Source of the DNA: Promethearchaeota archaeon
Lineage (GTDB): Archaea > Asgardarchaeota > Lokiarchaeia > Sigyniarchaeales > SOKP01
Length of the DNA stretch: 64,000 nt
Assembly (NCBI GenBank): GCA_048938005.1
Contig: JBHLMQ010000005.1
Coordinates: 50,489-114,488 of the forward strand
Direction: 5' to 3'
Both the position numbers and the translations under genes were made by a program. The notes under the pieces were generated by a model. That model made no database searches and was not told the origin of the DNA. It worked only from the letters and a program-made list of their open reading frames with translations. Shown piece after piece: positions 1 through 64,000 of the stretch. The stretch's first letter is position 1. The number at the start of each line of letters is the position of its first letter.

Positions 1-815
1 CCTTCAATATCTGGACGTAATTCTTTTCTTTGAGCAATGCTTTCCTTCTGACGATCAATCATGAAAGCTTTTTCTCCTAATGATTTTTCAATTTTTTCTC
101 TAGTACCTTCAATATCTGGACGTAATTCTTTTCTTTGAGCAATGCTTTCCTTCTGACGATCAATCATGAAAGCTTTTTCTCCAACTGATTTCCCAATTTT
201 ATCTCCAGTGCCTTCAATATCTGGATGTAATTCCCTTCTCTGTTCATTAAGTTCGCGTAGTTTTTTAACTCGAAATGCTTTTTCACCAATTGATTTTTCA
301 ATTTTCTCTCCGGCACCCTCAATGTCAGGATGCATACCAATACGCTGTTCATTAAGTTCACGTGATTTTTCAACCCGAAATGCCTTTTCTCCTATCGATT
401 TCTCAATTTTATCTCCCATACCTTCAATATCTGGACGTAATTCCTTCCTTTGTATATCAAGTTCCCGTAATTTTCCAACTCGAAATGCTTTTTCACCAAT
501 CGATTTTTCAATTTTCTCTCCGGCACCCTCAATATCAGGATGCATACCAATACGTTGTTCATCAAGTTTACGTAATTTTTCAACCCGAAATGCTTTTTCT
601 CCTATCGATTTTTCAATTTTATCTCCAGTACCTTCAATATCTGGATGAATTTCCCTTCTCTCTTCATCAAGTTTTCTCTGTTTTTCTATGCGAAAGGCTT
701 TTTCCCCTACTGATTTTTCTATTTTTTCGGCAGTACCTTCCATATCAGGATGTAATTCTTTTAATTGGATGGTAGTTTCTTTTTGACGATCAATTCTAAA
801 TGCTTTCTCATCAAT
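1..815. repeat. 105-bp coding tandem repeat, about 8 units visible
   Basis: ccttcaatat-like anchor recurs at about 1, 106, 211, 316, 421, 526, 631 and 736; the units at 1-105 and 106-210 are nearly identical. Confidence 0.95.
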
Positions 816-983
816 CAAATCTGAAATTTGTTTTTTTACCTCTTCAAAAATTTTTTTTCTCTCTTCTTCAGTGCTTTTTAAATATGCTTCTCTTTCTTCT
901 TTTTTTCTCTTATAAAGCTCGCCAACAAGTTTCTTTTGTTGTTCTATTTCTTCACTAGATAAAGGTTTTTCATTTTCACCCAA
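1..983 (-). CDS. Partial (3' end outside window) protein made of 35-aa tandem repeats
   Basis: Manual translation from TTG at 983 (in-frame GTG at 992) is open to the window edge: MGENEKPLSSEEIEQQKK... then repeats of HPDIEGTGDKIEKSIGEKAFRVEKLRKLDEQRIGM. Missing from the ORF track because its stop is outside the window. Confidence 0.85.
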   Translation of the reverse strand, partial: MGENEKPLSSEEIEQQKKLVGELYKRKKEEREAYLKSTEEERKKIFEEVKKQISDLIDEKAFRIDRQKETTIQLKELHPDMEGTAEKIEKSVGEKAFRIEKQRKLDEERREIHPDIEGTGDKIEKSIGEKAFRVEKLRKLDEQRIGMHPDIEGAGEKIEKSIGEKAFRVGKLRELDIQRKELRPDIEGMGDKIEKSIGEKAFRVEKSRELNEQRIGMHPDIEGAGEKIEKSIGEKAFRVKKLRELNEQRRELHPDIEGTGDKIGKSVGEKAFMIDRQKESIAQRKELRPDIEGTREKIEKSLGEKAFMIDRQKESIAQRKELRPDIE

Positions 984-1130
984 TATTCTCACTTTTAAGA
1001 AATTATTGAAATTTTTTTAAATATAATATCAAAATTCGTATTTAATAATTTTTATGTTTGAATCTTAATTTAGTTTTATACTAAAGAATGTATAATATTA
1101 ATGAACAGAATTTATCAAACTTTTCGTAAG

Positions 1131-1880
1131 TTATTTTATGGGGATGGGCTCAAAAGAATCATCTGGAAAATGTTTTATGAGACTTAACATTGTTAATTTC
1201 ATTGTAAGCATTTCCATAACTTCCATTTCTAATTTTCTTGTTTTTTCAGATTCTTTTGTTAGGTTATATTTAGTAATTAATCTTTCGAATTCTTGTTTTA
1301 AAAGTTCTTGCAACTCATCTTGGTTATCTAAACTGATATCTTGAGTTTTGAACCACATATCAATTTCATTTTTAATTTGAATCCCCGTACTATTAACTAA
1401 ATTATAGGTTACTTCAACTTCCTTTAGATTTTCTAGATTTTTGATATAATTCTCGTCCTGATAAATTGGTTTAAGTAATAATCCAAGATTCATAATTAGA
1501 GGTTGTAATTGAAGTTTTTCTAATGAATCTGCTAAAAATTTAAAAACTTGATCTTTTTGCGTTATTTTGGAATAGTTGATATATTCTTGGACAAAATGCA
1601 TGATTGAATTTTTTACTAATAATTCTTCAAAATCAAAGATAGAATCAGGTTTAATTTCAAGAGTTTTATTAATACAATTATATACTGAGTCCATGAAAGG
1701 TTTAATTTCTTTAAACATAGAAAATTTATTTACAAAATTTAGAATGTCGCCTAAAATTTCGAGTTTATTCCTATCTGGCTCCGTCTGATAATATTCATTA
1801 ATGTTTCGTTCCAAATCGAAATTCTCATCAGAAATTGATAAGAGTTGCTTTACTTCAGAATAAATAGAACTTAAATCCAC
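1131..1880 (-). CDS. Hypothetical alpha-helical protein
   Basis: 249-aa ORF, no recognisable motif. Confidence 0.7.
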   Translation of the reverse strand: MDLSSIYSEVKQLLSISDENFDLERNINEYYQTEPDRNKLEILGDILNFVNKFSMFKEIKPFMDSVYNCINKTLEIKPDSIFDFEELLVKNSIMHFVQEYINYSKITQKDQVFKFLADSLEKLQLQPLIMNLGLLLKPIYQDENYIKNLENLKEVEVTYNLVNSTGIQIKNEIDMWFKTQDISLDNQDELQELLKQEFERLITKYNLTKESEKTRKLEMEVMEMLTMKLTMLSLIKHFPDDSFEPIPIK

Positions 1881-1950
1881 AATAATTTATTTGTTAAATA
1901 TCTTTAAAAAAATTTATTTATTTTAGAGAAAAAAACTAAGAAAATTTATT

Positions 1951-3288
1951 TTAGAAAACTATTGAAATTAATGCGTTAGTGCCATGTTTTTGAGCTTCCT
2001 GAAGAATTTTCATAGTTTCTTCATATGATAAAGGGGATAAATCAAATACACTCATACCAGCTAATTTAAGTTCGGCTTTAATTGTTTCTGCTAAATTATT
2101 ACAATCACCTGAAAAAAAAATATTTTTCCTACCAAATTCCTTTCTAAGATCTTTTCCAACTTCGTTTATGGCACAATAACCTGCTATCAATCCTTTAGTA
2201 TATCCTTCTGATTTCAATTGCTCGATTAGATCATCATCATGTCCTTTTCCCATTACTATAAACCATCCCCCTTTGAATTTTTCTGAATAATCATAAGCTA
2301 TACTTTGTAAAAAGATTAATGGATTGTCTTGACAACCCTCTCTACACAATAAATCTTTACCTTTTATAATTTTTATATCTTCAGGAAATTTTTGGAGCAA
2401 ATTCCACTCATAAATTTCTTTATATTCTTCCAAATCCTTTCCAACAACTTTAATTTTACTCAAATTACCTTCTCCTAATCCTCTTTCAGATGCTAATTTT
2501 AAATGTGGAATTTTATCAATCGTTAAGCCAAAAATTCTTGCTCCAACAACATCAACAGCTAAAGGATCAGTACCTCCAATAAGGATCTTAAATGGAATTA
2601 CCAATTTATCTTCCCAAGCTGTAGGAGGATAATGCCCATGAATAGTTCCCTCAATGCCATCTATGATAGTTATATCTGGTTTCAATATTTCGAACAAATC
2701 AATGAGTTTTGAATGCAAGTTAAAATTATGATCTTTTCCGCGATCTGCATGATCAGGAAAACCCCACTGATTTTTTATACCTAGTGTAACCCCTGCCATA
2801 GAATGAGTTTTAAGTTTTGGGATATTAATATATGTTATTGAATCTCTGTTTTTTATAATTCTAACAACTGTTTGTGGTAATCTGAAAGTCATTAAATTAT
2901 ATCCTTTAGGATCTTCTTTTACTGAAGGTTTACCTTTAAATTCAAACGTTTCTGTATCTTCTTCATCCAAGTAAATAATATTTACTCCAGTTTTCTCACA
3001 TACATCTTTATAACCATTTACAGCAAAAACAAGGCGTGTAAAATTCCCTTGTGTTGAGTTTTCCATGACATAAATAACCGCTCCTTTCTCTTTCAGATAA
3101 AAAATAACAGCTTCTAACACTTCTGGGGATGTATATGAATGTTTTTTAAAATCAATACCATTAACTTTAATATAAACTTCTTTTGAACTTTTTAGAATAG
3201 ATTTTCCAGAATTCTCAATCTGATCGAGAATTCGAGTTACTGCTGATAAAATCCCTTGGTTAGTATCTTCAATATATACTTCTATCAT
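1951..3288 (-). CDS. DUF362 family putative Fe-S protein
   Basis: VYIKVN, TSPEVLEAV, INIPKLKTH, TLGIKNQWG and DPLAVD motifs; C-terminal Cys residues (CREGC, GYCA, GDC). Confidence 0.8.
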   Translation of the reverse strand: MIEVYIEDTNQGILSAVTRILDQIENSGKSILKSSKEVYIKVNGIDFKKHSYTSPEVLEAVIFYLKEKGAVIYVMENSTQGNFTRLVFAVNGYKDVCEKTGVNIIYLDEEDTETFEFKGKPSVKEDPKGYNLMTFRLPQTVVRIIKNRDSITYINIPKLKTHSMAGVTLGIKNQWGFPDHADRGKDHNFNLHSKLIDLFEILKPDITIIDGIEGTIHGHYPPTAWEDKLVIPFKILIGGTDPLAVDVVGARIFGLTIDKIPHLKLASERGLGEGNLSKIKVVGKDLEEYKEIYEWNLLQKFPEDIKIIKGKDLLCREGCQDNPLIFLQSIAYDYSEKFKGGWFIVMGKGHDDDLIEQLKSEGYTKGLIAGYCAINEVGKDLRKEFGRKNIFFSGDCNNLAETIKAELKLAGMSVFDLSPLSYEETMKILQEAQKHGTNALISIVF

Positions 3289-3372
3289 ATTCTTATCATA
3301 TTTTTTTTAATAATACTATCTTAAAATTGGGACCTTATATCATTTTACTCCTTTTGAATTATTAAAAAATGT

Positions 3373-3458
3373 ATGTGACCGTTATGATCATATTTAAATA
3401 TGAGATTTTATTTTTCATTATTATATGATCAAAATGGTCATATGATCATTTATAAATA
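3373..3458. promoter_or_regulatory. Pair of inverted 21-bp boxes (candidate operator) followed by a TATA-like element
   Basis: atgtgaccgttatgatcatat (3373-3393) and atatgatcaaaatggtcatat (3423-3443) match 18/21 as reverse complements; tttataaata lies at 3449-3458. Confidence 0.55.
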
Positions 3459-3483
3459 TAAAATAAAAAAAGAGTGTTTCAAT

Positions 3484-4233
3484 TTGTTTAAAAAATTTGA
3501 AAATTCAAATGACTTTGATCCATTTAGAATGCCTAAACCCTTGGAATATCAAGGAAATCTACCTCCGGGTGGGCAATCTCCTCATGAAGGACCAAAATCA
3601 CCATTTGGTTTCCCACCATTTTTCGGACCAAAACATCATTTCAGACCACCTTTACCAATGACATACGAATCTTTCAAAGAAATTAGATATTTCATGATTT
3701 TGATGATACTTGCTGATAATCCAAAAGGTATTACTGGTTATCAACTTCAAGAGAAATTTCATATTCCCAGAGGAAATCTATTAAGGATTATGGATGAATT
3801 AGCAGAAATGAATTATGTATCAACGTCAGAATCAGTTATAAAAGGAAGAGCTCAAAAATTTTTCATTTTATCAGAAAAGGGAAAAAAATATCTTCATCAA
3901 TTAAAGGAGAAATGGGCAGAACGCTTCGCACAAATATCAGAAATAGCAGCACCAAACATGTTTGGAAGTTTATTTATCAAAAAAGGATTGGATATGATTT
4001 TAACAAGTCAGATAGATCTCTTAGAATCAAAGGAAGATGCTTTAGATCTTCTAGGAGGATTAAGATTAGCAGCAAAAAATTTTATGGCTAGGATAACCGA
4101 CAGATTAAATCACCTAAAAAACGCAAAATCTGCTTTAGATTCATTAATTCGAAAAATAGAAAAAATAGATGAACCAAGTATAGAGGAAATTAAAAATTTA
4201 ATAAGTGAATTCAAGAATAATTTAGAAATATAA
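3484..4233 (+). CDS. PadR-family winged-helix regulator with Pro/Phe-rich N-terminus and coiled-coil C-terminus
   Basis: ILMILADNPKGITGYQL...RAQKFFILSEKGKKYL is PadR-like. The track start at 3400 lies in the promoter region; TTG 3484 or a later ATG is more likely. Confidence 0.8.
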   Translation: MFKKFENSNDFDPFRMPKPLEYQGNLPPGGQSPHEGPKSPFGFPPFFGPKHHFRPPLPMTYESFKEIRYFMILMILADNPKGITGYQLQEKFHIPRGNLLRIMDELAEMNYVSTSESVIKGRAQKFFILSEKGKKYLHQLKEKWAERFAQISEIAAPNMFGSLFIKKGLDMILTSQIDLLESKEDALDLLGGLRLAAKNFMARITDRLNHLKNAKSALDSLIRKIEKIDEPSIEEIKNLISEFKNNLEI

Positions 4234-4266
4234 TTATAAAAAAAGGGGAAAAAGAAGAAGAGTCAA

Positions 4267-5382
4267 ATGAAATTACAAGAATATGAAAGAGAAATCCCAA
4301 AAAAGGAATCATCCGAGGAAAGAATCAGTCCTAAAAAAGCGATGAAAGACAATTCTGAAATTGTTATAAAACTGGAAAATTTAACCAAAAAGTTCGGTAA
4401 TTTTACCGCAGTAAATGAAATTAATCTTGAAGTATGCAGGGGTGAAACAATAGGGCTAGTCGGTCCCAATGGTGCTGGAAAAACAACTACAATTAAAATG
4501 ATTGCTAAGATTTTGAGACCAAATTCAGGGAGAATATTAATTAACACAAATCATAATGAATTAGAAGATTTACAGAAGGTTTCTAGTACAATAACCCAAA
4601 TTGGATTTTTAATTGATATACCAAATTTTTATAATATGACTGCGAATCAACTACTTAAGTATTTTGCTAAACTTCAAAATTACCCAAAAGATAAAATAGA
4701 TGATAGAATTGATGAACTCTTAGCACTTTTTAAACTTTCTAAATGGAAGCATGAAAATGTAAAAACTTTTTCTAAAGGTATGACGCAGAAGCTAGGAATT
4801 ATTCAAGCTCTGATACATGATCCAGAAATTATAATATTAGACGAACCACAAACAGGTTTGGATCCATTAGCGCGTGTTGAAATACGGAGATATATAAGAG
4901 AGCTTCAATCGCTCGGAAAGACAATATTCGTAGCATCCCATATGTTATATGAAATTTCGGAAGTATGTGATAAAATTGCTTTAATCAATTATGGCTCTAT
5001 AATTGGATTTGATACCGTAGAGAAATTAGCACTTACTCTAAAAACCAGTGAATTAAATTGCGTATTACTTAAACCCCTAATCCCAAGTGAATTAGAACCG
5101 TTGTTGAATCGATTAACTGAAAGACTTAACCGTTATTTAGACCAAGATTTAGATCCAAAGATTTCAAAAATTCCAGTGAAGTATTATCCTGACCAACAAG
5201 GGTTGAAAATTTATTATGATGGGACAAAAGAATCAAAGGGAGAAATTTTGAAAATAATGGTAAAGGAATTTGAATCAGACTTTACATTGATTTCTTTTAC
5301 AGAACCAAAAACATCTCAATTAGAAAGAGTATATGCAAAAATGGTAAAAAATAATGAAATAAATAAGAATGGAGGGGTATAG
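4267..5382 (+). CDS. ABC-2 type transporter ATP-binding protein
   Basis: Walker A GPNGAGKTT, signature FSKGM, Walker B IIILDEP, H-loop VASH. Confidence 0.95.
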   Translation: MKLQEYEREIPKKESSEERISPKKAMKDNSEIVIKLENLTKKFGNFTAVNEINLEVCRGETIGLVGPNGAGKTTTIKMIAKILRPNSGRILINTNHNELEDLQKVSSTITQIGFLIDIPNFYNMTANQLLKYFAKLQNYPKDKIDDRIDELLALFKLSKWKHENVKTFSKGMTQKLGIIQALIHDPEIIILDEPQTGLDPLARVEIRRYIRELQSLGKTIFVASHMLYEISEVCDKIALINYGSIIGFDTVEKLALTLKTSELNCVLLKPLIPSELEPLLNRLTERLNRYLDQDLDPKISKIPVKYYPDQQGLKIYYDGTKESKGEILKIMVKEFESDFTLISFTEPKTSQLERVYAKMVKNNEINKNGGV

Positions 5383-5386
5383 AAAA

Positions 5387-6238
5387 ATGCAAAATAGAAC
5401 CGAAAGTAGTATTGGTATAAAGCCGATTTTTTATACGACTATATTTGAAATAAAGAAACAAAGAAAGAAGTTTTATTTCTTTTCAATAGTTGCAATCTTG
5501 GTTGCAGTTTTAGTAGGGTATATACTGCAATTAATACCAGGCTATCTTCTATCAAGTACACAAGCCGAATTCTTTAATGATGGTTTACAATTTATTTCAT
5601 TCTTAACCCTATTTGCTGCGTGTTTATTTTTCTCTGGAATTATTTGCTCTGAATTCAATAAAAAAACTGGTTTTATTGTCTTCCCAAAAATTAACAAATA
5701 TAAATTAATACTAGGTAAATATCTTGGAAATCTAGTTTTAGTCGTTGCTATAATTACCATTTTTTACTTTGTATTAGGATTACTAGGATTTTTCTATTAT
5801 GGTGGACCAATTAACATCCGATTTTTTTATTCTTACGGTATTGCGATATTATATATAATAGCTCTAAGTAGTTTTGTTACATTTTTTAGTTCATTTATGA
5901 GAAGTGTAAATCTTACAATCATTTCTACTTTACTAATTCTTCTTATTGGTTTTAATATAGCTGATCAGATTGTTACATTTGTATTTGCAGAAAATTTTGA
6001 ACCTTTATATTCTTTAGCATATTTAGGTAAGCTCATAACTGGGATACTCGAATATCCCTTTCCAGATCCGAGATATGGTGAAGTATCATTTCCTGGAGGT
6101 TTTGGTGGACCAATGTCGGAATTTACATTGGGTCAATGGATAACACCCAGTATTGGAATGGGGATAACATTGTTAATTGTGTTTATTGTTGCTTTTTTCA
6201 TCTTAGCTGCATTACTATTTAAACGGAGGCAATTATAA
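5387..6238 (+). CDS. ABC-2 type transporter permease
   Basis: About six hydrophobic segments, follows the ATPase; ATG 5387 after GGAGG is favoured over the track start 5369. Confidence 0.85.
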   Translation: MQNRTESSIGIKPIFYTTIFEIKKQRKKFYFFSIVAILVAVLVGYILQLIPGYLLSSTQAEFFNDGLQFISFLTLFAACLFFSGIICSEFNKKTGFIVFPKINKYKLILGKYLGNLVLVVAIITIFYFVLGLLGFFYYGGPINIRFFYSYGIAILYIIALSSFVTFFSSFMRSVNLTIISTLLILLIGFNIADQIVTFVFAENFEPLYSLAYLGKLITGILEYPFPDPRYGEVSFPGGFGGPMSEFTLGQWITPSIGMGITLLIVFIVAFFILAALLFKRRQL

Positions 6239-6255
6239 AAATAGGTGAAATAAAA

Positions 6256-7239
6256 TTGCAAAGAAATAAGAAAATTATTAGTTTTTATATTACCTATGTT
6301 TTAGTTTTAGGGATTATATTAATGAGCATTAGTTCTTCGGTGTATGCTACTAATTATGAAATTGGTTTATCGAAGGGAACTGATGTTTTAACGGTAAAGC
6401 AATATAATGAAACCGCTTGGAAAAATACTGTAAATTTTTCTTCATCACCTAATAAGTGGTTTGATGGAGAAGCTAATATAACAGGGGCTCAAAGTAAAAT
6501 TACAATTAAAGGATGGAATTCTGTTATATGGGAAACATATGATCTATTTGTTTCATTATTTTTACCGTCATTATTCGAATCTCAAGAGATTACTCCATTA
6601 TTATTGTTAATGGGTTCTCAAGGATATAATGAAACCAACATAAACAATAATTACACAAATAGTTATAATCTATGGATTGGTCTAAAAGCTTTATGGAATT
6701 TTACAGTTGGAAACTTTAAAGAGGAGCCAACAATTGATAATGATTTAATTTTAATTCTACAAAATCCATCAGACATCGACGATATTCTTAATGACTATAA
6801 TGACTTATCAACTGAACTCAATAGCAATCCTGCAATTCAAATGTCAGGATACACATTTCCCATCTTAGATTCGGATGAATTTTTATGGCTATTTATCTTT
6901 AATGGACTAGCATTAGGCACTCCCTCTGGTCCATATCTAGTAGACCTCATTACTACACTTAATTGCCAAAACGCTACAGTTAATAATAATCTTCTTATAA
7001 TAAATCGTGTTGGTGAAACAAACTATACAGTAGAAATCACTTATGGTAGTGAAGGAACTATATCATTATTCACAGTAAAAGATATTAGTGATAATATTAT
7101 ATACCAAATTGTCAGTAGAAATTCAGAATGGATTTTTTATACGATAATTATCACTTTGGTAATTTGTATTGGAGGACTAAGTGTTTACTTAATATTCAGA
7201 AAACGGAAGATTAACAGAATAAGGAATAGGAATAATTAA
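6256..7239 (+). CDS. Secreted protein with C-terminal membrane anchor
   Basis: N-terminal signal-like segment, many N-x-S/T sequons, C-terminal TM helix followed by a basic tail. Confidence 0.8.
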   Translation: MQRNKKIISFYITYVLVLGIILMSISSSVYATNYEIGLSKGTDVLTVKQYNETAWKNTVNFSSSPNKWFDGEANITGAQSKITIKGWNSVIWETYDLFVSLFLPSLFESQEITPLLLLMGSQGYNETNINNNYTNSYNLWIGLKALWNFTVGNFKEEPTIDNDLILILQNPSDIDDILNDYNDLSTELNSNPAIQMSGYTFPILDSDEFLWLFIFNGLALGTPSGPYLVDLITTLNCQNATVNNNLLIINRVGETNYTVEITYGSEGTISLFTVKDISDNIIYQIVSRNSEWIFYTIIITLVICIGGLSVYLIFRKRKINRIRNRNN

Positions 7240-7285
7240 TTCTAATTTTTTTTATTATTTTTTAATAATATAAAGGAGGAAAAAA

Positions 7286-7354
7286 ATGATATTTGAAAAC
7301 AATCTATTAATTGGTTTAGGGATTATCCCAGCAACATTAATTATCCCTACTTAA
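7286..7354 (+). CDS. Possible 22-aa hydrophobic peptide (MIFENNLLIGLGIIPATLIIPT)
   Basis: Strong AAGGAGG ribosome-binding site just upstream of the ATG; could be a gene remnant. Confidence 0.35.
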   Translation: MIFENNLLIGLGIIPATLIIPT

Positions 7355-7416
7355 GGCGTTTTATAAAATAAAATAAAAAAATATTTTTGGAATTAAAATT
7401 TTAACAAGTTAAGAAA

Positions 7417-8748
7417 ATGACAGAGAATAATAATATAATTGAAGTAAAGAATCTTACTAAAATCTATGAAGATGGAAATGTATTAGCTGTGGATGACATT
7501 AGCTTTAATATAAAAAAAGGTGAAATTCTTGCTTTACTTGGTCCTAATGGAGCTGGGAAAACTACTACAATTAGTATATTAGCAACATTATTATCTGCTA
7601 CAAAGGGCAATGCTTTAGTGAATAATTTCGATATTAATAAAGATCCTGATAAAGTTAGAAAGAGCATTGGTATTGTTTTTCAAGAACCATCCCTAGATGG
7701 TGAAATGAAAGCATGGGAGAATTTAGAATTACATGCAATTCTTTATGGGATGCCGAAAAAAGAGAGACATAAAAAAATACAAGAAGTTCTGAAGTTAGTA
7801 GATCTTGAAGATAGAGCTAATACGTTTGTGAAAAATTATTCTGGAGGGATGAAGAGACGCTTAGAGATTGCTCGAGGGTTAATCCATGAACCAAAAGTAC
7901 TTTTTTTAGATGAACCTACCTTAGGATTAGATCCTCAAACACGAAGAAAAATATGGGATAAGATTCAAGAGTTAAATAAAGGAAATTCAAAAATGACTAT
8001 ATTGATTACCACTCACTATATGGATGAAGCTGATGAGCTTGCTGATAGAATCTGTATTATGGATCATGGAAAAATAATCGCTATGGATACTTCTGAAAAT
8101 CTAAAAAAACAATTAAGTGGAGATGTTATTGATATTATATTTGAAAATTTAGAAGAAAGGTTTAAGATCACTATGCTTATCAATCAAATGAAGGAAATTC
8201 CTGGAGTGAAGAATGTTTCCTTCGGTATGAGCGAAGGAGAACAACCTATAATGCCTAATATGCAACTCCCAAAAGGGATGCCAGGTAACTTTAATCCAGA
8301 AATGATACAAGCACGAATACGAGAGACTTTATCAGATCCAAAGAAATTAATTACAGCTTGGAAAAAGATGCCTATGGCTGCCGGAATGTTTTTAAACGCA
8401 CCTTTAGCAATTAAAAAAAAAATTGCTGAAATGTTTGATGAATCCCTCTTAAATGAAGTGCCAGATAACATAAAAGAAGAGATAAACAGAATTAAGAAAG
8501 GAGAAATTAATGTTGAAGAAGAGCAAGAGCCTTCAATCTCAATTTCTTGCGAAGATGGGGGAAAACAGTTGCCCCTTATTATTCAAAAAATCAATGAAAA
8601 CAAAATAACCATAAAAACGATAAATATGCATCAGCCTACGTTGGAAGATGTGTTTCTCCACTATGTAGGTACTGCGATTCGAGAAGAATCTTCAAATCAT
8701 TTAAAAGATATGAAGAGAAGAATTCAAATGAGGCAATTAAGGAAGTGA
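7417..8748 (+). CDS. DrrA-like ABC exporter ATP-binding protein with internal insertion
   Basis: GPNGAGKTT, YSGGMKRRLEIARGL, LFLDEPT, TTHYMDEA, C-terminal PTLEDVFL. Confidence 0.95.
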   Translation: MTENNNIIEVKNLTKIYEDGNVLAVDDISFNIKKGEILALLGPNGAGKTTTISILATLLSATKGNALVNNFDINKDPDKVRKSIGIVFQEPSLDGEMKAWENLELHAILYGMPKKERHKKIQEVLKLVDLEDRANTFVKNYSGGMKRRLEIARGLIHEPKVLFLDEPTLGLDPQTRRKIWDKIQELNKGNSKMTILITTHYMDEADELADRICIMDHGKIIAMDTSENLKKQLSGDVIDIIFENLEERFKITMLINQMKEIPGVKNVSFGMSEGEQPIMPNMQLPKGMPGNFNPEMIQARIRETLSDPKKLITAWKKMPMAAGMFLNAPLAIKKKIAEMFDESLLNEVPDNIKEEINRIKKGEINVEEEQEPSISISCEDGGKQLPLIIQKINENKITIKTINMHQPTLEDVFLHYVGTAIREESSNHLKDMKRRIQMRQLRK

Positions 8749-8754
8749 TAAAAA

Positions 8755-9552
8755 ATGTCTGATTTAAATCTTGTAAAATCAAAAGTTAGTTATAGTGTAG
8801 TATGGGTGTTAGCCAAAAGAGAATTATTAGAATTTTATAGAAATAAGACAAGATTGATATCATCATTAGTACAAGGCATACTGTTTCTATTTGTATTTAG
8901 TAATGGATTTGGATTCATAGCACCGATCATAGGTGGAACTCAGGTTGATCAAAAAGCTTTTGCGGCTTCAGGGATCTCAGCAATTATAATATTATTTACG
9001 GGAATTTTTGGTGGAATGGGTGTTATGCGAGATAAAATGTTTGGATTTATGAAGGAGTTAATTGTTGCGCCTGTTAGTAGAAGAACATTGATGTTAGGCA
9101 AAACAATAGGTGTAGGTTTGCAAACTCTCATTCAAGTTTGTATTATTGTGTTTTTGAGTCTAGCACTTGGCTATCTTGGATTTGATCTTTCATTAATGTG
9201 GCGTATACCCCTACTTCTTCCAGTAGCTTTATTAGCAAGCATTGGTATAGTAGGGATGGGCCTAACGATTAGTTCTCGTATGAGAGATTTTCAATCTTTT
9301 GGATTAATACAGACCTTTATAGTTATGCCCATGTTTATGTTATCTGGTGCTTTTTTTTCTTTTGATACTGCTGGGCTTTTACAACCAGTAATGATTTTTA
9401 ACCCTTTTACTTATAGTGTTGATCTTTTTAGAGCAGTACTATTAGGGGTATCCTCTTTTCCTGTATGGTTAGATATTTTAGTTATGGCAGCTTTTGGATT
9501 AATATTAATTCTATTGGGAGCACGATCCTTTAATAAAATGCAAGTTAGTTAA
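8755..9552 (+). CDS. DrrB-like ABC-2 permease
   Basis: Multi-TM, PMFMLSGAFF and NPFTYSVDLFR motifs. Confidence 0.92.
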   Translation: MSDLNLVKSKVSYSVVWVLAKRELLEFYRNKTRLISSLVQGILFLFVFSNGFGFIAPIIGGTQVDQKAFAASGISAIIILFTGIFGGMGVMRDKMFGFMKELIVAPVSRRTLMLGKTIGVGLQTLIQVCIIVFLSLALGYLGFDLSLMWRIPLLLPVALLASIGIVGMGLTISSRMRDFQSFGLIQTFIVMPMFMLSGAFFSFDTAGLLQPVMIFNPFTYSVDLFRAVLLGVSSFPVWLDILVMAAFGLILILLGARSFNKMQVS

Positions 9553-9722
9553 AAGTAAGGAATTTATACAATTTTTTTTTATTTTTATTTTGTGATAAGT
9601 ATAAAAATAATTTATAAAAATAGGTTGTTCAATGAATTCTGCTCGAATAATATTTAAGTATTGGTTAAAATCAAAAAGAGCATTTATTTCACAAATTATA
9701 TTTTTATCATTTTCAACAATTT

Positions 9723-9890
9723 TTGTCACATCGCCTTTCAACCATTAAAAATGCTGATCATATAATTGTATTGAATGCTGATAGGAAAGGGATAATAGAA
9801 CAAGGAAATCATGAACAATTAATTGATTTAAACGGAAAATATAAACGTCTATTGGAAATGCAGCGCAGAGACATTGAAATAAATGAATGA
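9723..9890 (+). pseudogene. Orphan C-terminal fragment of an MsbA-type ABC exporter ATPase domain
   Basis: Translates as LSHRLSTIKNADHIIVLNADRKGIIEQGNHEQLIDLNGKYKRLLEMQ (HRLST H-loop); in-frame stop at 9666 and no upstream Walker motifs. Confidence 0.8.
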
Positions 9891-9990
9891 ATAAATTTGT
9901 TTTTAAATTTCGATTATAATTTAATTTTAATAAAACTAAATTAGAATTTTTTTTTATTCTATATTAAATTTCATATATTGGTGCTTTATA

Positions 9991-10752
9991 ATACCATACT
10001 TCGAATATTCTGGAAAACAAATTTTTTACCAGATTAAGGATAATAATTCTGAAAATACACTCATTTTAATACATGGAGCAGGAGGTAATTCAAATATTTG
10101 GGAGAATCAGTTTTATTTAATAATTGATTATAATATAATTGCTATTGATTTGCCTTCTCATAATAAATCCAACACATTTCCTGAGTTATCTCTAGATTTA
10201 TATGTTAATGTTGTTAAAAAGTTCGTAGACTCTCTGAAATCTAAACAATTAATTTTAGGTGGACATTCCATGGGAGGAGTTATTATTCAAGAATATTACT
10301 TTAGATATCCAAATGATGTCTCTGCTCTTATTTTGTGCGCTACAGGAGGAAGGATGCGAGTGAGTCAATTTATCTTTAATTCAATAAAACCTAACTACCA
10401 AGAATACTTAAATTATTTACATGTTGGAGGATTCTATAGAAAAACGCCTAAAAAACTAATAGATGACGCAATTTTGGAGACGTCTCAAATAGATCCAGAA
10501 GTAACTTATAAGGATTTTAAAATTTGCGACGCTTTCGATACATTAGATAGGACTAGTTCAATTGAAGTTCCAAGTTTAATAATATGTGGTAAAGCGGATG
10601 AAATGGCCCCCTTAAAATATTCGCAATTTTTTCATGAAAAAATCAAAAATTCAGAACTGTGTGTAATTAACAAAGCAGGTCATTTTGTTACGCTAGAGAA
10701 ACCTAAACAAGTAAATAAAGCAATAGAGAATTTTTTTAAAAATTATTTTTAA
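9991..10752 (+). CDS. Alpha/beta hydrolase (probable ATA start)
   Basis: GHSMGG nucleophile elbow and GH catalytic His. The LILIHGAGG motif lies upstream of the track start 10150, with no ATG/GTG/TTG back to the stop at 9937. Confidence 0.88.
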   Translation: MPYFEYSGKQIFYQIKDNNSENTLILIHGAGGNSNIWENQFYLIIDYNIIAIDLPSHNKSNTFPELSLDLYVNVVKKFVDSLKSKQLILGGHSMGGVIIQEYYFRYPNDVSALILCATGGRMRVSQFIFNSIKPNYQEYLNYLHVGGFYRKTPKKLIDDAILETSQIDPEVTYKDFKICDAFDTLDRTSSIEVPSLIICGKADEMAPLKYSQFFHEKIKNSELCVINKAGHFVTLEKPKQVNKAIENFFKNYF

Positions 10753-10764
10753 AACAAATAGTAA

Positions 10765-11565
10765 ATGCCAAGACAATATACATACGGTCCGTTTCAATCG
10801 AGGCGATTAGGCCTTTCTCTAGGTGTAAATGTTCTAATAAAATATAAATTGTGTACTTTTAATTGTGTTTATTGTGAAATTGGTTTAACGAATAAAGAAA
10901 ATCTAGTTTCTCCTGAATATAGAATAAGAGTTCCTCCATCACCTAATTTTAGGAAAGAATTGAAATCAATTTTAAGATATGTTCCACATTTGAACTCCAT
11001 TACTTTCGGTTATAATGGAGAACCCACTCTCAATGAAAATCTATTAGATTTCCTCAAAATTGCTCAAAACGTAAGGAGTGAGTTAACATGGACACATGAA
11101 AAACCCAAACTTACTTTATTTACAAATTCCAGTACAATTTTTTTCAATGAAATAAGGGAGAGAGTTAAAGAATTCGAACTTGTCCTGGCAAAAATTGATG
11201 CTGGAAGTGATGATGAGTTTAAAAGGACAAATCGTCCACACCAAGATACTCCTGATCTTGATGTAATAATTGATGCCTTAACAAAATTAAAACAAGAAAT
11301 GCCAAAAAAGCACGAGTTGGCAATACAATGCTTAATCTATGATTCATATAATCAAAATTTTATTCCCAATAATAATTCAAATAATATAACCAAAATAGCT
11401 CATGCATTGAAACGTATAAAACCAAATTTTGTCCAAATATACTCAACAGCTAGAATTCCAGCTGAATATTTTGTTTTTGCCATTGATGATGAAAGAAAAA
11501 GAGAGATCGCTAAAATCTTTAAAGAGATAATCAACGATGATAATGTTGAGATAAATATTTATTAA
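10765..11565 (+). CDS. Radical SAM protein
   Basis: YGPFQSRRLGLSLGVN, CTFNCVYC, NGEPTL. Confidence 0.9.
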   Translation: MPRQYTYGPFQSRRLGLSLGVNVLIKYKLCTFNCVYCEIGLTNKENLVSPEYRIRVPPSPNFRKELKSILRYVPHLNSITFGYNGEPTLNENLLDFLKIAQNVRSELTWTHEKPKLTLFTNSSTIFFNEIRERVKEFELVLAKIDAGSDDEFKRTNRPHQDTPDLDVIIDALTKLKQEMPKKHELAIQCLIYDSYNQNFIPNNNSNNITKIAHALKRIKPNFVQIYSTARIPAEYFVFAIDDERKREIAKIFKEIINDDNVEINIY

Positions 11566-11658
11566 ACCCAGTAAAACTTTTAATTCTATAAATATACTTA
11601 GAAATAATTGAATTTTTATATAAGACTAATTATTTAATAATTTGGTAGGGAGATAATA

Positions 11659-12663
11659 ATGGATGAGAAATATATTGTTGGAGTTGATATTGGGGGTACA
11701 TGGGTACGAGTCGCCATTTCTACAGCAGATTTAAAAGAAGAAAGTATTATAAAAAGAAATACAAGAACATTAAAAGAAACTAAATATTCGATCAGTAGTT
11801 CAGTTTGCCAATTATTATCCGAATTACTTACTGAAAATAATATAGGGGTTGATCAAATATTAGGAATAGGTATTGCTACAGCGGGTCCTTTAAATATGGA
11901 AAAAGGTGAAGTGTTTAATAATTCAAATTTAGGATTTAAAGTAATTCCATTAAAAGAACCTCTCAAAGAGAAATTTCAGGGAATTCCCTTATATTTCGTT
12001 AATGACTGTAATGGGGCTATATTGGGTATACATTATTTTGAAGCAGAAAATAGTGAAAAAGATAATATAGTTTATATAACAATGTCTACTGGAATTGGAG
12101 GAGGTGTAATTTGTAACGGTCATTTATTGTTAGGAAAAGAAGGTAATGCTGCAGAAATAGGACATGGATTAGTTGAGCCACGAAGTAGAGTTAAGTGCAA
12201 TTGTGGTGCATATGGTTGTTGGGAAGTATTTAGTTCGGGTACTGGTGTAAAAAATAGAGCTTTGGATGCTTTAGATGAGGGAGAATTAAATGCAGAAATA
12301 TTGATGAATATAGTTGATAATGATAAATCCAAGATTACAGCAAAAGAAGTTTTTCAGGCAGCAAGAGAGGGAGATGAATTATCTAACAAAATTGTTGACG
12401 ATTGTGTATTCTATTCAAAAGTAGGTATAGGTTTAGTTAATAACTATTATGATTGCACATCAATTTATTTTGGAGGTGCGATGATGAACGATAAAGAACA
12501 GATAATTCCTGAATTAATTGAGCAATTTAAAAAAAATCCTATTAGATTTACTATTAATCACCCACCAAAAATAAAATTAGCAAAATATAAAGATGAGATT
12601 GGATTAAGAGGGGCATTAGCACTTGTTAAATACAAAATAGAAAAACATATAATTATCTCTTGA
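11659..12663 (+). CDS. ROK family sugar kinase (glucokinase-like)
   Basis: GVDIGGT, VNDCN, STGIGGG, AAEIGH, CNCGAYGCWE. Confidence 0.95.
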   Translation: MDEKYIVGVDIGGTWVRVAISTADLKEESIIKRNTRTLKETKYSISSSVCQLLSELLTENNIGVDQILGIGIATAGPLNMEKGEVFNNSNLGFKVIPLKEPLKEKFQGIPLYFVNDCNGAILGIHYFEAENSEKDNIVYITMSTGIGGGVICNGHLLLGKEGNAAEIGHGLVEPRSRVKCNCGAYGCWEVFSSGTGVKNRALDALDEGELNAEILMNIVDNDKSKITAKEVFQAAREGDELSNKIVDDCVFYSKVGIGLVNNYYDCTSIYFGGAMMNDKEQIIPELIEQFKKNPIRFTINHPPKIKLAKYKDEIGLRGALALVKYKIEKHIIIS

Positions 12664-12683
12664 AATAAATAAATAGAAAAAAG

Positions 12684-14114
12684 ATGGAAGATAATAACTT
12701 AATCTTTACATTGAGTGGAATTAGAGGGCGAGCTAAAACAGATCTAAATTTCAATACCAGTAAAAGAATAGCAATAGCTTATGGGTTATGGTTTGATAGT
12801 ACAGATAAGAGAGTTATAATAGGCAGAGATACAAGACCAAGTGGCACAGTTATTACACGAGGCATTATCGAAGGATTAATAGCAACAGGTTTTAAAGTAT
12901 TTGATCTTGGGATTTGCCCTACACCTGTAATAATCCATGCTAAAAATAAATTAAATATTCCTGGGGGAGTTATCATTACAGGATCTCACAATCCTCAAGA
13001 ATGGAATGGTTTAAAATTATTATCTAAAAGAACATTTTTAGGTAATACTGATTTAGAAATGATTTCAAATCATTTAAAGAATATTAGTTTGAATTCTTAC
13101 AAAAAACTTCCACCAAGTTCAGAATGGAATGTAGAAGATCTGAATCCAATTACAAATTATATTCAAGACTTATCTAATCACATTGATTACAAGCAGGTTA
13201 AAAACAAAAATACTCTTAGAGTTGTTATCGACAGTGGCGCAGGTGCTGGAAAATTTGTAACCCCTAAAGTATTGAGTGAATTGGGTTGTGATATAAAACT
13301 CATTAACAATGCATTGCTTGTAAATAAAGATTTCCCACGAGAGATTGAACCTATAAAACAGAATCTCAAAGATTTAATAATGGAGGTGTGGCAAGGGAAA
13401 TATGACATTGGATTTGCTCATGATACAGATGCTGATAGATTAGCGATTATTGGAGAAAATGGTGTTTGTTATCCTGAAGATATTGGACTAGCACTAATTA
13501 CAGATTATTATTTAAAAAACCAGAAAAAAAATGAAGAAGAAGTATATTTTGTGACGAATTTAGCATCTTCTTTAAGATTCGAAGCGATTGCTGAAAAATA
13601 TGATACACATATTATTCGAACGCCTGTAGGAGAGAAATTTTTAACAGAAAAAATGGATGAGCTAATGATGGATCGTTCTAAAAATCGTTTGGTTTTTGGA
13701 GGAGAGGGTTCATGTGGAGGAGTTATGTTTCCTAATTTCAATATAACGAGAGATGGAATTTTTGCAGCAGCAAAAATTATAGAAATTTTAGTAAAAACTG
13801 GAGAAAAGGTTTCTAAGCTGATAGAGGGGTTGCCTAAATATTATTCTCATCGAAAAAAAATTAATATTAAACATATGGATACTAAATCGATTATTAAAAA
13901 TGTAAAAAATGAATTGGTTAAAGAAGGTGAAAAAGTAGAACAAATAAATCTTGATCTTAAATTTGGTCAAGGAAAGGATTGGTTTGTTCTCATTCATCCC
14001 TCAAATACAGAGTCAGTAATCAGGATTATAAGTGAAGCAAAAAGGGAATCACTTGCAAGAGTTTATTGTGAAGCAACAACTGAACTTGTAAAACTAGTGA
14101 TTGATAGAATATAA
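12684..14114 (+). CDS. Alpha-D-phosphohexomutase (phosphomannomutase/phosphoglucomutase/phosphoglucosamine mutase family)
   Basis: GRDTR, ITGSHNP phosphoserine loop, DTDADR metal loop, GGEGS. Confidence 0.95.
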   Translation: MEDNNLIFTLSGIRGRAKTDLNFNTSKRIAIAYGLWFDSTDKRVIIGRDTRPSGTVITRGIIEGLIATGFKVFDLGICPTPVIIHAKNKLNIPGGVIITGSHNPQEWNGLKLLSKRTFLGNTDLEMISNHLKNISLNSYKKLPPSSEWNVEDLNPITNYIQDLSNHIDYKQVKNKNTLRVVIDSGAGAGKFVTPKVLSELGCDIKLINNALLVNKDFPREIEPIKQNLKDLIMEVWQGKYDIGFAHDTDADRLAIIGENGVCYPEDIGLALITDYYLKNQKKNEEEVYFVTNLASSLRFEAIAEKYDTHIIRTPVGEKFLTEKMDELMMDRSKNRLVFGGEGSCGGVMFPNFNITRDGIFAAAKIIEILVKTGEKVSKLIEGLPKYYSHRKKINIKHMDTKSIIKNVKNELVKEGEKVEQINLDLKFGQGKDWFVLIHPSNTESVIRIISEAKRESLARVYCEATTELVKLVIDRI

Positions 14115-14597
14115 TGTATTTTTAGTTTTTAAAGAATATTGTACTTGATAATCCCATTTTTTTCCCACTTATTCTTTAAGTATGTCTAATCTTCCATTAA
14201 ATTTAAATATTTAAGTATAATATAATTACTTTAAACATATTTGTTGATCATATCATGGTAATTAAAGATCATGGATGGATTGGGTTGGATAGTGGAGATA
14301 CCCTAATCAATAATCCGTCTATTTGTAATTCAGATACTATGATATTAATGGATAATGGATTTTTAGTATAGATCCTTATTCCATTTTCTTAAACATCACC
14401 GAAATCAACAAAGCTTTGGATCTTAATCTTTAACGCTATATACGATATTTATAAAAGAATCTATTAATTAGATTTAAATTCTATTTTTCGTAATTTCTTA
14501 TACGTAATTATAACGTGGATACAAGAATTCTTCTCATTCAAATATGTTTTTTTCCTATAAATAGTTTATAAAAAAATTATAAAAAGAGGTGAAAAAA

Positions 14598-14711
14598 TTG
14601 CTAGAATTAAAGGAATTATTGGAAGAAAAAGAAGCTCCAAAACAAGAAAGAGCTCAAAAGACAATTTTAATTCCTTCTAAAAGAATGAACAAAAATAAAG
14701 GTGGAAAATAA
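14598..14711 (+). CDS. 37-aa charged small protein coupled to the MFS gene
   Basis: GAGGTGA site then TTG; MLELKELLEEKEAPKQERAQKTILIPSKRMNKNKGGK; stop overlaps next ATG (TAATG). Confidence 0.5.
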   Translation: MLELKELLEEKEAPKQERAQKTILIPSKRMNKNKGGK

Positions 14712-15970
14712 TGAAATTAAAAAAGAGTAAAATAAAGCAGGAAAAAGTAGAGTTCGTAAGTAATTATAGAACTATTGAGGAACCCCAAATCATGAAAGAA
14801 AAATGGAAGGCAAATATATGGAAATCTTATTTAATTCATTTTATTGAGGGATTTCATATGATTTCAGGGATTCTATTACCATTTTTCATAACATGGGGTA
14901 AATTAACATTTGTCGAAGTTATGTTCCTACAGAGTTACTTTACAATTATGATAGTGCTTTTTGAGATTCCTTGTGGAGCAATAGCCGATTACATAAGTAG
15001 AAAATTTTCCTTAAGTTTAGGCGCGCTTTCAACTGCTTTCGCTGCTTTAATATATGGAAGTTATCCAAATATATTAATCTTTATTATAGGTGAAACTCTA
15101 TGGGCTTTTGGAGCGGCCTTAATATCAGGGACAGATCAAGCTCTTATATACGACACACTAAGAAAACTTAAAAGAGGAGATGACATTTCAAAGGTCATGG
15201 CTAGAAACAGGAGTTTCATGTTACTTGGTATTGGAATTTCTGCTCCAATTGGTTCAATTATCGGTGCTTATTTATCGTTAAATCTTGTAATGAGTCTTAT
15301 GTTTTTTCCATTTATCTTGGCAACAATATTATCAATGACATTAAAAGAACCTAATCACGAATTAGAGAGAAAAAAATCTAAAAATTATTACGATGTGATA
15401 AAATCTAGCTTCATAGAACTCAGGAAAAACCATATTTTAAGGATATTAGCTTTTGAGATGGTAATTACAGAGTCTATGGTGTTTTTTATAATATGGACCT
15501 ATCAAATTTACCTTGAAGCATTAAATTTACAATTGATTTTCTTTGGATTCGTAAGTGCATCAATGACAGTTATACAAATACTTTTTAACAGTGTAGTTCC
15601 AACTCTAGAAAACAGGATTAATAACAAGAGAAGGTTTCTTCAATTGTATACAATAATACCGGGGATTGGATTCATTCTTATGTCGGTAATATATTTTATT
15701 CCAATTAGTATTCCTTTAATTCTCATTGTAATTGGATTCGGTTTTTCGCGAAGTTTGATATTTCTTAAAGGAATTAATAAGCAAATAGAAACAGAGAATC
15801 GAGCCACTGTTATAAGTACAATAAACATGGTAGCAAGTCTTATAAGGGCAATTCTTTATCCACTTGTTGGATATTTTGTGATTTGGAATTTAAGCTTAAC
15901 ATATATACTATTAGGGACTTTAATAATTGTTTTTACGTTAATATCGCGAATAAAAAATGAAGATCTATAA
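14711..15970 (+). CDS. MFS transporter
   Basis: About 12 TM segments, EIPCGAIADYISRK motif A, SGTDQALIYD, RATVIS. Confidence 0.92.
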   Translation: MKLKKSKIKQEKVEFVSNYRTIEEPQIMKEKWKANIWKSYLIHFIEGFHMISGILLPFFITWGKLTFVEVMFLQSYFTIMIVLFEIPCGAIADYISRKFSLSLGALSTAFAALIYGSYPNILIFIIGETLWAFGAALISGTDQALIYDTLRKLKRGDDISKVMARNRSFMLLGIGISAPIGSIIGAYLSLNLVMSLMFFPFILATILSMTLKEPNHELERKKSKNYYDVIKSSFIELRKNHILRILAFEMVITESMVFFIIWTYQIYLEALNLQLIFFGFVSASMTVIQILFNSVVPTLENRINNKRRFLQLYTIIPGIGFILMSVIYFIPISIPLILIVIGFGFSRSLIFLKGINKQIETENRATVISTINMVASLIRAILYPLVGYFVIWNLSLTYILLGTLIIVFTLISRIKNEDL

Positions 15971-16044
15971 ATAAAATCAATTTTTTTTTAAAGCTATAAG
16001 TTTTATATGAAAAAGATTAATTTATTTTATCAATTTAAAAGTAT

Positions 16045-17868
16045 TTACTTGTTTAGTTCTTCTAAAATTATCTTTGCTAATTTTTTTCCGACTACCTGAG
16101 ATAACTCATCTTTAGAAGTTTTCTTCATATTTTGCACACTTCCAAAATGTCTTAGCAATTTATTTCTTGTCGCGGGACCTATTCCATTAATGCTATCTAA
16201 AATAGAAACTAAATATTTTCTTCTCTGCTTTTTTTGTAATCTTATTGCGAATCTGTGCGATTCATCCCTCACTCTTTGGAATAACTTCAATATAGAAGAA
16301 TTTTTAGGTAGTTTAATCGACTCTTTCTTAGAAGGTAAATATATTTCTTCATACTTTTTGGCTAATCCGATAATAGGTATATTAAGACCTAACTCTTCTA
16401 AAACTGAAATACCTGCATTTAATTGCCCTTTTCCTCCATCAACTAAAATTAAATCTGGCAATTCTAAATTCCTTTTCAAAAGCATACTATACCGTCTTCT
16501 TAAGACTTCTTTCATCATTGCAATATCATCAGGGGTAGACTTAGAACGAATCTTAAAATGCCTATAATTTTTATTGTAAGGTTTTGCATCAAGAAAATAG
16601 ACCATAGAGCCAGTTGCATCAGTTCCATCAATATTGGAGATATCAAATCCTTCAATAATCTTAGGCAGCTTTGGTAAATTCAAGATATTTTTTGTTTCCT
16701 CAAGAATACTTTCTCTAAATTCCACATCATCCATCTTGATTTCTTCCATTTGTACTTGCTGGTTAACCATTACTTTAGCATTTTTATTTGCTATCCGCAG
16801 CAAACTTGTTTCATTTTCATTAATAGGCGTTCTTATCTGTATTTCTTCTTTAATATCTTCCAAAAAACCTTTAAGCACTCTAAATCTTTCATTCATTTCA
16901 GGAATTATAATAATATCTGGTAATTGTGATTTAAAATCTTGATAATACTGTTCTAAAATTGAATTTAAAATTTCTTTCTTCTGAATAAATTTCTCTCGTA
17001 AATCAAATGCAAAAGAACTTTTATTTAAAATTCTACTTTCCCGGATGTGGATAATGACCATTGCCATATAATAATCATTATTAAAAAATCCAACTATATC
17101 TTTATTTGCTTCATGATTCATTAATACATGTTGTCGATCTGTGGCGTGATCTATACCTTCCAACTTATCTCTCCAGAAGGCTGCTAATTCAAAATTTTGC
17201 TCTTTAGATGCCTTAAACATTTTTTCTTCAATCTGTTTTTTTAATTCAGTTGTTTCTCCTTTTAAAAATAGTTCGATTTTTGTAATATTTTCAAGATATT
17301 CTTCTTTAGAAATTGCAGTGAAACATGGACCTGGGCAGAGTTTTAATTGGAAATACAAACAAGGCCTCTTTCTTTTTTTAATAGGTTTTTTACATGAACA
17401 ATATGGAAATATTTTTCTTAAATCTCTTAATACTCTTATTATCTCCTTTTTATCTGTGTATGGTCCTAAAAACAAACTATCTTGTGTATACTTTTCAGGG
17501 TTCCTAAGTACACGGATTCTTGGAAAATCCTCAGAATAAAAAATTGCTACCCATGGATATGATTTAGAATCCCTCATAATAACATTGAAACGAGGGAGGT
17601 GTTTTTTAATCTGAATATTCTCTAGTATTAAAGCTTCTTTCTCGTTTTCAGTTACAATATATTCAATTGTTTGTATATTTTTTACCAACGCTATTATTTT
17701 TTCTTCGTAATATGGATCAATAAAGTGTGGTTTTGTGAAATATTGATTAACTCTTTTCCTAAGATTCAAAGCTTTTCCTATATAGATAACAGATCCCTTC
17801 TTATCAAGAAATAGATATACACCGGGTTCGTTTGGTAAGCTTTTTCTTTGTAATTCTAAATTGGACAT
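16045..17868 (-). CDS. uvrC: Excinuclease ABC subunit C
   Basis: GIY-YIG (PGVY...YIGKA), Cys cluster, UVR motif, EGFDISN, LILVDGGKGQL, RDESHRFA, C-terminal HhH. Confidence 0.97.
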   Translation of the reverse strand: MSNLELQRKSLPNEPGVYLFLDKKGSVIYIGKALNLRKRVNQYFTKPHFIDPYYEEKIIALVKNIQTIEYIVTENEKEALILENIQIKKHLPRFNVIMRDSKSYPWVAIFYSEDFPRIRVLRNPEKYTQDSLFLGPYTDKKEIIRVLRDLRKIFPYCSCKKPIKKRKRPCLYFQLKLCPGPCFTAISKEEYLENITKIELFLKGETTELKKQIEEKMFKASKEQNFELAAFWRDKLEGIDHATDRQHVLMNHEANKDIVGFFNNDYYMAMVIIHIRESRILNKSSFAFDLREKFIQKKEILNSILEQYYQDFKSQLPDIIIIPEMNERFRVLKGFLEDIKEEIQIRTPINENETSLLRIANKNAKVMVNQQVQMEEIKMDDVEFRESILEETKNILNLPKLPKIIEGFDISNIDGTDATGSMVYFLDAKPYNKNYRHFKIRSKSTPDDIAMMKEVLRRRYSMLLKRNLELPDLILVDGGKGQLNAGISVLEELGLNIPIIGLAKKYEEIYLPSKKESIKLPKNSSILKLFQRVRDESHRFAIRLQKKQRRKYLVSILDSINGIGPATRNKLLRHFGSVQNMKKTSKDELSQVVGKKLAKIILEELNK

Positions 17869-17990
17869 ATTTAGTAGGATTTATTTAAGCTTCTAAAAAT
17901 TAATTGAGAAATTAATCCTATAATACATTTGTAATAAAAGAGATTAATATTTTATTGTTATAATAATAATCTTATAATAAAAAAAGCGCT

Positions 17991-18932
17991 TTATTTCCAA
18001 TAAGATTTAATTTCGGCTTCCAATTCTGGTTCAATAAACTCAACATTATAAACTGTTGAAAAATATTTAATATCTGATAATAAATCTCTAAGACTAAATA
18101 ATTTGGAATATTTCTTCATTTGTTTTTCAATTAGAACTTTATCTTTGCAAATTGAAGCTATAGTATCAAAATTGGTTTTAATATGCTTAAAATCTTTATA
18201 GCTCATTTGGAAATAATAATGTTTGTACTTTTTTATCTTGAAGAGTACCCAAACAAGATACATCAAAACAATTCCTAAATTAAATTCAAGGAGAGTATTT
18301 ATGATCATTAATTCAACACTCCAAACTCCTTGCGCTTGGCGAATTCCAGAAACTGCTAAGCTTAATTCTAGTGAAAATTCGACTAATGTACCAACTAGGA
18401 ATAAATATAAGATATCTTCTAATCTTAACTTCTTTTTAAAGAGTAAAACCATAGCAACTACTATATTAATTAGTAACATAACCAACTCGTTAATTCTCTG
18501 ATTTGCGATATCCATATCTCTTGAAACTTCAATTATTCTATCATCTATTGGTAATACCTGAGAGCAAAATCCCACTAATATCCAACCCACATAAAAAATT
18601 ATTGTGAATATTATCAAATCCTTACTATTTCTTTTCTCGAACATTGTAAAAACATATGAGAACTGTACAAATCCAGGTGAAAAGCAAAACCATTAAAAAA
18701 AAATGAATGGGTTCAAAAATCCTTTATATTCCCTTGTTTGAGTAATTAAATACCAGAGAATATAATCAGTAAATATGTAGATTAACCAACCACATAAACC
18801 CCAAGCAATAGATAACCAATATTTTTTTTTTATTAAAAAGTAAATCCAAATAAACAGGAAGATTATATCAAGATATATGAAATCCATACTAAAAGTTCTT
18901 GTTACAACTGCATTTGCCATGAAAATCCCCAT
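17991..18932 (-). pseudogene. Multi-pass membrane protein interrupted by one in-frame TAA at 18693-18695
   Basis: ORFs 18693..18932 and 17991..18644 share a frame; read-through gives PFIFF*WFCFSPGFVQFSYVFTMFEK. Confidence 0.75.
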
Positions 18933-19065
18933 TTATAATACTGTAACTAATACAACTTTTTATCCCCTAATTAAAAATGTAACTAACAATAATTATACTT
19001 AGTATGTAAATTTTATAGAAAATCAAAATATATTAATATTAAATAAAGCAAGTTGCATCATAGAT

Positions 19066-19245
19066 ATGGTAATTATTAGAATTTGTCCAAAATGTAAAAA
19101 ACCTACGTTAAAAAACGCGATGAATGTTAGTGGTTGGTTAGCTCCAGACTTATATGAGTGTAAAGATGCAAAATGTGGTTATATTGGTAGGTTTTTTATT
19201 GAAATTGATTCAGAAGATTTTAAATTGGATCAAGATGAGACATAA
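19066..19245 (+). CDS. 59-aa zinc-ribbon protein
   Basis: MVIIRICPKCKKPTL...GWLAPDLYECKDAKCGYIG; two Cys pairs; below the ORF-track cutoff. Confidence 0.8.
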   Translation: MVIIRICPKCKKPTLKNAMNVSGWLAPDLYECKDAKCGYIGRFFIEIDSEDFKLDQDET

Positions 19246-19332
19246 AAAAATTATTTTAGAGTCCTGTAATATTAAATTTCTTATATAAAAACATCTATAT
19301 TCTTTAAAAAATAATAAATTTCGTGATAAGTA

Positions 19333-20265
19333 TTGAAAAAATTATTAGAAGATGCGGAAAAAATTAAATCCTTAGAAATCCAAGGCGCCAGTAATATAGC
19401 AATTAGTGCAATCAGTTTTTTAAGTAATTATGCTAAAAGATTAAAATGTGAAAATATTGAAAAATGCCTTGAGCTTCTTTACAATGGTCAAGACATTTTA
19501 ATTGATACTAGACCAACTGAACCCGCTATGAAAAATGGATTGAAATTTATAATGAATAAATTAGAACAAGAAAAAGAAAACATTATTGTTGAATATATTT
19601 CTGACATTATTGATAAGTACAAGAATCAATATTATGAGATGCTTCAAAAATCAAAGAGTAAAATTGCAAAAATTGGAGCACGCCGTATTCCTGCTGCTAA
19701 AAGAAAATTTGTTGTGATGACACATTGTCATTCATCTTTAGTTACAGCAATTTTAATGGAAGCAAAAAAGCAGGGAAAAAATTTCAAGGTAATTAATACT
19801 GAAACCCAACCTCGATTACAAGGTAGAAAAACAGCAGAGGAATTATTAGAATCGGGTATTGAAGTGATTCATGTTATCGATAGTGCAATGAGATGGGCTG
19901 TTAGACATTTTCAAGTTGATCTGATTTTAATTGGAGCAGATAGTATAACTTCTGAGGGAACTATTATCAACAAAATAGGATCAAGACTTTTAGCATTAGT
20001 AGCTCATGAAGAACATGTACCTTTCTATGTTGCATCTCCTTTATTGAAATATAATCCAGAAACCAATCTAGGTATTTTAGAAACTATTGAAATGAGAGAT
20101 CCAAAAGAAGTTTGGGAAGATCCCCCTGAAAACATAGAAATCCTAAATCCTGCTTTTGAAACTGTAAGTAGAAGGTATATAGACGGATTAATCACAGAAG
20201 CAGGAATTTTTGCTTCAAGTCACGTGACTAATTATTTTGCTAAATTATATCCCGAAATGGTCTAA
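19333..20265 (+). CDS. Ribose-1,5-bisphosphate isomerase (eIF2B-like family)
   Basis: EIQGA, TRPTEP, THCHS catalytic Cys, GADSIT...NKIGS, NPAFE; adjacent to RuBisCO. Confidence 0.9.
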   Translation: MKKLLEDAEKIKSLEIQGASNIAISAISFLSNYAKRLKCENIEKCLELLYNGQDILIDTRPTEPAMKNGLKFIMNKLEQEKENIIVEYISDIIDKYKNQYYEMLQKSKSKIAKIGARRIPAAKRKFVVMTHCHSSLVTAILMEAKKQGKNFKVINTETQPRLQGRKTAEELLESGIEVIHVIDSAMRWAVRHFQVDLILIGADSITSEGTIINKIGSRLLALVAHEEHVPFYVASPLLKYNPETNLGILETIEMRDPKEVWEDPPENIEILNPAFETVSRRYIDGLITEAGIFASSHVTNYFAKLYPEMV

Positions 20266-20282
20266 AGTATCTTAAATGAAAG

Positions 20283-21557
20283 TTAACCCCATTTTTCAAT
20301 TGCTCTTGCTAATTCAATATTTTTTCTAGCATATTCTTTTAACTCATATCCTTTTAAAACAGCATCAATAGCTTGCCTTATCGCTTTTGCTCCAGCTTCA
20401 GTTCCATCAGGATGACCATGACACCCTCCTCCAAATTGATATACCATATTTTTACCTAATATTTCAATCAATTCAGGAACATGCAAGGGACTCAATCCTC
20501 CTGATGCAACAGGCAAAACTGGCTTAATATCACTCCAATCTTGATTAAGAGTTGTTATATTGTTGCCTTTAATTTCTTGTTCTGTTATTGCATTATTTAT
20601 CTCCAAAACTTCATTTTTGGCCCCTTCCATTTTTCCTATTATAGTACCTGTGTGTAATTGGTCCATTCCAATTAATCTCATTAGTTTCGCTAAAATTAGC
20701 ATAGTCATTCCATGTTTCTTATTTCTTGTGAAAGCTGCGTGCATTGCTCTATGAGCGTGAATTATTGCATCTTTATCATTGATATATTCTCTAAGTTCTT
20801 GCAAGGCAGAGAACCCGATCGTTACGATATCAACCATTACATATTCTCCTCCATTATCTATAACAAAATCAGCTCGTTTCTTCATAATACTTAGTGGTGC
20901 TGTTATATTCGGCATATAAAATTTTCTTTCTCCAGTTTCATTTTCAACTTTATCTCTAATTTTTAGTGTTTCCAAGACTCTTTTCTCGAACTTGTTAAAA
21001 ACCATACTAGTTAGATTTTCATCATCCTTGACAATATCTAATCCACCAATCCAAGCTTCTCCACATATATTTGCGTGTTCAGCTTCATTTAGGCCTACTT
21101 TAGGTTTTACAATTGTGCCGAGAAGAGGCCTTCCATGTACTTTAGTTAATTTTCTGACACCTTGAATACCAGATTTTGGTCCTTTATAAGCATTGATAAT
21201 ATCTTTAGGAAAAGTAATATCTAATAATCTTAAGGACTTTAAGACCTTCATTCCATATATATTTCCAGCAATAGCACTTAAAATCTGTGGTAAATTATTT
21301 GCTTCAAAAAGTTCTTTAGTATAAGCAATCTTAATGATATTATTTTCAGGATCAATATAGAAAGTTGATGGCTTAAGTCTTTCAGCTATTTCAGCAGATA
21401 AAGTTGCTATTTCAGTCCAGGTGCCGATAGAACTTTCTTTTGCGATTTCTTCAGAAGCATGTTCTAAATTTTTACATTCTGGTGAAATTTCTACATAATA
21501 CATAGCAATCAAATCATTTTCACTTGGCTTATAGTCCAAATTTACATAATCCACCAA
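20283..21557 (-). CDS. rbcL: Form III ribulose-1,5-bisphosphate carboxylase
   Basis: ESSIGTW, GTIVKPKVG, DIVKDDEN, HAHRAMHAA, GKMEG, SGG, GGGCHGHP. Confidence 0.96.
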   Translation of the reverse strand: MVDYVNLDYKPSENDLIAMYYVEISPECKNLEHASEEIAKESSIGTWTEIATLSAEIAERLKPSTFYIDPENNIIKIAYTKELFEANNLPQILSAIAGNIYGMKVLKSLRLLDITFPKDIINAYKGPKSGIQGVRKLTKVHGRPLLGTIVKPKVGLNEAEHANICGEAWIGGLDIVKDDENLTSMVFNKFEKRVLETLKIRDKVENETGERKFYMPNITAPLSIMKKRADFVIDNGGEYVMVDIVTIGFSALQELREYINDKDAIIHAHRAMHAAFTRNKKHGMTMLILAKLMRLIGMDQLHTGTIIGKMEGAKNEVLEINNAITEQEIKGNNITTLNQDWSDIKPVLPVASGGLSPLHVPELIEILGKNMVYQFGGGCHGHPDGTEAGAKAIRQAIDAVLKGYELKEYARKNIELARAIEKWG

Positions 21558-21700
21558 TTTAAATCACAATTTACCATTTAAACTTTAAAATAATTAAAAA
21601 ATATAGAAATTACCTTATAAGAAATTCAAATACAGAATTATTATAATAAAATCATAAAAAATTAATAATATTTTTAATTATTTTACAGAGTGATAATACT

Positions 21701-22009
21701 ATGAGTGAAGCAAATAAATCTTTTACAATTAACGTTAAAGACTTAAGTTTTAAGAACGATCAACATGTTCTTGATTTAGTTAGATTCTTAGCTGAAGCAT
21801 TACCCCAAATAAACCTTAATAGGAACGGAAATGACATCGATGTAGAAATGCCAAATAAATTATCCAAAAGAGCATTGAGACTTAGAATAAAGAAATTTCT
21901 TTATAAAAATGGATTACATAATGATTTCAGACCAATTTCGTTCAAAACAACTGAAACTGAAGGATATATTGTGAAAGAAAAGAAAATTGTTGAGCTAAGT
22001 TATTATTAA
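21701..22009 (+). CDS. rpl22e: Ribosomal protein eL22-like
   Basis: FTIN...FL and LSKRALRLRIKKFLYKNGL...FRPIS resemble eukaryotic L22e (FSKRYLKYLTKKYLKKNNL...LRVVA); length fits. Confidence 0.75.
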   Translation: MSEANKSFTINVKDLSFKNDQHVLDLVRFLAEALPQINLNRNGNDIDVEMPNKLSKRALRLRIKKFLYKNGLHNDFRPISFKTTETEGYIVKEKKIVELSYY

Positions 22010-22060
22010 CTCTTATTCTCTTTCAAAATAATTAAATTACTTAAAAAAATATATTTAAAT

Positions 22061-23035
22061 GTGTCTTTAGAAGGAACTAATTTTAATATTTCGATTAAAT
22101 CTATCGATGATTTAATACGATGCCTGAGTTTGGCAAGTCTTTTAGAAGTAGCTGGTTGGCCTAAACCAGGAAACGTTCACCGTACAAAAGATTTCGAAAA
22201 AACTAAGTTTGAACATTTTTTAGCGGGAATCGCGGCAATTCAACCAAATTTTAGAGAATTTTGTGATAAAATTTTTCAAATTCCTTTTGAGAATGAACAA
22301 GATTATGAAAAGATTGAGTTAGGTTATTTTTTTAAGAGAAGTGCTGAAGAAATGATGAAATGGCAAAATGGAGGCAATGTTTTATTAGGACACATATTAA
22401 TTTTAGCACCTTTAGCTGCAGCAACAACAATATGTTTAAAAACACAAAAAAAAAGCATTGATGATTTTAAACAAAATATAAGGAAAATTATTGAGAAATC
22501 TTCAGTAAATGATACTATAAATTTATACAAGACTATTAAGTCATGTAATCCTGGTGGTTTAGGAAAGATTGAAAAATACGATATTTATGATGAAAATGCT
22601 ATTACTGATTTAATTTCAGATGAAATAAACTTAAAAAGAATATTTGATCTTTCAAAGGAATATGATTTAATAAGTCTGGAATATTCTACTGGCTACCATA
22701 TAATTTTAAATGAAGGATTATCATATTTTGTTAATACTTTTAACCAATATAAGGACATAAACATTGCAACAGTCAATACTTATCTGAAATTATTATCTTT
22801 ACATCCAGATACTCTTGTTATTAGAAAATCCGGAATAGAATCTGCAGTAAATATCTCAGAAATGGCAACAAATATCTTAGAATGTGGAGGTATTTCATCC
22901 GATAAAGGTTTAAGATTAACAATAGAATTTGACAATGAACTTCAAGAAAAAAAAGGAAAATTAAATCCTGGTACTACAGCTGACCTCATTTCGGGAATAA
23001 TTTTTTGTGCTTTACTTTTTGGCTTAAGATTTTGA
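22061..23035 (+). CDS. citG: Triphosphoribosyl-dephospho-CoA synthase (CitG family)
   Basis: LEVAGWPKPGNVH, PDTLVIRK, NPGTTADL. Confidence 0.85.
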   Translation: MSLEGTNFNISIKSIDDLIRCLSLASLLEVAGWPKPGNVHRTKDFEKTKFEHFLAGIAAIQPNFREFCDKIFQIPFENEQDYEKIELGYFFKRSAEEMMKWQNGGNVLLGHILILAPLAAATTICLKTQKKSIDDFKQNIRKIIEKSSVNDTINLYKTIKSCNPGGLGKIEKYDIYDENAITDLISDEINLKRIFDLSKEYDLISLEYSTGYHIILNEGLSYFVNTFNQYKDINIATVNTYLKLLSLHPDTLVIRKSGIESAVNISEMATNILECGGISSDKGLRLTIEFDNELQEKKGKLNPGTTADLISGIIFCALLFGLRF

Positions 23036-23117
23036 TTTCAAAAAAATTATTTGGGAGTAATAATTTATAAGTCTTAAAAGAACTTAATAAATATTGTTTG
23101 CTAGGGTTTAGGAGATT

Positions 23118-23468
23118 ATGGAATTCTGTGATGAATGTGGAGGAATGATGTTACCTTCAGATTTAGATGGAATAAAGGTATTCAAATGTAAGTGTGGAGC
23201 AACTAAACCCTTTTCTGAAGAAAAATCGGAAGCATATAAATTAACTACAAAAATTGAACATCCTATTAGAAATGAAGTTACAAATGCTTCAGATGTAATA
23301 AAATGGAAAGAAGAAAATCTAAAAAGTACAATAAAAAATTTTATATGCCCTAGCTGTGGATATAATAAAGCGTCCTTAGAAACACGACAAACGAGAAGAG
23401 CAGATGAGGGAATGACTCATTTTATAACATGTTTAAAATGTGGTCGTCATATTAAAATAGGAAGTTAA
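23118..23468 (+). CDS. tfs: Transcription factor S (TFS/RpoM family)
   Basis: MEFCDECG, CPSCG, QTRRADEG acidic hairpin, CLKCG. Confidence 0.92.
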   Translation: MEFCDECGGMMLPSDLDGIKVFKCKCGATKPFSEEKSEAYKLTTKIEHPIRNEVTNASDVIKWKEENLKSTIKNFICPSCGYNKASLETRQTRRADEGMTHFITCLKCGRHIKIGS

Positions 23469-23480
23469 GACTAAGTAGAA

Positions 23481-23777
23481 TTAACTAAATAACTTACTAT
23501 ATAGTAAATGAGTTTCGATTTTTTTGTTAAATTTTAATTGTACAGCTTTATTTGTAGTTTTCAATCCAGAAACTATTTTTATTTGATTTGAACTAATATT
23601 TAGTTTTTTCTTCAGTAGATTAATTAGTTCTATGTTTGCTCTATTTTGTTTTGCCTTAGAACGAATCAAAATGGTAAGAAATTCTCCATTATCAATTATA
23701 TCTTGTCGTCGTGAATTTGGTTTGACAATCAATCTTATTATATAATTAGTATCTGAATATTTTTTTAAAAATTTCAT
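23481..23777 (-). CDS. DUF167 (YggU/UPF0235) protein
   Basis: VKPNS, ANIELI, IKIVSG...K pattern. Confidence 0.85.
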   Translation of the reverse strand: MKFLKKYSDTNYIIRLIVKPNSRRQDIIDNGEFLTILIRSKAKQNRANIELINLLKKKLNISSNQIKIVSGLKTTNKAVQLKFNKKIETHLLYSKLFS

Positions 23778-23809
23778 TTTTTGATTTGTAAAAAATTCAT
23801 AGTGTAAAA

Positions 23810-25189
23810 TTAAATAAATTCGTCAACTCTCTTTTTTAATAAGTTATAAGATGGTTTTGATAATCTAATACCCCCTGCTAATTTATGTCCTCCACCCACG
23901 CCTCCTAATTCTTTCTTTATTCTAGTTATTATTTTATTCACGCCAATTCCTTTGTTTTTCTCAAGATAATTTCTCGTACATCTAATACTTAATTTAATTG
24001 TGCCTGATTTTTTCTCAGGACCCCCTAAAAATAAAATTTTATTAGGGTTGAATATTTCATTTACAGCACTAAAACTAGCTGTATCTGACCAATTACTGGG
24101 GGGAATTTTTCCTTTCACTTCTATAAATATAGCTTTTTCAGTTTCATAGTGAGGTAATTCTATTGAAAGAGTTCTTAAATTTTTAGCAAGATTTTCAATA
24201 TATTCCATATACATGCTTTTAGCATAACGTGTTATTGATTTCAATTGAATCATTGAAATAGCAGCACTTATATTCTTGAAACATAATATATTTAATAAAA
24301 GAGCATGTTCAAAAACAAATTTTAATAAACCAGTTTTGTGGGGTAGTAAAGCATAATTACCAAAACTATCGATATTAGCTTCTTTTTGGAGTAATTGAAT
24401 TTCAGAATCATTTAAGTCAATAATTTTAGTCTTGGGATTAAGATGTATTGTATTTAGAAAGGAATTGATTTTCTGATCTGATTCTCCTCCAAATCCACTA
24501 ATAAAAGGTAAAATACTGTATTTCAAGCCTTTATTAATAGATTCATGCATATTGCCAAAAAGAATTAAACCTTCTTTATCTTCAATAAGTTCTTCCTCTA
24601 GTAATTCTTCATATATCTCTCGGTTAAATGACTGAAGCTTATCCATTGATTTTAATGAATCCCCGGCAATTCCTATAATGGCTAACCAACCCTGTTTAAT
24701 AATAGATGGTATTACTTTTTTGGCAAACATATATGTTAAAGTCGCTCCTGCAATATGTTCAAGTCCATCATATCCATAAATGGTCGGATTTATAAAAAAA
24801 AGGTTTTCAGGATAATCATCAACGTGTGCTTCATCTTCAACTTCATGGTGATCGAGGATAAAAAAAAGTTCTTTCCTATTTTTAATAATTGGTATTAATT
24901 CTTTTAAATTGGAACCAACATCAGTAAAAATAAAGGCATTTTTATCTGTTTGCCTTTTTGATAGAATTCCTTTAAGATAATTTTCCCAAGAAACAGATCT
25001 ATTATAAATAAAATAATCATAATTAAGATGCATTTTATATAATAAGTTTTGGATTAGATGTAGGCAACTTATCCCATCAGCATCGTTATGAGAAATGGTT
25101 ATGACATGTGCAAAAGAATGATCAATGAATTGATCTACAGCATTGTTAAAATCTTCTAAAAATTTAGTTTTATCTGGACTATTGGCCAT
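23810..25189 (-). CDS. DHH-DHHA1 phosphoesterase, archaeal RecJ/Cdc45-like
   Basis: SHNDADG, FTDVGS, LDHH, GIAGD, GGGHKLAGG. Confidence 0.9.
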   Translation of the reverse strand: MANSPDKTKFLEDFNNAVDQFIDHSFAHVITISHNDADGISCLHLIQNLLYKMHLNYDYFIYNRSVSWENYLKGILSKRQTDKNAFIFTDVGSNLKELIPIIKNRKELFFILDHHEVEDEAHVDDYPENLFFINPTIYGYDGLEHIAGATLTYMFAKKVIPSIIKQGWLAIIGIAGDSLKSMDKLQSFNREIYEELLEEELIEDKEGLILFGNMHESINKGLKYSILPFISGFGGESDQKINSFLNTIHLNPKTKIIDLNDSEIQLLQKEANIDSFGNYALLPHKTGLLKFVFEHALLLNILCFKNISAAISMIQLKSITRYAKSMYMEYIENLAKNLRTLSIELPHYETEKAIFIEVKGKIPPSNWSDTASFSAVNEIFNPNKILFLGGPEKKSGTIKLSIRCTRNYLEKNKGIGVNKIITRIKKELGGVGGGHKLAGGIRLSKPSYNLLKKRVDEFI

Positions 25190-25475
25190 TTACATCAATA
25201 TATTTTTAAGATTCAAATTTATACTAATCAATAGGATGTTTAATAATTCATAGTCGTTATCAAATTTTCAAGAAAGCGAATTTTTAAAATGCATTATTTT
25301 AATTTTATTCTCTTATTTTAAAACCTAATAAAAAACAAATAAATTCTATAATTATAAATATTCCGATATCATTTAGGTTTTATGAGGAAAATTAGTTAAT
25401 ACACAAAATTTAAAGAAAAATTATTTAATCTATTTTAATTTTTTGTTCTAAACACTTTACAATTAAAAACTTATC

Positions 25476-27161
25476 ATGGTAAATAAAAAACCGAATTATA
25501 CTTTTGTTAACATTAAAATTCTTCTAGTCATTTTGATTATTTCTTTCGTATTAATTCCGTTAGTATTAGGAAACATAAGATTTAATTCCAACAGTATAAT
25601 TTATGATCCTCTCCTTAAAACAGGGGATTTTTCAAAAGACGATTATACTGCAATATTGACAGAAGAAAAACACGGACTTGGAAATATTTCAATAAATTAT
25701 ATTGATTTTAATGAATTGGAAACGGGATTCAGTATCTATAATGAAACATATCCAAAAATTTGGGAAGATTACAATTCAAAAGCTTTGAACATGACACCAA
25801 TTGATATGCAATTTGTTGAGACTATGGAACCAGCAATAGTAGAAAATTTGAAAGAAAATATACAAGATAGAAATGTTATAACAGTGAAAATAAATGAAAG
25901 TTTATTCGTCGAATATAAAAATTTGACGAGAGGATATTTAATTTATCATGCTCGATTATATCCATGTAATTTACTACAATTTTTTGTTGATAATAATACG
26001 GAAGTTTTTGAATTAATTAATGAGACTGACTATATTATTGATGAAAATGAGTTTATAGTTTTTAACTATGATAATTATTTTCAAAAGGGTTTCCCGTTCA
26101 ATTTTTCAATGTATTTCATATGGGAATATGATATAACCATCGAATCCTGGGATTTAGCTCAATATTTCGACCCTAATCTAATTATGAATGAAATACAACA
26201 AAACTTTACAGTAAAATATAGTTATAACTTTACTTTAATAGGAAAAAAGTTAGGATCAACTATTCTAAGAAGGAATGTATATGCTGATAATATCGATCTC
26301 GCTTTGACTGTTAACCTACCAGATAAAAATTCATTAAACGATCATACTCTTGAATTAAACAATGAAATTGTTAATATCATTACACATCTAAATCCCGATA
26401 AATCGATAGATATATTTTTAACAGATAATTTTGATGCTAATCAGAGTAAATTCTCAGCAAATTTTACATCTTCATTTACTTTAGAATTTATTGATCCCGT
26501 AGGAGAGACGTGGGCTATAGACAGACATGTAGCTATGAGGAATATTCGGGAGAGAATTTATTTTCCTTCCTTAATAAATGGACCAAAACATATATATCTC
26601 AAATATATATCATTTAATGAACCTACTATTTATTTTGATCAAAATATAATTAATTATTCATTATTTGAAAGAAAGATTGCATTTTTTAAGGTAAATACAT
26701 CTCTCACGGGGGAAGAGGGGATAAATGTGAGAATTCCTTACTTAATAGTTGGAGAGACTTGCCCTTTTATAATTAAATATGAAACAACTCAAAATTTGCA
26801 TGTTGTGATAACAGATAATATAAAAATGCCCTTAGTAGGGGCAAGCGTTGAAGTTTTTTATTATGGTAAGAAATTTGGTACATATATATCCAATGACCGA
26901 ATTCAACCTATACACCCGGGAATAACTAATGAACATGGAGTAATTAAATTAAATAATGTGCCTTACGGGAATTATACGATAAGAGTGTATTACAATGCAA
27001 AATTCATAATTGAATCAACAGTCAGTACATATAATGAGATAAATTATATTTATACAAATGTTCCTCATGTTCCTCTATGGATATTAATTTTTGGAATTAG
27101 TAATGGATCTATCTTAATTATTGGGATGGCATTTTATTTAAAATATAAAAAAAAGCGATAA
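25476..27161 (+). CDS. Surface glycoprotein with carboxypeptidase-regulatory-like domain and C-terminal TM
   Basis: N- and C-terminal hydrophobic helices, many sequons, PLVGASV...TNEHG...NVPYGNYTI. Confidence 0.75.
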   Translation: MVNKKPNYTFVNIKILLVILIISFVLIPLVLGNIRFNSNSIIYDPLLKTGDFSKDDYTAILTEEKHGLGNISINYIDFNELETGFSIYNETYPKIWEDYNSKALNMTPIDMQFVETMEPAIVENLKENIQDRNVITVKINESLFVEYKNLTRGYLIYHARLYPCNLLQFFVDNNTEVFELINETDYIIDENEFIVFNYDNYFQKGFPFNFSMYFIWEYDITIESWDLAQYFDPNLIMNEIQQNFTVKYSYNFTLIGKKLGSTILRRNVYADNIDLALTVNLPDKNSLNDHTLELNNEIVNIITHLNPDKSIDIFLTDNFDANQSKFSANFTSSFTLEFIDPVGETWAIDRHVAMRNIRERIYFPSLINGPKHIYLKYISFNEPTIYFDQNIINYSLFERKIAFFKVNTSLTGEEGINVRIPYLIVGETCPFIIKYETTQNLHVVITDNIKMPLVGASVEVFYYGKKFGTYISNDRIQPIHPGITNEHGVIKLNNVPYGNYTIRVYYNAKFIIESTVSTYNEINYIYTNVPHVPLWILIFGISNGSILIIGMAFYLKYKKKR

Positions 27162-27167
27162 TTTACT

Positions 27168-27497
27168 TTGATTGTTATTTTTTGCGATGATATAGATGAT
27201 TTTATTGTTTTTTTAGAAAAAAGGATAATGAATGAGATCTTTTATGAAATTAAGGAGCTCAAAAATCATGTTAATTTATCACGAAATGTAAATGCGGAAA
27301 TTGTGATTCATTTTCTCGCTAAAATCTCTGATACTCTTATATTATATGAAACCAAACAAAATATAACAAAATCTAGTGATTCAAATAGTAGTGAGGAAGT
27401 AATTAAATCTTTACAAAATATATTCCAGAGTGTAAATCCCTCCTTATCTTTAATCAAAGGTAAAATACGGGAAATATTCCTTAGTTATTCCTCATAA
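27168..27497 (+). CDS. Hypothetical protein
   Basis: 109-aa ORF directly downstream of the previous gene. Confidence 0.65.
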   Translation: MIVIFCDDIDDFIVFLEKRIMNEIFYEIKELKNHVNLSRNVNAEIVIHFLAKISDTLILYETKQNITKSSDSNSSEEVIKSLQNIFQSVNPSLSLIKGKIREIFLSYSS

Positions 27498-27533
27498 CGT
27501 AATTTTCTTGAAAAAAGGTTTTTGAATAAGGAT

Positions 27534-29063
27534 TTAATTATGATTTATTGTCTCTCCATATCCTATTAATCGATATCGTCTATTAATAATTCTCGAAATA
27601 GCATAAATAAAATTTTCTGGCGGACATATTGGAGGATTTAATTTTATTATAACACTATCCTTTAATATTTTTGTGACTGTTCCTCCTGTTTTTTCTGTAC
27701 CTACAACTAATAATAATTTTTCATTATGTTTAATTGAATGTACTCTGAGCATTTGCTCGGAACCAACTACTCGATCTAAAAGACTTATTTTTAATTTAAC
27801 TTCGTGAAGAACCTCGGGTAAAGTACCTGGTTTTCCAACCAAATGTCCTATTAAATGATCACCCTTAGTTAAAGAAGGATCTAATTTAGTTCCTAAACCT
27901 ATGAGTCCTCCTGGCTTCGCGATATCTAATAAATTACTTCCTTGACTGATACTCACGACTGTAGATTTAATAGGGATATAATCATCTTTTATTCGTAAAC
28001 CTGGGCGTATTTCAATCTGATCTCCAACATTAATTTTTCCTTTTAAAACTGAACCCCCTATTACACCGCCTTTTAAATCTTTAATTTCTTTCCCAGGACG
28101 ATTAATATCAAAAGATCTCGCGATTAAAAATTGGAATTCCCCTTTACTAAGTTCAGGGGATGGAATTATTTCTTCAAATCCTCTAATAACTGAACCTATA
28201 TTTGCTCCAAACACAGCTGAAATTGGTATAATCGGAGCATTTTCAGCAACTGTCCCTTTGATAAATTCCTTTATTTGGTTATAATTCTCGACGGCCTGCT
28301 CTCGTGAAACAGCATCGATTTTATTTTGTAAAATAATTAGATTTTTAATTCCTGCAATGTGCAGTGCTTCTAAATGTTCTCTTGTTTGTGGTTGAGGACA
28401 TTTCTCATCAGCAGCAATCAATAAACATGCTCCATCCATCAATGAAGCTCCACTTAACATTGTTGCCATTAAAATTTCATGGCCAGGAGCATCAACAAAT
28501 GAAATATTCCTTCTAAATTCTAATTGCCCTTTACAATTGGGACATACAAACCGAGATTGTCCTTTTTTCCTTTCCTGTTCAGCTAAGTAATAAGTTAAAT
28601 ACTCATCACAATTCGCACAATATAAAATTGTAGCGTTAGAATACCCTAATTTTATGGAAATGCCTCTCTCTTGCTCTTCTGAATGCCTATCTGTCCAATC
28701 TCCTGTTAATGCTTTCACTAATGTAGTCTTTCCGTGATCTACATGCCCTACTAACCCTATATTACATTCAGCTTGTCTTTTCATCAACTCTTTTATATTA
28801 GAAGATTTAGCTTTTGGCTTTACTTTTGAAACTGTTTTTACTTTAGATTTTGGTCCTTCTTGAATTCCAATTTCTTTAAGTAATTTATTGGCATTTGAGA
28901 TATATTTTTCAGCAGTTGCTTTTCCAACACCCTTAATCTTTAACTTTACCAAATCATCGAGTTTAACATTAGCTAATTTTTCAATAGAATCTATCCCTGC
29001 AGCTTTCATCTTCTCTGCAGTAGCTTTTCCGATACCAGCAATATCTGTTAAATCGTATGACAT
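27534..29063 (-). CDS. eif2g: Translation initiation factor 2 gamma subunit with N-terminal HhH domain
   Basis: QAECNIGLVGHVDHGKTT, ERGISIKLGY, Zn knuckle, DAPGHE, QNKID, RSFDINRPG, RYRLIGYG; N-terminal IAGIGKATAEK and IKGVGKATAEK. Confidence 0.95.
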   Translation of the reverse strand: MSYDLTDIAGIGKATAEKMKAAGIDSIEKLANVKLDDLVKLKIKGVGKATAEKYISNANKLLKEIGIQEGPKSKVKTVSKVKPKAKSSNIKELMKRQAECNIGLVGHVDHGKTTLVKALTGDWTDRHSEEQERGISIKLGYSNATILYCANCDEYLTYYLAEQERKKGQSRFVCPNCKGQLEFRRNISFVDAPGHEILMATMLSGASLMDGACLLIAADEKCPQPQTREHLEALHIAGIKNLIILQNKIDAVSREQAVENYNQIKEFIKGTVAENAPIIPISAVFGANIGSVIRGFEEIIPSPELSKGEFQFLIARSFDINRPGKEIKDLKGGVIGGSVLKGKINVGDQIEIRPGLRIKDDYIPIKSTVVSISQGSNLLDIAKPGGLIGLGTKLDPSLTKGDHLIGHLVGKPGTLPEVLHEVKLKISLLDRVVGSEQMLRVHSIKHNEKLLLVVGTEKTGGTVTKILKDSVIIKLNPPICPPENFIYAISRIINRRYRLIGYGETINHN

Positions 29064-29186
29064 GATAGTTAAATTTAAAAGTATTATTACAAGAGTTTAT
29101 TATTCCCTAAGAAAAATTAAGAAAATATTTTTTATTAAATTAATCAATAAATCTGATATTTTAAAAAAAGTTAAAGCTAAAATCCA

Positions 29187-29405
29187 TTATTTTGTCTCAA
29201 TTGTCTTGATACCACCGGGTTTTTTATCAAGTTCTTTATAAGAAACTCTCAAAAGACTATCAACATAAAAAGTAGAAAGTTTATTGCACGATTTGCAAAT
29301 AATATAAACTGGAGCAGGATATTGTTTAGAATCAATATCTTCCTTTTCAATCCTAAAAATAATTTTCTCTGAACAATGTGGACAAAAATTAAATCTAAGT
29401 GGCAT
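29187..29405 (-). CDS. Small zinc-finger protein
   Basis: CPHC...CKSC. Confidence 0.7.
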   Translation of the reverse strand: MPLRFNFCPHCSEKIIFRIEKEDIDSKQYPAPVYIICKSCNKLSTFYVDSLLRVSYKELDKKPGGIKTIETK

Positions 29406-29507
29406 AAAAATCCAATAATTTTCTTTTAAAATAAATAGATTCTTATTTTTAAATTCTTATTTCCTATAATAAATATAAAGTTATTAATTTGTAATTATTG
29501 ATAATAT

Positions 29508-31652
29508 ATGGTTAGGTTTTCTTCTAAAAAATTTATCTACTTTTCTATAATCGTTCTAACTCTTTTTCCCCCAGTCAATTTAAGTCTAAGCTACAGCTTC
29601 ATGAATTTAGTAGAGAATAATATTCCAGAAAATATTCGACTTTCTAATGGATATCCAGACGTCGATTTATCAATTCTACCAGATATCGATTATACTTCCC
29701 TAAATGGTCTCTGGTACAATTCTAAAATCGAAATGTTAATTATAACTCCAAATAGAACTGATTTTATTAATGCCGTAAAACCATTAGCCAATTGGAAAAA
29801 TGAGAAGGGAGTTAAAACTATAATATTAAGTAATTTCTCTTTATATGGGGGGGTTGGGGATGATGATGCAGAAAAAATTCGAAAGATGATAAAATCATAT
29901 TATGAAAAAGAAAATATCCAATGGGTTCTTTTAGCTGGTGATGCTCAAAATGATTTAATCCCCATTAGAGAAGTATATAATCCTGATGTACTTAGATGGG
30001 GAGGTGGCCTACATGAGACTATTCCAGGAGAATACGACAAACCTACAGATTTTTATTACGCAGATCTAACTGGCACTTGGGACAGTGATCAAGATGGAGA
30101 TTGGGGAGAAGGGCCACTACCATTAAATTTGCCAGATAATGAATATGGTTTAGATGAGATCTCATGGATCCCGGAAGTATATGTTGGTCGCTTTCCAGCA
30201 GATGATGCTAATGAACTTGAAATTATAGTGAATAAGACATTGAAATATGAGACTAATCCAGAGATAGGTGATTGGATGAATAGAATGCTTCTAGCAGGTG
30301 GTGTTTCAAGTTATAGTGTTTATGGTGATCCCTCAGGGGAATATGAGAGCGCATTAACAAATTATATACAAGAAAACTATGCAAGTTCAGTATTAAACTA
30401 TACTCATTTAGTAGAAGAAGGAGGAAATCTTACTCGTTCAAATCTCATTACTAATTTTAATGATGGATATTCTACAGTATTAATGGCAGGTCATGGAATT
30501 CCAACAGCTTATTATAGAAACCCAAGTGCACAAGGTTACACTAGATCTGATGCAGATAATAGCTTGAATACGTATAAACCTTCCTTAGTGTATATAGATG
30601 CTTGTTCAACATCGAGTTATGATGCTAATGATAATAATTTAGGGGAAACTTTAATAAAAAGACCTGATGGCGGTGCTATTGGAGTAATTGGGGGATTAAG
30701 AGTAACCTGGTATTTTGAAGATGACTTTAATCTTGAAAAATTGAATCGTGGTAATGCTAAATTGTTTTGGAAAGAATTTTTTGACCAAAAAAAGTTCCAG
30801 CAAGGTAGGGCGCTATATGATTCAAAAGTCGCATATATAACTAGTAATTATTATACGGAAGGGTTTGGTTCAACGGATTATGATTTCGAGCGCAAGAATT
30901 TATTAACATATTGTCTTTTAGGTGATCCTGAACTTGATATTTATACCAATAAGCCAAAATTAGCACAGAATCCTTTTACTGAAAATATTTATGAGGGTCA
31001 ATTAGTCTATATTACAATAAAAGATATCAATGGCAAAATTGTACCTTATGCGAGAGTTCATTTAAAAACATCTGATGGAAAGTATTATTCTGTTTATGCT
31101 GATGAAAATGGTCTAGTAAGCTTTCGTTTACCTGCTCAAGAAACCGAGGTGTATAATGTAATAATAACAGGTCACAATTTAATCCCATCCTATTTCAATT
31201 TTACTACACTTCCAGATAACTTTAAGCCTCAGCTCCTTGGAATAGAATGTATTCCTGAGAATCCGATAACCTCGAAAATGTTAACTTTTAATATTGAAGC
31301 TTATGACAATCGTTCAGGATTAGAGTCATCATACATAATTTTATCAAAAAATAATTTTACCGATGTATCTTATTTTGGTTTATCAAATAATTTTGAAGAT
31401 AATAGTGAAACATTTTCCATTGAGGCGGGGAGATTAACACCTGGAGATTACTCTTACTTCATTTTTATGAGAGATTATGCAAACAATACTAACATATATT
31501 ATGATTCAACCTTCCACTTTATTATACCCAAACCTATGATTGATTATATACTACTTGTTTCTATCGTTATGATTATCGCAATTTTAGGAATTTCTGTTTT
31601 CATTATATATAGGGAAATACAAAAACACTCGCATATTGTTAAAAATATGTGA
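29508..31652 (+). CDS. Peptidase C25 (gingipain family), membrane anchored
   Basis: WVLLAGD, TDFYYADL, EVYVGRFP, AGHG (His), DACS (Cys), LLGDP; N-terminal signal and C-terminal TM. Confidence 0.9.
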   Translation: MVRFSSKKFIYFSIIVLTLFPPVNLSLSYSFMNLVENNIPENIRLSNGYPDVDLSILPDIDYTSLNGLWYNSKIEMLIITPNRTDFINAVKPLANWKNEKGVKTIILSNFSLYGGVGDDDAEKIRKMIKSYYEKENIQWVLLAGDAQNDLIPIREVYNPDVLRWGGGLHETIPGEYDKPTDFYYADLTGTWDSDQDGDWGEGPLPLNLPDNEYGLDEISWIPEVYVGRFPADDANELEIIVNKTLKYETNPEIGDWMNRMLLAGGVSSYSVYGDPSGEYESALTNYIQENYASSVLNYTHLVEEGGNLTRSNLITNFNDGYSTVLMAGHGIPTAYYRNPSAQGYTRSDADNSLNTYKPSLVYIDACSTSSYDANDNNLGETLIKRPDGGAIGVIGGLRVTWYFEDDFNLEKLNRGNAKLFWKEFFDQKKFQQGRALYDSKVAYITSNYYTEGFGSTDYDFERKNLLTYCLLGDPELDIYTNKPKLAQNPFTENIYEGQLVYITIKDINGKIVPYARVHLKTSDGKYYSVYADENGLVSFRLPAQETEVYNVIITGHNLIPSYFNFTTLPDNFKPQLLGIECIPENPITSKMLTFNIEAYDNRSGLESSYIILSKNNFTDVSYFGLSNNFEDNSETFSIEAGRLTPGDYSYFIFMRDYANNTNIYYDSTFHFIIPKPMIDYILLVSIVMIIAILGISVFIIYREIQKHSHIVKNM

Positions 31653-31674
31653 AAAGTTAGTGTAAAAAAACAAT

Positions 31675-32241
31675 TTACTTACCCTTTTTAGATTTATCTT
31701 TCTTCAGATCTAATAGATATAATATAGAACTAATAGTCCCAAATATGCCTTGGATAATTAAAGCTAGAGCGATTAAAAAGACTGCTAAAAGATCATTAAA
31801 AACAAATAAAAAGATAATGATAAAGGTTCCTGCTAACGTGAATTTTAAAAATGAAGAAAATTCGCTAAAGACAATCTTCCAAGTTTTAGTTTTATCTATT
31901 CTAGTTTTAATTTCTTTTTGATACTCATCTTCTCCAGCTTGCTTAATATACCAACTTCCCTCTATATTATTGGCAAACAGCAAAATACTCCACCATAAGA
32001 TGAAGAAACTAAAATAAAAATCCAATAAACCAAGGATAACGATTGGAATTTGCATTATAATCATTCCTTTCCACCCAATTTTTCTTGCTATTCGATTAGT
32101 CTCTAATTTTAATTCTTTAGTAACATATCTAGTACTGATCATATCAAGTAATCTACCAATAATCGTTATTAGAGCGTTTATTAAAAATTGATACCATTGT
32201 ACTTCTTTAAGAATTAATTGAAATATCATGTATTGAAGCAC
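31675..32241 (-). CDS. Hypothetical membrane protein
   Basis: Four to five hydrophobic segments; LDMIST...LETN. Confidence 0.75.
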   Translation of the reverse strand: MLQYMIFQLILKEVQWYQFLINALITIIGRLLDMISTRYVTKELKLETNRIARKIGWKGMIIMQIPIVILGLLDFYFSFFILWWSILLFANNIEGSWYIKQAGEDEYQKEIKTRIDKTKTWKIVFSEFSSFLKFTLAGTFIIIFLFVFNDLLAVFLIALALIIQGIFGTISSILYLLDLKKDKSKKGK

Positions 32242-32351
32242 CCCCGTAGCTATCCTTTTAAATTTAACGTTCTTTATGATAAAGTTTAATTATTAGCTTT
32301 TATTATTCCTATTTACTTATAAGTAGGTATTTTATTATAAAATAACCGAGC

Positions 32352-32359
32352 TTATATAA
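32352..32359 (+). promoter_or_regulatory. TATA box of the 5S rRNA precursor
   Basis: TTATATAA starts about 25 nt before the outer processing stem (32377). Confidence 0.6.
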
Positions 32360-32376
32360 CTGTTAAAATTATCGTT

Positions 32377-32589
32377 TATAACCACATAAATTAGTAGCAA
32401 CTCGCTACTGCGCTGGAACCATCCGAACCCGGAAGTTAAACTTGTCAGCGTTATAGATAGTACTTCAGTTGCGAGTTACAACCCTTTCCGAGTTGTGAGC
32501 GAAATCTGTGGGAAACTATAAACTGTAAGTTCGCTTACGGTCATGGCTTACGAGGATAATACCCGGTCACGCTTGTTTATGTGGTTATA
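32377..32589 (+). repeat. Perfect 14-bp inverted repeat forming the precursor stem around the 5S gene
   Basis: TATAACCACATAAA (32377-32390) / TTTATGTGGTTATA (32576-32589); side hairpin AGTAGC/GCTACT at 32393-32409. Confidence 0.95.
32419..32568 (+). rRNA. rrf: 5S rRNA, circularly permuted, with putative 30-nt intron (32475-32504)
   Basis: CCATCCGAACCCGGAAGTTAA signature, loop E AGTA/GAAA; helices I-V can all be paired, but the conventional 5' part (GCTTACGGTCATGGC...TACCCGGTC, 32533-32568) lies downstream of the 3' part. Confidence 0.92.
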
Positions 32590-32681
32590 CGTGATTAACC
32601 ATTTTAAATTCATCTAAAATTAAGTTTTTATATTATTAATTATATCCTTTATTAATACTGAATAATTCTTTAATTGTAATC

Positions 32682-33224
32682 TTGCCAAAAAAGTGGAAAG
32701 TTATTCTAAAGACTATTGGAAGAAAGTGGTTTCTATTTCTTGTAGTCATTATTATCGTTGTAGCGATATATAATCCAATAGTGGCAATTTGGATGACGGG
32801 TATCACTTTAGTGTTGTTTCTTTTATCATATGTTCCAAGATTGCTTTTTAAAAATAAATTGCAAAAATTTATGAAGAACTTTTATAAAATAGAAGATGAG
32901 TTAATCGCTAGGAAATTTAAAAAGACTCTACAAAAAGTTCAAGATGAGATGTTTAAGTTATCACAAAACCAAGAAAAGAAAAAATGGTTAATTATATTTT
33001 TAAACAAACAATATGTTTTCTATCATCAAAAAACTATTGATGCTTATGAAAAGTATTATAATAAAGGTTATAGCGAAAAAGAAATTCTTGATAATTTGAA
33101 TGATTATAAAATTACCACTAGGGCTGAAATTAAAGCAATTAAAGAAAATCTAGTTAAACTTGACAGAATTAGTGAACGAGAAATCTCTGTTAAGGAACAC
33201 AGAGAAAAACAAAGGTTTTTGTAA
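32682..33224 (+). CDS. Hypothetical membrane-anchored protein
   Basis: Two N-terminal TM helices, basic helical C-terminus. Confidence 0.75.
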   Translation: MPKKWKVILKTIGRKWFLFLVVIIIVVAIYNPIVAIWMTGITLVLFLLSYVPRLLFKNKLQKFMKNFYKIEDELIARKFKKTLQKVQDEMFKLSQNQEKKKWLIIFLNKQYVFYHQKTIDAYEKYYNKGYSEKEILDNLNDYKITTRAEIKAIKENLVKLDRISEREISVKEHREKQRFL

Positions 33225-33426
33225 TTTTCATTTTCTAACAATTTCCTTATTTTACTTCTAATATATTTTAGCAGTTCGATTGAAATTCAGTTGTATCCGT
33301 ATAAGCAATTAGATTTTGAACAGATCTACCAATTTGAATTGATAATTTTCGAAATTTTTCAATTTATAGAATCAATATTAGAGGAAATAAAGCTTAAATA
33401 TTAAAAAATTAAAAAAAAATTGAAGT

Positions 33427-33720
33427 TTATTCTATATCTCCAAAATTTAAATCAAAACTGAAATATTTTCGAACTGGCTTTTTGACATTCCAAACACATT
33501 TTAATCCTCTTTCAAATTGGACAAGATCTCCTTTTTTAAATTCGATCTTCTCTCCAGTATTTGAATCAGTAACTTCTACTTCGCCATCTAAAATATAACA
33601 TGTCTCAGTATCTCCATAGGACCAATCAAATTCACTAACTTCTTTACTCCAAGTTCCCCATGATTTTACATTAAATTTGGTTAATTCTTCTTCAGTTGGA
33701 ATTTTCTTTTTCATTCTCAT
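33427..33720 (-). CDS. Cupin (DUF861/EutQ-like)
   Basis: WGTWSKEVSEFDWSY, ETCYILDGEV, GDLVQF, CVWNV. Confidence 0.88.
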   Translation of the reverse strand: MRMKKKIPTEEELTKFNVKSWGTWSKEVSEFDWSYGDTETCYILDGEVEVTDSNTGEKIEFKKGDLVQFERGLKCVWNVKKPVRKYFSFDLNFGDIE

Positions 33721-34051
33721 AATAAATCATCTTATATACATATCTATTAGTTTTTCTAAAATAAGATTAGTAGTAATTATTATACCGCCATTAATAAAAT
33801 TTATTTTAAAAATCTCTTTTAATGATTTAAATTTGAAAAAAACAATAAAAAACAAAAATAAAAAATTATTATTCAATTCAGTCAATTTCAAAATATCGTT
33901 TCAAAAAAGAATATTAATGCGTTTTATGATTATAATTATAATATAAAAACTGTAATTTTAAAAAAAAAAGCTCTAAATAATTAACATCTAAATATAGTCG
34001 CCCTATATTTATAATTACTTGAATTAAATTAACCTAATATGTGATAATATA

Positions 34052-34573
34052 GTGCCTCAGAAGTTTATCTTAAAACTCCTCACAGCAGGGGAAGGAGGCG
34101 TAGGGAAAACCACACTCCTTCATCGCTATGTTGAGGGGAAATTCTCAGCTGAAACGAAAATGACTATAGGAGTGGAATTTTTCCTTAAAGAAATTGAAAT
34201 TGATAGTAAACAGTGTACGTTGCAACTCTGGGACTTCGGAGGCCAAGAACGATTTCGATTTTTACTTGAAAGTTATGTATTAGGAGCAAAGGGAGCTCTG
34301 CTAATGTTTGACCTCACAAGAATAACTACATTAGAAAATTTACAGCAGTGGATTAATATTGTCCGAAAAGGTGACCCAAATCTTCCCGTTCTCTTTTTAG
34401 GTACAAAATTAGATTTAGAAAATGAGATTATGGTAGATGATGATTACGCTAGATCATTTCTTAATGAATTTGATTTGATTGATTATTTAAAAATCTCTTC
34501 GAAGACGGGCGAAAATGTTAGTAAAGCTTTTGATATGTTAACAAGAAAAATACTAGAGCGCCAAGCCTATTGA
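34052..34573 (+). CDS. Rab-like small GTPase
   Basis: GEGGVGKT, MTIGVEF, WDFGGQERF, GTKLD, SSK. Confidence 0.95.
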   Translation: MPQKFILKLLTAGEGGVGKTTLLHRYVEGKFSAETKMTIGVEFFLKEIEIDSKQCTLQLWDFGGQERFRFLLESYVLGAKGALLMFDLTRITTLENLQQWINIVRKGDPNLPVLFLGTKLDLENEIMVDDDYARSFLNEFDLIDYLKISSKTGENVSKAFDMLTRKILERQAY

Positions 34574-35013
34574 AATCCAATATTAATTTAATTATAATCG
34601 ATTCTAATTTCATTTTACTTCCTTTTCAGTTTAAAGTAGATTATATTAATGAAATTAGATTAAATGTTGAAGGAAATTTAAGATTTATAATATTTCAGCA
34701 GGTTTTAAATGAACTAGAAGCTAAAAGAAAAAGGGAACCAAAAGCTACTAAATTTACAAGGTTTCTTGAATCTGGATTATTATATTTAGAAAGAAAAAAA
34801 GTAGATTACGAAATTGAAATTTTAGAGAATGTCAAAACGGATTATGAAACCACTGATGATTTTTTACTTAGAATGTTAAAAATCCTAAAAGAAGAAAGTC
34901 AAAATATATACTTGGCAACTAATGATTCTAAATTGCGTAAAAAGGCAAAAAAAATTGGTATTAGTATAATATTTCTAAGACAAAAGAAATTTTTATCCAT
35001 CGAAAGAGGTTAA
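34570..35013 (+). CDS. PIN domain protein (Fcf1/Utp24-like)
   Basis: IIDSNF, VLNEL, TDDFL, LATNDSKLRKKA, IFLRQKK. Confidence 0.88.
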   Translation: MKSNINLIIIDSNFILLPFQFKVDYINEIRLNVEGNLRFIIFQQVLNELEAKRKREPKATKFTRFLESGLLYLERKKVDYEIEILENVKTDYETTDDFLLRMLKILKEESQNIYLATNDSKLRKKAKKIGISIIFLRQKKFLSIERG

Positions 35014-35130
35014 AAAAATATAAAAAAGTTAGTACATATTAAAGCTTCAACTGAAACTATTAATATTTAATAAACTCAATATTATTCAATATTTGAAATC
35101 TTATTTATTTTTAAGATTTGAACAAGAAGA

Positions 35131-35646
35131 ATGCCCAAACCAATACTCTTAAAAGTAATTACAGCGGGAGAAGGTGGAGTAGGGAAAACAACGCTTCTTT
35201 ATAGATATATAGAGGGTAGATTCCTAGCTGATACACGAATGACTATAGGAGTGGAATTTTTCCTAAAAGAACTTGAAATAGAAGGAGAAAAAATATTACT
35301 TCAAGTATGGGATTTTGGTGGACAGGAGCATTTCAGAAGTCTTTTAAAGCCCTATGCAAGAGGAGCAAGGGGGGCATTATTACTTTTTGATCTTACAAGA
35401 CCATCAAGTTTAGAGAGAATTGAACAATGGGTTAACATTTGCAGGGGAGAAAATCCTGGTATTCCCATCATATTCTTAGGTACTAAATTAGATCTAGTAG
35501 ATCAAATTACATTTGATGATAATTTTGCATTAAAGTTTAAAAAGAAATTTTGGTTTTTTGAATATTTAAAGATCTCCTCTAAAACTGGTGAAAATGTTAA
35601 TTTAGCGTTTGAATTATTAGCAAAAGAACTTATTAAAAAGTTATAA
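35131..35646 (+). CDS. Rab-like small GTPase (paralog of 34052)
   Basis: GEGGVGKT, MTIGVEF, WDFGGQEHF, GTKLD, SSK. Confidence 0.95.
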   Translation: MPKPILLKVITAGEGGVGKTTLLYRYIEGRFLADTRMTIGVEFFLKELEIEGEKILLQVWDFGGQEHFRSLLKPYARGARGALLLFDLTRPSSLERIEQWVNICRGENPGIPIIFLGTKLDLVDQITFDDNFALKFKKKFWFFEYLKISSKTGENVNLAFELLAKELIKKL

Positions 35647-35673
35647 AGCTATATTATCTTAAAATTTTCATAA

Positions 35674-36861
35674 CTATAGTCTATTTAGGACTATTTTCTT
35701 AATATCTTCTTTACTCAAATTGACTGGATTGTTTTTTAATCCTGCTTTTTCTACTATTTTATCTAAATCTCTTTCATTAATGCCATATTTTCCTAATCGA
35801 TCAATTTTTAATTCTTCTGTCCATCTTTCAAAAGTTTCTATTAATTTCATACAATATTTTTTTATCTTCTGATCTTCTACATCATATTCATCTGTTAGCA
35901 ATGCTCCTATTTGTGCATATTTTTTTAATGCTACCCTACCTGCAGATCCTTGTTTTAGTAACATTTCAATATTCTTCTTAGTGGCTTCCGCTAGAAGAGT
36001 ACCACATACAACACCGTGAGGGATTTTGAATAATCCTCCAATTGGAGATGCTAACCCATGAACAATTCCTAAACCTGCATTAGCAAGAACAATTCCAGAC
36101 ATTAATGAACCATAAGCCATTGTCGCACGTACATTAACATCCGAAGCCCCAGTTGAGCATGCTAACAAAATATTTTTGCTTATATTTTTCATACCACTAT
36201 AAGCTAATGTTTTTGTGATCGGACTACCTTTTGGGGAAACATATGCTTCGAGTAATTGAGTAAAAGCATCCAACCCACAAGCTGCAGAAACCGACGGTGG
36301 GCAAGATATCATAAGTTCAGGATCAATTATTGCAACATTAGGTATTAGATTATCATGTCGAAGTGATTTTTTAAAACCATCAGGACCCACTTCACTAATT
36401 ACTGCATTTTTCGTTGCTTCACTTCCTGTTCCAGAGGTAGTTGGAATTGCGATGTATGGTATTTTTGTTCCGTCGTGAATTTTATTTCCAACTCCTTCAA
36501 GATAATTCTTAATTGAATCATCTTTTGGTATCATAGCTGAAATTGCTTTTCCTGCATCTGTGACACTTCCTCCTCCAATACCAACAACTAAATTTAGATC
36601 TTTTCCTCTAAATTTTGCTGTAGCATCATCAATAAGAGTTGGATTTGGTTCTTCTGAAATTGAAAGTGTTGAAAAATTGACTGATTTCTTCTCTAAGTTT
36701 GAAGTAATTTTATCCCATTTCCCCGATTGTTTAAGTGAGCTTCCACCAATTACTAATAAAATATTATATCCGAATTTGGGAATAAGATTATAAAGTTCGC
36801 TTAGTTTTCCAGCTCCAAAAATTAGGTGCGGAATTCTAGTAAAGCTGAAAGGAGGAATCAT
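35674..36861 (-). CDS. Iron-containing alcohol dehydrogenase
   Basis: GGGSVTDAGK, PTTSGTGSEAT, DAFTQLLE, GIVHG, HGVVC. Confidence 0.95.
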   Translation of the reverse strand: MIPPFSFTRIPHLIFGAGKLSELYNLIPKFGYNILLVIGGSSLKQSGKWDKITSNLEKKSVNFSTLSISEEPNPTLIDDATAKFRGKDLNLVVGIGGGSVTDAGKAISAMIPKDDSIKNYLEGVGNKIHDGTKIPYIAIPTTSGTGSEATKNAVISEVGPDGFKKSLRHDNLIPNVAIIDPELMISCPPSVSAACGLDAFTQLLEAYVSPKGSPITKTLAYSGMKNISKNILLACSTGASDVNVRATMAYGSLMSGIVLANAGLGIVHGLASPIGGLFKIPHGVVCGTLLAEATKKNIEMLLKQGSAGRVALKKYAQIGALLTDEYDVEDQKIKKYCMKLIETFERWTEELKIDRLGKYGINERDLDKIVEKAGLKNNPVNLSKEDIKKIVLNRL

Positions 36862-36997
36862 AGCATTTACCTTTTATCTTTTTATAAAGTCGTGAAAAAT
36901 CTTATATTAAACTATGAATCTCTTTATAATAGGTAAGATTTATAATTTACTCTAGATAATTTGTTTTATAACATAATTATACCATTGGTGGTCTACA

Positions 36998-37333
36998 ATT
37001 AAAAAAGTTCATGAAACCGATTTTGACTATAGAGGTGGAGAATCTGGTGTAAAATATCTTATGAGGGGCCCTTCGATAGATTGGGGAGTTATTTTACTAA
37101 AACCTGGCGAATTAATGGGTGAAAAAGCACACGGTCATAATATAATTGATGAGACATTTTATTTCGTGGAAGGTGATGGTATAATGATCATTGATGACAA
37201 AGAGTACGAAGCACAAGAAGGAAGTGTTTTTCTTTGTGAACCAAAAGAAATGCACAATATCCGGAATGATTCTGATAAGCCAATAAAAGTAGTATTTATT
37301 AAAGGAGAATATAAACCTGAAGATAAAATCTGA
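36998..37333 (+). CDS. Cupin domain protein (probable ATT start)
   Basis: HGH...ETFY and EMHNI metal motifs; frame is open upstream of the track start 37061 to a GGTGG-N6-ATT. Confidence 0.8.
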   Translation: MKKVHETDFDYRGGESGVKYLMRGPSIDWGVILLKPGELMGEKAHGHNIIDETFYFVEGDGIMIIDDKEYEAQEGSVFLCEPKEMHNIRNDSDKPIKVVFIKGEYKPEDKI

Positions 37334-37367
37334 TTTGTATAGTTCAAATGCGAACGAGGAAAAAAAT

Positions 37368-37745
37368 ATGGCTAAAAAAAAAGGAAAAGGAAAGAAGAGA
37401 CCTGGGCCTCAAGAAGAGCCCGTAATTACTCGTGTTAAATTCCCCAATAAAGAATTAGGAGAAATATTTGGGCGCGTTGTGGGGATTCTTGGAAACGATC
37501 GAATGGAGGTTTTTTGTGAAGATGGGAAACATAGAATAGGGAGGATACGAGGAAAAATAAAAAAAAGGGTATGGATAAGGATTGCAGACCTTGTGATAGT
37601 GAATCCGTGGGATTGGGAAACAGAGACTCCAGATAAGATGGGTAAGTGTGAGATTAGTTGGAGATATATGAAACATGAGATCTCTTGGCTCGAACGAAAA
37701 AATAAAATACCCGAGATTTTAAAAATAAATAATATACCCCTCTAG
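37368..37745 (+). CDS. eif1a: Translation initiation factor 1A
   Basis: LGNDRMEVFCEDGKHRIGRIRGKIKKRVWI; ATG 37368 after GAGG. Confidence 0.95.
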   Translation: MAKKKGKGKKRPGPQEEPVITRVKFPNKELGEIFGRVVGILGNDRMEVFCEDGKHRIGRIRGKIKKRVWIRIADLVIVNPWDWETETPDKMGKCEISWRYMKHEISWLERKNKIPEILKINNIPL

Positions 37746-37923
37746 TTGGAAAAATCCATCAAATTACTAGATGATATTATAAATATAATTCTATTAAGGA
37801 TAAAAATATAAAATTCTAATAAAAAGCAAAAATTTTTAATTTTATAAACTATTACTAATATATACTTATTTTCCAAAAAATTTTCTAAAAAAACCTAAAT
37901 TCAAATAGGCTTCGTGATATAAA

Positions 37924-38679
37924 TTGGCTGATCAAGAGGAAGAAGTAAAGAGAGTTGAGAGTAAAGAAATTAGTTTAGAAGAAACTATCAGCAAGGAAGA
38001 ATTCGAAGAAAAAGAAGAATTAACAACCCTCTTTGCAGTAAGAACAACAATCAATCAAGAAAGTAATATATTAAAGCAGATTTTTTACAGGTTTAAGATC
38101 TTAGATGTAATTCCTGATATAAGGGCTATGCTGGTCTCTCCCTTGTTACCAGGCTATATATTTTTTGAAGCTCCACAAAAAAGAGATGTTCAGATAGCAG
38201 TCCAAGGTATCCCTCATATTAAAGGAAGAATTGTGCAAAACATTAAACTGACTGAATTGAAGCACGTGTTATTACCTAGAAGCGTTACGGAATATTTAGA
38301 AGAAGGTGATACCGTTGAAATAATCAGTGGAGTATTCGAAGGTTCGAGAGCAATTGTGATGCGTATGCCTCATGATTCAAGTGCAAGTGAAGAGGTCGTT
38401 GTTAGACTTCTACAGGAAGAAACTCCAATAACCATTAAAATTCATGGGGATTATCTTAAACTAGTTGAAAAGAAGAAACCAATCGAAGAAGCTATCCCAG
38501 AAGTAAAGGTTTCGGTGGATACAACAACAGATATAGAAAAAGCGATAAGTTTTGAAGATGAAATTGAAGAGTTCGAAGAAGAAATTTCAGAGGGTATTAA
38601 AAGCGATGAGATTGAAGAATATAGTGATGAGGAAGAAGAAGAGGAAGAAGATGAATGGGCAAAATTTGACGGCTTTTAA
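37924..38679 (+). CDS. spt5: Transcription elongation factor Spt5 (NGN-KOW) with acidic termini
   Basis: FAVRTTINQE, LPGYIFFEA, GIPHIKG, EGDTVEIISGVFEG KOW. Confidence 0.92.
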   Translation: MADQEEEVKRVESKEISLEETISKEEFEEKEELTTLFAVRTTINQESNILKQIFYRFKILDVIPDIRAMLVSPLLPGYIFFEAPQKRDVQIAVQGIPHIKGRIVQNIKLTELKHVLLPRSVTEYLEEGDTVEIISGVFEGSRAIVMRMPHDSSASEEVVVRLLQEETPITIKIHGDYLKLVEKKKPIEEAIPEVKVSVDTTTDIEKAISFEDEIEEFEEEISEGIKSDEIEEYSDEEEEEEEDEWAKFDGF

Positions 38680-38906
38680 TTTAAACACGCAAATTTCTGT
38701 ACGAACCCTTTTTAGAGATATCAATTTTTATATTTATTTTTTAAAGAAAGTCAATGTGATTAACTTTAAAAAGATTCGCGACATTTTATAGGATGTTTGT
38801 TGCGTGTGCATAAAGAAATTGTTTAATAAAAGAATTTTTATAGATAGACTATTATTAAAGAAATTAAAGAGATGTACTTATCACTAAAAAAAATATTCTG
38901 AGTTAA

Positions 38907-39659
38907 ATGATAAAAAATATCTTCATAATGAAAGGGAATACTGGCGAATTAATCTTCTATAAAACTTATGAGGATATTTTTAATGTTAAGTTAACGAGTA
39001 GTTTTCTAAGTGCTATTTTTTCATTTGTAAAACAAACCTTAAAAACTGAAGAATTATCAGAAATCGAAGTTGGTCCTTTTAGATTTATTTTCGAAATTGA
39101 AAAGATTGGAAAGGATGAATTACTTTTTGCTTTATTTAGTGATCGTACGGATAACCTTGTTGAGATTAGAAATCAATTGAGGGAAATTAAGAATCAATTC
39201 ATAAATAAATATGATCTAAACCTACTTAACGAAAATTTCAATGGGGAAATTTCAAAATATTTTGAGTTTGAAAAAAATATTAATGAAATCATGGAAAATC
39301 ATGGTCAATTAGTTTCAGAAGATATAAAAAGTGAATTATTAAATGTATTTAATGAATTACACACTTTTTCTTCTTTCGTGGTGTCTTCAGCTCTGTTAAC
39401 CCAAACTGGAAGAGTTATTGTTTCATCTTTAGAACCTAATATTCTCTCTGAAATAATTAGATTATTGGAAGGAAGATTCATCTCAGGGAACTTTAGAGTA
39501 AATGAACTTATTTCCTTAGAAAATTTCGGTGTGCTTTCATTAATAGGAATTGATGAACATTTTATATCAGTCATTCAGTTTAAGAGTAATTGTCCTTTTG
39601 AGACGGGATTAGTCATCTCTAAGAGATTTTCAAATAGGATCCAAAAATTAATTTGTTGA
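38907..39659 (+). CDS. Longin-like plus roadblock/LC7-like fusion protein
   Basis: N-terminal IKNIFIM...GELIFYKTY...LTSSFLSAIFSF (longin pattern); C-terminal VVSSALLTQTGRVIVSSL (roadblock pattern). Confidence 0.65.
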   Translation: MIKNIFIMKGNTGELIFYKTYEDIFNVKLTSSFLSAIFSFVKQTLKTEELSEIEVGPFRFIFEIEKIGKDELLFALFSDRTDNLVEIRNQLREIKNQFINKYDLNLLNENFNGEISKYFEFEKNINEIMENHGQLVSEDIKSELLNVFNELHTFSSFVVSSALLTQTGRVIVSSLEPNILSEIIRLLEGRFISGNFRVNELISLENFGVLSLIGIDEHFISVIQFKSNCPFETGLVISKRFSNRIQKLIC

Positions 39660-39770
39660 ATTTAACGAGTCTATTTGTTCAGAAACTGATCATTATTATT
39701 TATTTTATAAAAAGATTTTTTAAAAAATAAAGCAATATTTTGCATATCGTATATTCGTTTTCCAAAAATT

Positions 39771-39790
39771 AAAAAGTGTATGCACTTTTT
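39771..39790. promoter_or_regulatory. Near-perfect 20-bp palindrome, candidate operator
   Basis: AAAAAGTGTATGCACTTTTT, about 60 bp upstream of the acyl-CoA dehydrogenase ATG. Confidence 0.45.
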
Positions 39791-39847
39791 CCCTAGTATA
39801 ATTAGTTATCTTAAAAATTTAAAGGATTAAAAAGTGGGGTAAAAACT

Positions 39848-41131
39848 ATGGCAAGATATATGGACCAAGTAATTAATGATGAAATTCTCGAGAAATTGAG
39901 CCTTAAAAATCGATATACTTTCATTAACAATAATTTAATGCCAATTTTATCACCAGAACAGTTTAATTTCCTAAAAAGTGTTCAAAAATTTTGTATGAGG
40001 TTTGAAAAAAAAAATAATATTACTCATGGCCCCGATGATGATGTTTACGATTGGATTCCCACATTCGGCGCAGAAGGATATGTTACAAGAGCACATAATT
40101 TTGAAATGATCGATATTAATTATGATCACTATGGAGCAGCAGCGGATTTACTTCGTACTCTTGCTTTAGACACCTTCGATACACAATTTTCTATGGCTAT
40201 AGGCGCTACAGTATTAGCAGTAAATCCTATTTATGACCATCATGAAAATATACCAGAGAGACTTGAAGCTTTAAAAGATTTAGTCATAGGTGAAGCTCCT
40301 GGTTGTATTTGTATAACTGAACCTGAAAGAGGTTCTGATGCTGTACATCAACTTAGTACCTGTGATGAGCAAGAAGATGGTAGTTTTCTACTGAATGGAG
40401 AGAAAATTTTTAATACAAATGCACCCAAATCGAAATGGGCTGTTGCGTACGCCACTGCGGAAAAAAATAATGGTAATTTAATGGCTCAATTTTTAATTAA
40501 TACAAACTGGGATGGGTGGAAGTGCGATCGAGTATATATTCCGTATGTCCCAAAATTATATTTAGGACACGAGAGATTCGAAAATTTAAGAGTTCCAAAA
40601 GAATATATATTAGGTCCTGTAGGTAAAGGAAGAGAGCATCTTTTTGAGGGTTTGATACCCGAACGAATTGGTATAGCATATGGTGCTATTTCTCAATGCT
40701 GGGGTGCTGTATCTCATGCAGCGATTTATGCTAACATGAGAAAGCAATTTGATCAAGAAATCCTAAAATTCCAGGGAGTTGGGTTTCTATTAACAGATTT
40801 ATGGGCGAAAACGACTAATTTGACCATAGGATTGCTAAAGTTTTGCGAAGCATATGATCAAAAAATGGAAAAATTTGAAGGAAAAATACCAACCAACATT
40901 TCTAGAGCTATGGTTGCGAGTGCTTCTCAATTTAAATATCATTGCACCAATCTTTCTAAAGAAGTTTGTTATGAGGCTGCCAATCTCATGGGAGGAGCAG
41001 GATTATCTGATAATACATTAATGCAAGATTATGTTAACATCTCAAGGATTCAAGAAATTGTTGGGGGCTCAAGACAAATTCAGCAATATATCATGAGTAT
41101 GGCCCTAAGACAGCTTTTCAAAATGCTCTAA
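39848..41131 (+). CDS. Acyl-CoA dehydrogenase (copy 1)
   Basis: ITEPERGSDA, LNGEKIFNTN, RKQFDQEILKFQGV, NLMGGAG. Confidence 0.95.
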   Translation: MARYMDQVINDEILEKLSLKNRYTFINNNLMPILSPEQFNFLKSVQKFCMRFEKKNNITHGPDDDVYDWIPTFGAEGYVTRAHNFEMIDINYDHYGAAADLLRTLALDTFDTQFSMAIGATVLAVNPIYDHHENIPERLEALKDLVIGEAPGCICITEPERGSDAVHQLSTCDEQEDGSFLLNGEKIFNTNAPKSKWAVAYATAEKNNGNLMAQFLINTNWDGWKCDRVYIPYVPKLYLGHERFENLRVPKEYILGPVGKGREHLFEGLIPERIGIAYGAISQCWGAVSHAAIYANMRKQFDQEILKFQGVGFLLTDLWAKTTNLTIGLLKFCEAYDQKMEKFEGKIPTNISRAMVASASQFKYHCTNLSKEVCYEAANLMGGAGLSDNTLMQDYVNISRIQEIVGGSRQIQQYIMSMALRQLFKML

Positions 41132-41247
41132 AATCTATTTTTTTTCTTATTATTTTTTAATAATAGCTTTTTTTCCTTAATACAATATTAATAAACAATA
41201 ATTCAATTATACTCTTAATATAAATTTAGATTATATAGGGTTTAAAA

Positions 41248-43491
41248 ATGGAAGAATTACTCAATATCGCTAAAAATGCATTTCCACCTGTATCAGGATC
41301 TGAAAAAGTAAAGGGAACTCAAGAAGAAGTTGAAATTTTATGGGATAAATGGGGTATCCCGCACATTTACGCAAAAACAATAAATGATGCATATTTTGCT
41401 CAAGGATATATTCATGCGAGTCATAGATTATGGCAATTGGAATTCTTTAGAAGAGTATCATCTGGTAAATTATCTGAAATTGTAGGTGAGGCTACTCTTG
41501 ATAGAGATAAACATTATAGAATTATTGGATTGCATCGTATCGCGAAAAAATGTGCAAAGAATTTAAGAAAAAATCCAAATAATGATATATTGGTAAGCTT
41601 GAATTCGTATGTAAAAGGTGTGAATAGTGGGATTAAAAAAGCTCTTCAAAATCTACCAATTGAGTTCGCTGTTCTTAATATTAAACCCCGAGAATGGACT
41701 TTAGAAGATTCCCTTAAAATTGCTAGTTTAATTGAGTGGGGATTAGGCAATTGGAGTTATCCTTTAGAAGTGTTACGTGAGCATTTGATTATGGAATTAG
41801 GAGTTGAAATGGCAGATAAAATCATTCCTCTCTATTCGGGTGCAGAAATAGAAAAATCTAAGGGTAGTAATGGATGGGTTATTAGCCCCAATAAATCGAC
41901 ATCAGGAGCAGTGTTGTTTGCTAATGATCCACACTTAACACTTACATTACCAGTAATTTGGATTCTTATGCATTTGATTTGCCCGGATTTAAATGTTATA
42001 GGTTCAACATTTCCAGGATTGCCCAGTGTAATATTAGGTCATAATGAAAAAATTGCTTGGGGTGCAACAACTGTCACAACAGATAATGTTGATTTATTTA
42101 AATTAGAGATAAACCCAGATAATGAAAATCAATACAAATACAACGGGAAATGGGTTGATTTTATAATTGTTGATGAGCCAATTAGAATTCAAGGTTCTCC
42201 TGTACCCCTTGATTATAAAGTTAAAATGACAAACTTTGGACCGGTTGTTGAATATATTGAACTAGAGAATAAAGTTCATAAAATCACACTCCCAGAAAAA
42301 TATGCTTTACAATGGACTAGTTACGTGGCCAATTTAGAAGATTCAATAGAGAGTTTTAGAATGATAAATGTAGCTTCTAATTGGAGTGAATTTCGTAAAG
42401 CATTAAGCAAAATGACAGTTACGCCTCAAAATTTTATATATGGAGATATAGAGGGTAATATTGGTCTTCAACACGGAGGAAAGCTTCCAGTACGAAGATA
42501 TGGAGATGGAGCAACAGTAACTCCTGGAACAGATGAGAAATATAACTGGAGTAGCCTTGTTCCCTTTGAGAAAATGTTTTCAATATATAATCCCGACTAC
42601 GGATTTGTGTATACAGCGAATTATAATGAAGATAAAGCTCCTAATGGTGTACTTCTCGCTCAAGATGTAGCTCAACCCTATCGGCAAATGAGAATTAAAA
42701 ATTTACTCAAATCAAAAGAAATTTTCTCAATTCAAGATTTTAAAAATTTTCAATTAGATTTTTTTACTGAAGAAGCACCAGAAATATTACCCCTAATGAT
42801 AAAATACGTGAAGGATAAAAAACATTCGGAACTTTATAAGGAAATTCTTTCTTTATTAGAAAATTGGGATTATTATTTGACTAGAAATAGTGTTGCTAGT
42901 ACAATATACAAAATATGGTGTCAAGAAGCCTTAGAAGTCATTTTAGTTCCGTTAATTGGTAGAGAACTCTTCGATATTTATTTAACATCAAATCCATTTG
43001 AACTTAAAAGACTATTCAAATTATATGATGAAAAAGTTGATGAACTCAGACAACTATTATTTGATGCACTTGAAAACGCAATAAAATTCTTAATAGAAAA
43101 ATTTTCTTCAGACTATCAAAAATGGAAATGGGGAAATTTACATAAAGTAGTTCTTGCTCATCCTTTCTCTCAGGCTAATGAGGATGCCAAAATGTTAAAT
43201 ATAGGACCGTTTAAAATTGGAGGGGACTCTAATACGCTTAATAATGGATATTATGATCCAATGAATAATTATGAAGTTATTGTTGGACCATCATTCCGCC
43301 AAATTCACGATTTATCTGATTGGGATAAATCCATTGGAGTTATTCCTGGAGGGCAATCTGGTTTACCATTCCATAAACATTACAGCGATTTAATGAAATT
43401 ATGGGTAAAGGGGAAATATATTCCTCTATTATTTACGAGAGAAGTGATCTCACAGAATAGTGAGGGTTTATATAAACTTATACCTAATTAA
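41248..43491 (+). CDS. Penicillin acylase family Ntn-hydrolase (peptidase S45)
   Basis: DKWGIPHIYA, AQGYIHA, GSNGW (Ser nucleophile), ANDPHL, PGGQSG. Confidence 0.95.
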   Translation: MEELLNIAKNAFPPVSGSEKVKGTQEEVEILWDKWGIPHIYAKTINDAYFAQGYIHASHRLWQLEFFRRVSSGKLSEIVGEATLDRDKHYRIIGLHRIAKKCAKNLRKNPNNDILVSLNSYVKGVNSGIKKALQNLPIEFAVLNIKPREWTLEDSLKIASLIEWGLGNWSYPLEVLREHLIMELGVEMADKIIPLYSGAEIEKSKGSNGWVISPNKSTSGAVLFANDPHLTLTLPVIWILMHLICPDLNVIGSTFPGLPSVILGHNEKIAWGATTVTTDNVDLFKLEINPDNENQYKYNGKWVDFIIVDEPIRIQGSPVPLDYKVKMTNFGPVVEYIELENKVHKITLPEKYALQWTSYVANLEDSIESFRMINVASNWSEFRKALSKMTVTPQNFIYGDIEGNIGLQHGGKLPVRRYGDGATVTPGTDEKYNWSSLVPFEKMFSIYNPDYGFVYTANYNEDKAPNGVLLAQDVAQPYRQMRIKNLLKSKEIFSIQDFKNFQLDFFTEEAPEILPLMIKYVKDKKHSELYKEILSLLENWDYYLTRNSVASTIYKIWCQEALEVILVPLIGRELFDIYLTSNPFELKRLFKLYDEKVDELRQLLFDALENAIKFLIEKFSSDYQKWKWGNLHKVVLAHPFSQANEDAKMLNIGPFKIGGDSNTLNNGYYDPMNNYEVIVGPSFRQIHDLSDWDKSIGVIPGGQSGLPFHKHYSDLMKLWVKGKYIPLLFTREVISQNSEGLYKLIPN

Positions 43492-43549
43492 AAAAATCTA
43501 ATAGAATTAATTAATTTATTAACTAAAAATAAAAAAGAATTTAGATATT

Positions 43550-44848
43550 TTAAGAAACTGACATTTTATATAATGTCCTTAAAGAGAGAGACATAATATA
43601 TTGCTGAATTTGTCTTGAGCCCCCAACAATTTCTTGAATTCTTGAAATATTTAGGTAATCTTGCATGAGAGTGTTGTCACATAAACCCGCACCTCCCATA
43701 AGGTTAGCTGTTTCATAGCAAACTTCCTTTGAGAGAGCAGTGGCTTGATACTTAAACTGAGAGGCGCTTGCGACCATCGCCTGGGAAATGTTTCTAGGGA
43801 TGTTTCCTTCAAATTTCTTGATTTTCTCATCAAATGATTCACAGAACTTTAAAAGCCCAATTGTCAGGTTTGTAGTCTTAGCCCAGAGATCTGAAAGTAA
43901 GAATCCAACTCCTTGAAATTTTAATATTTCTTGATCAAATTGTTTTCTTAAATTAGCATAAATTACAGCATGGGAAAGAGACCCCCAACATTGAGCGATA
44001 GCTCCGTAAGCGATCGCGATTCTTTCTGGAACAAGTCCTTCGAATAAATGTTCTCTGCCTTTGCCTACAGGACCTAATATATATTCCTTTGGTACTCTTA
44101 AATTACTAAGTTTCTCTTTACCTATAAATACTTTAGGCACCCAGGGTATTCCTACACGTTCACAGCTCCACCCATCCCAGTTTGTATTAATTAAAAATTG
44201 AGCCATCATATTTCCATTATTTTTCTCAGCAGTGGCATACGCGACTACCCATTTTGACTTAGGAGCATTTGTATTAAAAATTTTTTCTCCATTCAGTAGA
44301 AAACTACCATCTTCTTGTTCTTCACATGTAGTAAGTTGATGTACAGCATCAGAGCCTCTTTCAGGCTCTGTAATAAGAATTGCACCTGGCGCTTGGCCAG
44401 TCACTAAATCTTTTAAAGCATCAAGTCTCTCTGGCATATTTTCATGATGTTCATAAATAGGATTTATTGCTAATACTGTTGCGCCACCTGCCATAGAAAA
44501 TTGAGGATCATAATTATCAATAGCAATTGTACGTAATAAATCTGCGGCCAATCCCCACTCAGGGTAATCTAAGTCAATCATCTCAAACGCATGTTGTCGA
44601 GTGATATAACCCTCTACTCCAAATGCAGGAATCCATGCATATAAATCTTCATCTGGTCCATGTGTAACCTGATTTTTCTTTTCAAACTTTAAACAAAAAC
44701 GTTGAACTTTCCTAAAGAAATTGAATTCTTCTTGAGATAAAATTGGTGTTAGATTATTATTAACGAAAGCGTATCGATTTTTAAGGCTCAATTTCTCGAG
44801 AATTTCATCATTAATGACTTGGGTTTTAAATTTTTGCTTTTCATTCAT
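43550..44848 (-). CDS. Acyl-CoA dehydrogenase (copy 2)
   Basis: Same motifs as copy 1; close paralog. Confidence 0.95.
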   Translation of the reverse strand: MNEKQKFKTQVINDEILEKLSLKNRYAFVNNNLTPILSQEEFNFFRKVQRFCLKFEKKNQVTHGPDEDLYAWIPAFGVEGYITRQHAFEMIDLDYPEWGLAADLLRTIAIDNYDPQFSMAGGATVLAINPIYEHHENMPERLDALKDLVTGQAPGAILITEPERGSDAVHQLTTCEEQEDGSFLLNGEKIFNTNAPKSKWVVAYATAEKNNGNMMAQFLINTNWDGWSCERVGIPWVPKVFIGKEKLSNLRVPKEYILGPVGKGREHLFEGLVPERIAIAYGAIAQCWGSLSHAVIYANLRKQFDQEILKFQGVGFLLSDLWAKTTNLTIGLLKFCESFDEKIKKFEGNIPRNISQAMVASASQFKYQATALSKEVCYETANLMGGAGLCDNTLMQDYLNISRIQEIVGGSRQIQQYIMSLSLRTLYKMSVS

Positions 44849-45041
44849 TATTATTCATCTCATGATTTTATTCTTTTAATTAGGTATTTTTAAAATACTA
44901 TTTTATTTTGAATATAACATTTTTTCCATAATAAGTTCAACTGATTTCTTTAAATAATTTTATTTTCGAGAAATTTAAAAAAATACTATTAAAATAGAAT
45001 ATTATGAAAATTTAACAAAATAATAATTGGAGAATATAATT

Positions 45042-46328
45042 ATGAATAAACGATTTAAGACACAAGTCATTAATGATGAAATTTTAGACAAATTAAATCT
45101 TGCAAATAGATATAATTTCCTTAATGATAATTTATCTCTTATTCTTACTGAAAAGCAGTTTGCCTTTCTTAAAGAGGTTCAAAACTTTTGCTTAAAATTT
45201 GAAAGAGAGAATAATATAACACATGGCCCAAACGAAGAAATTTATGATTGGTATCCTGTGTTTGGAGAGCAAGGTTATATAACCCGTCAGCATGCATTTG
45301 AATGTATTGATTCGAATTATAAGGAATTTGGAATGGCTATGGATTTTATGAGGATACTTGCTCTTGATTTATTTGATCCTCAATTTACGATGGGCAGTGG
45401 TGCTACAGTTATTTGTATTAATCCCATATATGAACATCATGAAAATATATCTATTAGATTAGAAGCTTTAAAGGAACTTGTTAAAGGAAAAACAACAGGA
45501 TGCTTAATGATCACAGAACCTGAGAGAGGCTCTGATGCAGTTCACATGCTAACAACATGTGATGAGCAGGAGGATGGTAGTTTTATACTAAATGGAACTA
45601 AAATTTTTAATACTAATGCTCCTAAGTCAAAATGGGCAGTTGCCTATGCCACCGCAGAACAAAATAATGGTAATTTAATGGGACAGTTTCTTATCAACAC
45701 TTCATGGGAAGGTTGGAATTGTGAACGTGTAGGAATACCCTGGGTGCCTAAATTATACCTTGGTAAGGAAAAATTGGAAAATTTGAGAGTTCCAAAAGAA
45801 TACGTACTTGGTGGAGTCGGGAAAGGAAGAGAACACCTTTTTGAAGGATTAGTACCTGAAAGAATTTCGATAGCCGTGAGAGGTGTAAGTGAGTGTTGGG
45901 GAGCATTAGCCCACGCAATTATTTATGCAAATATGAGAAAACAATTCGATAAAGAAATTTTGTTATTTCAAGGAGTAGGGTTCACATTGACAGATCTATT
46001 GGCTAAAACAACAGCTCTTACTCATGGAATATTGAAATTTTGCGAAACCTACGATGAAAAGATGGAGAAATATGGATATAAGTTGCCTGAAAACATATCC
46101 CGTGCATTCGTTGCCTTGGGGAGTCAATATAAATATAATTGTGCTTTACTTTCTAAAAAAGTTTGTTATGAAGCCGCAAACTTAATGGGTGGTGCGGGTT
46201 TATGTGATAACACTCTCATGCAGGATTATTTAAACATTTCAAGAATACAAGAGATAATTGGTGGAAGTAGACAAATACAACAATTCATTATGTCAAGAAA
46301 CTTAAGATATCTATTTAAAAATCTATAA
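45042..46328 (+). CDS. Acyl-CoA dehydrogenase (copy 3)
   Basis: Same motifs; ATG 45042 after GGAG aligns with copy 2 (track start 45027). Confidence 0.95.
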   Translation: MNKRFKTQVINDEILDKLNLANRYNFLNDNLSLILTEKQFAFLKEVQNFCLKFERENNITHGPNEEIYDWYPVFGEQGYITRQHAFECIDSNYKEFGMAMDFMRILALDLFDPQFTMGSGATVICINPIYEHHENISIRLEALKELVKGKTTGCLMITEPERGSDAVHMLTTCDEQEDGSFILNGTKIFNTNAPKSKWAVAYATAEQNNGNLMGQFLINTSWEGWNCERVGIPWVPKLYLGKEKLENLRVPKEYVLGGVGKGREHLFEGLVPERISIAVRGVSECWGALAHAIIYANMRKQFDKEILLFQGVGFTLTDLLAKTTALTHGILKFCETYDEKMEKYGYKLPENISRAFVALGSQYKYNCALLSKKVCYEAANLMGGAGLCDNTLMQDYLNISRIQEIIGGSRQIQQFIMSRNLRYLFKNL

Positions 46329-46401
46329 AAACTGGCCCACTTCAAAAGAAATATATAGAATAAAATAAAAATGAGGTTTTCTAATTTGGGTTTGAGGGAT
46401 T

Positions 46402-46608
46402 TTACTCCTCTTCTTCTCCCATCAATTCTTCAATCTTTGTCTCAAGAGCCTCAATTTTCTCCTCCAGTGCCTCAATCTTTTTGTTGGTTTCACAGGTAGC
46501 ACATCCATCATCTTCTTCACATTGTGGGAGGGTGTCACAAACTTCTTGAAGTTCATCCATTTCTTCTAATAATTGATCAACTTGATCCTGTAATTCTTCA
46601 ATACTCAC
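46402..46608 (-). CDS. Small acidic coiled-coil protein with central four-Cys cluster
   Basis: Heptad repeats flank C-x5-C-x5-C-x2-C; AGGTGTGA site upstream. Confidence 0.75.
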   Translation of the reverse strand: MSIEELQDQVDQLLEEMDELQEVCDTLPQCEEDDGCATCETNKKIEALEEKIEALETKIEELMGEEEE

Positions 46609-46729
46609 ATTTCACACCTTAAATTTTTATGTTAATAAGGATATGATAATTTATTTTTTTTTGCCTTAAAAATTTAAATTAATAAGGGACTAGTGTTTTA
46701 AATAAGTTTCATAATTATTATTAGAAATA

Positions 46730-47725
46730 ATGGTAGAAAAAAACGAGTTTAAAGAGATTATCAAAAGTCTAACAAATAAGAATAGTTTGAACCGAGCAAT
46801 ATCAATTTCAGATAATTGTGTAAGAATTAATAGGATAGATAAAGAGCTTGGTATAATTGAAGCTGAAATACAAGGAAATAAATTAGTTCCATATAAGCTA
46901 AATTTTAATATATCTCAGAAAAACCTATACGAGGTTATTTATCATGATTGCCCCGATTATTTAGCTCGTAAGAAACTAAACAATAAATTTTGCAAACATA
47001 TTGTAAAATTTTTTTATGTTTTAGGAAATCAGGATTATAAATTTGCAACCTATCTATTAACAGAATTACATTCCAAAATAAAGATAGAAAATCAACAGAA
47101 ACAAATTGATCTGTTTGATATTAATCATTTTGTAAATGCTGAACTTAAAAATCAATTAGATTTTGATTATAAAGGTTTTGATTATTTTTTTGATATTTCT
47201 GAACTAGAAAGTACTGCAAGAAGATGCTTAGAATCTATTTTAATGGAAGCTAAAAAGTTGCCCGCTGCATTAAGGGGATTTCATGGAGGGTATGAAGGAG
47301 GCCTTTTTGACCATATTTTATTGGTGACAAATTATACGTATGAGTTATGTAAAACTATGGATTACGACGTTGATATTAAAAAAGCAGTTTTAACAGCTAT
47401 TTATCATGATTTTGGTAAAATCTCATATTATGCTTTTAAAAGGAAAGATATTCAATCTAAAATTGCATTACCTCGTGAAGAATTAGAAATAATACACGAG
47501 GATATTGTAAGGAAGTTTAACTTTGAGGGAAGAGATTATCACGTTGAAGAAGCATTAGCAGTGCTGAAGAAAAACAAAGATGTTTTGTTTTTTGACGATG
47601 AGATGTCAAAAGCGATAATTTTTCATCATGGTCAGTGGAGTAAGTATTATCCAATAGAAATGAATGAATTGGCAACTCTTATACATAAAGCGGACATGAT
47701 CGCTAGCCAGACTCACTATATATAA
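46730..47725 (+). CDS. SWIM zinc finger plus HD phosphohydrolase fusion
   Basis: HDCPDY...FCKHI (SWIM-like); FHGGYEGGLFDH, YHDFGK, FHHG, KADMIAS (YhaM-like HD). Confidence 0.85.
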   Translation: MVEKNEFKEIIKSLTNKNSLNRAISISDNCVRINRIDKELGIIEAEIQGNKLVPYKLNFNISQKNLYEVIYHDCPDYLARKKLNNKFCKHIVKFFYVLGNQDYKFATYLLTELHSKIKIENQQKQIDLFDINHFVNAELKNQLDFDYKGFDYFFDISELESTARRCLESILMEAKKLPAALRGFHGGYEGGLFDHILLVTNYTYELCKTMDYDVDIKKAVLTAIYHDFGKISYYAFKRKDIQSKIALPREELEIIHEDIVRKFNFEGRDYHVEEALAVLKKNKDVLFFDDEMSKAIIFHHGQWSKYYPIEMNELATLIHKADMIASQTHYI

Positions 47726-47787
47726 TCTAAACATTTTAAATTAAATATAATAAATTAAGAAAGTTGTTATGGTTTTTGTGTCTCTTC

Positions 47788-48447
47788 TCATGATTCTGAT
47801 ATCTCAGAAATTTCTTCCTTTTTGCGGAATTTTTTAACAAGTTTTTTATAACTTTTAACAGATTTTTTAATTAATTCAAGCGTCTCTTTTGGCAAATCTT
47901 CTTCAGGAATTTCAAGATCTTGGGTCATAAAATCACAAGCAATTGTGAGTTTATAATCTTGTTCAAAGGTTCTCTTAGTAAAAGTTCTAATTAATGAAGA
48001 TTTCCCAACAGCAGCAGCTCCGGTAAGTAAAATCTTGAACCTAAATTGATCAGAATCTACAACTTCTCCTAACCTTGGTTTGAAATCTAGTAATGCTGTA
48101 ACAGCTAAACGGTAAAATAATTTTCTAACGTTTTCATTTTCTAATGCAGAGGTTTCTATATATTCAAATAAGTAGTATTGATTTACTTTTTGAATAATTG
48201 TTTCTCTTGGGATTATTTCTCCTAAATCTTCTTTTAAATCTTTCTTATTTCCAACTAAAAAAATAGGAATATTCCCAGAGCGTTCCCTTATCTCATCAAA
48301 ATATTCATCTATCTTATCAAAAGTATCAGGTCGACTTAAATCAAAAACTAAACCTACAGCTGCAACACCTTTAAAAAAATCGGTTTTAAAAAAATCAAAT
48401 CGTTCTTGTCCTCCTGTATCCCATAGCGATAATATAATTTTTAACAT
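47788..48447 (-). CDS. Circularly permuted Rab-like small GTPase (G3-G4-G5-G1-G2)
   Basis: WDTGGQERF, GNKKD and ETSAL precede GAAAVGKSS and LTIACDF. ATG 48447 favoured over the track start 48486, which overlaps the upstream gene. Confidence 0.85.
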   Translation of the reverse strand: MLKIILSLWDTGGQERFDFFKTDFFKGVAAVGLVFDLSRPDTFDKIDEYFDEIRERSGNIPIFLVGNKKDLKEDLGEIIPRETIIQKVNQYYLFEYIETSALENENVRKLFYRLAVTALLDFKPRLGEVVDSDQFRFKILLTGAAAVGKSSLIRTFTKRTFEQDYKLTIACDFMTQDLEIPEEDLPKETLELIKKSVKSYKKLVKKFRKKEEISEISES

Positions 48448-48473
48448 ATTTAGATTCACACTTTTATGAAATC

Positions 48474-49178
48474 TTATGATTCCCAAATAGCAATATATTC
48501 ATCCAAAATTTTATATATGCTATTAAATCCCATGGTTTTATAAAACTCTTTAAGACTCTTTTTATCAAGGTTCCATTTTGATCTCAATTGATAAGGATTA
48601 ATACCATCATTATCTAAAAATAGGAAATCAATAATTTTCAATAAAGGTTTCGGCAAGTATTTACCGAAGAATATCACAATTTTAAAAAGTCTATCACGAG
48701 CAGAGATTTCTTTCGGTTTAATGACATAAGGCTCACAAACAATAATTTTTTGAGAGATTTTTTTAGCTATATTAATTAAATCAACATGTTTGGGATAGAT
48801 ATGATGTAAAATATCACAAATAACAATTACATCCTTTTTTTTTCCTTGATAATCTTGAAAATCAAAAATGTTTTTTTGATACAACGCAATTTTTTTTAAT
48901 TTTATATTTCTTTTTTTCAATTCTTTTCTTCTTATTCGCTTAAGAAATCGGTGATTAAGATCAACACCTTCATATTCTATTGCCGGATGTAAAAAACGCA
49001 TTAAATATCCGGTACCACAAGGCAAGTCTAATACTTCTTTTGGTCCTTTACCTATTAACATAGCAATTGTTAGAAATTTTTTATCTTGATTATATAATCT
49101 TCTTGTAACTGCGTTATAAAGCCATGCACTCCGATACATTAAGCTTCTAAAACCAGTAATTCCTGTTTTTACGACCAT
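48474..49178 (-). CDS. Class I SAM-dependent methyltransferase
   Basis: VLDLPCGTG motif I, GVDLN, DVIVICDILHH. Confidence 0.88.
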   Translation of the reverse strand: MVVKTGITGFRSLMYRSAWLYNAVTRRLYNQDKKFLTIAMLIGKGPKEVLDLPCGTGYLMRFLHPAIEYEGVDLNHRFLKRIRRKELKKRNIKLKKIALYQKNIFDFQDYQGKKKDVIVICDILHHIYPKHVDLINIAKKISQKIIVCEPYVIKPKEISARDRLFKIVIFFGKYLPKPLLKIIDFLFLDNDGINPYQLRSKWNLDKKSLKEFYKTMGFNSIYKILDEYIAIWES

Positions 49179-49244
49179 TGTTAACTAGAGTCCTTTTATT
49201 TGAAAACTTAAAATAAAAATTGAGGAAAAAAAATTTGAAAAATT

Positions 49245-51296
49245 TTAGGGTGGTGAAAGTAAATTCATTTTCTCTTCAATGTTTTTATTTAATTCTTTTA
49301 CTTTTTTATCTAAGGTTTTAAGTTCTTTCTTAATTTCTTCGAATCTACTCTCTTGATCACTCAATTTTTTTACATACCTTTCTTTTAATGAAATTGATTG
49401 ACTATCCTCACCTAAAACAGCGATATTTTCTCTCAGTCGAGACTGTTCATCAGTCATTACATCTCTCTCCTCAATTAATTTTTCTTCTTTAGCTCTTAAA
49501 TCATTCAAAGTTTGTATTAATTCTGCGATTTCTTTGAGTTGATTTTCAAGATCAGATTCAATAAATTTCTTCCTAACGTAAAATCCGACTCTTTTGAGAA
49601 GATCTTCTTTACTATAATTCCATAAATAATTACTTGAGTAATTTTCTCTTTGTTCTTTAAGCTTAAAGACTATAGCATCTTTTGGTTTCAAAGTCAGTTT
49701 GAAACGCCAATAATTAGCAGTTTCTTCAGGTTCAACGGGTTTCTCTATGAATTTATATTCATAAGTCTTTGGATGATCAAGATAAAGCTCCTTTTCTTCA
49801 TCAGTTTTATTTTTAATTTTATATGTTATCATTAAATTAGTGTAATAGTATTCATAAGAATAGCCACTACCAAATGTCACTCTATGTACACTCAAATTTT
49901 CAGATTCTTGTTCATGCGTTATAATAACCGCTTGTTCTACCGCATAATTTAGCAATCTTGTGTCTTCCTTATTCAAGAACGGAATAATCGCTTCACCAGC
50001 AAGATTATCATCATATATGATTGTAACAGGGCCTCTCTCCAGTGTTAAATTTGTATTATTTGTAATTTCAAGACAAGCATTAGGATTTTTATCATGTTCA
50101 TTTTTATTATAGAGTAAAATTCTCTTTGCCTTTATCGATTCGGTAAGTATTGGAACTAGAGCTGATTGTTTTCTCTTAATTGTTACTGGATTTGAAATAT
50201 TATATTCGAACAATTCACCTAAATCTTTAGTTTGAGTTTTAACTTGAGATTTCACTTTGTCATAAATTTCTGTATCTGACATAATAGCACCCCCACGGCC
50301 AATTCCACCGACAGGTGGTGCTCCTGGAGGAGCAAATGATCTAGTACTTGGAGCTTTAGCTCTTCTTTTCATTGCCATTGGTTTTGCGTCCATTTCTGCC
50401 ATTGCATAATCTTTAAATTTCTCCATTTCTAATCCTTCTTCAATTTCAGCAGGACGTGCACTTAATACTTTAGGAGGTTGAATCACTGGTCGCTGAATAA
50501 AAATAGGTCGATAAAATTCATAAATAAAGGAAACAGGCATCCCCGCTACTAAAGATAATTCGATATCTTCCCAATCTTGATTCGTTGTATTTTCTATGAG
50601 ACTCCATCCAGATAGTAAGCATTTTTGTTCTAATGCTTGTTGTTTGCTCATAATCAATCGATAGGATGTTTTCCAGATTGGACTTTCGCGTATATAGGAT
50701 ACGAATATATTTCTATCTATTTCATCATCTCCACCAGATTCACAATTTATTATTATTTTTTTTGCATCTTTCTTCTTTCCAGCAATTACTGTATCTAAAA
50801 AGAATTTCAAATCTTTTTTAATCTCATCATTCATAATTTCTAGAGATTTAATTTCTGAGAACTTATATTTGGTTATCATACCGTTATCTTGATGGAGAGT
50901 TAATAATTTTTCAGTGATCTTTTCTTCTTTTATAAATTTTTCATCATATTCTATTCCCATTATCTTACCTGAAATTTGCTTTGCACCTCCAACTGTTAAT
51001 ATCACATCAGCTCCCTTAATTTGAGTCACAAGAGAAGAGAATGAATCTGTATCTGGAATATTTAGCATTATGGATTTAAGTAATTGGTTAGTTTCTAATG
51101 CAGCATCATAAGATATGGACGAGATATACCCATTTTTACTTGTATCTAAAACAAAAAGTGATTTTAATACATCATTCATCTCATCAATCTTAAATTCAAG
51201 TTCAAATTTACCAGAACCTTTTAAAATGCCTTCGAGGATGTAGTAGGATACACCATGTTTAAATATGATTACTCTTTTTACATTTAATTTTGGCAT
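49245..51296 (-). CDS. DUF4139-type protein with C-terminal coiled coil
   Basis: VIIFKHGVSY, PIWKTSYRL, ENTTNQDWEDIELSLVAG, LFEYNISNPVTI. Confidence 0.8.
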   Translation of the reverse strand: MPKLNVKRVIIFKHGVSYYILEGILKGSGKFELEFKIDEMNDVLKSLFVLDTSKNGYISSISYDAALETNQLLKSIMLNIPDTDSFSSLVTQIKGADVILTVGGAKQISGKIMGIEYDEKFIKEEKITEKLLTLHQDNGMITKYKFSEIKSLEIMNDEIKKDLKFFLDTVIAGKKKDAKKIIINCESGGDDEIDRNIFVSYIRESPIWKTSYRLIMSKQQALEQKCLLSGWSLIENTTNQDWEDIELSLVAGMPVSFIYEFYRPIFIQRPVIQPPKVLSARPAEIEEGLEMEKFKDYAMAEMDAKPMAMKRRAKAPSTRSFAPPGAPPVGGIGRGGAIMSDTEIYDKVKSQVKTQTKDLGELFEYNISNPVTIKRKQSALVPILTESIKAKRILLYNKNEHDKNPNACLEITNNTNLTLERGPVTIIYDDNLAGEAIIPFLNKEDTRLLNYAVEQAVIITHEQESENLSVHRVTFGSGYSYEYYYTNLMITYKIKNKTDEEKELYLDHPKTYEYKFIEKPVEPEETANYWRFKLTLKPKDAIVFKLKEQRENYSSNYLWNYSKEDLLKRVGFYVRKKFIESDLENQLKEIAELIQTLNDLRAKEEKLIEERDVMTDEQSRLRENIAVLGEDSQSISLKERYVKKLSDQESRFEEIKKELKTLDKKVKELNKNIEEKMNLLSPP

Positions 51297-51413
51297 AAAA
51301 TTATTATAACTTATAAAAATTTAAATTTTGATGATTTAAGAAAAAGGTTTATAATGGCATTAAGGAGATAATTTTTGGGTCAAAAATTAATAAAAGAGAA
51401 ATTAGATTAATTA

Positions 51414-51920
51414 TTACAAATTTCTTTTTAAAATTTTCAAGATATCCTCTTCAAGAGTTGAATGATAATTAGGATTTTCCACAATAGCTCCTAAGTATTC
51501 ACCAGCTTCATTGAAGAAATAAAATGTTGGTATTGCTTTCAATTCAAACTTTGGATCAGTTGCTTCTGGTGGTGATCGTTTTTTATGCCATATGGTTTCT
51601 CCTGGTTTATGTAATGCATTTACCATTATACCATACAAAATTTGTAGATCAATATCTTCAATCTTGATTTCTTTTACTATTTTTATCATACTGGGTACAT
51701 TTCTCGAACAATCAGGACACCAATCAGCACCTAAAGCAACTATTTTCAACTTTTCTTTCTTATTTTTGAGAAAATTTTTAATTTTTTCAAGAACATCTGA
51801 TTTTGGTTCATAATTTTCAAAATTTCTTTTAATCTGGTCTCCATATATTTTTAGGTATTCATCTGGTTTCATTGTAGGAGATATTAAATCACTCCATTTC
51901 AAATTAAGTTTCGATTTCAT
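51414..51920 (-). CDS. Thioredoxin-fold protein
   Basis: ADWCPDC and AIPTF cis-Pro loop. Confidence 0.9.
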   Translation of the reverse strand: MKSKLNLKWSDLISPTMKPDEYLKIYGDQIKRNFENYEPKSDVLEKIKNFLKNKKEKLKIVALGADWCPDCSRNVPSMIKIVKEIKIEDIDLQILYGIMVNALHKPGETIWHKKRSPPEATDPKFELKAIPTFYFFNEAGEYLGAIVENPNYHSTLEEDILKILKRNL

Positions 51921-52084
51921 ATTTATTATTGAAATTGCTTATTTTAAAAAAATTGTTTTAATGAATCATAAAACTATACCCTTAAAATTTTAATAGAGAA
52001 AAATAAATGATAGTTAAAATATATAAACAATGAATTTTTAATTTCTGAAAAGACTTTTTAAAAGATAAAAATTGGTGGTTTAAT

Positions 52085-53914
52085 ATTTTATATTCTTTTA
52101 GAGGACAGATATTGAGTATAAATCTTACAACCGAAGAAGTTTCGATAAAACCATTAAATGAAGAAATCGCAGAAAATTTCTTAGGAGGAGCTGGTTATGC
52201 TTGTCGTTATCTTTATGATAAATTAGAAAAAAAAACGGAGCCTCTCTCTCATGAGAATATCATTATGATAATGACAGGTCCACTTAATGGAACTTTTGCT
52301 CCGAATACTGGACGATGGGTCGTATGTTCAAAATCACCATATACAGGAATATGGGGAGAATCAAATTGTGGAAGTTGGTTTGGAGCTGAAGTAAAGAAAG
52401 CTGGTTTTGATGGGATCGAAATAACTGGTGCTTCTGAAAATCCTGTATATATCGAAATTAGAGATAACAATGTTCATATCAAAAATGCAGAGTTTCTATG
52501 GGGAAAGGGTACTTTTCATACCACAAAAAAACTAAAGGAAGTCTTTGGAGACAATAAAGCAAAAGTAGCTTGTATCGGTATAGCAGGAGAGAATCTAGTG
52601 AAATATGCAAATATAATCTCTGAAGAAAGGGCCGCGGGTAGAACTGGAATGGGTGCAATTTTAGGTTCCAAGAAGTTAAAAGCAATCATAGCTAAAGGAT
52701 CAAATATCAAAGTTAATGTAGCAAATAAAGAAAAGTTAAATAAAGCTATTAAAGCAGCTAGAGAATACGTGAAATCATCTCTTGCATCATATATATTAGG
52801 TAAATTTGGAACTGCTGCAGCCCTCGATTTGTATAATGTAACAAGTGAATTACCTATAAAATACCACACAAAACCTAAATGGGATAAAGCAATTAATATT
52901 TCTGGAGTAATTATGGCGGAAACTATATTAATTAAACAAAATTATTGTCATTCTTGTGTTATAGGATGTGGAAGGATTATTGAAGTTAAAGAGGGGAAAT
53001 ATAAAACCGATGAAATAAAAGGTCCTGAATATGAGACTATTTGTGGTTATGGGAGTTTAATCCTTAATGATGATTTAGAATTCATTTCTCATATTAATAA
53101 GAAATGTAATGATTATGGCATCGACACAATTAGTTCAAGTGGAGTCATAGGAAGTGTGTTTTATCACTATAATTTAAATAATATAAATTCAGAAGATCTA
53201 GGGGGATTAAAACCAAAATGGGGAGATCAAAAAATAACTGAACAATTTTTAGAAAAAATTGTGAAGAAAGAAGGAATTGGTAAGGTTCTTGCTGAAGGTT
53301 CAGATTATTTTGCTGAAACTTTTAACATTGATAGAGAAGAATTCGCAACGGTTAATAGATTAGAAGTTACTTATCATGACAGTCGTTCTAACTATGGTAT
53401 GGCAATAGCTTACGGAATTGGGCCCCGTGGTCCGTCTCATAACGCATGCGATGCTTATTACATATTAAGGGGTATTCCTTTGGATGAAATTGGTATTAAC
53501 CAAATTGATACATATAAAAACGATATGGAAATGGCAGAATTTTGTTCCTTACTAATGGACTATAGAGCATTATATAGCTCAATGATAATGTGTTCTTTCT
53601 GTAACCCTTTACCGTCTCAAAATGCTGAGATAATTAAATATGCAACTGGATTAAATTTTGGACTTAACGAAATTAAATTGTATGGTGAAAGAATCGCTAA
53701 TATGAAACGTCTTTTTAATATTAAAATGGGATTAACGCATAAAGATGATAGAATACCACAGATTTTATTAAGGCCCTTTAGAGAAGGAGGATCGGCAGGA
53801 AAAATACCCAATTTTAAAAAGTTAAAAAAACTTTTTTATGAATATCGGAATTGGGATCCCTCAACTGGAATACCCAGGGAGAATAAACTTAAATATTTAA
53901 ACTTGAAATTATAA
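52085..53914 (+). CDS. aor: Tungsten-type aldehyde:ferredoxin oxidoreductase family (probable ATT start)
   Basis: KSPYTG, AGRTGMGAILGSKKLKAI, CHSCVIGC, GPEYET, DTIS, C-terminal Cys motif; upstream extension LYSFRGQILSINLT matches the usual AOR N-terminus. Confidence 0.93.
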   Translation: MLYSFRGQILSINLTTEEVSIKPLNEEIAENFLGGAGYACRYLYDKLEKKTEPLSHENIIMIMTGPLNGTFAPNTGRWVVCSKSPYTGIWGESNCGSWFGAEVKKAGFDGIEITGASENPVYIEIRDNNVHIKNAEFLWGKGTFHTTKKLKEVFGDNKAKVACIGIAGENLVKYANIISEERAAGRTGMGAILGSKKLKAIIAKGSNIKVNVANKEKLNKAIKAAREYVKSSLASYILGKFGTAAALDLYNVTSELPIKYHTKPKWDKAINISGVIMAETILIKQNYCHSCVIGCGRIIEVKEGKYKTDEIKGPEYETICGYGSLILNDDLEFISHINKKCNDYGIDTISSSGVIGSVFYHYNLNNINSEDLGGLKPKWGDQKITEQFLEKIVKKEGIGKVLAEGSDYFAETFNIDREEFATVNRLEVTYHDSRSNYGMAIAYGIGPRGPSHNACDAYYILRGIPLDEIGINQIDTYKNDMEMAEFCSLLMDYRALYSSMIMCSFCNPLPSQNAEIIKYATGLNFGLNEIKLYGERIANMKRLFNIKMGLTHKDDRIPQILLRPFREGGSAGKIPNFKKLKKLFYEYRNWDPSTGIPRENKLKYLNLKL

Positions 53915-53919
53915 ATAAG

Positions 53920-54453
53920 TTAGGATTCTTGGGAATCCCTATTTTTAAGAATTAGTTTTGTCAATAGATCAAAAATTTTATGGACATTTTCACCATTTTT
54001 AGAACTACACTCAATAAATCCATTAGCTCCTTTTGTTATTGCTAATTTCATTGCTTTTTTGGTGGAAATTTCTTTTAAATGCATTAAATCTGTCTTTCCA
54101 CCAACAAAAACGATTGGTAAATCATAATCGATTTCATTCTCAACGATTTCAAACCAATCATCTACATGTGCAAGTGAACCATAATTAGTAATATCATACA
54201 TAAAGACCGCACCATTAGCGCCCCTAATATAAGAAGGAAATAAGAATCTAAATCGTTCTTCACCAGCAAAATCCCATATCTGGAGCTTTATCATCTCCCC
54301 ATTTATTTCAATAGGTTTGAGGTGAAAATCTACTCCAAGTGTCATAGTTATATCCTCTTTAAATAAATTCGTCAAAAATCTGTGAGTTAATGTAGTCTTA
54401 CCAGTTTGTGAATCTCCAAAAATTACTATCTTATATGTTGAAGAAAATGCCAA
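53920..54453 (-). CDS. Rab-like small GTPase
   Basis: GDSQTGKT, MTLGVDF, WDFAGEERF, GKTD, CSSK. Confidence 0.93.
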   Translation of the reverse strand: MAFSSTYKIVIFGDSQTGKTTLTHRFLTNLFKEDITMTLGVDFHLKPIEINGEMIKLQIWDFAGEERFRFLFPSYIRGANGAVFMYDITNYGSLAHVDDWFEIVENEIDYDLPIVFVGGKTDLMHLKEISTKKAMKLAITKGANGFIECSSKNGENVHKIFDLLTKLILKNRDSQES

Positions 54454-54618
54454 CCCAAATACCCGACAAATATGAATATTATACCTAAGTCTATAGGTTT
54501 CTTTTTGGTGTTATGTAATATATAATTTATATGCTTAAAAATTTTACATTAAATTCAAACTATACAAATTAGGTATAATATACTTCTTACGTAGTTAAAA
54601 TTAAGATTGGTTCTGTTT

Positions 54619-56928
54619 TTAAGATTTGGAATTAATAATTTTCTTTAATAAGTATAAAGCTCCATTTTTATCCAAAGGATCATTATTATTGCCACATTTA
54701 GGACTCATTATACATACCGGGCAACCATCAGAGCTTTTACAATTGCAAGTATTAATTAAATTATAAGTTATTTTTAGTAATTCATTTAAATTGTAATAAA
54801 GTGCTTCTGATATCCCAATACCTCCTCTATATGCATCATAGATATAAATTATAGGCTGCTGCTTAACTGGATCAAAATCAATTGAAACTCCGCCTAAATC
54901 CCATCGACTTATTTGAGCCAATGTTGGTGCCGTAGCAATCATCGCATGTTCTATAGCATGAATAGTTCCTCCAAGATCATATCCTTTTAATTCCAATTTT
55001 TTTTGATATTCAAAAGGTATAAGGTACCATAGAGCTTGGCTCTCAAACTCGATAAGAGGGATATCTTCTAGCAGATGTCTTGAGCGTATTTCTTGAGTTA
55101 ATGTATCAATAGTTTTATAGGAGTAATACTCATGCTCTACTTTCACATTTCCAAAAAATGTTTTGATATCGTTGTTTAGACTTAATGAATTTTCTGAAAT
55201 TACTTCAAGAGGAAATATATTGGTATGTTTTAAAGATTGAGTGTAAAAATCGACATCTGCTCTTTTTAGATATACCACTCTTTCTTTTAAATCGAGTTCT
55301 TCTACTAAGTAAGTTTCTGTTTCATAAAGGTAAACAGCTCCTTGATGCAAATCACGGAACACGAAACTTTCATCTTCAACAGTTAAAAGTTCTACACCTA
55401 ATTCAGTTCTTAGAAAGACTTTATAACTTCGATTTGAAAGATCATTTAATGCATATTTATCATTAGGAAAAAAATCACTATTCCAAAAATACCGATCTCC
55501 TCTTTTCATTAATAAGGATTCTGAAACTAATTCCTCCAAACATACAATAAATAGGCTTTTTTCCTGAATTCCAAATTTTAAATAATCTTCAACTCTTATT
55601 GGGCTTTCTTTACTTGCACAGCAGATATGATTTTTAAGAATATATTTATTTTTTAATGTGATTAGAACTTCTTCTTGGACTGGTCCAAATAATTTATGGG
55701 GATTATGAATATAAAATAGATCTAAAGGATTTTGCATTGGAATAAAAGTTGATATTGAGAGATCAGTACCTCTTCCAGAACGACCTATTTGCTGTTTAAA
55801 GCTTGAAATTGTGCCTGGAAATCCAGAGCTTATAGTTGCTTCTAAAGATCCTATATCGATTCCTAACTCAAGTGCATTGGTGGAGCTAATTCCCAAAATA
55901 TTCTTGTGTTTGAAGTTTTGCTCAATTTCTCTTCTTTTTTTTTTACTGATTCCAGCACGATAACTAAAAATTTTATTTTTTAGAGAGGGTAATGAATTTC
56001 TTGTCCAAATAGCTTGGAGTTCTGCCATTTTCCTAGATAGTGTAAAGGTTAATGTCTGAATTCCTTTTTTCAAATGACTAACAAATAGATTTTTAGTTTC
56101 TTGGTGAGCTGAACGGTATTTTTTGGATACATCATCATAGGGTAAATCCCATAAAATCACTTTTTTAGCACCAGAAGGAGAATAATCCTTATCCACTAGA
56201 GAAAACTCTTCACCAACTAATTTTTCAGCGAATTCTTTAGGATTATGGATTGTAGCACTTGATAATATCCATAAAGGTTTTATATTGTATTTTTCAAGTA
56301 TTCTTTTTAATCGTCTTATTAAAAAGGCAAAATTAGAACCAAAAATACCTCTATAAATATGAATTTCATCCAATACGATATATTTTAGGTTTTTACAAAT
56401 TCGAATCCACTTTTGTTTGAACCAAGGTAAATAATAATGCAAACCATAAGGATTTGTGATTATAATATTTGCATTATCTAAAATCTGCCTTTTCTCGTTA
56501 GGTTCTACATCTCCATCATATACACCGATCCTATTTTCTTTAATATTTGTTTCTTGAAGTAATTTTGATAAAACAGTAAATTGATCACGTGCTAATGCCT
56601 TAGTCGGAAATAAATAAAGAGCCGTAGTTTTAGGATCTTCTAATATTGATTGGAGAACAGGTAAATTATAACAAAGAGATTTTCCAGAAGCAGTAGAAGT
56701 AACGATTACAGTATTTTTACCTTCAAGAATATTATTGATTGCTTCAACTTGATGTCTCCATAACCTGATATTGTTATTATCTAGCCAACGTTGAAGTCTT
56801 TTTTTTAAAGGTGTATTTAATTCATCAAATTGTGCTTTGGATTCAGGAATGGCTTCAATATGAACGATTTGGCCACTGTAATAATCTTGAGACCTTAAAA
56901 AGCTCAAAAAGTCTTCAAAATCTACCAT
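54619..56928 (-). CDS. DEAH-box helicase with DUF1998 Zn domain (Hrq1/MrfA family)
   Basis: TSTASGKS, PTKALA, DEIH, SAT, TNALELGIDIG, QIGRSGR, HAIEH, CNC...GCPVC...KC. Confidence 0.95.
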   Translation of the reverse strand: MVDFEDFLSFLRSQDYYSGQIVHIEAIPESKAQFDELNTPLKKRLQRWLDNNNIRLWRHQVEAINNILEGKNTVIVTSTASGKSLCYNLPVLQSILEDPKTTALYLFPTKALARDQFTVLSKLLQETNIKENRIGVYDGDVEPNEKRQILDNANIIITNPYGLHYYLPWFKQKWIRICKNLKYIVLDEIHIYRGIFGSNFAFLIRRLKRILEKYNIKPLWILSSATIHNPKEFAEKLVGEEFSLVDKDYSPSGAKKVILWDLPYDDVSKKYRSAHQETKNLFVSHLKKGIQTLTFTLSRKMAELQAIWTRNSLPSLKNKIFSYRAGISKKKRREIEQNFKHKNILGISSTNALELGIDIGSLEATISSGFPGTISSFKQQIGRSGRGTDLSISTFIPMQNPLDLFYIHNPHKLFGPVQEEVLITLKNKYILKNHICCASKESPIRVEDYLKFGIQEKSLFIVCLEELVSESLLMKRGDRYFWNSDFFPNDKYALNDLSNRSYKVFLRTELGVELLTVEDESFVFRDLHQGAVYLYETETYLVEELDLKERVVYLKRADVDFYTQSLKHTNIFPLEVISENSLSLNNDIKTFFGNVKVEHEYYSYKTIDTLTQEIRSRHLLEDIPLIEFESQALWYLIPFEYQKKLELKGYDLGGTIHAIEHAMIATAPTLAQISRWDLGGVSIDFDPVKQQPIIYIYDAYRGGIGISEALYYNLNELLKITYNLINTCNCKSSDGCPVCIMSPKCGNNNDPLDKNGALYLLKKIINSKS

Positions 56929-57159
56929 AAACGCTTCAAGATTTATAATACTATATACTAAATAAAAATTTCAAAAGAGAGTTGATTTATTTATTTTTCG
57001 AACTTTAATTTACAAATTTAATTCTCATTTTTAACAATTGATCTTTTTCCTAAAATTTTTAAATAAATTTATAGACAAAATCTATTTTATTCTTAGTATA
57101 GCATTTTTTTTATGATATAAAATCAAATTAGTATAAATAAAATTTTTTCTGATTGGAAA

Positions 57160-58167
57160 ATGTCGGATTCTGATTGGAATAAAGTTGGTTTTCAATTATT
57201 TATTAATGAATATGGGAAAGATATTATTATTGAGAATGCTCCAACAATATTATACTCAAAAAAAGATAAAGAGCACGAAGCTTATAATTCATTAATAGCT
57301 TTCTTTTTCATTGCTGGTTTTATGCTCATTTATACTGCGCTCTCATATTTTCTTGCATTTATATTTTTCAATTTAATCCTATTTACCACTATTATAATTG
57401 TATGTGTTATTGCTGATGTTTTTTTAATTATTAATGTTATAAAATCTAATGTTTATATTAAATTAATAGAATGTTGGGTTGAAATTTATAAAGGTAAATC
57501 TGAAAATAATTCTGATTTTTATTGTTTTATATATTATCCAATTTTTACTGGAAAATGTCATCCGAATGAAGCCAAAAATGTGATTTTTAAGTTATATCAA
57601 GAACAAGTAATAAAGAGCAAAATAGACATCACCCAAATTGAGGTTTATTTGAAATTAAGCCATGAAGATCATCAAATTAAGGAAAAGTTAGGTTATTTTT
57701 TCCAATATGCTGAAGGGAGACCTTTCAAAGATGAAAACATTAATCGCGCTTCTTGGAAATATTTTCCCTCTGAACAATTGGGAATTGAGAATTACATAGC
57801 TGTAGGGAATTGGGATCATCAATATGAATGGAGAAATGATTTGGAATTTGATTTTGATAAATTACATGAGTATGCTCCGTGGGTTATTCAAAGATGGAAT
57901 GATTCTAATTTAAAACTCTTAACAGAGGATGATAAAGTAAAAATAAATTGGAATTTAAGGTATATTGAATCTACTCCTAAATTAAAGCCTTGGGAAGGGA
58001 ACTTTAAAGATCAAAAGCATGAAAATCCTTTGGCATATAGAGATCTTGATATTGTAAATGAGGCTATAACAAAAATTATTGGCCATGATAAAAAAGTAGA
58101 AAAAACAAAAGATATTAAAGAAGAGTTAGCAATGTTTAAATCTTATTTCAGAGATTTAGGTTCTTAA
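57160..58167 (+). CDS. Hypothetical membrane protein
   Basis: Two TM helices near the N-terminus, aromatic-rich soluble domain. Confidence 0.75.
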   Translation: MSDSDWNKVGFQLFINEYGKDIIIENAPTILYSKKDKEHEAYNSLIAFFFIAGFMLIYTALSYFLAFIFFNLILFTTIIIVCVIADVFLIINVIKSNVYIKLIECWVEIYKGKSENNSDFYCFIYYPIFTGKCHPNEAKNVIFKLYQEQVIKSKIDITQIEVYLKLSHEDHQIKEKLGYFFQYAEGRPFKDENINRASWKYFPSEQLGIENYIAVGNWDHQYEWRNDLEFDFDKLHEYAPWVIQRWNDSNLKLLTEDDKVKINWNLRYIESTPKLKPWEGNFKDQKHENPLAYRDLDIVNEAITKIIGHDKKVEKTKDIKEELAMFKSYFRDLGS

Positions 58168-59719
58168 ACATTTCTTTGTTTCTTTTATAAATTTGTATAT
58201 ATTCACTAAATAATTTTTCATAAATTTTATTATTTTCTGTATTTGGATGAAAAACATTTTTAGACTTAATTAGTGGAATAGCGTCTGAAAATCTTTTTAA
58301 AATTCCTAAACCTACCATTGATATTATCGCAGAACCTTTAGCAGCAGCTAACTCAGGTTCTTCCATTTGAATAATTTTTCGGTTTAACACATCTGATAGA
58401 ATTTGACACCAGATAGCTGATTTTGCTCCGCCCCCTATACAATTAAACTCATCAGTTTGACCTATTAATTTTTCTATAAAAATTAAGGACCATTTTAGAT
58501 TGTAAGCAACCCCCTCATAGACTGATCTCAGAATATCTTCTCTTGTATGCTCAAGACTTAGATTATAGAATCCCCCTCGAATATTTGGATTATTTATAGG
58601 GCTTCTTTCTCCAAACATCCATGGCGTAAAAATTAGATTTTTAGCGCCAACTTCAGCTTTTTCGATAAGCGAATCTAGATATTTGTATAATTCTTTAGAA
58701 CGCCCTTTAAATTTTTCAATCTCATTTACAAACATTTGATTTGCAATCCAATCAAGACAACTAGCACCAGTTTCTTGTTTTGAAATACACAAATAATTTC
58801 CTTGAGAAGAACTCATAATACCAGTGTAATGACGGATATCTAATAATCTCTTAGATGTATGAACAGCGACCCAATCAGCCGTTCCTAAACATATAATTGG
58901 TTTATTATCTAAAATTCCGCCTGAGCCTAATGCTGCAGAAGATAAATCGCCGGAACTCACAAAAAGAGGAATTCCCGATTTCAAGTTTAGCTGTTTAGAA
59001 GCTTCAGTTGTTAAGTCTCCTGCGATTTCGGTAGATTTTTTTATTTCAGGTAATTTTTCTTTATCAATTTTAAATTTTTTTAAAATTTTATCAGACCAAT
59101 CAGATATATCAAGGTTAGTATTCATCATCCAAGATATATGACCTAAATCCCTTGAAGTAACAGCTTTTTTGGTGCATCTGTAAATAATAAAATCTTTCAC
59201 ACTTAGAAATTTATATGTTTTTTCATAAATTTCTGGCTGATATTTCTTAATCCACAAAATATGCGAAATTGGATCTTTTCCATTAAATCCAGGAGCACCT
59301 CCTGTGATTTTAAGAAACATCAATATATTTCTTAATCCATAACCAGATATTTTTATTAACCCTTTTGAAAATTTTCGAGTTAAGGGAGCAGCACGCGTGT
59401 CTAACCAGCTAATACTGTTCATTAAGGGATTGCCAATATTATCTATAGGAATCGTGCAATTCATTTGACAATCAAATGCTAATGTGAGAATATCATCAGG
59501 ACCTATATTATTCTGTTGAATTAATGTATTAGTGGCTTGTTTTACTGCATCCCAATAATCTTCTGGATTTTGTTCTGCCCATCCTAGTTTTGGGTAATAT
59601 AGAGGATAATTTACTTTTATTTGAGATATTAGTTCTAAATTTAAATCGAATAAAGCAGCCTTATTGCCAGATGTCCCTAAATCATGAGTTAAAATATATT
59701 TTCCTTCCAAGATTATCAC
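58148..59719 (-). CDS. FGGY family carbohydrate kinase (xylulokinase-like)
   Basis: HDLGTSGNK, AEQNPEDYW, WLDTR, GERSP, GGGAKS. Confidence 0.93.
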   Translation of the reverse strand: MIILEGKYILTHDLGTSGNKAALFDLNLELISQIKVNYPLYYPKLGWAEQNPEDYWDAVKQATNTLIQQNNIGPDDILTLAFDCQMNCTIPIDNIGNPLMNSISWLDTRAAPLTRKFSKGLIKISGYGLRNILMFLKITGGAPGFNGKDPISHILWIKKYQPEIYEKTYKFLSVKDFIIYRCTKKAVTSRDLGHISWMMNTNLDISDWSDKILKKFKIDKEKLPEIKKSTEIAGDLTTEASKQLNLKSGIPLFVSSGDLSSAALGSGGILDNKPIICLGTADWVAVHTSKRLLDIRHYTGIMSSSQGNYLCISKQETGASCLDWIANQMFVNEIEKFKGRSKELYKYLDSLIEKAEVGAKNLIFTPWMFGERSPINNPNIRGGFYNLSLEHTREDILRSVYEGVAYNLKWSLIFIEKLIGQTDEFNCIGGGAKSAIWCQILSDVLNRKIIQMEEPELAAAKGSAIISMVGLGILKRFSDAIPLIKSKNVFHPNTENNKIYEKLFSEYIQIYKRNKEMFKNLNL

Positions 59720-59946
59720 AATTTTTTTTTATTGTTTATTTGTATTTTGTTTGAATTATTAATAAATTTAAAAATATCCATTAGGGTTTTAATACCAACA
59801 ATTTTGTAATCGTTTATAGTATAATATAAAGATTTTGATAACTATATTAGTTATTATATCATTATAAAAACTTATAAAAAGTTAATTTTTAATATTAAAA
59901 AATTTATTGACTTTTCATAAAAGCAAAAAAAGAGGTTAGTTCTAAA

Positions 59947-61335
59947 TTGGAATCTTTGAAAAGTGTTTCTAGTCTTGAAATTCCAACTAATAAGATATTC
60001 TATGATAAAAAAACTAAGGTATTCTCCGCAGAGATCTTAAATTTCATGTTTGTAGGGATTTATAAGAAATCAACAAGGATTAGCACAGTTTTAGATGACA
60101 TTTTTGCATCCTTCCAGGAAATCCAAATTAATCGTGGCGATATATATTTAATAGATTTTGTTTCCAATGCAAAAATTTCTGAAACCACCAAATTAAAAAA
60201 TCTAAAATTATTGAAGAAAAAGGAACCAGAAAAAAAAGCAGAAGAACCGACAGATAAACGTAAAGTTAAGGAAGAAGAGAAAGAAGAGGCTTTTGAGATT
60301 GAAGAAGAAGAATACTTAGATGAAGATATAGCAATTTTATCTTCTATTGCCGATGACGCAAAATTTAAAGAAGAAGTATATGAGGAAGAAAAATTATTAA
60401 AAAGAGATGATATGGAAAGGGAAGAGTCTCGTAGGTTAAAAGAAGCTCCAAAGGCAAAAAAGAAAACAAGAGCACTCCCCCCTTCACCACCTGGAGCTGG
60501 TGCTCCTCCTGCTAAACCTGCAATCCCTGCAGCAGCCCCACCACCTCCACCCTCAGAAGTCTTAGAGGGTCCGGGACCTCCACCACCAAAGCCGGTTCCA
60601 GAGCCTTCTATAAGTATTCCGGAAAAACCTCAACCAACTATCTATGAGATTAATATGGGACTCCAATATTATTCTGTAATGATGCAGCAAAGGAGTTATT
60701 TGTTTTATGTGTATTTTTCACATAAAGAATTGAAGATTGTTGATGAAGAGGGCAAGACCATATATGAGACTACATTTAAAATAATAACTTTTAAAGAAGA
60801 ACCTCCAGTTCTCGATCTCAAAATTGAAGGTGAGGGTTTTGAAGTACATCCAATATTTGGAAAAGTTGAAGTTAAGAAGGATGCAGTTAATCCACCTGTT
60901 ATGATTTTTTCTATCATGCCATTAAAAACTAAAAAGAAGAAAAAGAAGAAAAAAGAAAGCGAGAGAAGATACTTAAATGTTTACATTGAGTTTGAAGGGA
61001 AAATAATTAGTTATACAGTCTTATCAATAATTGTACAACCAAAATATTTCCGACTTGATTTGGGACCAATACATTTAAACCTCAGTAAAAAAACCGCAGC
61101 AATAATATCTTTTATCTCTGTTTTAATAGCAGGAATTTCATTGGTCTGGACATTATTCTCTTGGGATCCAACGTCTAGTTTTATAGATATACTAAGTGGA
61201 TTTGCTCCTGGTTTAGGCTCGATTGTATTTTTCGCAATTTTTCTAATTACACTATTTAAGGAGGGAATATACCCACTTAAAGAGAAAATTAGTGCCTTTC
61301 TGAATTTCGATCAAACAGGAGTTCTAATAAAGTAA
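59947..61335 (+). CDS. Membrane protein with charged and proline-rich linker
   Basis: Glu/Lys-rich segment, PPSPPGAGAPPAKPAIPAAAPPPPP, beta-rich domain, two C-terminal TM helices. Confidence 0.8.
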   Translation: MESLKSVSSLEIPTNKIFYDKKTKVFSAEILNFMFVGIYKKSTRISTVLDDIFASFQEIQINRGDIYLIDFVSNAKISETTKLKNLKLLKKKEPEKKAEEPTDKRKVKEEEKEEAFEIEEEEYLDEDIAILSSIADDAKFKEEVYEEEKLLKRDDMEREESRRLKEAPKAKKKTRALPPSPPGAGAPPAKPAIPAAAPPPPPSEVLEGPGPPPPKPVPEPSISIPEKPQPTIYEINMGLQYYSVMMQQRSYLFYVYFSHKELKIVDEEGKTIYETTFKIITFKEEPPVLDLKIEGEGFEVHPIFGKVEVKKDAVNPPVMIFSIMPLKTKKKKKKKKESERRYLNVYIEFEGKIISYTVLSIIVQPKYFRLDLGPIHLNLSKKTAAIISFISVLIAGISLVWTLFSWDPTSSFIDILSGFAPGLGSIVFFAIFLITLFKEGIYPLKEKISAFLNFDQTGVLIK

Positions 61336-61763
61336 GTTTTCTATAATTTTTTTTTTAACTTTTTTATTTTTTACATATTAGATTTTATTCCATTCCAAAT
61401 TTCAATGATTTCGATTGGATTTTTTATAGTTATAGCTCCTTTCCTCAAAAAAAATTTAATAAAAAAATTATTTAAATAACTTTTTATTTAATTAATAAGT
61501 TATTTATCTTTTTAATAAAAAGCCAAACATTTTATAAAGATTAATAATATTATATTTCGATAAAAACGAGATTTAGAATTGAAAGAAATTCAAAAAATAT
61601 TTCTTGAGATATTTAGAAATGAAAAAATTGAATTTTTGCAGATATATCCAACTATTTATGACAAAATTCATATTGCATAACAAATAAATTTCTGATATCT
61701 TAATTATATCAATCATTTCCCTTAAAAGATATTTAAAAATACGAATGAAAAAGGTGGATCATA

Positions 61764-62597
61764 ATAATAGATAAGAATAAAATAGAAGGTTTAATTCTAG
61801 CAGCAGGTTATTCTAATAGGTTTAATTTTGAAGATAAAAAATTTAAAAAGTACTTTTTAAGATTGAATAATTCTAATATTTTAGGGTATATTATTGCTGG
61901 AATGATTAAAGCAGGAATCAGAAAAATAAAGATTGTTGCTAGTAAAATTTTTAATAAAGCGAAATACAAAAAAAGAATTTTGAAATCTGTAGTTCCATCA
62001 TTGATAAATTTCCATAATATTGAATTAGATATTATTGAAAATAGAATTCCAAATAGGGAAAATGGTTATAGCCTTTTTCTAGGTCTCAATACAATTTCTT
62101 CTAAATATATTTTATTATCGATGGCAGATCATATTTTTTCAAAAAATTTATTTTTTCAATTGGTAAAGAACTATAAAGGAAAGGATATTCTTTTAGCTAC
62201 GGATCCAATGCACAGTAAAGGGTATTACAATATAGAGGATGCAACTAAAGTATACGGAAGAAATTCTTTTATCATCGATATCGGAAAGGATTTATCTTAT
62301 TACAATCGTTTAGATATGGGTGTATTTATATTAAAATCGAAAAATATTAAAAAAATCTGCCAGAGAGTCGAATCAAATTTATATAAATTTGGTGTTACAA
62401 ATGTTGTTCTATCAGTTCTTAATTCAGATTTAAATGTTGGATATTATGATTTTCCAAATACCATATGGTTAGACATTGATGATTATAAAGTATACCTTCA
62501 ATTAAAAAAAATTTTTAATAATAAATCTAGCTTTTATCCTTTTGGTTTAATCCCCCCAAAGGACATTTATTCTTCAAATAAAGAAAAAAAACCATAA
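61764..62597 (+). CDS. NTP transferase (choline/inositol-phosphate cytidylyltransferase-like; probable ATA start)
   Basis: GLILAAGYSNRF signature lies upstream of the track start 61863; RENGYSL, SMADH, EDATKV, DMGVF, WLDID. Confidence 0.85.
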   Translation: MIDKNKIEGLILAAGYSNRFNFEDKKFKKYFLRLNNSNILGYIIAGMIKAGIRKIKIVASKIFNKAKYKKRILKSVVPSLINFHNIELDIIENRIPNRENGYSLFLGLNTISSKYILLSMADHIFSKNLFFQLVKNYKGKDILLATDPMHSKGYYNIEDATKVYGRNSFIIDIGKDLSYYNRLDMGVFILKSKNIKKICQRVESNLYKFGVTNVVLSVLNSDLNVGYYDFPNTIWLDIDDYKVYLQLKKIFNNKSSFYPFGLIPPKDIYSSNKEKKP

Positions 62598-62607
62598 GAT
62601 TAAGATA

Positions 62608-63966
62608 ATGTTTCATAAGATTAATCGATATAAATTAGTTAACCAAAGATCAATTAATTGTATAGGAATAATATTTCTATCTGATGATCCATTTCTTATT
62701 AAAAAAGAACCTTTCTATTTAAAAAAATTATGTGGTTTATCTATTTTAGAAAGAAATATCCGTACTTTTATTAATAATGGGATTAGAGATATTTTTATTT
62801 TAACTAATAGTACAGAAGATTTAATTATTGGTGAATTGGATAAAAATAGCCATATTAGAAAAATCAGATCGCTAGATATGATTAAGAATTCTTTAAACCA
62901 AGAAAAAATATCAAATAAAGAAATTGAATATGGTATTATTTTAAATGGTGGAATTCTAATTGACGATAGAATAATCTCATCCTTATTAAATTCTGATGAG
63001 GAAATAATTTATATAAAGGGAAAAAATATTGAGACAAACTGTAATAATAACCAATTAAGAAGTCTAACTTGTAAGATAAAGATTAATTTAAAAAATTTAT
63101 GTTCTCAAGCAAATTCATCATTTTCTTTTACAGATTTTATTAATTCCTCTTCCTTTAATGTAAGCTCTTATCATTCTACAGATGAAATCACTACATATAA
63201 ATCAGATATGAGAAGAAATGTACCATTATCTGTTTATGTATTTCAACAATTCAATGATTTTAAATCAGTAAAAAAATTGCTTGTAAAAAAAGCACAAAAA
63301 GGGACTTTGGATTTTATTGCCTGGTACTTTAATAGATATTTTGAAAATTTTTTTGTTTATGTATTAGCTGATTCTAAAATTACTGCTAATCACGTTACTA
63401 TTATTGTAAATATCTTCGGATTCTTTGTATTATTCTTATTTTTAGTACATTATTGGTGGATCGGACTTATTTTATTAATCCTCATTAATATTTTAGATGG
63501 TGTAGATGGTAAACTCGCTCGTTTAAGAATGAAGGAGAGCAAAGCAGGGCACATAGAACACTCATTTGATCAGTTATATGAACAAGCGATTTACGTGGGA
63601 ATAGGGCTTGGAGCGTATTTTATAATTGATTCTTTATATGTTATTATTGTTTTAATTATAATGCTTTTAATGGATTCTTTTAATCGACATTGTTCCATGC
63701 AATATAAAGAAGTAATGGGGATTACTTTAGCTGATAGTAGTCGATTTGATCAAATCTTTCGAAAATTTGATGGAAGAAGAAATATTTATACTTTGCATAT
63801 CTTAATTTTTGGTATTTTTGGTAGTTTTGAATATATTATTTTTTCAATTTGTGTTCATGCTATTATAACGAGTATAATTTATTCTATTCAAGCAATTAGA
63901 CATATGAAAAAGATAGATGATATTAAATTGAAATATATTAATTCAAAAACCTATAGAGGCGAATAA
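62608..63966 (+). CDS. CDP-alcohol phosphatidyltransferase with degenerate N-terminal NTP-transferase-like domain
   Basis: ITANHVT, ILDGVDGKLAR...G...D motif, TM helices; N-terminal LCGLSILERNIR. Confidence 0.88.
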   Translation: MFHKINRYKLVNQRSINCIGIIFLSDDPFLIKKEPFYLKKLCGLSILERNIRTFINNGIRDIFILTNSTEDLIIGELDKNSHIRKIRSLDMIKNSLNQEKISNKEIEYGIILNGGILIDDRIISSLLNSDEEIIYIKGKNIETNCNNNQLRSLTCKIKINLKNLCSQANSSFSFTDFINSSSFNVSSYHSTDEITTYKSDMRRNVPLSVYVFQQFNDFKSVKKLLVKKAQKGTLDFIAWYFNRYFENFFVYVLADSKITANHVTIIVNIFGFFVLFLFLVHYWWIGLILLILINILDGVDGKLARLRMKESKAGHIEHSFDQLYEQAIYVGIGLGAYFIIDSLYVIIVLIIMLLMDSFNRHCSMQYKEVMGITLADSSRFDQIFRKFDGRRNIYTLHILIFGIFGSFEYIIFSICVHAIITSIIYSIQAIRHMKKIDDIKLKYINSKTYRGE

Positions 63967-64000
63967 TTATTAGTAAAATAAAAATTGCAGTTGCGGGAGT

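Follow-up and report, generated by a model that had tools for sequence, protein, structure and literature searches.

The window analysed here is the whole stretch of 64,000 nucleotides, and all coordinates given below are positions in this 64-kb window. At positions 32377–32589 on the plus strand, it carries a 5S rRNA gene in circularly permuted order, which is the sole occupant of the 440-bp gap between two ORFs. Along the gene, the helices of the 5S rRNA follow each other in the order III-3′, II-3′, V, IV, V, I-3′, UUCG loop, I-5′, II-5′ and III-5′. As in other BHB-permuted genes, the sequence for the 3′ part of the RNA precedes that for the 5′ part and the native termini are joined by one short linker (UUCG, 32530–33). 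Scanning of the whole 64-kb window at gathering scores passed no Rfam family, and ARAGORN found no tRNA in it. The features of the locus and its surroundings are as follows.

31675–32241, minus strand: ORF flanking the 5S element on the upstream side
32340–32359, plus strand: putative archaeal promoter, in which the TATA-like ttatataa (32352–32359) comes after the conserved block aaataaccgagc; direct sequence reading
32377–32390, plus strand: leader arm of a 14-bp processing stem, 100% complementary to 32576–32589; present in the MFE and centroid folds
32393–32409, plus strand: leader hairpin of 6 bp with an AACUC loop, separating the processing stem from the BHB; present in the MFE fold
32410–32419, plus strand: 5′ strand of the leader/trailer BHB, with outer helix GCG (32410–12), central helix CUGG (32413–16) and bulge AAC (32417–19)
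32418/32419 and 32568/32569, plus strand: predicted cuts in the leader/trailer BHB
32419–32474, plus strand: 5S segment 1, with the 3′ part of loop C, helix III 3′ strand (32429–32), loop B, helix II 3′ strand (32441–49), helix V 5′ strand (32451–56), loop E, helix IV 5′ strand (32463–68) and the start of loop D; RF00001 alignment, nhmmer and covariation
32475–32504, plus strand: predicted BHB intron of 30 nt in loop D
32505–32568, plus strand: 5S segment 2, with the rest of loop D, helix IV 3′ strand (32506–11), helix V 3′ strand (32516–21), helix I 3′ strand (32522–29), the UUCG loop closing helix I (32530–33), helix I 5′ strand (32534–41), loop A, helix II 5′ strand (32546–54), loop B, helix III 5′ strand (32563–66) and the UC of loop C (32567–68); direct reading, RNAalifold, covariation and nhmmer fragment order
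32563–32572, plus strand: 3′ strand of the leader/trailer BHB, with central helix CCGG (32563–66), bulge UCA (32567–69) and outer helix CGC (32570–72)
32576–32589, plus strand: trailer arm of the processing stem, 100% complementary to 32377–32390
32603–32606, plus strand: T-run, possible archaeal termination signal; direct reading
32682–33224, plus strand: ORF flanking the 5S element on the downstream side

The stems, bulges, helices and TATA box listed in the original prediction are all present on direct reading. CCGG at 32563–66 is used twice; it is one strand of the BHB central helix and also the 5′ strand of helix III. The central helix CUGG/CCGG contains one U·G pair, and helix IV carries one U·U mismatch. 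The TATA-like element is located ∼20 nt upstream of the leader stem. Comparison of the upstream flanks revealed near-identical promoter-like blocks at equal distance in the relatives, and the block 32340–32359 may well act as the promoter of the gene. T-rich stretches follow the trailer in the relatives. The processing stem is paired in 86.5% of the cells of the alignment of relatives, in which some rows are misaligned, and 5 of its 14 pairs are compensatory. For the leader hairpin, 87.3% of the cells are paired and two of the six pairs are compensatory among the 23 loci that, like the window, are broken in loop C (type A). We also scanned for sigma-70 promoters and intrinsic terminators; with these bacterial models in an archaeal host, the single terminator-like match was the leader hairpin, read on the minus strand.

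Because the gene is permuted, failure of the standard 5S model is expected. In genomic order, RF00001 gave the locus 30.1 bits where the gathering score is 38; the alignment was global and forced, with a mispaired helix I and a 37-nt insertion. The gathering score was reached by none of the 24 congeneric genomes, in line with the original prediction that standard 5S models would probably miss or truncate the gene. At E ≤ 10, the locus is the only RF00001 match in the 3.72-Mb genome, and no conventional 5S gene was found elsewhere in it; the separate conventional gene, which had been named in advance as part of one ground for refutation, was rejected on this basis. Family f2, which belongs to the same order as the family of the window's genome (f1), has ordinary 5S genes that score 53–69 bits with RF00001 and are tandemly repeated.

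For scoring of the rearranged sequence, we took eight distinct conventional 5S genes from family f2 and built one nhmmer profile of them. In genomic order, the locus gave 21.8 bits over profile positions 36–113, plus one downstream fragment of −3.2 bits over positions 4–19. Upon rearrangement, the score rose to 35.8 bits over positions 3–113, and with 32475–32504 removed as well, it reached 46.6 bits over positions 3–115. Judged by these scores, the locus resembles a full-length 5S rRNA only once rearranged. On folding, the RNA adopts the canonical three-way junction once it is rearranged and spliced, with an energy of −32.2 kcal/mol. The MFE of the precursor is −66.0 kcal/mol (z = −4.21), and none of 200 shuffled sequences folds equally well. 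The MFE fold contains the long stem, the leader hairpin and the mature helix III, which is formed between the two ends of the locus. As the MFE fold forms mature helix III and not the BHB central helix, the BHB is an alternative conformer. With both BHBs enforced, the energy is −63.2 kcal/mol, only 2.8 kcal/mol above the MFE; such small cost indicates that the substrate conformer is accessible.

Among the 24 congeners sampled, 23 proved to carry the locus by DNA search (E < 1e-5). The core alignment comprised 43 loci from nine genera. From these 43 loci, RNAalifold returned helices II, V, IV and I, arranged in the permuted order, and 17 of the 26 pairs are compensatory; the same layout with compensatory changes, which it had been suggested to look for in relatives, is thus present there, and both nhmmer and RNAalifold support the proposed order, in which the segment from loop C to helix I-3′ comes ahead of the segment from helix I-5′ to helix III. 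In the alignment, 97.3% of the cells are paired, versus 82.7% after shuffling and 34–49% after sliding, and the observed value was matched in none of 500 shuffles. The RNA belongs to the 5S family, with five helices round a three-way junction and covariation in their support. The substitution pattern points to strong purifying and compensatory evolution of the locus.

In total, 63 loci were extracted, including 23 of type A (the window among them), 39 of type B and one of a third type (G026). The break of type A is in loop C, as noted above, and that of type B lies two nucleotides past the 3′ strand of helix III. The third breakpoint (type C) is in loop B, on the 5′ side, in G026 of family f3; by eye, the same geometry fits. 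In both types A and B, one 4-nt strand of the leader pairs with one strand of helix III, each strand carries one 3-nt bulge, and one outer helix adjoins. EndA cuts after the second nucleotide of the bulge, a rule that agrees with the 37/38 position of tRNA introns. If cut in this way, the leader/trailer BHB would restore an uninterrupted 5S rRNA exactly. Helix III and loop C are contiguous in the type B loci, where they spell exactly the junction predicted for the window; reciprocally, the contiguous CCGGAAGUUAAAC of the window spells the junction predicted for type B. The cut sites 32418/19 and 32568/69, which had been inferred in the original prediction, are independently confirmed by this match with the contiguous type B sequence.

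The geometry was further evaluated by one register test. Strict BHB was defined by 4/4 central pairs, three or more outer pairs and cleavage behind the second nucleotide of the bulge; the canonical junction was 22–23 nt in length, or 30 nt more when there is an intron in loop C. The test covered 62 loci, that is, all but G026. Strict BHBs were found in the canonical register in 58 of them, and the other four are near-strict, having either 3/4 central pairs with 4–5 outer pairs or 4/4 central pairs with two. The remaining classes of junction length in these loci together gave strict BHBs in 82 of 2232 cases (3.7%). Both the outer and the central BHB helix are 100% paired in 23/23 rows of the type A alignment. 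Comparison of the 39 type B rows shows A in 24, G in 7, U in 7 and C in 1 at the third position of the 3′ bulge, which would be discarded, while the two retained nucleotides are AA in 36; the discarded bulge positions are variable and the retained ones are nearly fixed. One type B row (L106, 1/39) had a tied chance BHB candidate in this bulge comparison. The register test replaced a blind procedure in which BHB-like candidates were ranked on the length of their helices; this procedure was rejected as too permissive in AT-rich flanks. As estimated from junction lengths, the blind ranking placed chance candidates or the processing stem above the true motif in ∼20 of the 63 loci; in the window, a chance AT-rich candidate with 4-bp outer helix ranked above the real motif with its 3-bp outer helix.

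Taken together, these observations indicate that 32377–32589 is very probably the functional 5S rRNA gene of the organism, permuted, interrupted by one intron and restored through BHB motifs. Transcription from the promoter near 32352 would yield one precursor of ∼230 nt, in which the 14-bp leader/trailer stem and the 3-bp outer helix would hold the 4-bp central helix between two 3-nt bulges. At the tip of helix IV, a second and complete BHB would enclose 32475–32504. EndA, composed of two paralogous subunits, would cleave each of the four bulges behind its second nucleotide. RtcB would then make two joins, one of 32568 with 32419, by which helix III and loop C are restored, and one of 32474 with 32505, by which loop D is restored. 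The product would be one 120-nt 5S rRNA; it would be covalently closed, because helix I is already capped by the encoded UUCG loop. The gene order, the covarying helices, the BHB geometries, the exact predicted junctions, the lack of any other 5S gene and the encoded enzymes can all be read at the sequence level, and from them we infer that the transcript is cleaved and ligated. The mechanism is of a known kind, restoration of a permuted gene through BHB motifs.

We consider it somewhat probable that the 120-nt circle is itself the mature form of the 5S rRNA. It could also be just an intermediate, if one nuclease opened the loop of helix I or its vicinity (32530–33) to give a conventional linear 5S rRNA. 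Opening of this kind is established for permuted tRNA genes, where the intervening spacer joining the native ends is cut away by RNase P and tRNase Z (PMC3978253); different from such spacers, the linker of the 5S gene is a hairpin loop of just 4 nt, mostly UUCG in the alignments, and no activity that would open it is evident. As judged by eye, other families have an extended helix I with one short loop as its cap, which resembles a permanent hairpin and not a removable spacer, and the helix I intron of some relatives splices back to the same capped hairpin. To our knowledge, there is no enzyme that would open such a helix I loop. The circular SRP RNA (PMC4731332) and the circular 23S rRNA (PMC12918454) are both described as mature forms. 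In view of these points, re-linearization of the circle is unlikely.

The genome encodes the enzymes that the proposed pathway would use. Two genes matched PF01974 (104.7 and 73.8 bits); the lengths of the ORFs are 198 and 205 aa. The two EndA paralogues are 30% identical, and both N- and C-terminal domains are present in each of them. Inspected by eye, the first paralogue keeps, in the positions expected, the Tyr, His and Lys that we take to be the catalytic triad, whereas the second one is without the His. A paralogue pair with one member lacking the catalytic His suggests that EndA of this organism is a two-subunit enzyme. RtcB is encoded by one gene (PF01139, 568 bits). The products of EndA carry 2′,3′-cyclic phosphate and 5′-OH ends, which are substrates of RtcB.

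Two-subunit EndA may also account for recognition of the leader/trailer motif. In the constrained fold, the inner side of this motif opens into a multiloop instead of a helix; the motif therefore falls short of a strict hBHBh′ and represents a relaxed bulge-helix-loop motif, which needs an endonuclease with relaxed specificity. Relaxed specificity is described for two-subunit splicing endonuclease in PMC5829648 and, by analogy with that literature, may be expected for the two-subunit EndA of the window's genome. According to one 2026 preprint (10.64898/2026.10.13.758758), two EndA paralogues are present in 44 of 60 Asgard genomes and the tRNA genes are heavily interrupted; it does not mention rRNA.

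Cutting by EndA could also go without ligation, leaving a linear permuted 5S rRNA whose two termini lie in loop C or, if the intron ends were unjoined as well, a 5S rRNA in two pieces. Fragmented and permuted rRNAs do function in some organelles, and the permuted mitochondrial 5S rRNA described in PMC4267664 stays permuted. However, with RtcB encoded in the genome, the ends left by EndA suited to it, and an unjoined intron cut dividing the RNA in two parts, we regard this outcome as improbable. Types A, B and C, together with several intron positions, all restore one and the same uninterrupted sequence, which fits a rejoined RNA better than a set of varied nicked forms.

The segment 32475–32504 was left out of the rearranged sequence in the original prediction, which gave no name to it; it is one complete predicted BHB intron. 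The region 32463–32511 forms one complete hBHBh′ motif, with a 4-bp central helix, two 3-nt bulges and helices on both sides. The central helix is composed of UUGC (32469–72) and GCGA (32499–502), and the bulges are GAG (32473–75) and AAU (32503–05). The inner helix is 7 bp in length (32476–82 paired with 32492–98), and helix IV serves as the outer helix. In 17 of the 23 type A relatives, the segment is missing and the alignment gap falls at exactly these columns; excision at the bulges would thus give the sequence of the intron-less homologues. Among the six intron-bearing rows, the central helix is paired in 6/6 with one-sided changes, and the inner helix is 95.2% paired with two compensatory pairs. 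An order-wide search revealed 19 matches with cores of 131–133 nt, compared to the usual 100–104 nt. Relatives also carry unrelated inserts of 29–31 nt, with BHB geometry by eye, at other positions of the 5S rRNA, including two positions in loop C, the 5′ strand of helix IV and the 3′ strand of helix I.

Retention of 32475–32504 as an expansion of helix IV, with a mature RNA of 150 nt, could be conceived because the 7-bp hairpin of the segment extends helix IV, and large expansion segments are known in Asgard rRNAs (PMC7594248). It is nevertheless very doubtful. The 4-bp helix and two 3-nt bulges that flank the segment have exact BHB geometry, its ends coincide with the gap in the intron-less relatives, unrelated sequences of similar length show the same geometry elsewhere in the 5S rRNA, and the nhmmer score increases when the segment is removed.

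To describe the distribution of the permuted gene, we used R1, a covariance model of the permuted core. Full-length matches were obtained in 118 of 131 genomes of family f1, including the single-contig genomes G006 and G022, in which RF00001 matches the permuted locus alone. That the locus is an artefact of assembly or a pseudogene, with the working 5S gene in unassembled sequence, can practically be dismissed: the assembly is a 101-contig draft (95.28% complete, 7.23% contamination), but recurrence of the layout across the family, single-contig genomes included, speaks against the misassembled tandem 5S copies that had been named beforehand as a ground for refutation, the strong purifying selection and the compensatory changes throughout the helices speak against a pseudogene, and conventional 5S genes above the cut-off were found in 0/24 congeners.

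Beyond family f1, R1 matched the single genome of f3 (1/1), none of the four genomes of f4, and gave one weak match among 14 genomes of f2. For the phylum, 151 genomes were drawn evenly and represent 27 families. With default filters, R1 matched 28 of the 151 genomes and missed most of the divergent lineages; with filters off, all 40 inspected loci were matched full-length. By eye, permuted genes are also present in f4, f5, f7, f8, f10, f11, f19, f22 and f23. Of 18 loci from these additional families, 14 have the BHB adjoining an outer helix of 10–15 bp, and 11 have a strict BHB.

R2, a broader permuted-order model, matched 87 of the 151 genomes and 19 of the 27 sampled families; no R2 match was obtained in f9 (0/26), f14 (0/19), f18 (0/5) and f2 (0/2). 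RF00001 scored above its cut-off in 49 genomes of the same sample, all in f2, f9, f12, f14, f18, f27 and f28. The two sets overlap in one single genome, G249, whose gene proved to be permuted on inspection. The permuted layout is the reason why standard models miss many Asgard 5S genes, and R2 provides a working search model for them. The original prediction took the layout for a local oddity of Lokiarchaeia; with 87 of 151 sampled genomes matched, it is phylum-wide instead. The phylum is that of the Asgard archaea, as the clusters closest to a protein encoded near the locus come from Promethearchaeota. Breakpoints occur at three or more positions in the helix II–III arm, and putative BHB introns of ∼30 nt occur at about six or more other positions.

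In the closed genomes of Heimdallarchaeum, 5S genes 'could not be predicted' (PMC8813620), and missing 5S annotations in Asgard genomes can be attributed to the permuted layout. The chances appear about even that most Asgard archaea, including lineages whose closed genomes reportedly lack predictable 5S genes, build their ribosomes with covalently circular 5S rRNA, made by the tRNA-splicing machinery from permuted and often intron-bearing genes whose breakpoint has moved repeatedly.

5S rRNA is a universal component of the ribosome, and its archaeal gene has been assumed to be trivially recognizable; archaeal 5S genes are called 'easily identified' in PMC4267664, which is not so at the present locus. 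In the open-access literature, we found no description of a permuted or intron-bearing archaeal 5S gene, and the original prediction likewise knew of none like it; an earlier description elsewhere is possible. What is new here is the permutation in 5S rRNA, the combination with introns, the moving breakpoints, the spread over most of the phylum and the predicted circular 5S rRNA. The locus extends BHB-mediated gene permutation from tRNA and SRP RNA to rRNA. If the reading is true, 5S rRNA would join tRNA as a second large natural system in which interconversion between BHB introns and gene permutation can be studied, and its coexisting breakpoints and introns offer material on the origin of permuted genes.

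The closest known case is the SRP RNA of Thermoproteus tenax, whose permuted gene gives an RNA that is circularized by the tRNA splicing machinery and functions as a circle (Plagens et al. 2015, eLife, PMC4731332). As in the 5S gene, a structural RNA other than tRNA was missing from the annotation, the two halves are swapped and the termini lie beside a functionally important loop (PMC4731332). There, splicing endonuclease and ligation are described to give the circular RNA (PMC4731332), whereas here this outcome is predicted from genes. Different from the SRP RNA of T. tenax, which concerns a few species, the 5S rRNA is a ribosome component, and its permuted gene spreads over most of the phylum, with at least three breakpoints and with BHB introns.

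The permuted tRNA genes of Cyanidioschyzon merolae and Thermofilum pendens (PMC3978253, PMC3218864) likewise have the 3′ half upstream of the 5′ half and a leader/trailer BHB. According to the same sources, they give circular RNA products, some of them contain introns, and they are preceded by a TATA-like element and followed by a T-stretch. Archaeal 16S and 23S rRNAs, with circular 23S rRNA and the permuted 23S rRNA of Pyrococcus, share with the pathway predicted for the 5S locus the long leader/trailer helix with BHB, the cut by EndA and circularization by RtcB (PMC12918454, PMC7758197, PMC10515664). In the described 16S and 23S cases, however, the genes are collinear and the ligation junction is outside the conserved core, whereas the junction predicted here rebuilds a conserved loop. 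Circularization is stated to hold for 16S and 23S 'but not 5S rRNAs' (PMC12918454).

Two further 5S RNAs are similar in part. In brown algae, the mitochondrial 5S rRNA is permuted (Valach et al. 2014, PMC4267664), one closed hairpin replaces helix I and the gene is missed by standard models, as in the window; different from the product predicted here, that RNA is described as a linear molecule that stays permuted, its ends lie where the alpha and gamma domains meet, and neither BHB nor ligation is involved (PMC4267664). Minor circular 5S RNAs have been reported in Halobacterium and Sulfolobus (PMC12558985), and like the predicted 120-nt product, they are circular archaeal RNAs derived from 5S rRNA. 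Those circles come from collinear genes, have variable ends and were suggested to be degradation products (PMC12558985), whereas the circle predicted for the window would be gene-encoded and the sole route to 5S rRNA.

Some type B permuted 5S rRNA genes, which break 2 nt after the 3′ strand of helix III, are interrupted in loop C as well. Inserts of ∼30 nt are present in loop C, downstream of the core, at nine such loci (L023, L024, L066, L067, L069, L073, L077, L106 and L138); on either side, these inserts are bordered by helices and bulges that resemble the bulge-helix-bulge (BHB) splicing motif. Excision of the inserts is predicted, and it would regain the canonical loop C. The nine genes are permuted and, in addition, predicted to be intron-bearing, with the intron at a third site.

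Loop C is accompanied by other insertion sites among the relatives. One 30-nt insert lies in the 3′ strand of helix I, directly ahead of the capping loop, at two loci, L069 (genome G066) and L103 (G064). At L069, the inner hairpin of the helix I insert is perfect and 8 bp in length, and the central helix contains one mismatch; for both loci, splicing is predicted to regain the capped helix I. Other ∼30-nt inserts are located in the 5′ strand of helix IV at L101 (G128) and L102 (G106), and the insert of L111 (G094) is nearby; within helix IV, these inserts occupy different positions. The helix IV inserts of L101 and L102 share the central helix CUGC/GCAG, with bulges AAA and AAU.

An insert is also found in one non-permuted gene. 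L123 (G266, family f9) is a 5S gene of conventional order, it is 152 nt in length and carries a ∼30-nt insert in the region of the helix II 3′ strand; with the Rfam model RF00001 it scores 32.4 bits, which is under the cut-off. The insert is probably a BHB intron within a non-permuted 5S gene.

Tandem duplication is a proposed intermediate in the conversion of a collinear gene into a permuted one. Conventional 5S genes of family f2, which belongs to the same order as the source genome, are arranged as tandem arrays in two genomes:

G032:C1:1399892-1400758, tandem 5S array of 3 copies, ∼375 nt apart
G039:C66:1456-1934, tandem 5S array of 2 copies, ∼363 nt apart

Repeated 5S segments were also observed at permuted loci. 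The loop C insert of L107 (G101), 31 nt in size, holds a second copy of a 17-nt 5S stretch running from loop B to helix III, which may be the trace of a duplication or recombination that shifts breakpoints. At L073 (G072), a second, partial permuted copy is located ∼780 nt downstream of the first and scores 44.7 bits with R1, the covariance model of the permuted core. This partial copy retains an intact hairpin of helix I and an intact 3′ strand of the BHB, but its upstream half is unrecognisable; it represents a pseudogene or, alternatively, carries an insert of much greater length.

The leader hairpin at window 32393-32409, with a stem of the GUAGC/GCUAC type, separates the processing stem from the BHB; hairpins of this kind are present in both type A genes (broken in loop C) and type B genes of the source family. 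At four f7 loci (L121, L122, L125 and L133) and at L051 of f4, a hairpin internal to the leader adjoins the central helix, in the place taken in other families by the leader/trailer outer helix, which is 0–5 bp in length at these five loci. Their BHB looks to be presented in another way.

Two protein genes were noted alongside:

window 29508-31652, + strand, ORF of 714 aa, peptidase C25 (gingipain-like) family, closest clusters from Promethearchaeota
L114:1210-1827 in G000:C56 (source genome), + strand, second paralogue of the splicing endonuclease EndA

At the aligned position, the second EndA paralogue is without the histidine kept by the first, which suggests that it may be a non-catalytic structural subunit.

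Follow-up and report, generated by a model that had tools for sequence, protein, structure and literature searches.

A putative bulge-helix-bulge intron in a circularly permuted 5S ribosomal RNA gene of an Asgard archaeon

Introduction

The only 5S rRNA gene found in the genome of a Promethearchaeia archaeon (Asgard, Loki-type) is circularly permuted and carries a 30-nt insert, and both the permuted unit and the insert are bounded by the archaeal bulge-helix-bulge (BHB) splicing signal, so that the RNA probably has to be cut and re-joined to give a normal 5S. In the absence of RNA data, cleavage, ligation, the order of the steps and the final topology are inferred from comparison of genomes; on this basis the permutation with BHB-dependent joining is considered very likely and removal of the insert likely, whereas a circular mature 5S remains a tentative proposal. 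The gene was examined in a stretch of 64,000 nt (contig JBHLMQ010000005.1, positions 50,489 to 114,488, of assembly GCA_048938005.1), referred to below as the window, in which all coordinates are given. The genome is archaeal, with an eIF2-gamma gene at 27534-29063 of the window.

A first-pass annotation of the window had proposed a BHB-flanked 30-nt intron in loop D of a 5S rRNA. This proposal is supported by the present analysis; however, the gene was taken for an ordinary colinear 5S and its permuted order was missed. Furthermore, the annotation expected excision to leave GCGA at the position of the usual GNRA loop D, whereas after removal loop D is the 7-nt TTGCGAT of the relatives and not a closed GNRA tetraloop.

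The features of the locus, all on the forward strand, are as follows.

32352-32359 (+): TTATATAA, a possible archaeal TATA box about 20-25 nt upstream of the leader stem (inferred from the sequence only).
32378-32390 (+): 5' strand of the long leader/trailer stem (ATAACCACATAAA), pairing with 32576-32588 over 13 bp and conserved in relatives.
32394-32408 (+): leader hairpin GTAGC-AACTC-GCTAC, directly 5' of the junction BHB, present in both gene forms with changed stem sequences.
32410-32419 (+): 5' half of the junction BHB, with outer GCG 32410-12, central CTGG 32413-16 and bulge AAC 32417-19; predicted cut between 32418 and 32419.
32419-32474 (+): 5S exon 1, comprising loop C, the 3' strands of helices III and II, helix V, loop E, the 5' strand of helix IV and the first 6 nt of loop D.
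32475-32504 (+): 30-nt BHB-bounded insert in loop D, the putative intron.
32505-32568 (+): 5S exon 2, comprising the rest of loop D, the 3' strands of helices IV and V, helix I as a hairpin (32522-29 with 32534-41, cap TTCG 32530-33), loop A and the 5' strands of helices II and III.
32563-32572 (+): 3' half of the junction BHB, with central CCGG 32563-66, bulge TCA 32567-69 (predicted cut between 32568 and 32569) and outer CGC 32570-72.
32576-32588 (+): 3' strand of the long leader/trailer stem (TTTATGTGGTTAT).
32603-32606 (+): TTTT run, a possible archaeal terminator (inferred from the sequence only).

Results

The BHB motif in loop D

The motif is present at 32466-32508. The outer helix is formed by CAG 32466-68 with CTG 32506-08 and continues into helix IV after one U.U mismatch; the central helix is formed by TTGC 32469-72 with GCGA 32499-502 (U-A, U.G, G-C, C-G); the bulges are GAG 32473-75 and AAT 32503-05, each 3' of its central strand; and the 7-bp inner helix is formed by TTACAAC 32476-82 with GTTGTGA 32492-98 around a 9-nt loop. 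This agrees with the definition of the BHB as a 4-bp helix flanked by two 3-nt bulges (PMC4090602). In pre-tRNA the first two anticodon bases lie in the central helix, which places each bulge 3' of its central strand and the cut after the second bulge base.

The host is a 5S rRNA, although Rfam at gathering thresholds found nothing in the window. ARAGORN found no tRNA there. With relaxed thresholds RF00001 matches 32384-32531 at 30.1 bits, below the gathering score of 38, with helix I mispaired and a 37-nt insertion where the model has 9, at the tip of the helix IV/V arm, which is loop D. The low score is explained by the permutation and the insert. This is the only 5S match in the genome, which is a draft of 3.72 Mb and 101 contigs with 95% completeness and 7% contamination.

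The geometry alone is not more than chance. A scanner requiring 4/4 central pairs, exact 3-nt bulges, an outer helix of at least 3 bp, an inner helix of at least 5 bp and a length of 14-60 nt recovered the motif with intron 32475-32504, but found 107 motifs of equal or better quality on the two strands of this AT-rich window, against a mean of 99.7 (range 77-125) in 20 dinucleotide shuffles. In addition, the isolated stretch does not fold unusually well (z = -0.68; 54 of 200 shuffles fold as well), and its MFE structure forms only two of the four central pairs. The coincidence of such a motif with one given site and length is, however, improbable, at about 2e-5 (107 hits over 2 x 64,000 positions x 47 lengths). 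The significance of the motif comes from its site, from the exact indel boundaries in relatives and from covariation.

Distribution and covariation of the insert

A DNA search in 40 relatives matched 23 of 24 genomes of the same genus and none of 16 from three other families, and many of the matches were about 30 nt shorter than the query. In an alignment of 25 loci, the intron-less genes lack exactly 32475-32504, the predicted excision, with a 1-nt ambiguity in the window itself because an A repeats; most congeners are of this kind. A covariance model of the conserved permuted core (R1), built from 26 sequences chosen for diversity out of about 45 units, matched 120 of 135 genomes of the family, essentially once per genome, at 83-124 bits. 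Of these 120 genomes, 19 gave hits of 135-137 nt instead of 105-108 nt.

Eleven of the 19, all in the window's genus, carry an insert of exactly 30 nt at the loop D site, in ten distinct sequences belonging to about three sequence families. All have a 4/4 central helix and two 3-nt bulges; seven pass the strict scanner and three pass with one mismatch in the inner helix. On the gap-free alignment of these sequences the BHB structure is paired in 93.2% of cells, against 80.3% in shuffles (0 of 500 reach the observed value) and 34-47% when the partners are slid. The central helix is paired in 40 of 40 cells, with two of its four pairs changed on both sides; for example, an exon TTAC goes with an intron GTGA and an exon TTGA with an intron TCAG. 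In all, 11 of 19 pairs show compensatory changes. In two genomes whose second bulge reads ACT or AGT, only the canonical cut after the second bulge base restores the conserved loop D. However, one genome, which was left out of this alignment, has a loop D insert of similar size with no canonical BHB and is a counter-example, and four genomes have an insert of about 31 nt in the helix I cap for which no strict BHB was found. It should also be noted that covariation proves a conserved structure and not its removal, and that sequences from kin are not independent, so the counts overstate the support.

A BLAST search of the 30-nt insert against the genome found no second copy, the best other match being 15 nt at E = 0.05. 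Assembled DNA contigs from four runs of four studies bridge the insert. Two are without differences, although one of these may be the source sample, and two have 14 and 23 differences, one of which, 32497 G>A, turns a U.G pair of the inner helix into U-A. No joint skipping the insert was seen in these DNA contigs.

Circular permutation of the gene

Two gene forms were apparent in the alignment. In both, the segment CTGTAAG-TTCG-CTTACGG is helix I closed into a hairpin, followed by the 5' third of 5S, namely GGTCATGG, then helix II and then ATACCCGG; the 3' two-thirds of 5S (loop C to the 3' strand of helix I) come first. The consensus fold of the 26 core sequences gives helix II across the hairpin, the helix V/IV arm and the helix I hairpin; 16 of its 26 pairs, helix I pairs included, have compensatory changes, and the cap varies as TTCG, TTAG, TTTG or TACG. 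The leader/trailer stem is contained in the MFE structure of 32370-32600 (z = -3.58; 0 of 200 shuffles fold as well). The possibility that the colinear Rfam alignment represents the true gene was rejected because form B genes lack loop C at that place and the pairing of helices I and II is poor.

In form A, which is that of the window, leader (GCG-CTGG-AAC) and trailer (CCGG-TCA-CGC) form a BHB whose cuts fall after 32418 and after 32568. In form B the break lies on the other side of loop C, with AGCG-CCGG-AAG in the leader and CCGG-AAA-CGCT in the trailer. Among 68 distinct units, drawn from loci that do not cover all 120 genomes, 65 have such a junction BHB in the same register (31 of form A and 34 of form B), with 26 different outer-helix pairs. 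The motif was not found in three units, in two of which one central pair is mismatched, and the outer helix is only 3 bp in the window. Excised lengths are 119-122 nt (38 units), 149-151 nt (24 units) and 180-181 nt (three units), that is, 120 nt plus 0, 1 or 2 inserts of 30 nt.

The two forms validate each other's predicted junctions. The 16-mer across the predicted ligation junction of form A is contiguous DNA in 19 of 34 form B units and in 0 of 31 form A units, whereas the junction 16-mer of form B is contiguous in 27 of 31 form A units and in 0 of 34 form B units. For the window, 32419-32474 plus 32505-32568 makes 120 nt. Opened in the cap, this in-silico processed RNA aligns end to end with 12 canonical 5S rRNAs of the sister family at 52-62% identity and folds into the three-way junction.

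RF00001 finds canonical 5S genes at 50-68 bits in 12 of 14 genomes of the sister family, including genomes with tandem copies. In the window's family it gives only 25-33-bit matches, in 15 of 41 genomes, the one exception being an 80.8-bit bacterial-type 5S beside a 23S end in one genome, which is taken for contamination. At class level, R1 matches 113 of 126 genomes of the window's family, the one genome of a third family at 78 bits and two of three genomes of a fourth at 48-53 bits, and gives only 35-38-bit partial matches on the canonical genes of the sister family.

Splicing machinery

The genome encodes two EndA paralogues of 198 and 205 aa (PF01974 at 104.7 and 73.8 bits), each with the N-terminal and catalytic domains and 30% identical to one another, as well as RtcB (PF01139 at 568 bits). 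Two paralogues fit the heteromeric (alpha-beta)2 type, which cleaves non-canonical introns (PMC5829648), although this assignment is an inference. The tRNA genes are heavily interrupted: ARAGORN finds only nine uninterrupted tRNAs, and 15 of the 27 RF00005 matches are 90 nt or longer. Eight of these 15 become ARAGORN tRNAs once one strict BHB intron of 22-45 nt is removed, against 0 of 15 before; the cut register could not be tested in this way, since shifting both cuts together leaves the ARAGORN verdict unchanged. A preprint on Asgard tRNA introns describes such genes (10.64898/2026.10.13.758758) and does not contain the word rRNA.

Discussion

The explanation favoured here, with reasonable though not full confidence in the absence of RNA data, is that 32378-32588 is the single 5S rRNA gene of this archaeon and is interrupted twice by the BHB signal. 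Transcription probably starts near the leader stem. After pairing of leader and trailer, EndA would cut after 32418 and after 32568, and RtcB would join 32568 to 32419, rebuilding helix III and loop C. Cuts after 32474 and after 32504, followed by joining of 32474 to 32505, would remove the loop D hairpin. The predicted product is 120 nt, colinear with ordinary 5S apart from helix I, which is closed by a tetraloop; it would have no ends unless opened by another nuclease.

The best-surviving alternative, although unlikely, is that the 30-nt element is an expansion segment retained in the mature 5S as an extension of helix IV, with an inherited or accidental likeness to a BHB. Insertions in 5S genes that have been studied experimentally are retained, as in Halococcus morrhuae and Thermoanaerobacterium (PMC7812874), the unspliced RNA still folds into a 5S-like three-way junction with a longer arm, BHB geometry is frequent by chance, and covariation alone does not distinguish a retained helix from an intron. 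However, a plain extension has no reason to keep two 3-nt bulges exactly 4 bp apart and a fixed length of 30 nt across ten distinct sequences. Furthermore, similar BHB-bounded inserts of 29-31 nt are located in relatives inside the 5' strand of helix IV and inside the conserved loop C, where retention would break the core structure, and the host RNA has to pass through BHB processing anyway.

It is improbable, although conceivable, that the loop D BHB is cut without re-joining of the exons, so that excision opens a circular pre-5S into a linear 5S with its ends in loop D. This would be analogous to the removal of helix 98 from circular pre-23S in Thermococcales, a circularized and then re-opened 23S being described for Pyrococcus and Thermococcus (PMC7758197; bioRxiv 10.64898/2026.03.23.713588), and the permuted gene should first give a circle. 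However, only 11 of the 120 genomes matched by R1 carry this insert, so it cannot be the general way of opening the circle; EndA products are the normal substrates of RtcB, which is encoded; and the helix 98 case is not attributed to a BHB in the descriptions consulted. A decaying or rearranged pseudogene, or an assembly artefact with the real 5S gene unassembled, is very unlikely: despite the sub-threshold RF00001 score and the contaminated draft assembly, the same architecture is found once per genome in 120 of 135 family genomes, closed single-contig genomes included, with compensatory changes in every helix, contigs from four studies carry the same DNA, and no canonical 5S was found in the family apart from the likely contaminant.

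The motif and enzymes are those of the BHB introns of archaeal tRNA and 16S/23S rRNA genes and a few mRNAs, and the cut after the second bulge base fits the indel boundaries found here. The host, however, is 5S rRNA, for which the literature searches found no reported BHB intron, and the element is a bare 30-nt hairpin with no ORF. The layout appears comparable with that of permuted tRNA genes expressed through a circular intermediate (Cyanidioschyzon merolae; archaeal cases of Chan, Cozen and Lowe 2011), where the 3' half would likewise be encoded upstream of the 5' half and leader and trailer would form a BHB. Here the native ends are closed by a 4-nt tetraloop with no linker that RNase P or tRNase Z could trim, so the product may stay circular, and the trait is fixed across a whole family with two alternative break points.

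Circular pre-16S/23S rRNA, circular 23S in archaeal ribosomes and the permuted 23S of Thermococcales (PMC12918454; PMC7758197; bioRxiv 10.64898/2026.03.23.713588) share a BHB in a processing stem and circularization of an rRNA by EndA and RtcB; those genes are colinear and circularization joins the natural ends, whereas here it is needed to build the conserved loop C. PMC12918454 states that 5S rRNAs are not processed by excision and circularization, and bioRxiv 10.64898/2026.03.23.713588 mentions rare circular pre-5S in two species without BHB motifs. Permuted mitochondrial 5S rRNAs (PMC4267664) share the circularly permuted order of the 5S domains with helix I closed, but are organellar, whereas the present gene encodes the cell's own archaeal 5S. 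The 5S expansion segments (PMC7812874; PMC7530397) likewise place extra sequence inside a 5S gene, and the authors of PMC7812874 note that untested insertions might be excised; the tested cases are retained and not BHB-bounded, whereas the present insert has the splice signal and precise intron-less alleles. No report of a permuted or circular 5S in archaea or Asgard, or of a BHB intron in 5S, was found in literature searches that did not extend to subscription journals or supplementary files. The new elements are the host RNA, the need for ligation to create loop C, the family-wide fixation with two break points and the 30-nt mini-introns at several sites.

5S rRNA is the one rRNA thought to be free of BHB introns and of circularization-dependent maturation (PMC12918454). 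In the present case one small gene carries two BHB sites, one of which is indispensable, because without cutting and ligation loop C does not exist as a continuous strand; this would make EndA and RtcB essential for the large ribosomal subunit in a major Asgard family. It also explains why standard rRNA annotation misses the 5S gene in these genomes, the Rfam scores staying below threshold. In addition, the gene offers a natural circular or permuted 5S for structural work and, with presence/absence alleles among congeners, two break-point forms and 30-nt inserts at several sites, a compact system for studying the gain and loss of BHB introns.

More tentatively, the ribosome in a whole family of these archaea may carry a covalently closed, circular 120-nt 5S rRNA that can only be made by EndA and RtcB from a permuted gene. 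On this reading, which is possible but not established, the gene has been re-permuted at least once, giving the two break-point forms, and 30-nt mini-introns have entered it at three or four sites at least, namely loop D, helix IV, loop C and perhaps the helix I cap. Ribosome biogenesis in these relatives of eukaryotes would then depend on the tRNA-splicing machinery.

Further inserts in the 5S genes of related genomes

In addition to loop D, inserts were observed at other positions of the permuted 5S gene in the loci of related genomes (loci and genomes are denoted by L and G numbers, respectively). A further 30-nt insert bounded by a BHB lies inside the conserved loop C in L023, L024, L070, L082, L083, L089, L095, L098, L106 (trailer part), with the central helix TCCG/CGGG and the bulges AAA (AAT in L089) and AAC. 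In L075 a 31-nt insert is located at another loop C position, whereas the loop C insert of L107 was not accepted by the scan for BHB motifs. Furthermore, in L103, L104 and L105 (from genomes G126, G050 and G144) a BHB insert of 29–30 nt lies inside the 5' strand of helix IV, 6 nt upstream of the loop D site identified in the first-pass annotation, with the central helix CTGC/GCAG; if retained, this insert would disrupt helix IV. In contrast, the loop D insert of L102 (G116), which is about 30 nt in length, has no canonical BHB and is flanked by a direct repeat, TGATA; it could be either a degenerate intron or a retained segment.

Splicing endonucleases, tRNA genes and other genes

The genome under study (G000) encodes two EndA paralogues that are 30% identical, located on two contigs (C26 and C56) as follows.

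G000:C26:1893-2117 (-), first EndA paralogue
G000:C56:18923-19171 (+), second EndA paralogue

In the pairwise alignment the second paralogue has KDS where the first has EHS and, as inferred from this alignment only, it may lack a catalytic histidine and act as a structural subunit. The tRNA genes of the same genome are heavily interrupted: ARAGORN finds 9 uninterrupted tRNAs, and there are 27 RF00005 matches, 15 of which are 90 nt or longer. Far fewer were detected than a full set needs, so many may carry several introns or be split or permuted.

An unusual domain arrangement was also found in a protein-coding gene of the window, namely an N-terminal helix–hairpin–helix domain (HHH_5, residues 4-53) in front of the GTPase domain of eIF2-gamma, which is an unusual fusion for this factor.

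Window 27534-29063 (-), eIF2-gamma ORF

A bacterial-type 5S with a score of 80.8 bits was found directly after a 23S-like end in G076, a genome of the window's genus (locus L032, G076:C68:17163-17272); however, this is most likely a contaminating contig.

Break points of the permuted 5S gene

GC-rich relatives in other families of the order, L045 (G026), G027 and G029, also match the covariance model of the permuted core, at 78 and 48–53 bits. In L045 the break appears to lie between helices II and III, although its junction motif was not resolved. Two alternative break points of the permuted 5S gene were identified, both of which occur within the window's genus. Form A, represented by the window with the two halves of its junction BHB listed below, breaks 5' of loop C (31 distinct units), whereas form B, represented by L017-L025 and other loci, breaks 3' of it (34 distinct units).

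Window 32410-32419, 5' half of the junction BHB
Window 32563-32572, 3' half of the junction BHB

The gene must therefore have been re-permuted at least once.

What the first reader, a model, noticed from the sequence alone, without database searches (positions are those of the whole stretch)
32522..32541. Helix I closed by a UUCG loop: mature 5S may be a covalent 120-nt circle
Seen: the normal 3' and 5' ends are joined with essentially no spacer, ACTGTAAG-TTCG-CTTACGGT. The retained pieces (56 + 28 + 36 nt) sum to exactly 120 nt, the canonical 5S length. Established: permuted tRNAs carry a spacer that is removed to reopen the circle. Inference: a tetraloop leaves little to remove, so the ribosome may hold an end-less 5S. 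The closing pair is G-C rather than the optimal C-G of cUUCGg.
Basis: partly seen in the sequence, partly recalled or inferred. Interest (0 to 1): 0.8.

Follow-up and report, generated by a model that had tools for sequence, protein, structure and literature searches.

The report
Permuted 5S rRNA gene, likely circular
This Asgard archaeon's only 5S ribosomal RNA gene is written in scrambled order with a small intron, so the tRNA-splicing enzymes must cut and re-join it into a 120-base ring, and comparison with relatives suggests, without yet proving, that the ring is kept in the ribosome.

Summary
Observation confirmed. Window 32522-32541 is an 8-bp helix I closed by TTCG, and the retained pieces sum to 120 nt. 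The hairpin belongs to a circularly permuted, intron-bearing 5S rRNA gene (32419-32568).

A canonical bulge-helix-bulge (BHB) motif flanks the gene and a second one flanks a 30-nt intron (32475-32504). Cutting after the second bulge base and ligating gives a 120-nt circle with a normal loop C.

My covariance model finds one such gene in 117 of 131 genomes of the same Lokiarchaeia-type family. It also matches 21 loci from 11 other Asgard families. No archaeal canonical 5S was found in the family; the two hits over Rfam's cut-off lie in bacterial rRNA operons, so they are contaminants.

Helix I is paired in 99% of cells and covaries. The cap is exactly 4 nt in 70 of 74 family matches, mostly UUCG. 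In other families extra bases extend the helix rather than the loop.

That pattern favours a retained cap, hence a mature circular 5S (about 0.6). No RNA data were available, so re-opening is not excluded.

I found no published report. The closest precedent is the permuted, circular SRP RNA of Thermoproteus.

The parts
32352..32359 (+). TATA-like box (TTATATAA) of a probable own promoter, about 21-28 nt upstream of the outer stem
   Evidence: Sequence. The surrounding block is conserved in same-genus loci. Its role as a promoter is inferred and was not tested.
32380..32389 (+). 5' strand of the outer processing stem (pairs with 32577-32586)
   Evidence: Perfect 10-bp inverted repeat. It is conserved, with matching changes on both strands, in other loci.
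32393..32409 (+). Leader hairpin (6-bp stem, 5-nt loop) between the outer stem and the BHB; function unknown
   Evidence: Folded. A similar hairpin is present in most family loci.
32410..32419 (+). 5' half of the terminal BHB: helix GCG, central helix CTGG, bulge AAC. Predicted cut between 32418 and 32419.
   Evidence: The same architecture is found in 66 of 74 family matches.
32419..32474 (+). 5S segment 1 (56 nt): rest of loop C, 3' strands of helices III and II, 5' strands of helices V and IV, most of loop D
   Evidence: Rfam alignment, alignment A1 and pair counts.
32475..32504 (+). 30-nt BHB intron in loop D (central helix TTGC/GCGA, bulges GAG and AAT, 7-bp inner helix)
   Evidence: outer helix 3 bp, inner 7 bp. 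The stretch is absent, with exactly these borders, in 17 of the 23 aligned same-genus loci.
32505..32529 (+). 5S segment 2 (25 nt): last loop D base, 3' strands of helices IV and V, 3' strand of helix I
32530..32533 (+). TTCG cap joining the native 3' and 5' ends of the 5S (the finding)
   Evidence: The cap is 4 nt in 70 of 74 family matches.
32534..32568 (+). 5S segment 3 (35 nt): helix I 5' strand, loop A, helix II 5' strand, loop B, helix III 5' strand, first two loop C bases
32563..32572 (+). 3' half of the terminal BHB: central helix CCGG (also the helix III 5' strand), bulge TCA, helix CGC. Predicted cut between 32568 and 32569.
32577..32586 (+). 3' strand of the outer processing stem
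32625..32629 (+). T5 run, a possible archaeal terminator
   Evidence: A run of 5 or more T lies within 110 nt downstream in 66 of 74 matches. Its role is inferred.

Best explanation
Window 32380-32630 is the organism's 5S rRNA gene in circularly permuted order. The transcript reads: leader; the 3' two-thirds of 5S, interrupted by a 30-nt intron; helix I closed by UUCG; the 5' third of 5S; trailer. Leader and trailer pair into a long stem that presents a canonical BHB motif. The archaeal splicing endonuclease (two genes in this genome) cuts after the second base of each 3-nt bulge, at 32418/32419 and 32568/32569. It cuts the intron's own BHB at 32474/32475 and 32504/32505. RtcB ligase, also encoded, joins 32568 to 32419, which rebuilds loop C, and joins 32474 to 32505. 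The product is a 120-nt covalent circle with the normal 5S fold, in which the usual free ends of helix I are replaced by a tetraloop. I think this circle is the mature form that enters the 50S subunit. Shown here: gene order, motifs, conservation, covariation, presence of the enzymes, and the lack of any other archaeal 5S gene. Inferred: transcription limits, cleavage, ligation, and above all that the cap is never re-opened.
For: 1. Permutation. In genomic order Rfam scores only 30.1 bits (cut-off 38), with helices I and II mispaired. The computed 120-mer, rotated to start at 32534, aligns to four canonical 5S genes of the sister family with 71-78 identical columns (score 80-97). In genomic order the values are 63-68 columns (score 25-34). 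It folds as a three-way junction, both as a circle and as a linear molecule.
2. Structure. On 23 same-genus loci 95.8% of cells pair and 13 of 35 pairs change on both sides; slid controls give at most 5 such pairs. The results on 74 and 21 matches are similar.
3. BHB. A strict motif (4-bp helix, 3-nt bulges, outer helix of at least 2 bp) bounds 66 of 74 family matches. It predicts circles of 119-123 nt (43 matches) or 149-153 nt (23 matches, which carry one insert of about 30 nt). Five more matches fit with one mismatch or another central helix.
4. Three different break points exist: in loop C (14 matches), after the helix III 3' strand (52 matches), and in loop B (1 match, family f3). All give the same collinear 5S under the same cut rule. 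The stretch created by ligation at the window's break point stands uninterrupted in the genes with the other break point and in 7 canonical 5S genes of GC-rich metagenome contigs.
5. Intron. Its borders coincide with intron-less relatives.
6. Sole 5S. The window locus is the genome's only RF00001 match at E <= 1. Model R1 matches 117 of 131 family genomes and 0 of 14 in the sister family. RF00001 exceeds its cut-off in only 2 of 131 family genomes, and both hits lie in bacterial rRNA operons. Eight family genomes have a full-length 23S (model positions 1-2987); their only RF00001 matches lie on other contigs.
7. Enzymes. Two splicing-endonuclease genes and RtcB at 568 bits.
8. Cap retained. 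It is 4 nt in 70 of 74 matches: UUCG 42, UACG 4, UCCG 3, and others mostly U..G. In 21 loci of 11 other families helix I is 7-13 bp, and the loop is 4 nt in 17 and 3 or 5 nt in 4, including UUCG in 10 and GUAA in 1. The outer three pairs of helix I covary freely.
9. E. coli ribosomes with the native 5S ends joined by a 4-nt connector support growth (PMC7283268, passages). The Thermoproteus permuted SRP RNA matures as a circle through the same machinery (PMC4731332, abstract and passages).
Against: There are no RNA data of any kind. No cleavage, junction read or circle has been observed.

Known relatives of the mechanism often re-open the circle. Permuted tRNAs do (search listing). Circular pre-16S and pre-23S do in M. 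maripaludis, where a structure-dependent endonuclease cuts near helix 1 of 23S (PMC10515664, abstract).

Four loci of one genus carry 34-35 nt at the cap without a strict BHB, and helix I length varies from 7 to 13 bp between families. The tip therefore looks dispensable and could be trimmed.

Most genomes are metagenome bins. rRNA regions are often unassembled, and one 'single-contig' relative has N gaps. A second 5S gene hidden in a gap cannot be strictly excluded.

The A2 and A3 alignments were fitted to the model.

My cut rule (after bulge base 2) is deduced from a review passage about tRNA (PMC4090602) and from its self-consistency here. It is not an assay.
Confidence: 0.6

Rival explanations
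1. Circular intermediate, linear end product. The gene is permuted and circularised as described, but an endonuclease then opens the circle in or beside the cap, perhaps with trimming. The ribosome would hold an ordinary linear 5S with a helix I of about 8 bp, as happens with permuted tRNAs.
For: Permuted tRNA circles are re-opened (review listed; my knowledge of Soma et al. 2007 is recalled). Circular pre-16S and pre-23S are linearised by endonucleases in M. maripaludis (abstract). Helix I length varies from 7 to 13 bp among families, and four loci have 34-35 nt at the tip, so the tip tolerates change. An opened molecule would resemble the sister family's 5S, which has a 9-bp helix I plus one overhanging base.
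Against: The cap keeps 4 nt in 70 of 74 family matches and 17 of 21 distant ones, and is mostly UNCG, a compact loop that is a poor nuclease target. Extra bases extend the helix instead of forming a spacer. No sequence near the cap is conserved beyond pairing. 5S needs no free end. A pathway that circularises only to cut again at the old ends would need an extra, unknown enzyme across at least 12 families.
Confidence: 0.23
2. Linear permuted 5S. The BHB is cut but the ends are not ligated, or only the intron exons are. The mature RNA would be a linear molecule with its ends in the loop C / helix III region and a closed helix I, comparable to the permuted mitochondrial 5S of brown algae.
For: Brown-algal mitochondrial 5S is permuted in the final product, with helix I replaced by a hairpin (PMC4267664, passages). 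In that case the closed cap would also be retained.
Against: The three break points all give one collinear sequence only if the ends are ligated. The break lies in the most conserved part of 5S. The endonuclease products are the normal substrates of RtcB, which must act anyway to splice the intron. In the passages I read, BHB-excised RNAs are circularised.
Confidence: 0.09
3. Conventional or decayed gene. The locus is an ordinary linear 5S gene at 32384-32531, as Rfam aligns it, or a pseudogene, and the hairpin at 32522-32541 is incidental.
For: Rfam gives a full-length alignment in genomic order (30.1 bits, E = 0.0004). Hairpins of this size are common by chance.
Against: That reading mispairs helices I and II and falls below the cut-off. 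It is impossible for the 52 loci whose loop C lies downstream. The permuted structure has strong covariation. It is the only 5S-like locus in the genome, and one copy is conserved in 117 of 131 family genomes.
Confidence: 0.02

Closest known systems
Permuted, circular SRP RNA of Thermoproteus tenax (Plagens et al. 2015, PMC4731332; abstract and passages read)
   Same: The non-coding RNA gene was undetectable by standard models because it is permuted. Leader and trailer form a BHB. The tRNA-splicing endonuclease defines the ends, and ligation restores a conserved loop. The mature RNA is a circle.
   Different: The RNA here is 5S rRNA, a ribosome component. The trait spans many families of a phylum rather than one genus, the break point differs between lineages, and the genes also carry introns. 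For SRP RNA the circle was shown by RNA-seq, Northern blot and enzyme assay; here nothing is shown at the RNA level.
Circularly permuted tRNA genes (Cyanidioschyzon merolae; Thermofilum) (PMC3978253 and PMC3218864: search listing only; details recalled)
   Same: The 3' half lies upstream of the 5' half, the termini carry a BHB, a circular intermediate forms, and some genes combine introns with permutation.
   Different: tRNA circles must be re-opened by RNase P and tRNase Z because the acceptor end must be free, and their intervening sequence is a removable spacer. Here the joint is a tight 4-nt hairpin cap and no free end is needed.
Engineered E. coli 23S-cp5S ribosomes (Huang et al. 2020, PMC7283268; passages read)
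   Same: The native 5S ends are linked by a 4-nt connector and the molecule is opened in loop C or loop D, nearly the design found here in nature. The ribosomes are active and the cells viable.
   Different: That construct is artificial and bacterial. The cp5S is grafted into 23S rRNA and is not a free circle.
Circular or permuted large rRNAs of archaea (PMC12918454, passages read; PMC7758197 and the T. barophilus preprint, listing only)
   Same: BHB-dependent circularisation of an rRNA. The 2026 paper claims that the circle (23S) sits in mature ribosomes.
   Different: Those genes are collinear and the permutation or circle arises only at the RNA level. That paper states that 5S rRNAs are not processed this way.
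Permuted mitochondrial 5S rRNA of brown algae (Valach et al. 2014, PMC4267664; passages read)
   Same: Natural 5S with helix I closed as a hairpin and the ends elsewhere.
   Different: It is organellar, linear and permuted in the final product. There is no BHB, no ligation and no intron, and the ends lie at the three-way junction.
Low-level circular 5S RNA in Sulfolobus and Halobacterium (Danan et al. 2012, PMC3326292; passages read)
   Same: End-joined 5S circles of about 123 nt, enriched by RNase R, exist in archaea.
   Different: They are minor species from a normal gene, were not validated by RT-PCR, and may be degradation or processing by-products. Here the circle would be the obligatory product.

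Membership tests
5S rRNA (Rfam RF00001) | Score at or above the curated cut-off (38 bits) on the gene as it lies in the DNA | tested here: not met
   30.1 bits, with helices I and II mispaired. This is expected for a permuted gene, because the model cannot read a rotated order.
5S rRNA (Rfam RF00001) | Three-way junction with helices I-V, supported by covariation, and sequence homology to canonical 5S once the order is restored | tested here: met
   Pair counts. The rotated 120-mer shares 71-78 identical columns with four sister-family 5S genes, and its fold has the 5S shape. I could not score the rotated sequence with the Rfam model itself.
5S rRNA (Rfam RF00001) | It is the genome's 5S gene (no other copy) | tested here: met
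   It is the only RF00001 match in G000 at E <= 1. 0 of 131 family genomes have an archaeal canonical 5S. Caveat: these are bins with gaps.
Substrates of the archaeal splicing endonuclease (BHB motif) | 4-bp central helix flanked by two 3-nt bulges on opposite strands, with flanking helices | tested here: met
   Terminal motif at 32410-32419 and 32563-32572, and intron motif at 32466-32475 and 32499-32508. The definition is from PMC4090602.
Substrates of the archaeal splicing endonuclease (BHB motif) | Endonuclease and RtcB ligase are encoded by the organism | tested here: met
   PF01974 at two loci, 104.7 and 73.8 bits. PF01139 at 568 bits.
Substrates of the archaeal splicing endonuclease (BHB motif) | Cleavage at the bulges and ligation of the products are observed | not testable with these tools
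   No RNA run was listed, and the metagenome scan returned only DNA-like contigs.
Circularly permuted non-coding RNA genes matured through a circle | The 3' part is encoded upstream of the 5' part, the native ends are joined by a short linker, and the new ends lie in a BHB | tested here: met
Circularly permuted non-coding RNA genes matured through a circle | Circular RNA detected (junction reads, RNase R resistance) | not testable with these tools
   One search listed no RNA holder.
UNCG tetraloop | Loop U-N-C-G, ideally closed by C-G | tested here: inconclusive
   The window has UUCG closed by G-C. In the family 49 of 70 four-base caps are UNCG (UUCG 42, UACG 4, UCCG 3), and the closing pair is C-G in 17 of 69 distinct sequences. 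The UUUG and UUAG variants (16 of 70) do not fit the class.

The most novel reading that the evidence does not exclude
In at least a dozen Asgard families, including the large Lokiarchaeia-type family of this window, the ribosome carries a covalently closed, end-less 5S rRNA. It would be made from a permuted and often intron-bearing gene by the tRNA-splicing endonuclease and RtcB. That would make these enzymes essential for ribosome biogenesis, and the break point of the permutation would have migrated during evolution because the ligated product, not the gene order, is under selection.
Probability: 0.55. Interest if true: 0.92.

Novelty: new variant of a known kind. Interest (0 to 1): 0.85.

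Why it matters
5S rRNA is regarded as a universally linear RNA of about 120 nt that is easy to annotate. This case bears on three points.

1. It explains why 5S genes go undetected in many Asgard genomes. A 2022 paper on closed Asgard genomes states that 5S 'could not be predicted' (PMC8813620, methods passage).

2. It extends BHB-dependent circularisation to the third rRNA. A 2026 paper still describes 5S as exempt from this pathway.

3. It offers a natural test of whether a ribosome can use an end-less 5S.

It also gives annotators a working covariance model and a simple cut rule. Finally, it shows that archaeal splicing enzymes allow genes to be permuted, and their break points to drift, without loss of function.

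Tried and rejected
- RNA evidence: the look-up of sequencing runs listed no RNA holder, so read laying could not be used.
- Metagenome scan with a 23-nt stretch of the window, hoping for RNA-derived contigs that cross the ligation junction. All 33 hits lie on contigs of 1.8 kb to 1.9 Mb. 26 are permuted genes broken in loop C and 7 are canonical 5S genes of other archaea. None shows a junction.
- 'Complete' relatives as proof of a single 5S. The single-contig genomes G006 and G022 show only the permuted locus. However, G022 has 100-N gaps, one of which swallows most of its 16S, so I do not count them as closed genomes.
- LSU search on 150 genomes failed. I repeated it on 41.
- Strict BHB search at the 34-35-nt cap inserts of four loci found none. 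Their folds differ. I leave open whether they are relaxed introns or retained extensions.
- My strict BHB script left 8 of 74 family matches unresolved (5 were recovered). It picked a terminal motif with a long outer helix for 12 of 21 phylum-level matches. The f3 locus was resolved, and 3 more have one mismatch. That leaves 5 of 21 unresolved, and in at least one of them a hairpin is inserted between the outer stem and the motif. One family pick (L061) is probably the wrong one of two candidates.
- The hairpin alone as a signal is not above chance.
- The linear Rfam reading is rejected (see rivals).
- I could not score the rotated sequence against RF00001, because the Rfam tool reads only stored DNA.
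- Literature searches found no report of a permuted or obligatorily circular archaeal 5S. Subscription-only papers are not covered.

Full report
**What is at the coordinates.** Window 32522-32541 reads as an 8-bp stem (one G.U) closed by TTCG. Rfam finds nothing in the 64-kb window at gathering thresholds. A sensitive scan gives one sub-threshold 5S match, 32384-32531, at 30.1 bits against a cut-off of 38, with helices I and II mispaired. It is the only RF00001 match in the 3.7-Mb genome.

Neighbouring genes (aIF2-gamma, Ras-family GTPases), two splicing-endonuclease genes and earlier notes of this scan indicate a Lokiarchaeia-type Asgard archaeon.

**The gene is circularly permuted.**
- Read in genomic order, the locus holds the 3' two-thirds of 5S, then the native 3' end, four bases, the native 5' end, and the 5' third of 5S.
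- The minimum-energy fold of 32370-32600 shows this shape inside a long leader-trailer stem (z = -3.6).
- I computed the 120-mer from the window without typing it and rotated it to start at 32534. It aligns to four canonical 5S genes of the sister family with 71-78 identical columns and scores of 80-97. In genomic order the values are 63-68 columns and scores of 25-34. It folds into the 5S three-way junction.

**Two BHB motifs give exact boundaries.**
- Next to the outer stem (32380-32389 with 32577-32586) lie helix GCG/CGC, a 4-bp helix CTGG/CCGG and two 3-nt bulges (32417-32419, 32567-32569).
- A second motif surrounds a 30-nt insert. It has outer helix CAG/CTG, central helix TTGC/GCGA, bulges 32473-32475 and 32503-32505, and a 7-bp inner helix.
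- A review passage says that in pre-tRNA the first two anticodon bases lie in the central helix (PMC4090602). This places each cut after the second bulge base.
- Applying that rule gives an excised RNA of 32419-32568 (150 nt) and an intron of 32475-32504.
- The intron borders coincide with relatives that lack it: 17 of 23 aligned same-genus loci.

**Comparative evidence.**
- DNA similarity finds the locus in 23 of 24 same-genus genomes.
- On 23 aligned cores 95.8% of cells pair and 13 of 35 pairs change on both sides; slid controls give at most 5.
- A covariance model built from them (R1) matches 117 of 131 genomes of the family, 0 of 14 of the sister family, 1 of 1 of f3 and 0 of 4 of f4.
- I then examined 73 loci: 60 newly fetched plus 13 of the first 25. 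They gave 74 matches.
- A strict BHB bounds 66 of the 74. It predicts circles of 119-123 nt (43) or 149-153 nt (23, with one insert). Five more fit with one mismatch or a different central helix.

**The break point differs between lineages.**
- It lies in loop C in 14 matches, including the window.
- It lies just after the 3' strand of helix III in 52 matches.
- It lies in loop B in the f3 genome.
- With the same cut rule all three yield one collinear 5S.
- The stretch that ligation would create in the window stands uninterrupted in genes with the other break point. It also stands uninterrupted in 7 canonical 5S genes on GC-rich metagenome contigs.
- I regard this as the strongest argument that the ends are ligated.

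**Inserts.** They occur at three BHB-bounded sites: loop D; helix IV, six bases upstream of the first site; and loop C.

**It is the only 5S gene.**
- RF00001 exceeds its cut-off in 2 of 131 family genomes. Both hits sit in bacterial rRNA operons, one beside a 23S with a group I intron, so they are contaminant contigs.
- The sister family has canonical genes in 12 of 14 genomes.
- Of 41 family genomes searched, 8 have a full-length 23S (model positions 1-2987). Their only RF00001 matches lie on other contigs, so 5S is not hidden behind 23S.
- Caveat: these are bins, and one 'single-contig' relative has N gaps.

**Spread in the phylum.**
- In a sample of 151 Asgard genomes RF00001 passes its cut-off in 49. 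These are mostly in families f9 (26 of 26 genomes have a match) and f14 (17 of 19).
- Many other families give only weak hits, often two adjacent ones.
- R1 with filters off matches 18 of 19 such loci end to end.
- With three others, this makes 21 loci from 11 further families.
- Of those 21, 13 have a strict BHB with the canonical motif. In 11 the outer helix is 10-15 bp; in the other two it is 5 and 3 bp. The predicted circles are 121-129 nt.
- Three more have one mismatch in the central helix and circles of 122-131 nt. Five are unresolved.
- R1 gave no match in the canonical families f9 (0 of 26) and f14 (0 of 19), so it does not simply pick up ordinary 5S genes.

**Is the cap kept?** The question cannot be settled without RNA.

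Evidence for retention:
- The loop is 4 nt in 70 of 74 family matches. UUCG accounts for 42, UUUG 8, UUAG 8, UACG 4, UCCG 3 and five other sequences one each.
- The loop length is kept while the two middle bases change even between close species.
- Elsewhere the mature part tolerates 1-2-nt indels, since circles range over 119-123 nt.
- In the other families helix I is 7-13 bp and the loop is 4 nt in 17 of 21, 3 nt in 2 and 5 nt in 2. Ten of these are UUCG and one is GUAA. Extra bases therefore become pairs, not spacer.
- Helix I is paired in 99.3% and 99.4% of cells. The inner five pairs are nearly constant within the window's family and are partly shared with the sister family's canonical helix I. 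That helix has 9 bp plus one overhanging base, so the circle has almost the same number of bases.
- Nothing near the cap is conserved beyond pairing.
- Function does not need free ends. E. coli lives with 5S whose native ends are joined by a 4-nt connector and which is opened in loop C or D (PMC7283268).
- The same enzymes make a mature circular SRP RNA in Thermoproteus (PMC4731332).

Evidence against retention:
- Permuted tRNAs and circular pre-16S and pre-23S are re-opened in studied species.
- The tip varies in length and, in one genus, carries about 30 extra bases.

I put the retained circle at about 0.6, re-opening at about 0.23, unligated ends at about 0.09, and a conventional gene or pseudogene at about 0.02.

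**Literature.**
- Five searches found no report of a permuted or obligatorily circular archaeal 5S.
- A 2026 paper states that 16S and 23S, 'but not 5S rRNAs', are processed through circles (passage).
- A 2022 paper on closed Asgard genomes could not predict 5S genes (passage).
- Low-level 5S circles were seen in Sulfolobus and Halobacterium (passages).
- Earlier notes of this scan describe BHB introns in 5S genes of other archaea, but no permutation.

**Verdict.** It is one part of a larger feature that appears to be undescribed: permuted 5S rRNA genes that depend on the tRNA-splicing machinery. This is a new variant of a known kind, the closest precedent being the Thermoproteus SRP RNA. The circle as the mature form is the favoured reading but remains unproven.

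Noticed in passing
window 32393-32409: A 6-bp hairpin with a 5-nt loop sits in the leader between the outer stem and the BHB. A similar hairpin recurs in most family loci. It would end up in the ligated leader-trailer by-product. Its role is unknown.
   Followed up: no
L084, L090, L091, L086 (genomes G062, G122, G131, G080; one genus): The helix I cap carries 34-35 nt instead of 4, folding as an extra hairpin without a strict BHB. It is either a relaxed intron or a retained extension of helix I. Four other loci fetched from the same genus (L085, L087, L088, and the main match in L089) have a plain 4-nt cap.
   Followed up: partly
L020/L021 versus L110 and L141: The loop D introns of two genes broken after helix III resemble those of two metagenome genes broken in loop C. 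The intron is therefore either older than the shift of the break point or moves between genes.
   Followed up: no
L089:929-1037 (G115:C109): A second, degenerate copy lies about 780 nt downstream of the intact gene (34.7 bits). Its 3' part is well kept and its 5' part has decayed. G014 and G174 each have two loci.
   Followed up: no
L040 (G076:C68) and L144 (G094:C263): The canonical 5S hits in two family bins sit in bacterial rRNA operons, so these are contaminant contigs. The 23S in L040 holds a group I intron.
   Followed up: yes
L143 (G022:C1:864000-878000): The 'single-contig' relative has 100-N scaffold gaps. Only the last 124 nt of its 16S are present, followed by an intron-sized tRNA match of 102 nt, and no 23S lies within the fetched stretch, which runs about 5.8 kb further downstream.
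   Followed up: partly
L164 (G263:C2:29256-29407, a family with canonical 5S): A 152-nt sub-threshold RF00001 match (32.4 bits) that does not fit the permuted model. It may be a canonical 5S with an insert.
   Followed up: no
window 27534-29063 (-): The aIF2-gamma homologue is 509 aa and carries an N-terminal helix-hairpin-helix domain (residues 4-53) ahead of the GTPase domain. This may be a fusion or an upstream start call.
   Followed up: no
window 34052-35646 (+): Two Ras-family small GTPase genes flank a PIN-domain gene. A 714-aa peptidase C25 (gingipain-type) gene lies at 29508-31652.
   Followed up: no
window 1-64000: No tRNA gene (ARAGORN) and no Rfam match at gathering thresholds in 64 kb.
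   Followed up: no

Follow-up and report, generated by a model that had tools for sequence, protein, structure and literature searches.

Natural circular permutation of a P-loop GTPase is known from the YlqF/RsgA (YRG) class, which has kept its GTPase function (PMC2430557). These proteins are universal ribosome-assembly factors outside the Ras superfamily, with the motif order G4-G5-G1-G2-G3 and a cut between strand 3 and helix 2. Another order, G3-G4-G5-G1-G2, is described for the cpRAS domains of eukaryotes (Elias and Novotny 2008, PMC2430557), in which the break lies between strands 2 and 3 and all G motifs are kept. By that account, cpRAS belongs to the RAS family, has a TIE motif in G2, is eukaryote-specific and is preceded by 40-66 residues in host proteins of 840-3933 aa with vWA/Sec23-trunk or COG2373/alpha-2-macroglobulin regions. 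The same source relates that, according to Anand and colleagues, a G3-first permutation of a GTPase should not fold, cpRAS being the sole counter-example and uncharacterised. In the literature that we searched, cpRAS was the only case of the G3-first order found. Among GTPases of canonical order, Asgard Rab-like proteins are described as having neither a membrane-anchoring extension nor prenyl tails (Tran et al. 2024, PMC10933270), and Arf proteins, including Asgard ArfR/AArf, are described as contacting membranes through an amphipathic helix beside the interswitch hairpin (PMC11914678; bioRxiv 10.1101/2024.02.28.582541).

We analysed a stretch of 64,000 nucleotides (the window) from a Lokiarchaeia-type Asgard archaeon, which contains a gene for a G3-first small GTPase on the minus strand. 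The coding sequence (47788..48447) encodes 219 aa plus a stop and starts at the first ATG of its open reading frame, at 48447. The open reading frame as a whole (47788..48486, minus strand, 232 aa) begins with an in-frame TTG at 48486, which adds 13 residues. Upstream on the same strand, a class-I SAM methyltransferase gene (48474..49178, minus; Pfam Methyltransf_12, E 1.9e-9) ends at 48474, with a spacer of 26 nt to the ATG, and there is no room for a lost N-terminus, as a sequence-only reading of this DNA had argued. The 21 aligned homologues start no more than 1-2 residues from the same position, the exception being one longer gene call. No tRNA and no Rfam match was found, nor any compositional anomaly around the gene.

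The protein consists of two segments of a Ras-type G domain in exchanged order, all encoded on the minus strand. Segment A (residues 1-122; 48082..48447) runs from beta3 and switch II through alpha2 to alpha5. It contains G3 and the start of switch II as DTGGQ (48406..48420; D10, G13 and Q14 at the catalytic position), G4 as NKKD (48238..48249; N67, K68, D70) and G5 as TSAL (48142..48153; S100, A101). A new linker of ~15 residues from alpha5 to beta1, LDFKPRLGEVVDSDQF (48043..48090), in which G127 is invariant across the family, leads to segment B (residues 136-185; 47893..48042). Segment B comprises beta1, the P-loop, alpha1, switch I and beta2, with G1 as GAAAVGKS (47998..48021; G143, G148, K149, S150) and the G2 threonine of switch I as T168 (47944..47946), within YKLT. 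Directly after beta2 follows the C-terminal amphipathic Lys-rich helix PKETLELIKKSVKSYKKLVKKFRKKEE (47812..47892). All five G motifs of the Ras superfamily are present, each once, and the canonical linear order G1-G2-G3-G4-G5 is absent. The mapped positions confirm the motif order, the single copies and the Lys-rich C-terminal helix that had been read from the letters alone.

Profile and structure-database matches agree with this arrangement. Pfam Ras (PF00071) matches the 219-aa protein in two stretches with 120.7 bits (cut-off 21.6; E 5.8e-35), compared with 30.3 bits for Pfam Arf, and all Pfam matches are of GTPase type; the affinity of the sequence, as judged by these scores, is with Ras and Rab and not with Arf. 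When the PDB was searched with phmmer, Ypt31, Rab11 and Rab30 were the top sequence matches, and the Thorarchaeota Rab 7ezb_A was matched at E 4.2e-22. Residues 135-181 align to Ypt31 12-58 (beta1, P-loop, alpha1, switch I and beta2), and residues 5-117 align to Ypt31 63-173 (beta3 onward); for Rab11 (3bfk_A), residues 134-183 align to 5-54 and residues 6-114 to 59-165. With both proteins, the two aligned pieces complement each other and meet at the beta2/beta3 turn. The G2 region reads YKLTIACDF in this protein and YKLTVG.DF in the family consensus, with no TIE motif. The ORF at 47788..48447 encodes a complete, permuted Ras-superfamily G domain and no fragment. Like YlqF/RsgA, the archaeal protein is a circularly permuted P-loop GTPase, but its order is G3-first. 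Membership in YqeH was considered and rejected, as the NCBIfam match is weak, covers a single stretch and, with 23.6 bits, stays below the cut-off of 297.4.

In the AlphaFold2 model of the 219-aa protein (pLDDT 67.9, pTM 0.67), the elements of the Ras fold follow one another in permuted order, and a long helix is added at the C-terminus. The predicted elements are strands 2-10, 28-35, 62-67 and 95-99 and helices 46-57, 81-90 and 104-120 in the N-terminal part, a short helix 122-125 and a strand 128-131 in the linker region, and strands 134-142 and 175-180 with helices 146-156 and 187-217 in the C-terminal part. Model confidence is middling, with switch II (13-21) and switch I (162-170) below pLDDT 50. 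Residues 1..123 of the model can be superposed on RhoA 50..181 and on Rab11 57..177 (Z 10.1-10.8, rmsd ~2.0 A), with 114-123 residues aligned to beta3-alpha5 of Rho and Rab structures; as the aligners follow sequence order, this superposition covers segment A only. The structural comparison with Rab proposed earlier is borne out for the element order and for segment A on Rab11. Rho and Rab tie in the structure search, and RabF-like motifs were scored by eye only.

The same order was then sought in other genomes. Of 400 genomes of the phylum, 67 have the permuted order at E<=1e-30, including 49 of the 53 genomes of the window's own genus, and there are 55 permuted ORFs across 56 named loci. The search of Asgard proteomes that had been proposed from the sequence alone finds the order conserved in many genomes but not Asgard-wide: the members found are confined to one order of the phylum, with the exception of a member examined at its N-terminus, from a genome (G075) of another family (f16). 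In the window's own genome, the gene is the single full-length match among 80 GTPase matches, and the best paralogue there is 45% identical over segment A.

These counts bear on the suspicion that the ORF has no function of its own and is only a piece of an ordinary tandem GTPase pair, produced by decay, chimerism or misassembly. Adjacent canonical GTPase genes, which do occur, mimic the A-then-B match pattern when stops are read through, and the low-depth contig X5 (depth 5.15) has a 1-nt deletion at 48114. However, the permuted gene is a single ORF in all these genomes, and contigs of another study span the A-to-B junction (X2 record 4, 47500-48194; X4 record 9, 47500-48330). The orthologues are not tandem double GTPases, and the window's copy is neither unique nor misassembled. 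Median dN/dS among 30 orthologues (435 pairs) is 0.087 for the whole core, 0.075 for segment A, 0.111 for the linker, 0.092 for segment B and 0.227 for the tail helix. Both halves and the linker itself are under strong purifying selection. With the G motifs invariant as well, a functionless fragment has next to no chance of being the right explanation. The earlier proposal of a permutant cut at the beta2-beta3 turn and retained by selection agrees with the Ypt31 and Rab11 alignments, the genome counts, the low dN/dS and the invariant motifs.

The invariance holds over considerable divergence. Across 16 diverse members, which are only 40-76% identical to the window protein, D10, G13, Q14, K68, D70, S100, A101, G143, G148, K149 and T168 are invariant, as is Y165, and N67 is conserved at 90% or more; D10, G13 and Q14 are also invariant in the 21 aligned homologues. 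We therefore consider it likely, judging mainly from sequence comparison, that the gene product is a working small GTPase of Rab/Ras-like type in circularly permuted form. Its chain runs from beta3 (G3) to alpha5 (G4, G5), through the conserved linker to beta1, the P-loop, alpha1, switch I and beta2 (G1, G2), and ends in the long Lys-rich helix. The permuted protein would bind and hydrolyse GTP as a conventional switch. It could instead be a pseudo-GTPase that has kept the fold and serves, with its nucleotide bound, as a scaffold without cycling. Divergent relatives lack the catalytic Gln (WDPPG[EDK], FDPPS, LDPPT) and one paralogue has a degenerate P-loop (L149), and by these motifs not every family member would be an active GTPase. 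In the window's subfamily, however, Q14, T168, K149, S150 and NKxD are all invariant and both switch regions are strongly constrained, and we hold a pseudo-GTPase to be improbable. The G3-first topology is met here in a small protein of 219 aa, which should be easy to express. Since there are also dozens of orthologues under strong selection, one can test directly how this topology folds, how it cycles between nucleotides and how its switches work.

The relatives of the window protein end either in a single TM helix or in a linker and a module with TM helices; we call this unnamed beta-sandwich plus transmembrane module D. A C-terminal TM helix is predicted in 12 of the 120 closest homologues and in all examined copies from five other genera. 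Against Pfam, D gave no useful E-value (best 0.0097, in one of seven members); a sequence search of the PDB gave no match to it, and Foldseek gave nothing at E<=0.001, the weak rows being Ig-like, PapD/ASH or macroglobulin-type beta-sandwiches. The permuted domain always lies at the extreme N-terminus of the archaeal proteins, and in most relatives it is the N-terminal, predicted cytoplasmic part of a membrane-anchored protein. The term stand-alone, used for this GTPase in the sequence-only reading, fits the window copy, a reduced form found in part of one genus, but not the other members, in which the same domain heads a membrane-anchored protein.

On the tree of tail states, D forms are basal, followed by TM forms, with tail-less forms nested; this order rests on a midpoint root, and with that root the tail-less form appears derived. 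The ancestral form may thus have been a permuted GTPase with a linker and a D module with TM helices, which would have been reduced to a tail-anchored form and then, in part of the window's genus, to a tail-less one. The protein has no Cys prenylation motif: its tail adjoins beta2, not alpha5, and ends in ...KKEEISEISES, without Cys. The hydrophobic moment of the Lys-rich tail is 0.73 over residues 192-209, the highest in the protein, and its net charge is +7. Such values are typical of peripheral membrane helices, and the tail-less protein may meet the membrane peripherally through this cationic amphipathic helix.

A soluble cytoplasmic switch is a possible, though somewhat unlikely, alternative for the tail-less protein. 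The helix would then pack on the G domain, form a coiled coil or a domain-swapped dimer, or bind a protein or nucleic-acid partner. Its hydrophobic residues (L190, I193, V197, Y200, V204, F207) are spaced 3-4-3-4, which would suit a coiled coil as well; the helix has a low mean hydrophobicity (-0.43) and is the least constrained part of the protein (dN/dS 0.23). The anchor appears dispensable, because tail-less forms arose or were exchanged at least four times. Expressed Asgard proteins, including Thor-Rab, are also described as lacking membrane targeting in HeLa cells (Tran et al. 2024, PMC10933270). Against a purely soluble role, the more distant relatives are all membrane-anchored through a TM helix or D, the anchored forms retain the same Lys-rich helix ahead of their TM tail, and the charge and moment of the helix suit a membrane surface. 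Peripheral membrane contact is the reading that we prefer. For the question of how Asgard Rab-like GTPases contact membranes, the family offers the case of a Rab-like G domain whose anchor is a TM helix or a membrane module, in a graded series of anchors down to the tail-less form.

The anchor sits on beta2, directly after switch I, and the nucleotide state may therefore couple to the anchor. Arf proteins serve as a working analogy only, in that they, too, touch the membrane with an amphipathic helix that neighbours the interswitch hairpin; their helix is N-terminal and their motif order canonical, whereas the helix of the permuted protein is C-terminal and covalently follows beta2. One might go further and regard the permutation as a rewiring that serves a function, not as a neutral accident, since the chain ends lie in the interswitch hairpin and the anchor, be it the cationic helix, a TM tail or D, adjoins the strand after switch I; we find this unlikely. 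If it were true, the GTP/GDP state would be passed to a membrane-proximal helix, like the Arf interswitch toggle, and the family would represent a third, archaeal way to couple a small GTPase to a membrane, besides prenyl tails and N-terminal helices.

Canonical Asgard Rab/Ras-like GTPases (the RasL group; Thorarchaeota Rab 7EZB) are the nearest relatives of the permuted family by sequence and tree. They keep the order G1 to G5, whereas the permuted family has a helix, TM tail or D after beta2. In a FastTree tree of 151 rows, a branch with support 96 has all 16 permuted rows together on one side, and the permuted clade, again with 16 of 16 rows, has an SH-aLRT of 99 among canonical Asgard GTPases in an IQ-TREE tree of 83 rows. 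Support is 62-78 at the placement of its sister, and the rows nearest to the clade include 'Rab family GTPase [Candidatus Asgardarchaeia]'. When the tree is left unconstrained, the divergent forms with D fall outside the core permuted clade; in an AU test on a smaller row set, monophyly including six of these forms had p 0.28, and a single origin of the archaeal permuted proteins, divergent D-carrying forms included, is not rejected by these sequences. The permutation may have arisen by fusion of adjacent GTPase genes, with the outer part of each lost afterwards; the sequence-only reading had proposed tandem duplication and trimming. Raw material for this is plentiful: besides adjacent canonical GTPase genes, the 150 best representatives include 34 fused GTPases of two units (BABA) and six of three units (BABABA). 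No intermediate grouping with the permuted clade was found in the trees.

The G3-first order matches that of cpRAS as described by Elias and Novotny, a likeness that had been noticed from the sequence. The archaeal domain has the same order, is likewise cut between strands 2 and 3, belongs to the Ras superfamily and keeps the G motifs. It differs from cpRAS in being Rab-like and N-terminal, followed by a helix, a TM tail or D, with no vWA match. With this family, the rare permutation known from eukaryotic cpRAS is found in an archaeal form as well. Both could descend from one permutation event, through an Asgard origin of the GTPase half of CPRas or through transfer. The rare order and the cut between beta2 and beta3 common to both would fit such an event, and Sec23-trunk proteins occur in 52 of 241 sampled Asgard genomes, of which four belong to the order with the permuted GTPase. 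However, the Sec23-like genes lie on contigs other than those of the GTPase, and the window's genome has none. Moreover, no vWA match was found in the long archaeal relatives with Pfam, and the archaeal G2 is Rab-like (YKLT[IV]G.DF), with best matches to Rab11 and Ypt31, whereas cpRAS is described as a eukaryote-specific RAS-family domain with TIE in G2, in vWA/COG2373 proteins (PMC2430557). The archaeal family is also limited to one order save one genome and nests among canonical Asgard GTPases. We judge a shared event very improbable, and there is only the slightest chance that the archaeal family is kin of the GTPase half of CPRas. From cpRAS as described in PMC2430557 and the narrow archaeal range, we infer an independent origin. 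The family may then be a second, independent case of one rare permutation, which would inform where the Ras fold tolerates cutting.

Other searches touch on the same relationship. A foraminifer transcript (P0214) is the sole eukaryotic permuted entry among the 150 best representatives and falls outside the archaeal clade. For one homologue (P0007), the Atlas clusters hold canonical Asgard and eukaryotic small GTPases only. A search for longer homologues returned 12 proteins, of which one is a permuted archaeal long form and none is eukaryotic. The best 120 of 305 matches to a Thor Sec24-like protein are Asgard proteins only.

Around the permuted GTPase, the methyltransferase gene lies upstream in 41 of 56 named loci, so that the pairing is frequent but not constant. 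Beyond it, on the same strand, the window has a DUF4139-like gene (49245..51296, minus; 683 aa) that flanks the GTPase and methyltransferase genes, and such a gene is found upstream in 43 of the 53 loci with room. Its product has no match in Pfam or NCBIfam; the nearest Atlas cluster scores 0.99, and PF13598 is found in 13% of the cluster members. We considered the DUF4139-like gene as an obligate partner of the GTPase and rejected this, as it occurs in genera without the TM or tail-less GTPase and is unmatched in some GTPase carriers. Of the 154 genomes of the order, 112 have the DUF4139-like gene, among them 38 of 42 in genus g12, 6 of 7 in g13 and 5 of 6 in g5; these three genera are without a TM or tail-less GTPase, and g13 has divergent D-carrying forms in 4 of 7 genomes. 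Conversely, the DUF4139-like query was unmatched in 13 of 53 genomes of the window's own genus, and among the matches listed, 7 of 7 of these carry the permuted GTPase. Because it is present in genera without the permuted GTPase, we regard it as a flanking gene and not a partner. At the corresponding site in g12, g13 and g5, the DUF4139-like gene is followed by a small coiled-coil gene and an acyl-CoA dehydrogenase gene, with no insert.

The gene at 47788-48447 on the minus strand is real and under selection, and it encodes a circularly permuted Rab/Ras-like GTPase. Its reading frame starts at 48486 (TTG) or 48447 (ATG) and stops at 47788-47790. The ATG form, with 219 residues, is the ORF of the sequence-only reading, whose coordinates and motif order (G3-G4-G5-G1-G2) were borne out in full, with each G motif located in window coordinates. 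The Pfam Ras profile matches the protein at an E-value of 5.8e-35 (120.7 bits, cut-off 21.6), split over two stretches, and a phmmer search of the Protein Data Bank (PDB) returned 818 sequences at E≤0.01, headed by Ypt31, Rab11, and Rab30 and including a Thorarchaeota Rab (7ezb_A). In the Ypt31 alignment, window residues 5-117 correspond to Ypt31 63-173 (β3 onward, G3 to G5) and window residues 135-181 to Ypt31 12-58 (β1 to β2, containing G1 and G2); the Rab11 alignment has the same permuted layout. We refer to residues 1-122 (β3 to α5) as segment A and residues 136-185 (β1 to β2) as segment B, with a linker between them and a tail helix after segment B. No N-terminus has been lost, as had been claimed: the methyltransferase gene upstream ends at 48474, and therefore lies just 26 nt before the ATG, and homologues begin at the same position. 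Sixteen diverse members, only 40-76% identical to the window protein, share invariant residues in G3 (D10, G13, and Q14), G4 (K68 and D70), G5 (S100 and A101), G1 (G143, G148, and K149), G2 (T168), and the linker (G127). Judging from its sequence, the window protein would be expected to cycle GTP.

The alternative that the ORF is misassembled or decayed was ruled out, because its dN/dS is low and contigs from a second study bridge the junction between the segments. Across 30 orthologues (435 pairs), the median Nei-Gojobori dN/dS is 0.087 for the whole core, and 0.075, 0.111, 0.092, and 0.227 for segment A, the new linker, segment B, and the tail helix, respectively; the closest pairs (dS 0.18-0.52) give 0.05-0.20. 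Both halves and the linker are thus under purifying selection, for which the sequence-only reading had proposed a test. The bridging Logan contigs come from two sequencing runs of the second study, X2 (record 4, 47500-48194) and X4 (record 9, 47500-48330). The window's genome is an assembly of 101 contigs totalling 3.72 Mb (95% completeness, 7% contamination). Searching it with the protein gave 80 matches, of which nearly all belong to canonical small GTPases and a single one is a full-length permuted copy. We note a one-base deletion at 48114, inside the gene, in a single low-depth contig (depth 5.15) of a further run, X5; it reflects an assembly error or else a rare variant with a frameshift.

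An AlphaFold2 model built from a 21-sequence alignment (mean pLDDT 67.9, pTM 0.67) predicts strand β3 at residues 2-10, a low-confidence switch II, strands at 28-35, 62-67, and 95-99, and helices at 46-57, 81-90, and 104-120 (α5). The predicted chain then continues through a structured linker into β1 (134-142), α1 (146-156), a low-confidence switch I, and β2 (175-180), and ends in a single long helix (187-217). The expected superposition on Rab was obtained in part. Residues 1-123 fit β3 to α5 of RhoA, Rac, Sec4, and Rab11 (Z 10.1-10.8, rmsd ~2.0 Å, 114-123 residues aligned), and Foldseek E-values were at most 4.6e-5, most of the top rows aligning over 121-125 columns; segment B lies outside the superposed part because both structure aligners follow sequence order. 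Within the protein, the helical hydrophobic moment peaks in the tail (0.73, residues 192-209), which carries a net charge of +7 and may bind the membrane.

The permuted copy is not unique, as a search of Asgard proteomes for the same order revealed. Among 5.8 billion proteins searched with a word index, 345 matched at E≤0.001, and the best 120 of these all have the permuted order (73-100% identical, 197-277 aa). Among 400 genomes of the phylum, 67 carry a match at E≤1e-30. At genus level, these include 49/53 genomes of the window's own group (g1), 5/5 of g2, 1/1 of g3, 2/2 of g7, 1/1 of g10, 4/10 of g11, and 1/42 of g12, together with 2/2 of g15 and 1/1 of g21 in a sister family (f3); all other families among the 400 genomes gave no match at this threshold. 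The sole g12 match is on a 4.9-kb contig with neighbours of g1 type. A 71-residue query across the A-to-B junction found full-span, stop-free matches only in these nine groups and in two long ORFs (683 and 525 aa); in other families it matched only the canonical N-terminal part. The carriers are recorded as Promethearchaeota or Promethearchaeia archaeon (for example Loki_b32, ABR05/06, and chromosomes CP070805 and CP070831). Six loci (L049, L062, L064, L075, L078, and L090) come from MAGs of one deposit titled Hod-, Hermod-, Thor-, or Odinarchaeota. These labels look unreliable, since the MAGs share the genus-level group and synteny of the window's genome.

Domain order was counted in the 150 best cluster representatives from 1.84 billion proteins, annotated with separate profiles for segment A, segment B, and the tail. 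Sixteen are permuted (A then B), 66 canonical (B then A), 34 two-unit fused GTPases, and six three-unit fusions (P0126-P0225). Thirteen permuted representatives are full length, each with its domain beginning between residues 1 and 19. The permuted proteins occur in three forms: a tail-less form of ~207-243 aa that includes the window protein, a form of ~262-316 aa with a single C-terminal transmembrane (TM) helix, and a form of ~428-755 aa in which a Pro/Lys/Glu-rich linker leads to a conserved ~200-residue module, here named D. The TM tail is present in 12 of the 120 closest homologues and in all examined copies of g2, g3, g7, g10, and g11. The description 'stand-alone' therefore holds for the window's tail-less protein but is the exception in the family, whose members are mostly membrane-anchored and of which the window protein is the most reduced.

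Module D (for example L042:1531-2163, L043:8658-9275, and L135:1889-2503; alignment A3) contains a conserved FPGC..P..LD motif and is modelled as a β-sandwich followed by long helices (pLDDT 65.3), which are probably membrane-spanning. It has no Pfam match, no PDB sequence match, and no confident fold match; the weak fold rows are all Ig-like, PapD/ASH, or macroglobulin-type. D alone was found in 48/400 Asgard genomes and in 0/53 of the window's genus, and in 12/15 examined D proteins no GTPase segment was detected N-terminally. With a diverse-family profile and a D profile, divergent A-B-linker-D proteins were revealed in 4/7 g13 genomes, in g6 (genome G159; G160 matches the D profile), in family f2 (G130, where segment B is matched only by a looser profile), and in one genome of another family (G075, f16). 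Their G3 motif (L135-L140, L149, and L151) reads WDPPG[EDK], FDPPS, or LDPPT and thus lacks the catalytic Gln, and the L149 paralogue has a degenerate P-loop; these GTPases are likely slow or dead. A midpoint-rooted tree built from 75 permuted ORFs (69 of them distinct) places the D forms at the base, followed by the TM forms, with the tail-less forms nested; at least four changes between TM and none are required, and the window protein lies inside an all-tail-less subclade. As the root is a midpoint root, the tree suggests, without fixing, a direction from D through TM to tail-less.

In trees with the halves re-ordered and canonical and tandem relatives added, the permuted archaeal proteins form a single clade. 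All 16 permuted rows fall on one side of a branch in both the FastTree analysis (151 rows, support 96) and the IQ-TREE analysis (83 rows, tandem units excluded, SH-aLRT 99). Support for the putative sister of this clade is 62-78, and the nearest rows are canonical single-domain proteins, including P0185, named Rab family GTPase of Candidatus Asgardarchaeia. When seven divergent D-carrying rows are added, the free tree requires two changes for the permuted state, and no well-supported branch forces two. An AU test (22 permuted rows and 30 of 66 canonical rows chosen at random, the long-branch L138 excluded, LG+G4) did not reject a single permuted clade (delta lnL 15, p 0.28); a poorer, fast constrained single-clade tree was rejected (p 0.015). 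Given the AU result and the shared D fusion, one permutation event is the economical reading. The suggested route, duplication followed by trimming, is plausible because its potential starting material is common, both as tandem canonical GTPase genes (for example a pair at L047:3827-4894, encoding 177 and 170 aa and separated by 21 nt) and as proteins with several fused GTPase units. No intermediate grouped with the permuted clade in these trees.

Full-text searches on permuted Asgard GTPases and on cpRAS retrieved the G3-G4-G5-G1-G2 order only from Elias and Novotny 2008 (PMC2430557). The archaeal family is a new variant of a permutation otherwise known only from the eukaryotic cpRAS domain. 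The main texts of three papers on Asgard GTPases (bioRxiv 10.1101/2024.02.28.582541, PMC10933270, and PMC11914678) do not contain the word 'permut'; the supplementary table of the first may list these proteins, and its main text states that unannotated, taxon-specific groups await study. PMC2430557 assigns cpRAS to the RAS family, with a TIE motif as part of its G2, and describes the domain as eukaryote-specific and located inside vWA or COG2373 proteins. The archaeal family shares the topology described there and differs in the other defining features, and common descent of the two, which the shared order might suggest, is very improbable; the archaeal family appears to be independent of cpRAS. 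Sec23-trunk proteins occur in 52/241 sampled Asgard genomes, with none in the window's genome and none sharing a contig with a permuted GTPase. The transcriptome of a foraminifer, Bolivina argentea (EukProt), contains a 243-aa Rab7-like sequence with the same permuted order (P0214). This singleton falls outside the archaeal clade and could be a chimera produced during assembly or a separate permutant of eukaryotes.

The methyltransferase gene is upstream of the permuted GTPase in 41 of 56 named loci, and 43 of the 53 loci with room have a 683-aa DUF4139-like gene upstream in the same orientation. Downstream are an HD-domain gene, a small acidic coiled-coil gene, and acyl-CoA dehydrogenase genes. 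In the window, the DUF4139-like gene (49245-51296, minus strand) encodes a coiled-coil C-terminus; it has no Pfam or NCBIfam match, and in the Atlas it sits next to clusters of DUF4139 (0.99). This gene was rejected as a functional partner because of its distribution. It is found in 112/154 genomes of the order, including genera without a TM or tail-less GTPase. In the own genus, 13/53 genomes gave no match to this query; seven of the 13 are listed in the match table of the phylum-wide GTPase search, and the permuted GTPase is present in each of the seven. The gene order is local synteny, with no functional pairing. At the same site in g12, g13, and g5, the DUF4139-like gene is followed by the coiled-coil gene and then the dehydrogenase, with the slot empty; the methyltransferase, GTPase, and HD genes are therefore a variable insert, present in differing combinations (window 46400-49200; also L129, L131, and L132). 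The coiled-coil gene (46402-46608, minus strand) encodes a very acidic 68-aa protein with a Cys cluster (C..C....C..C) and is kept beside acyl-CoA dehydrogenase genes in many genera.
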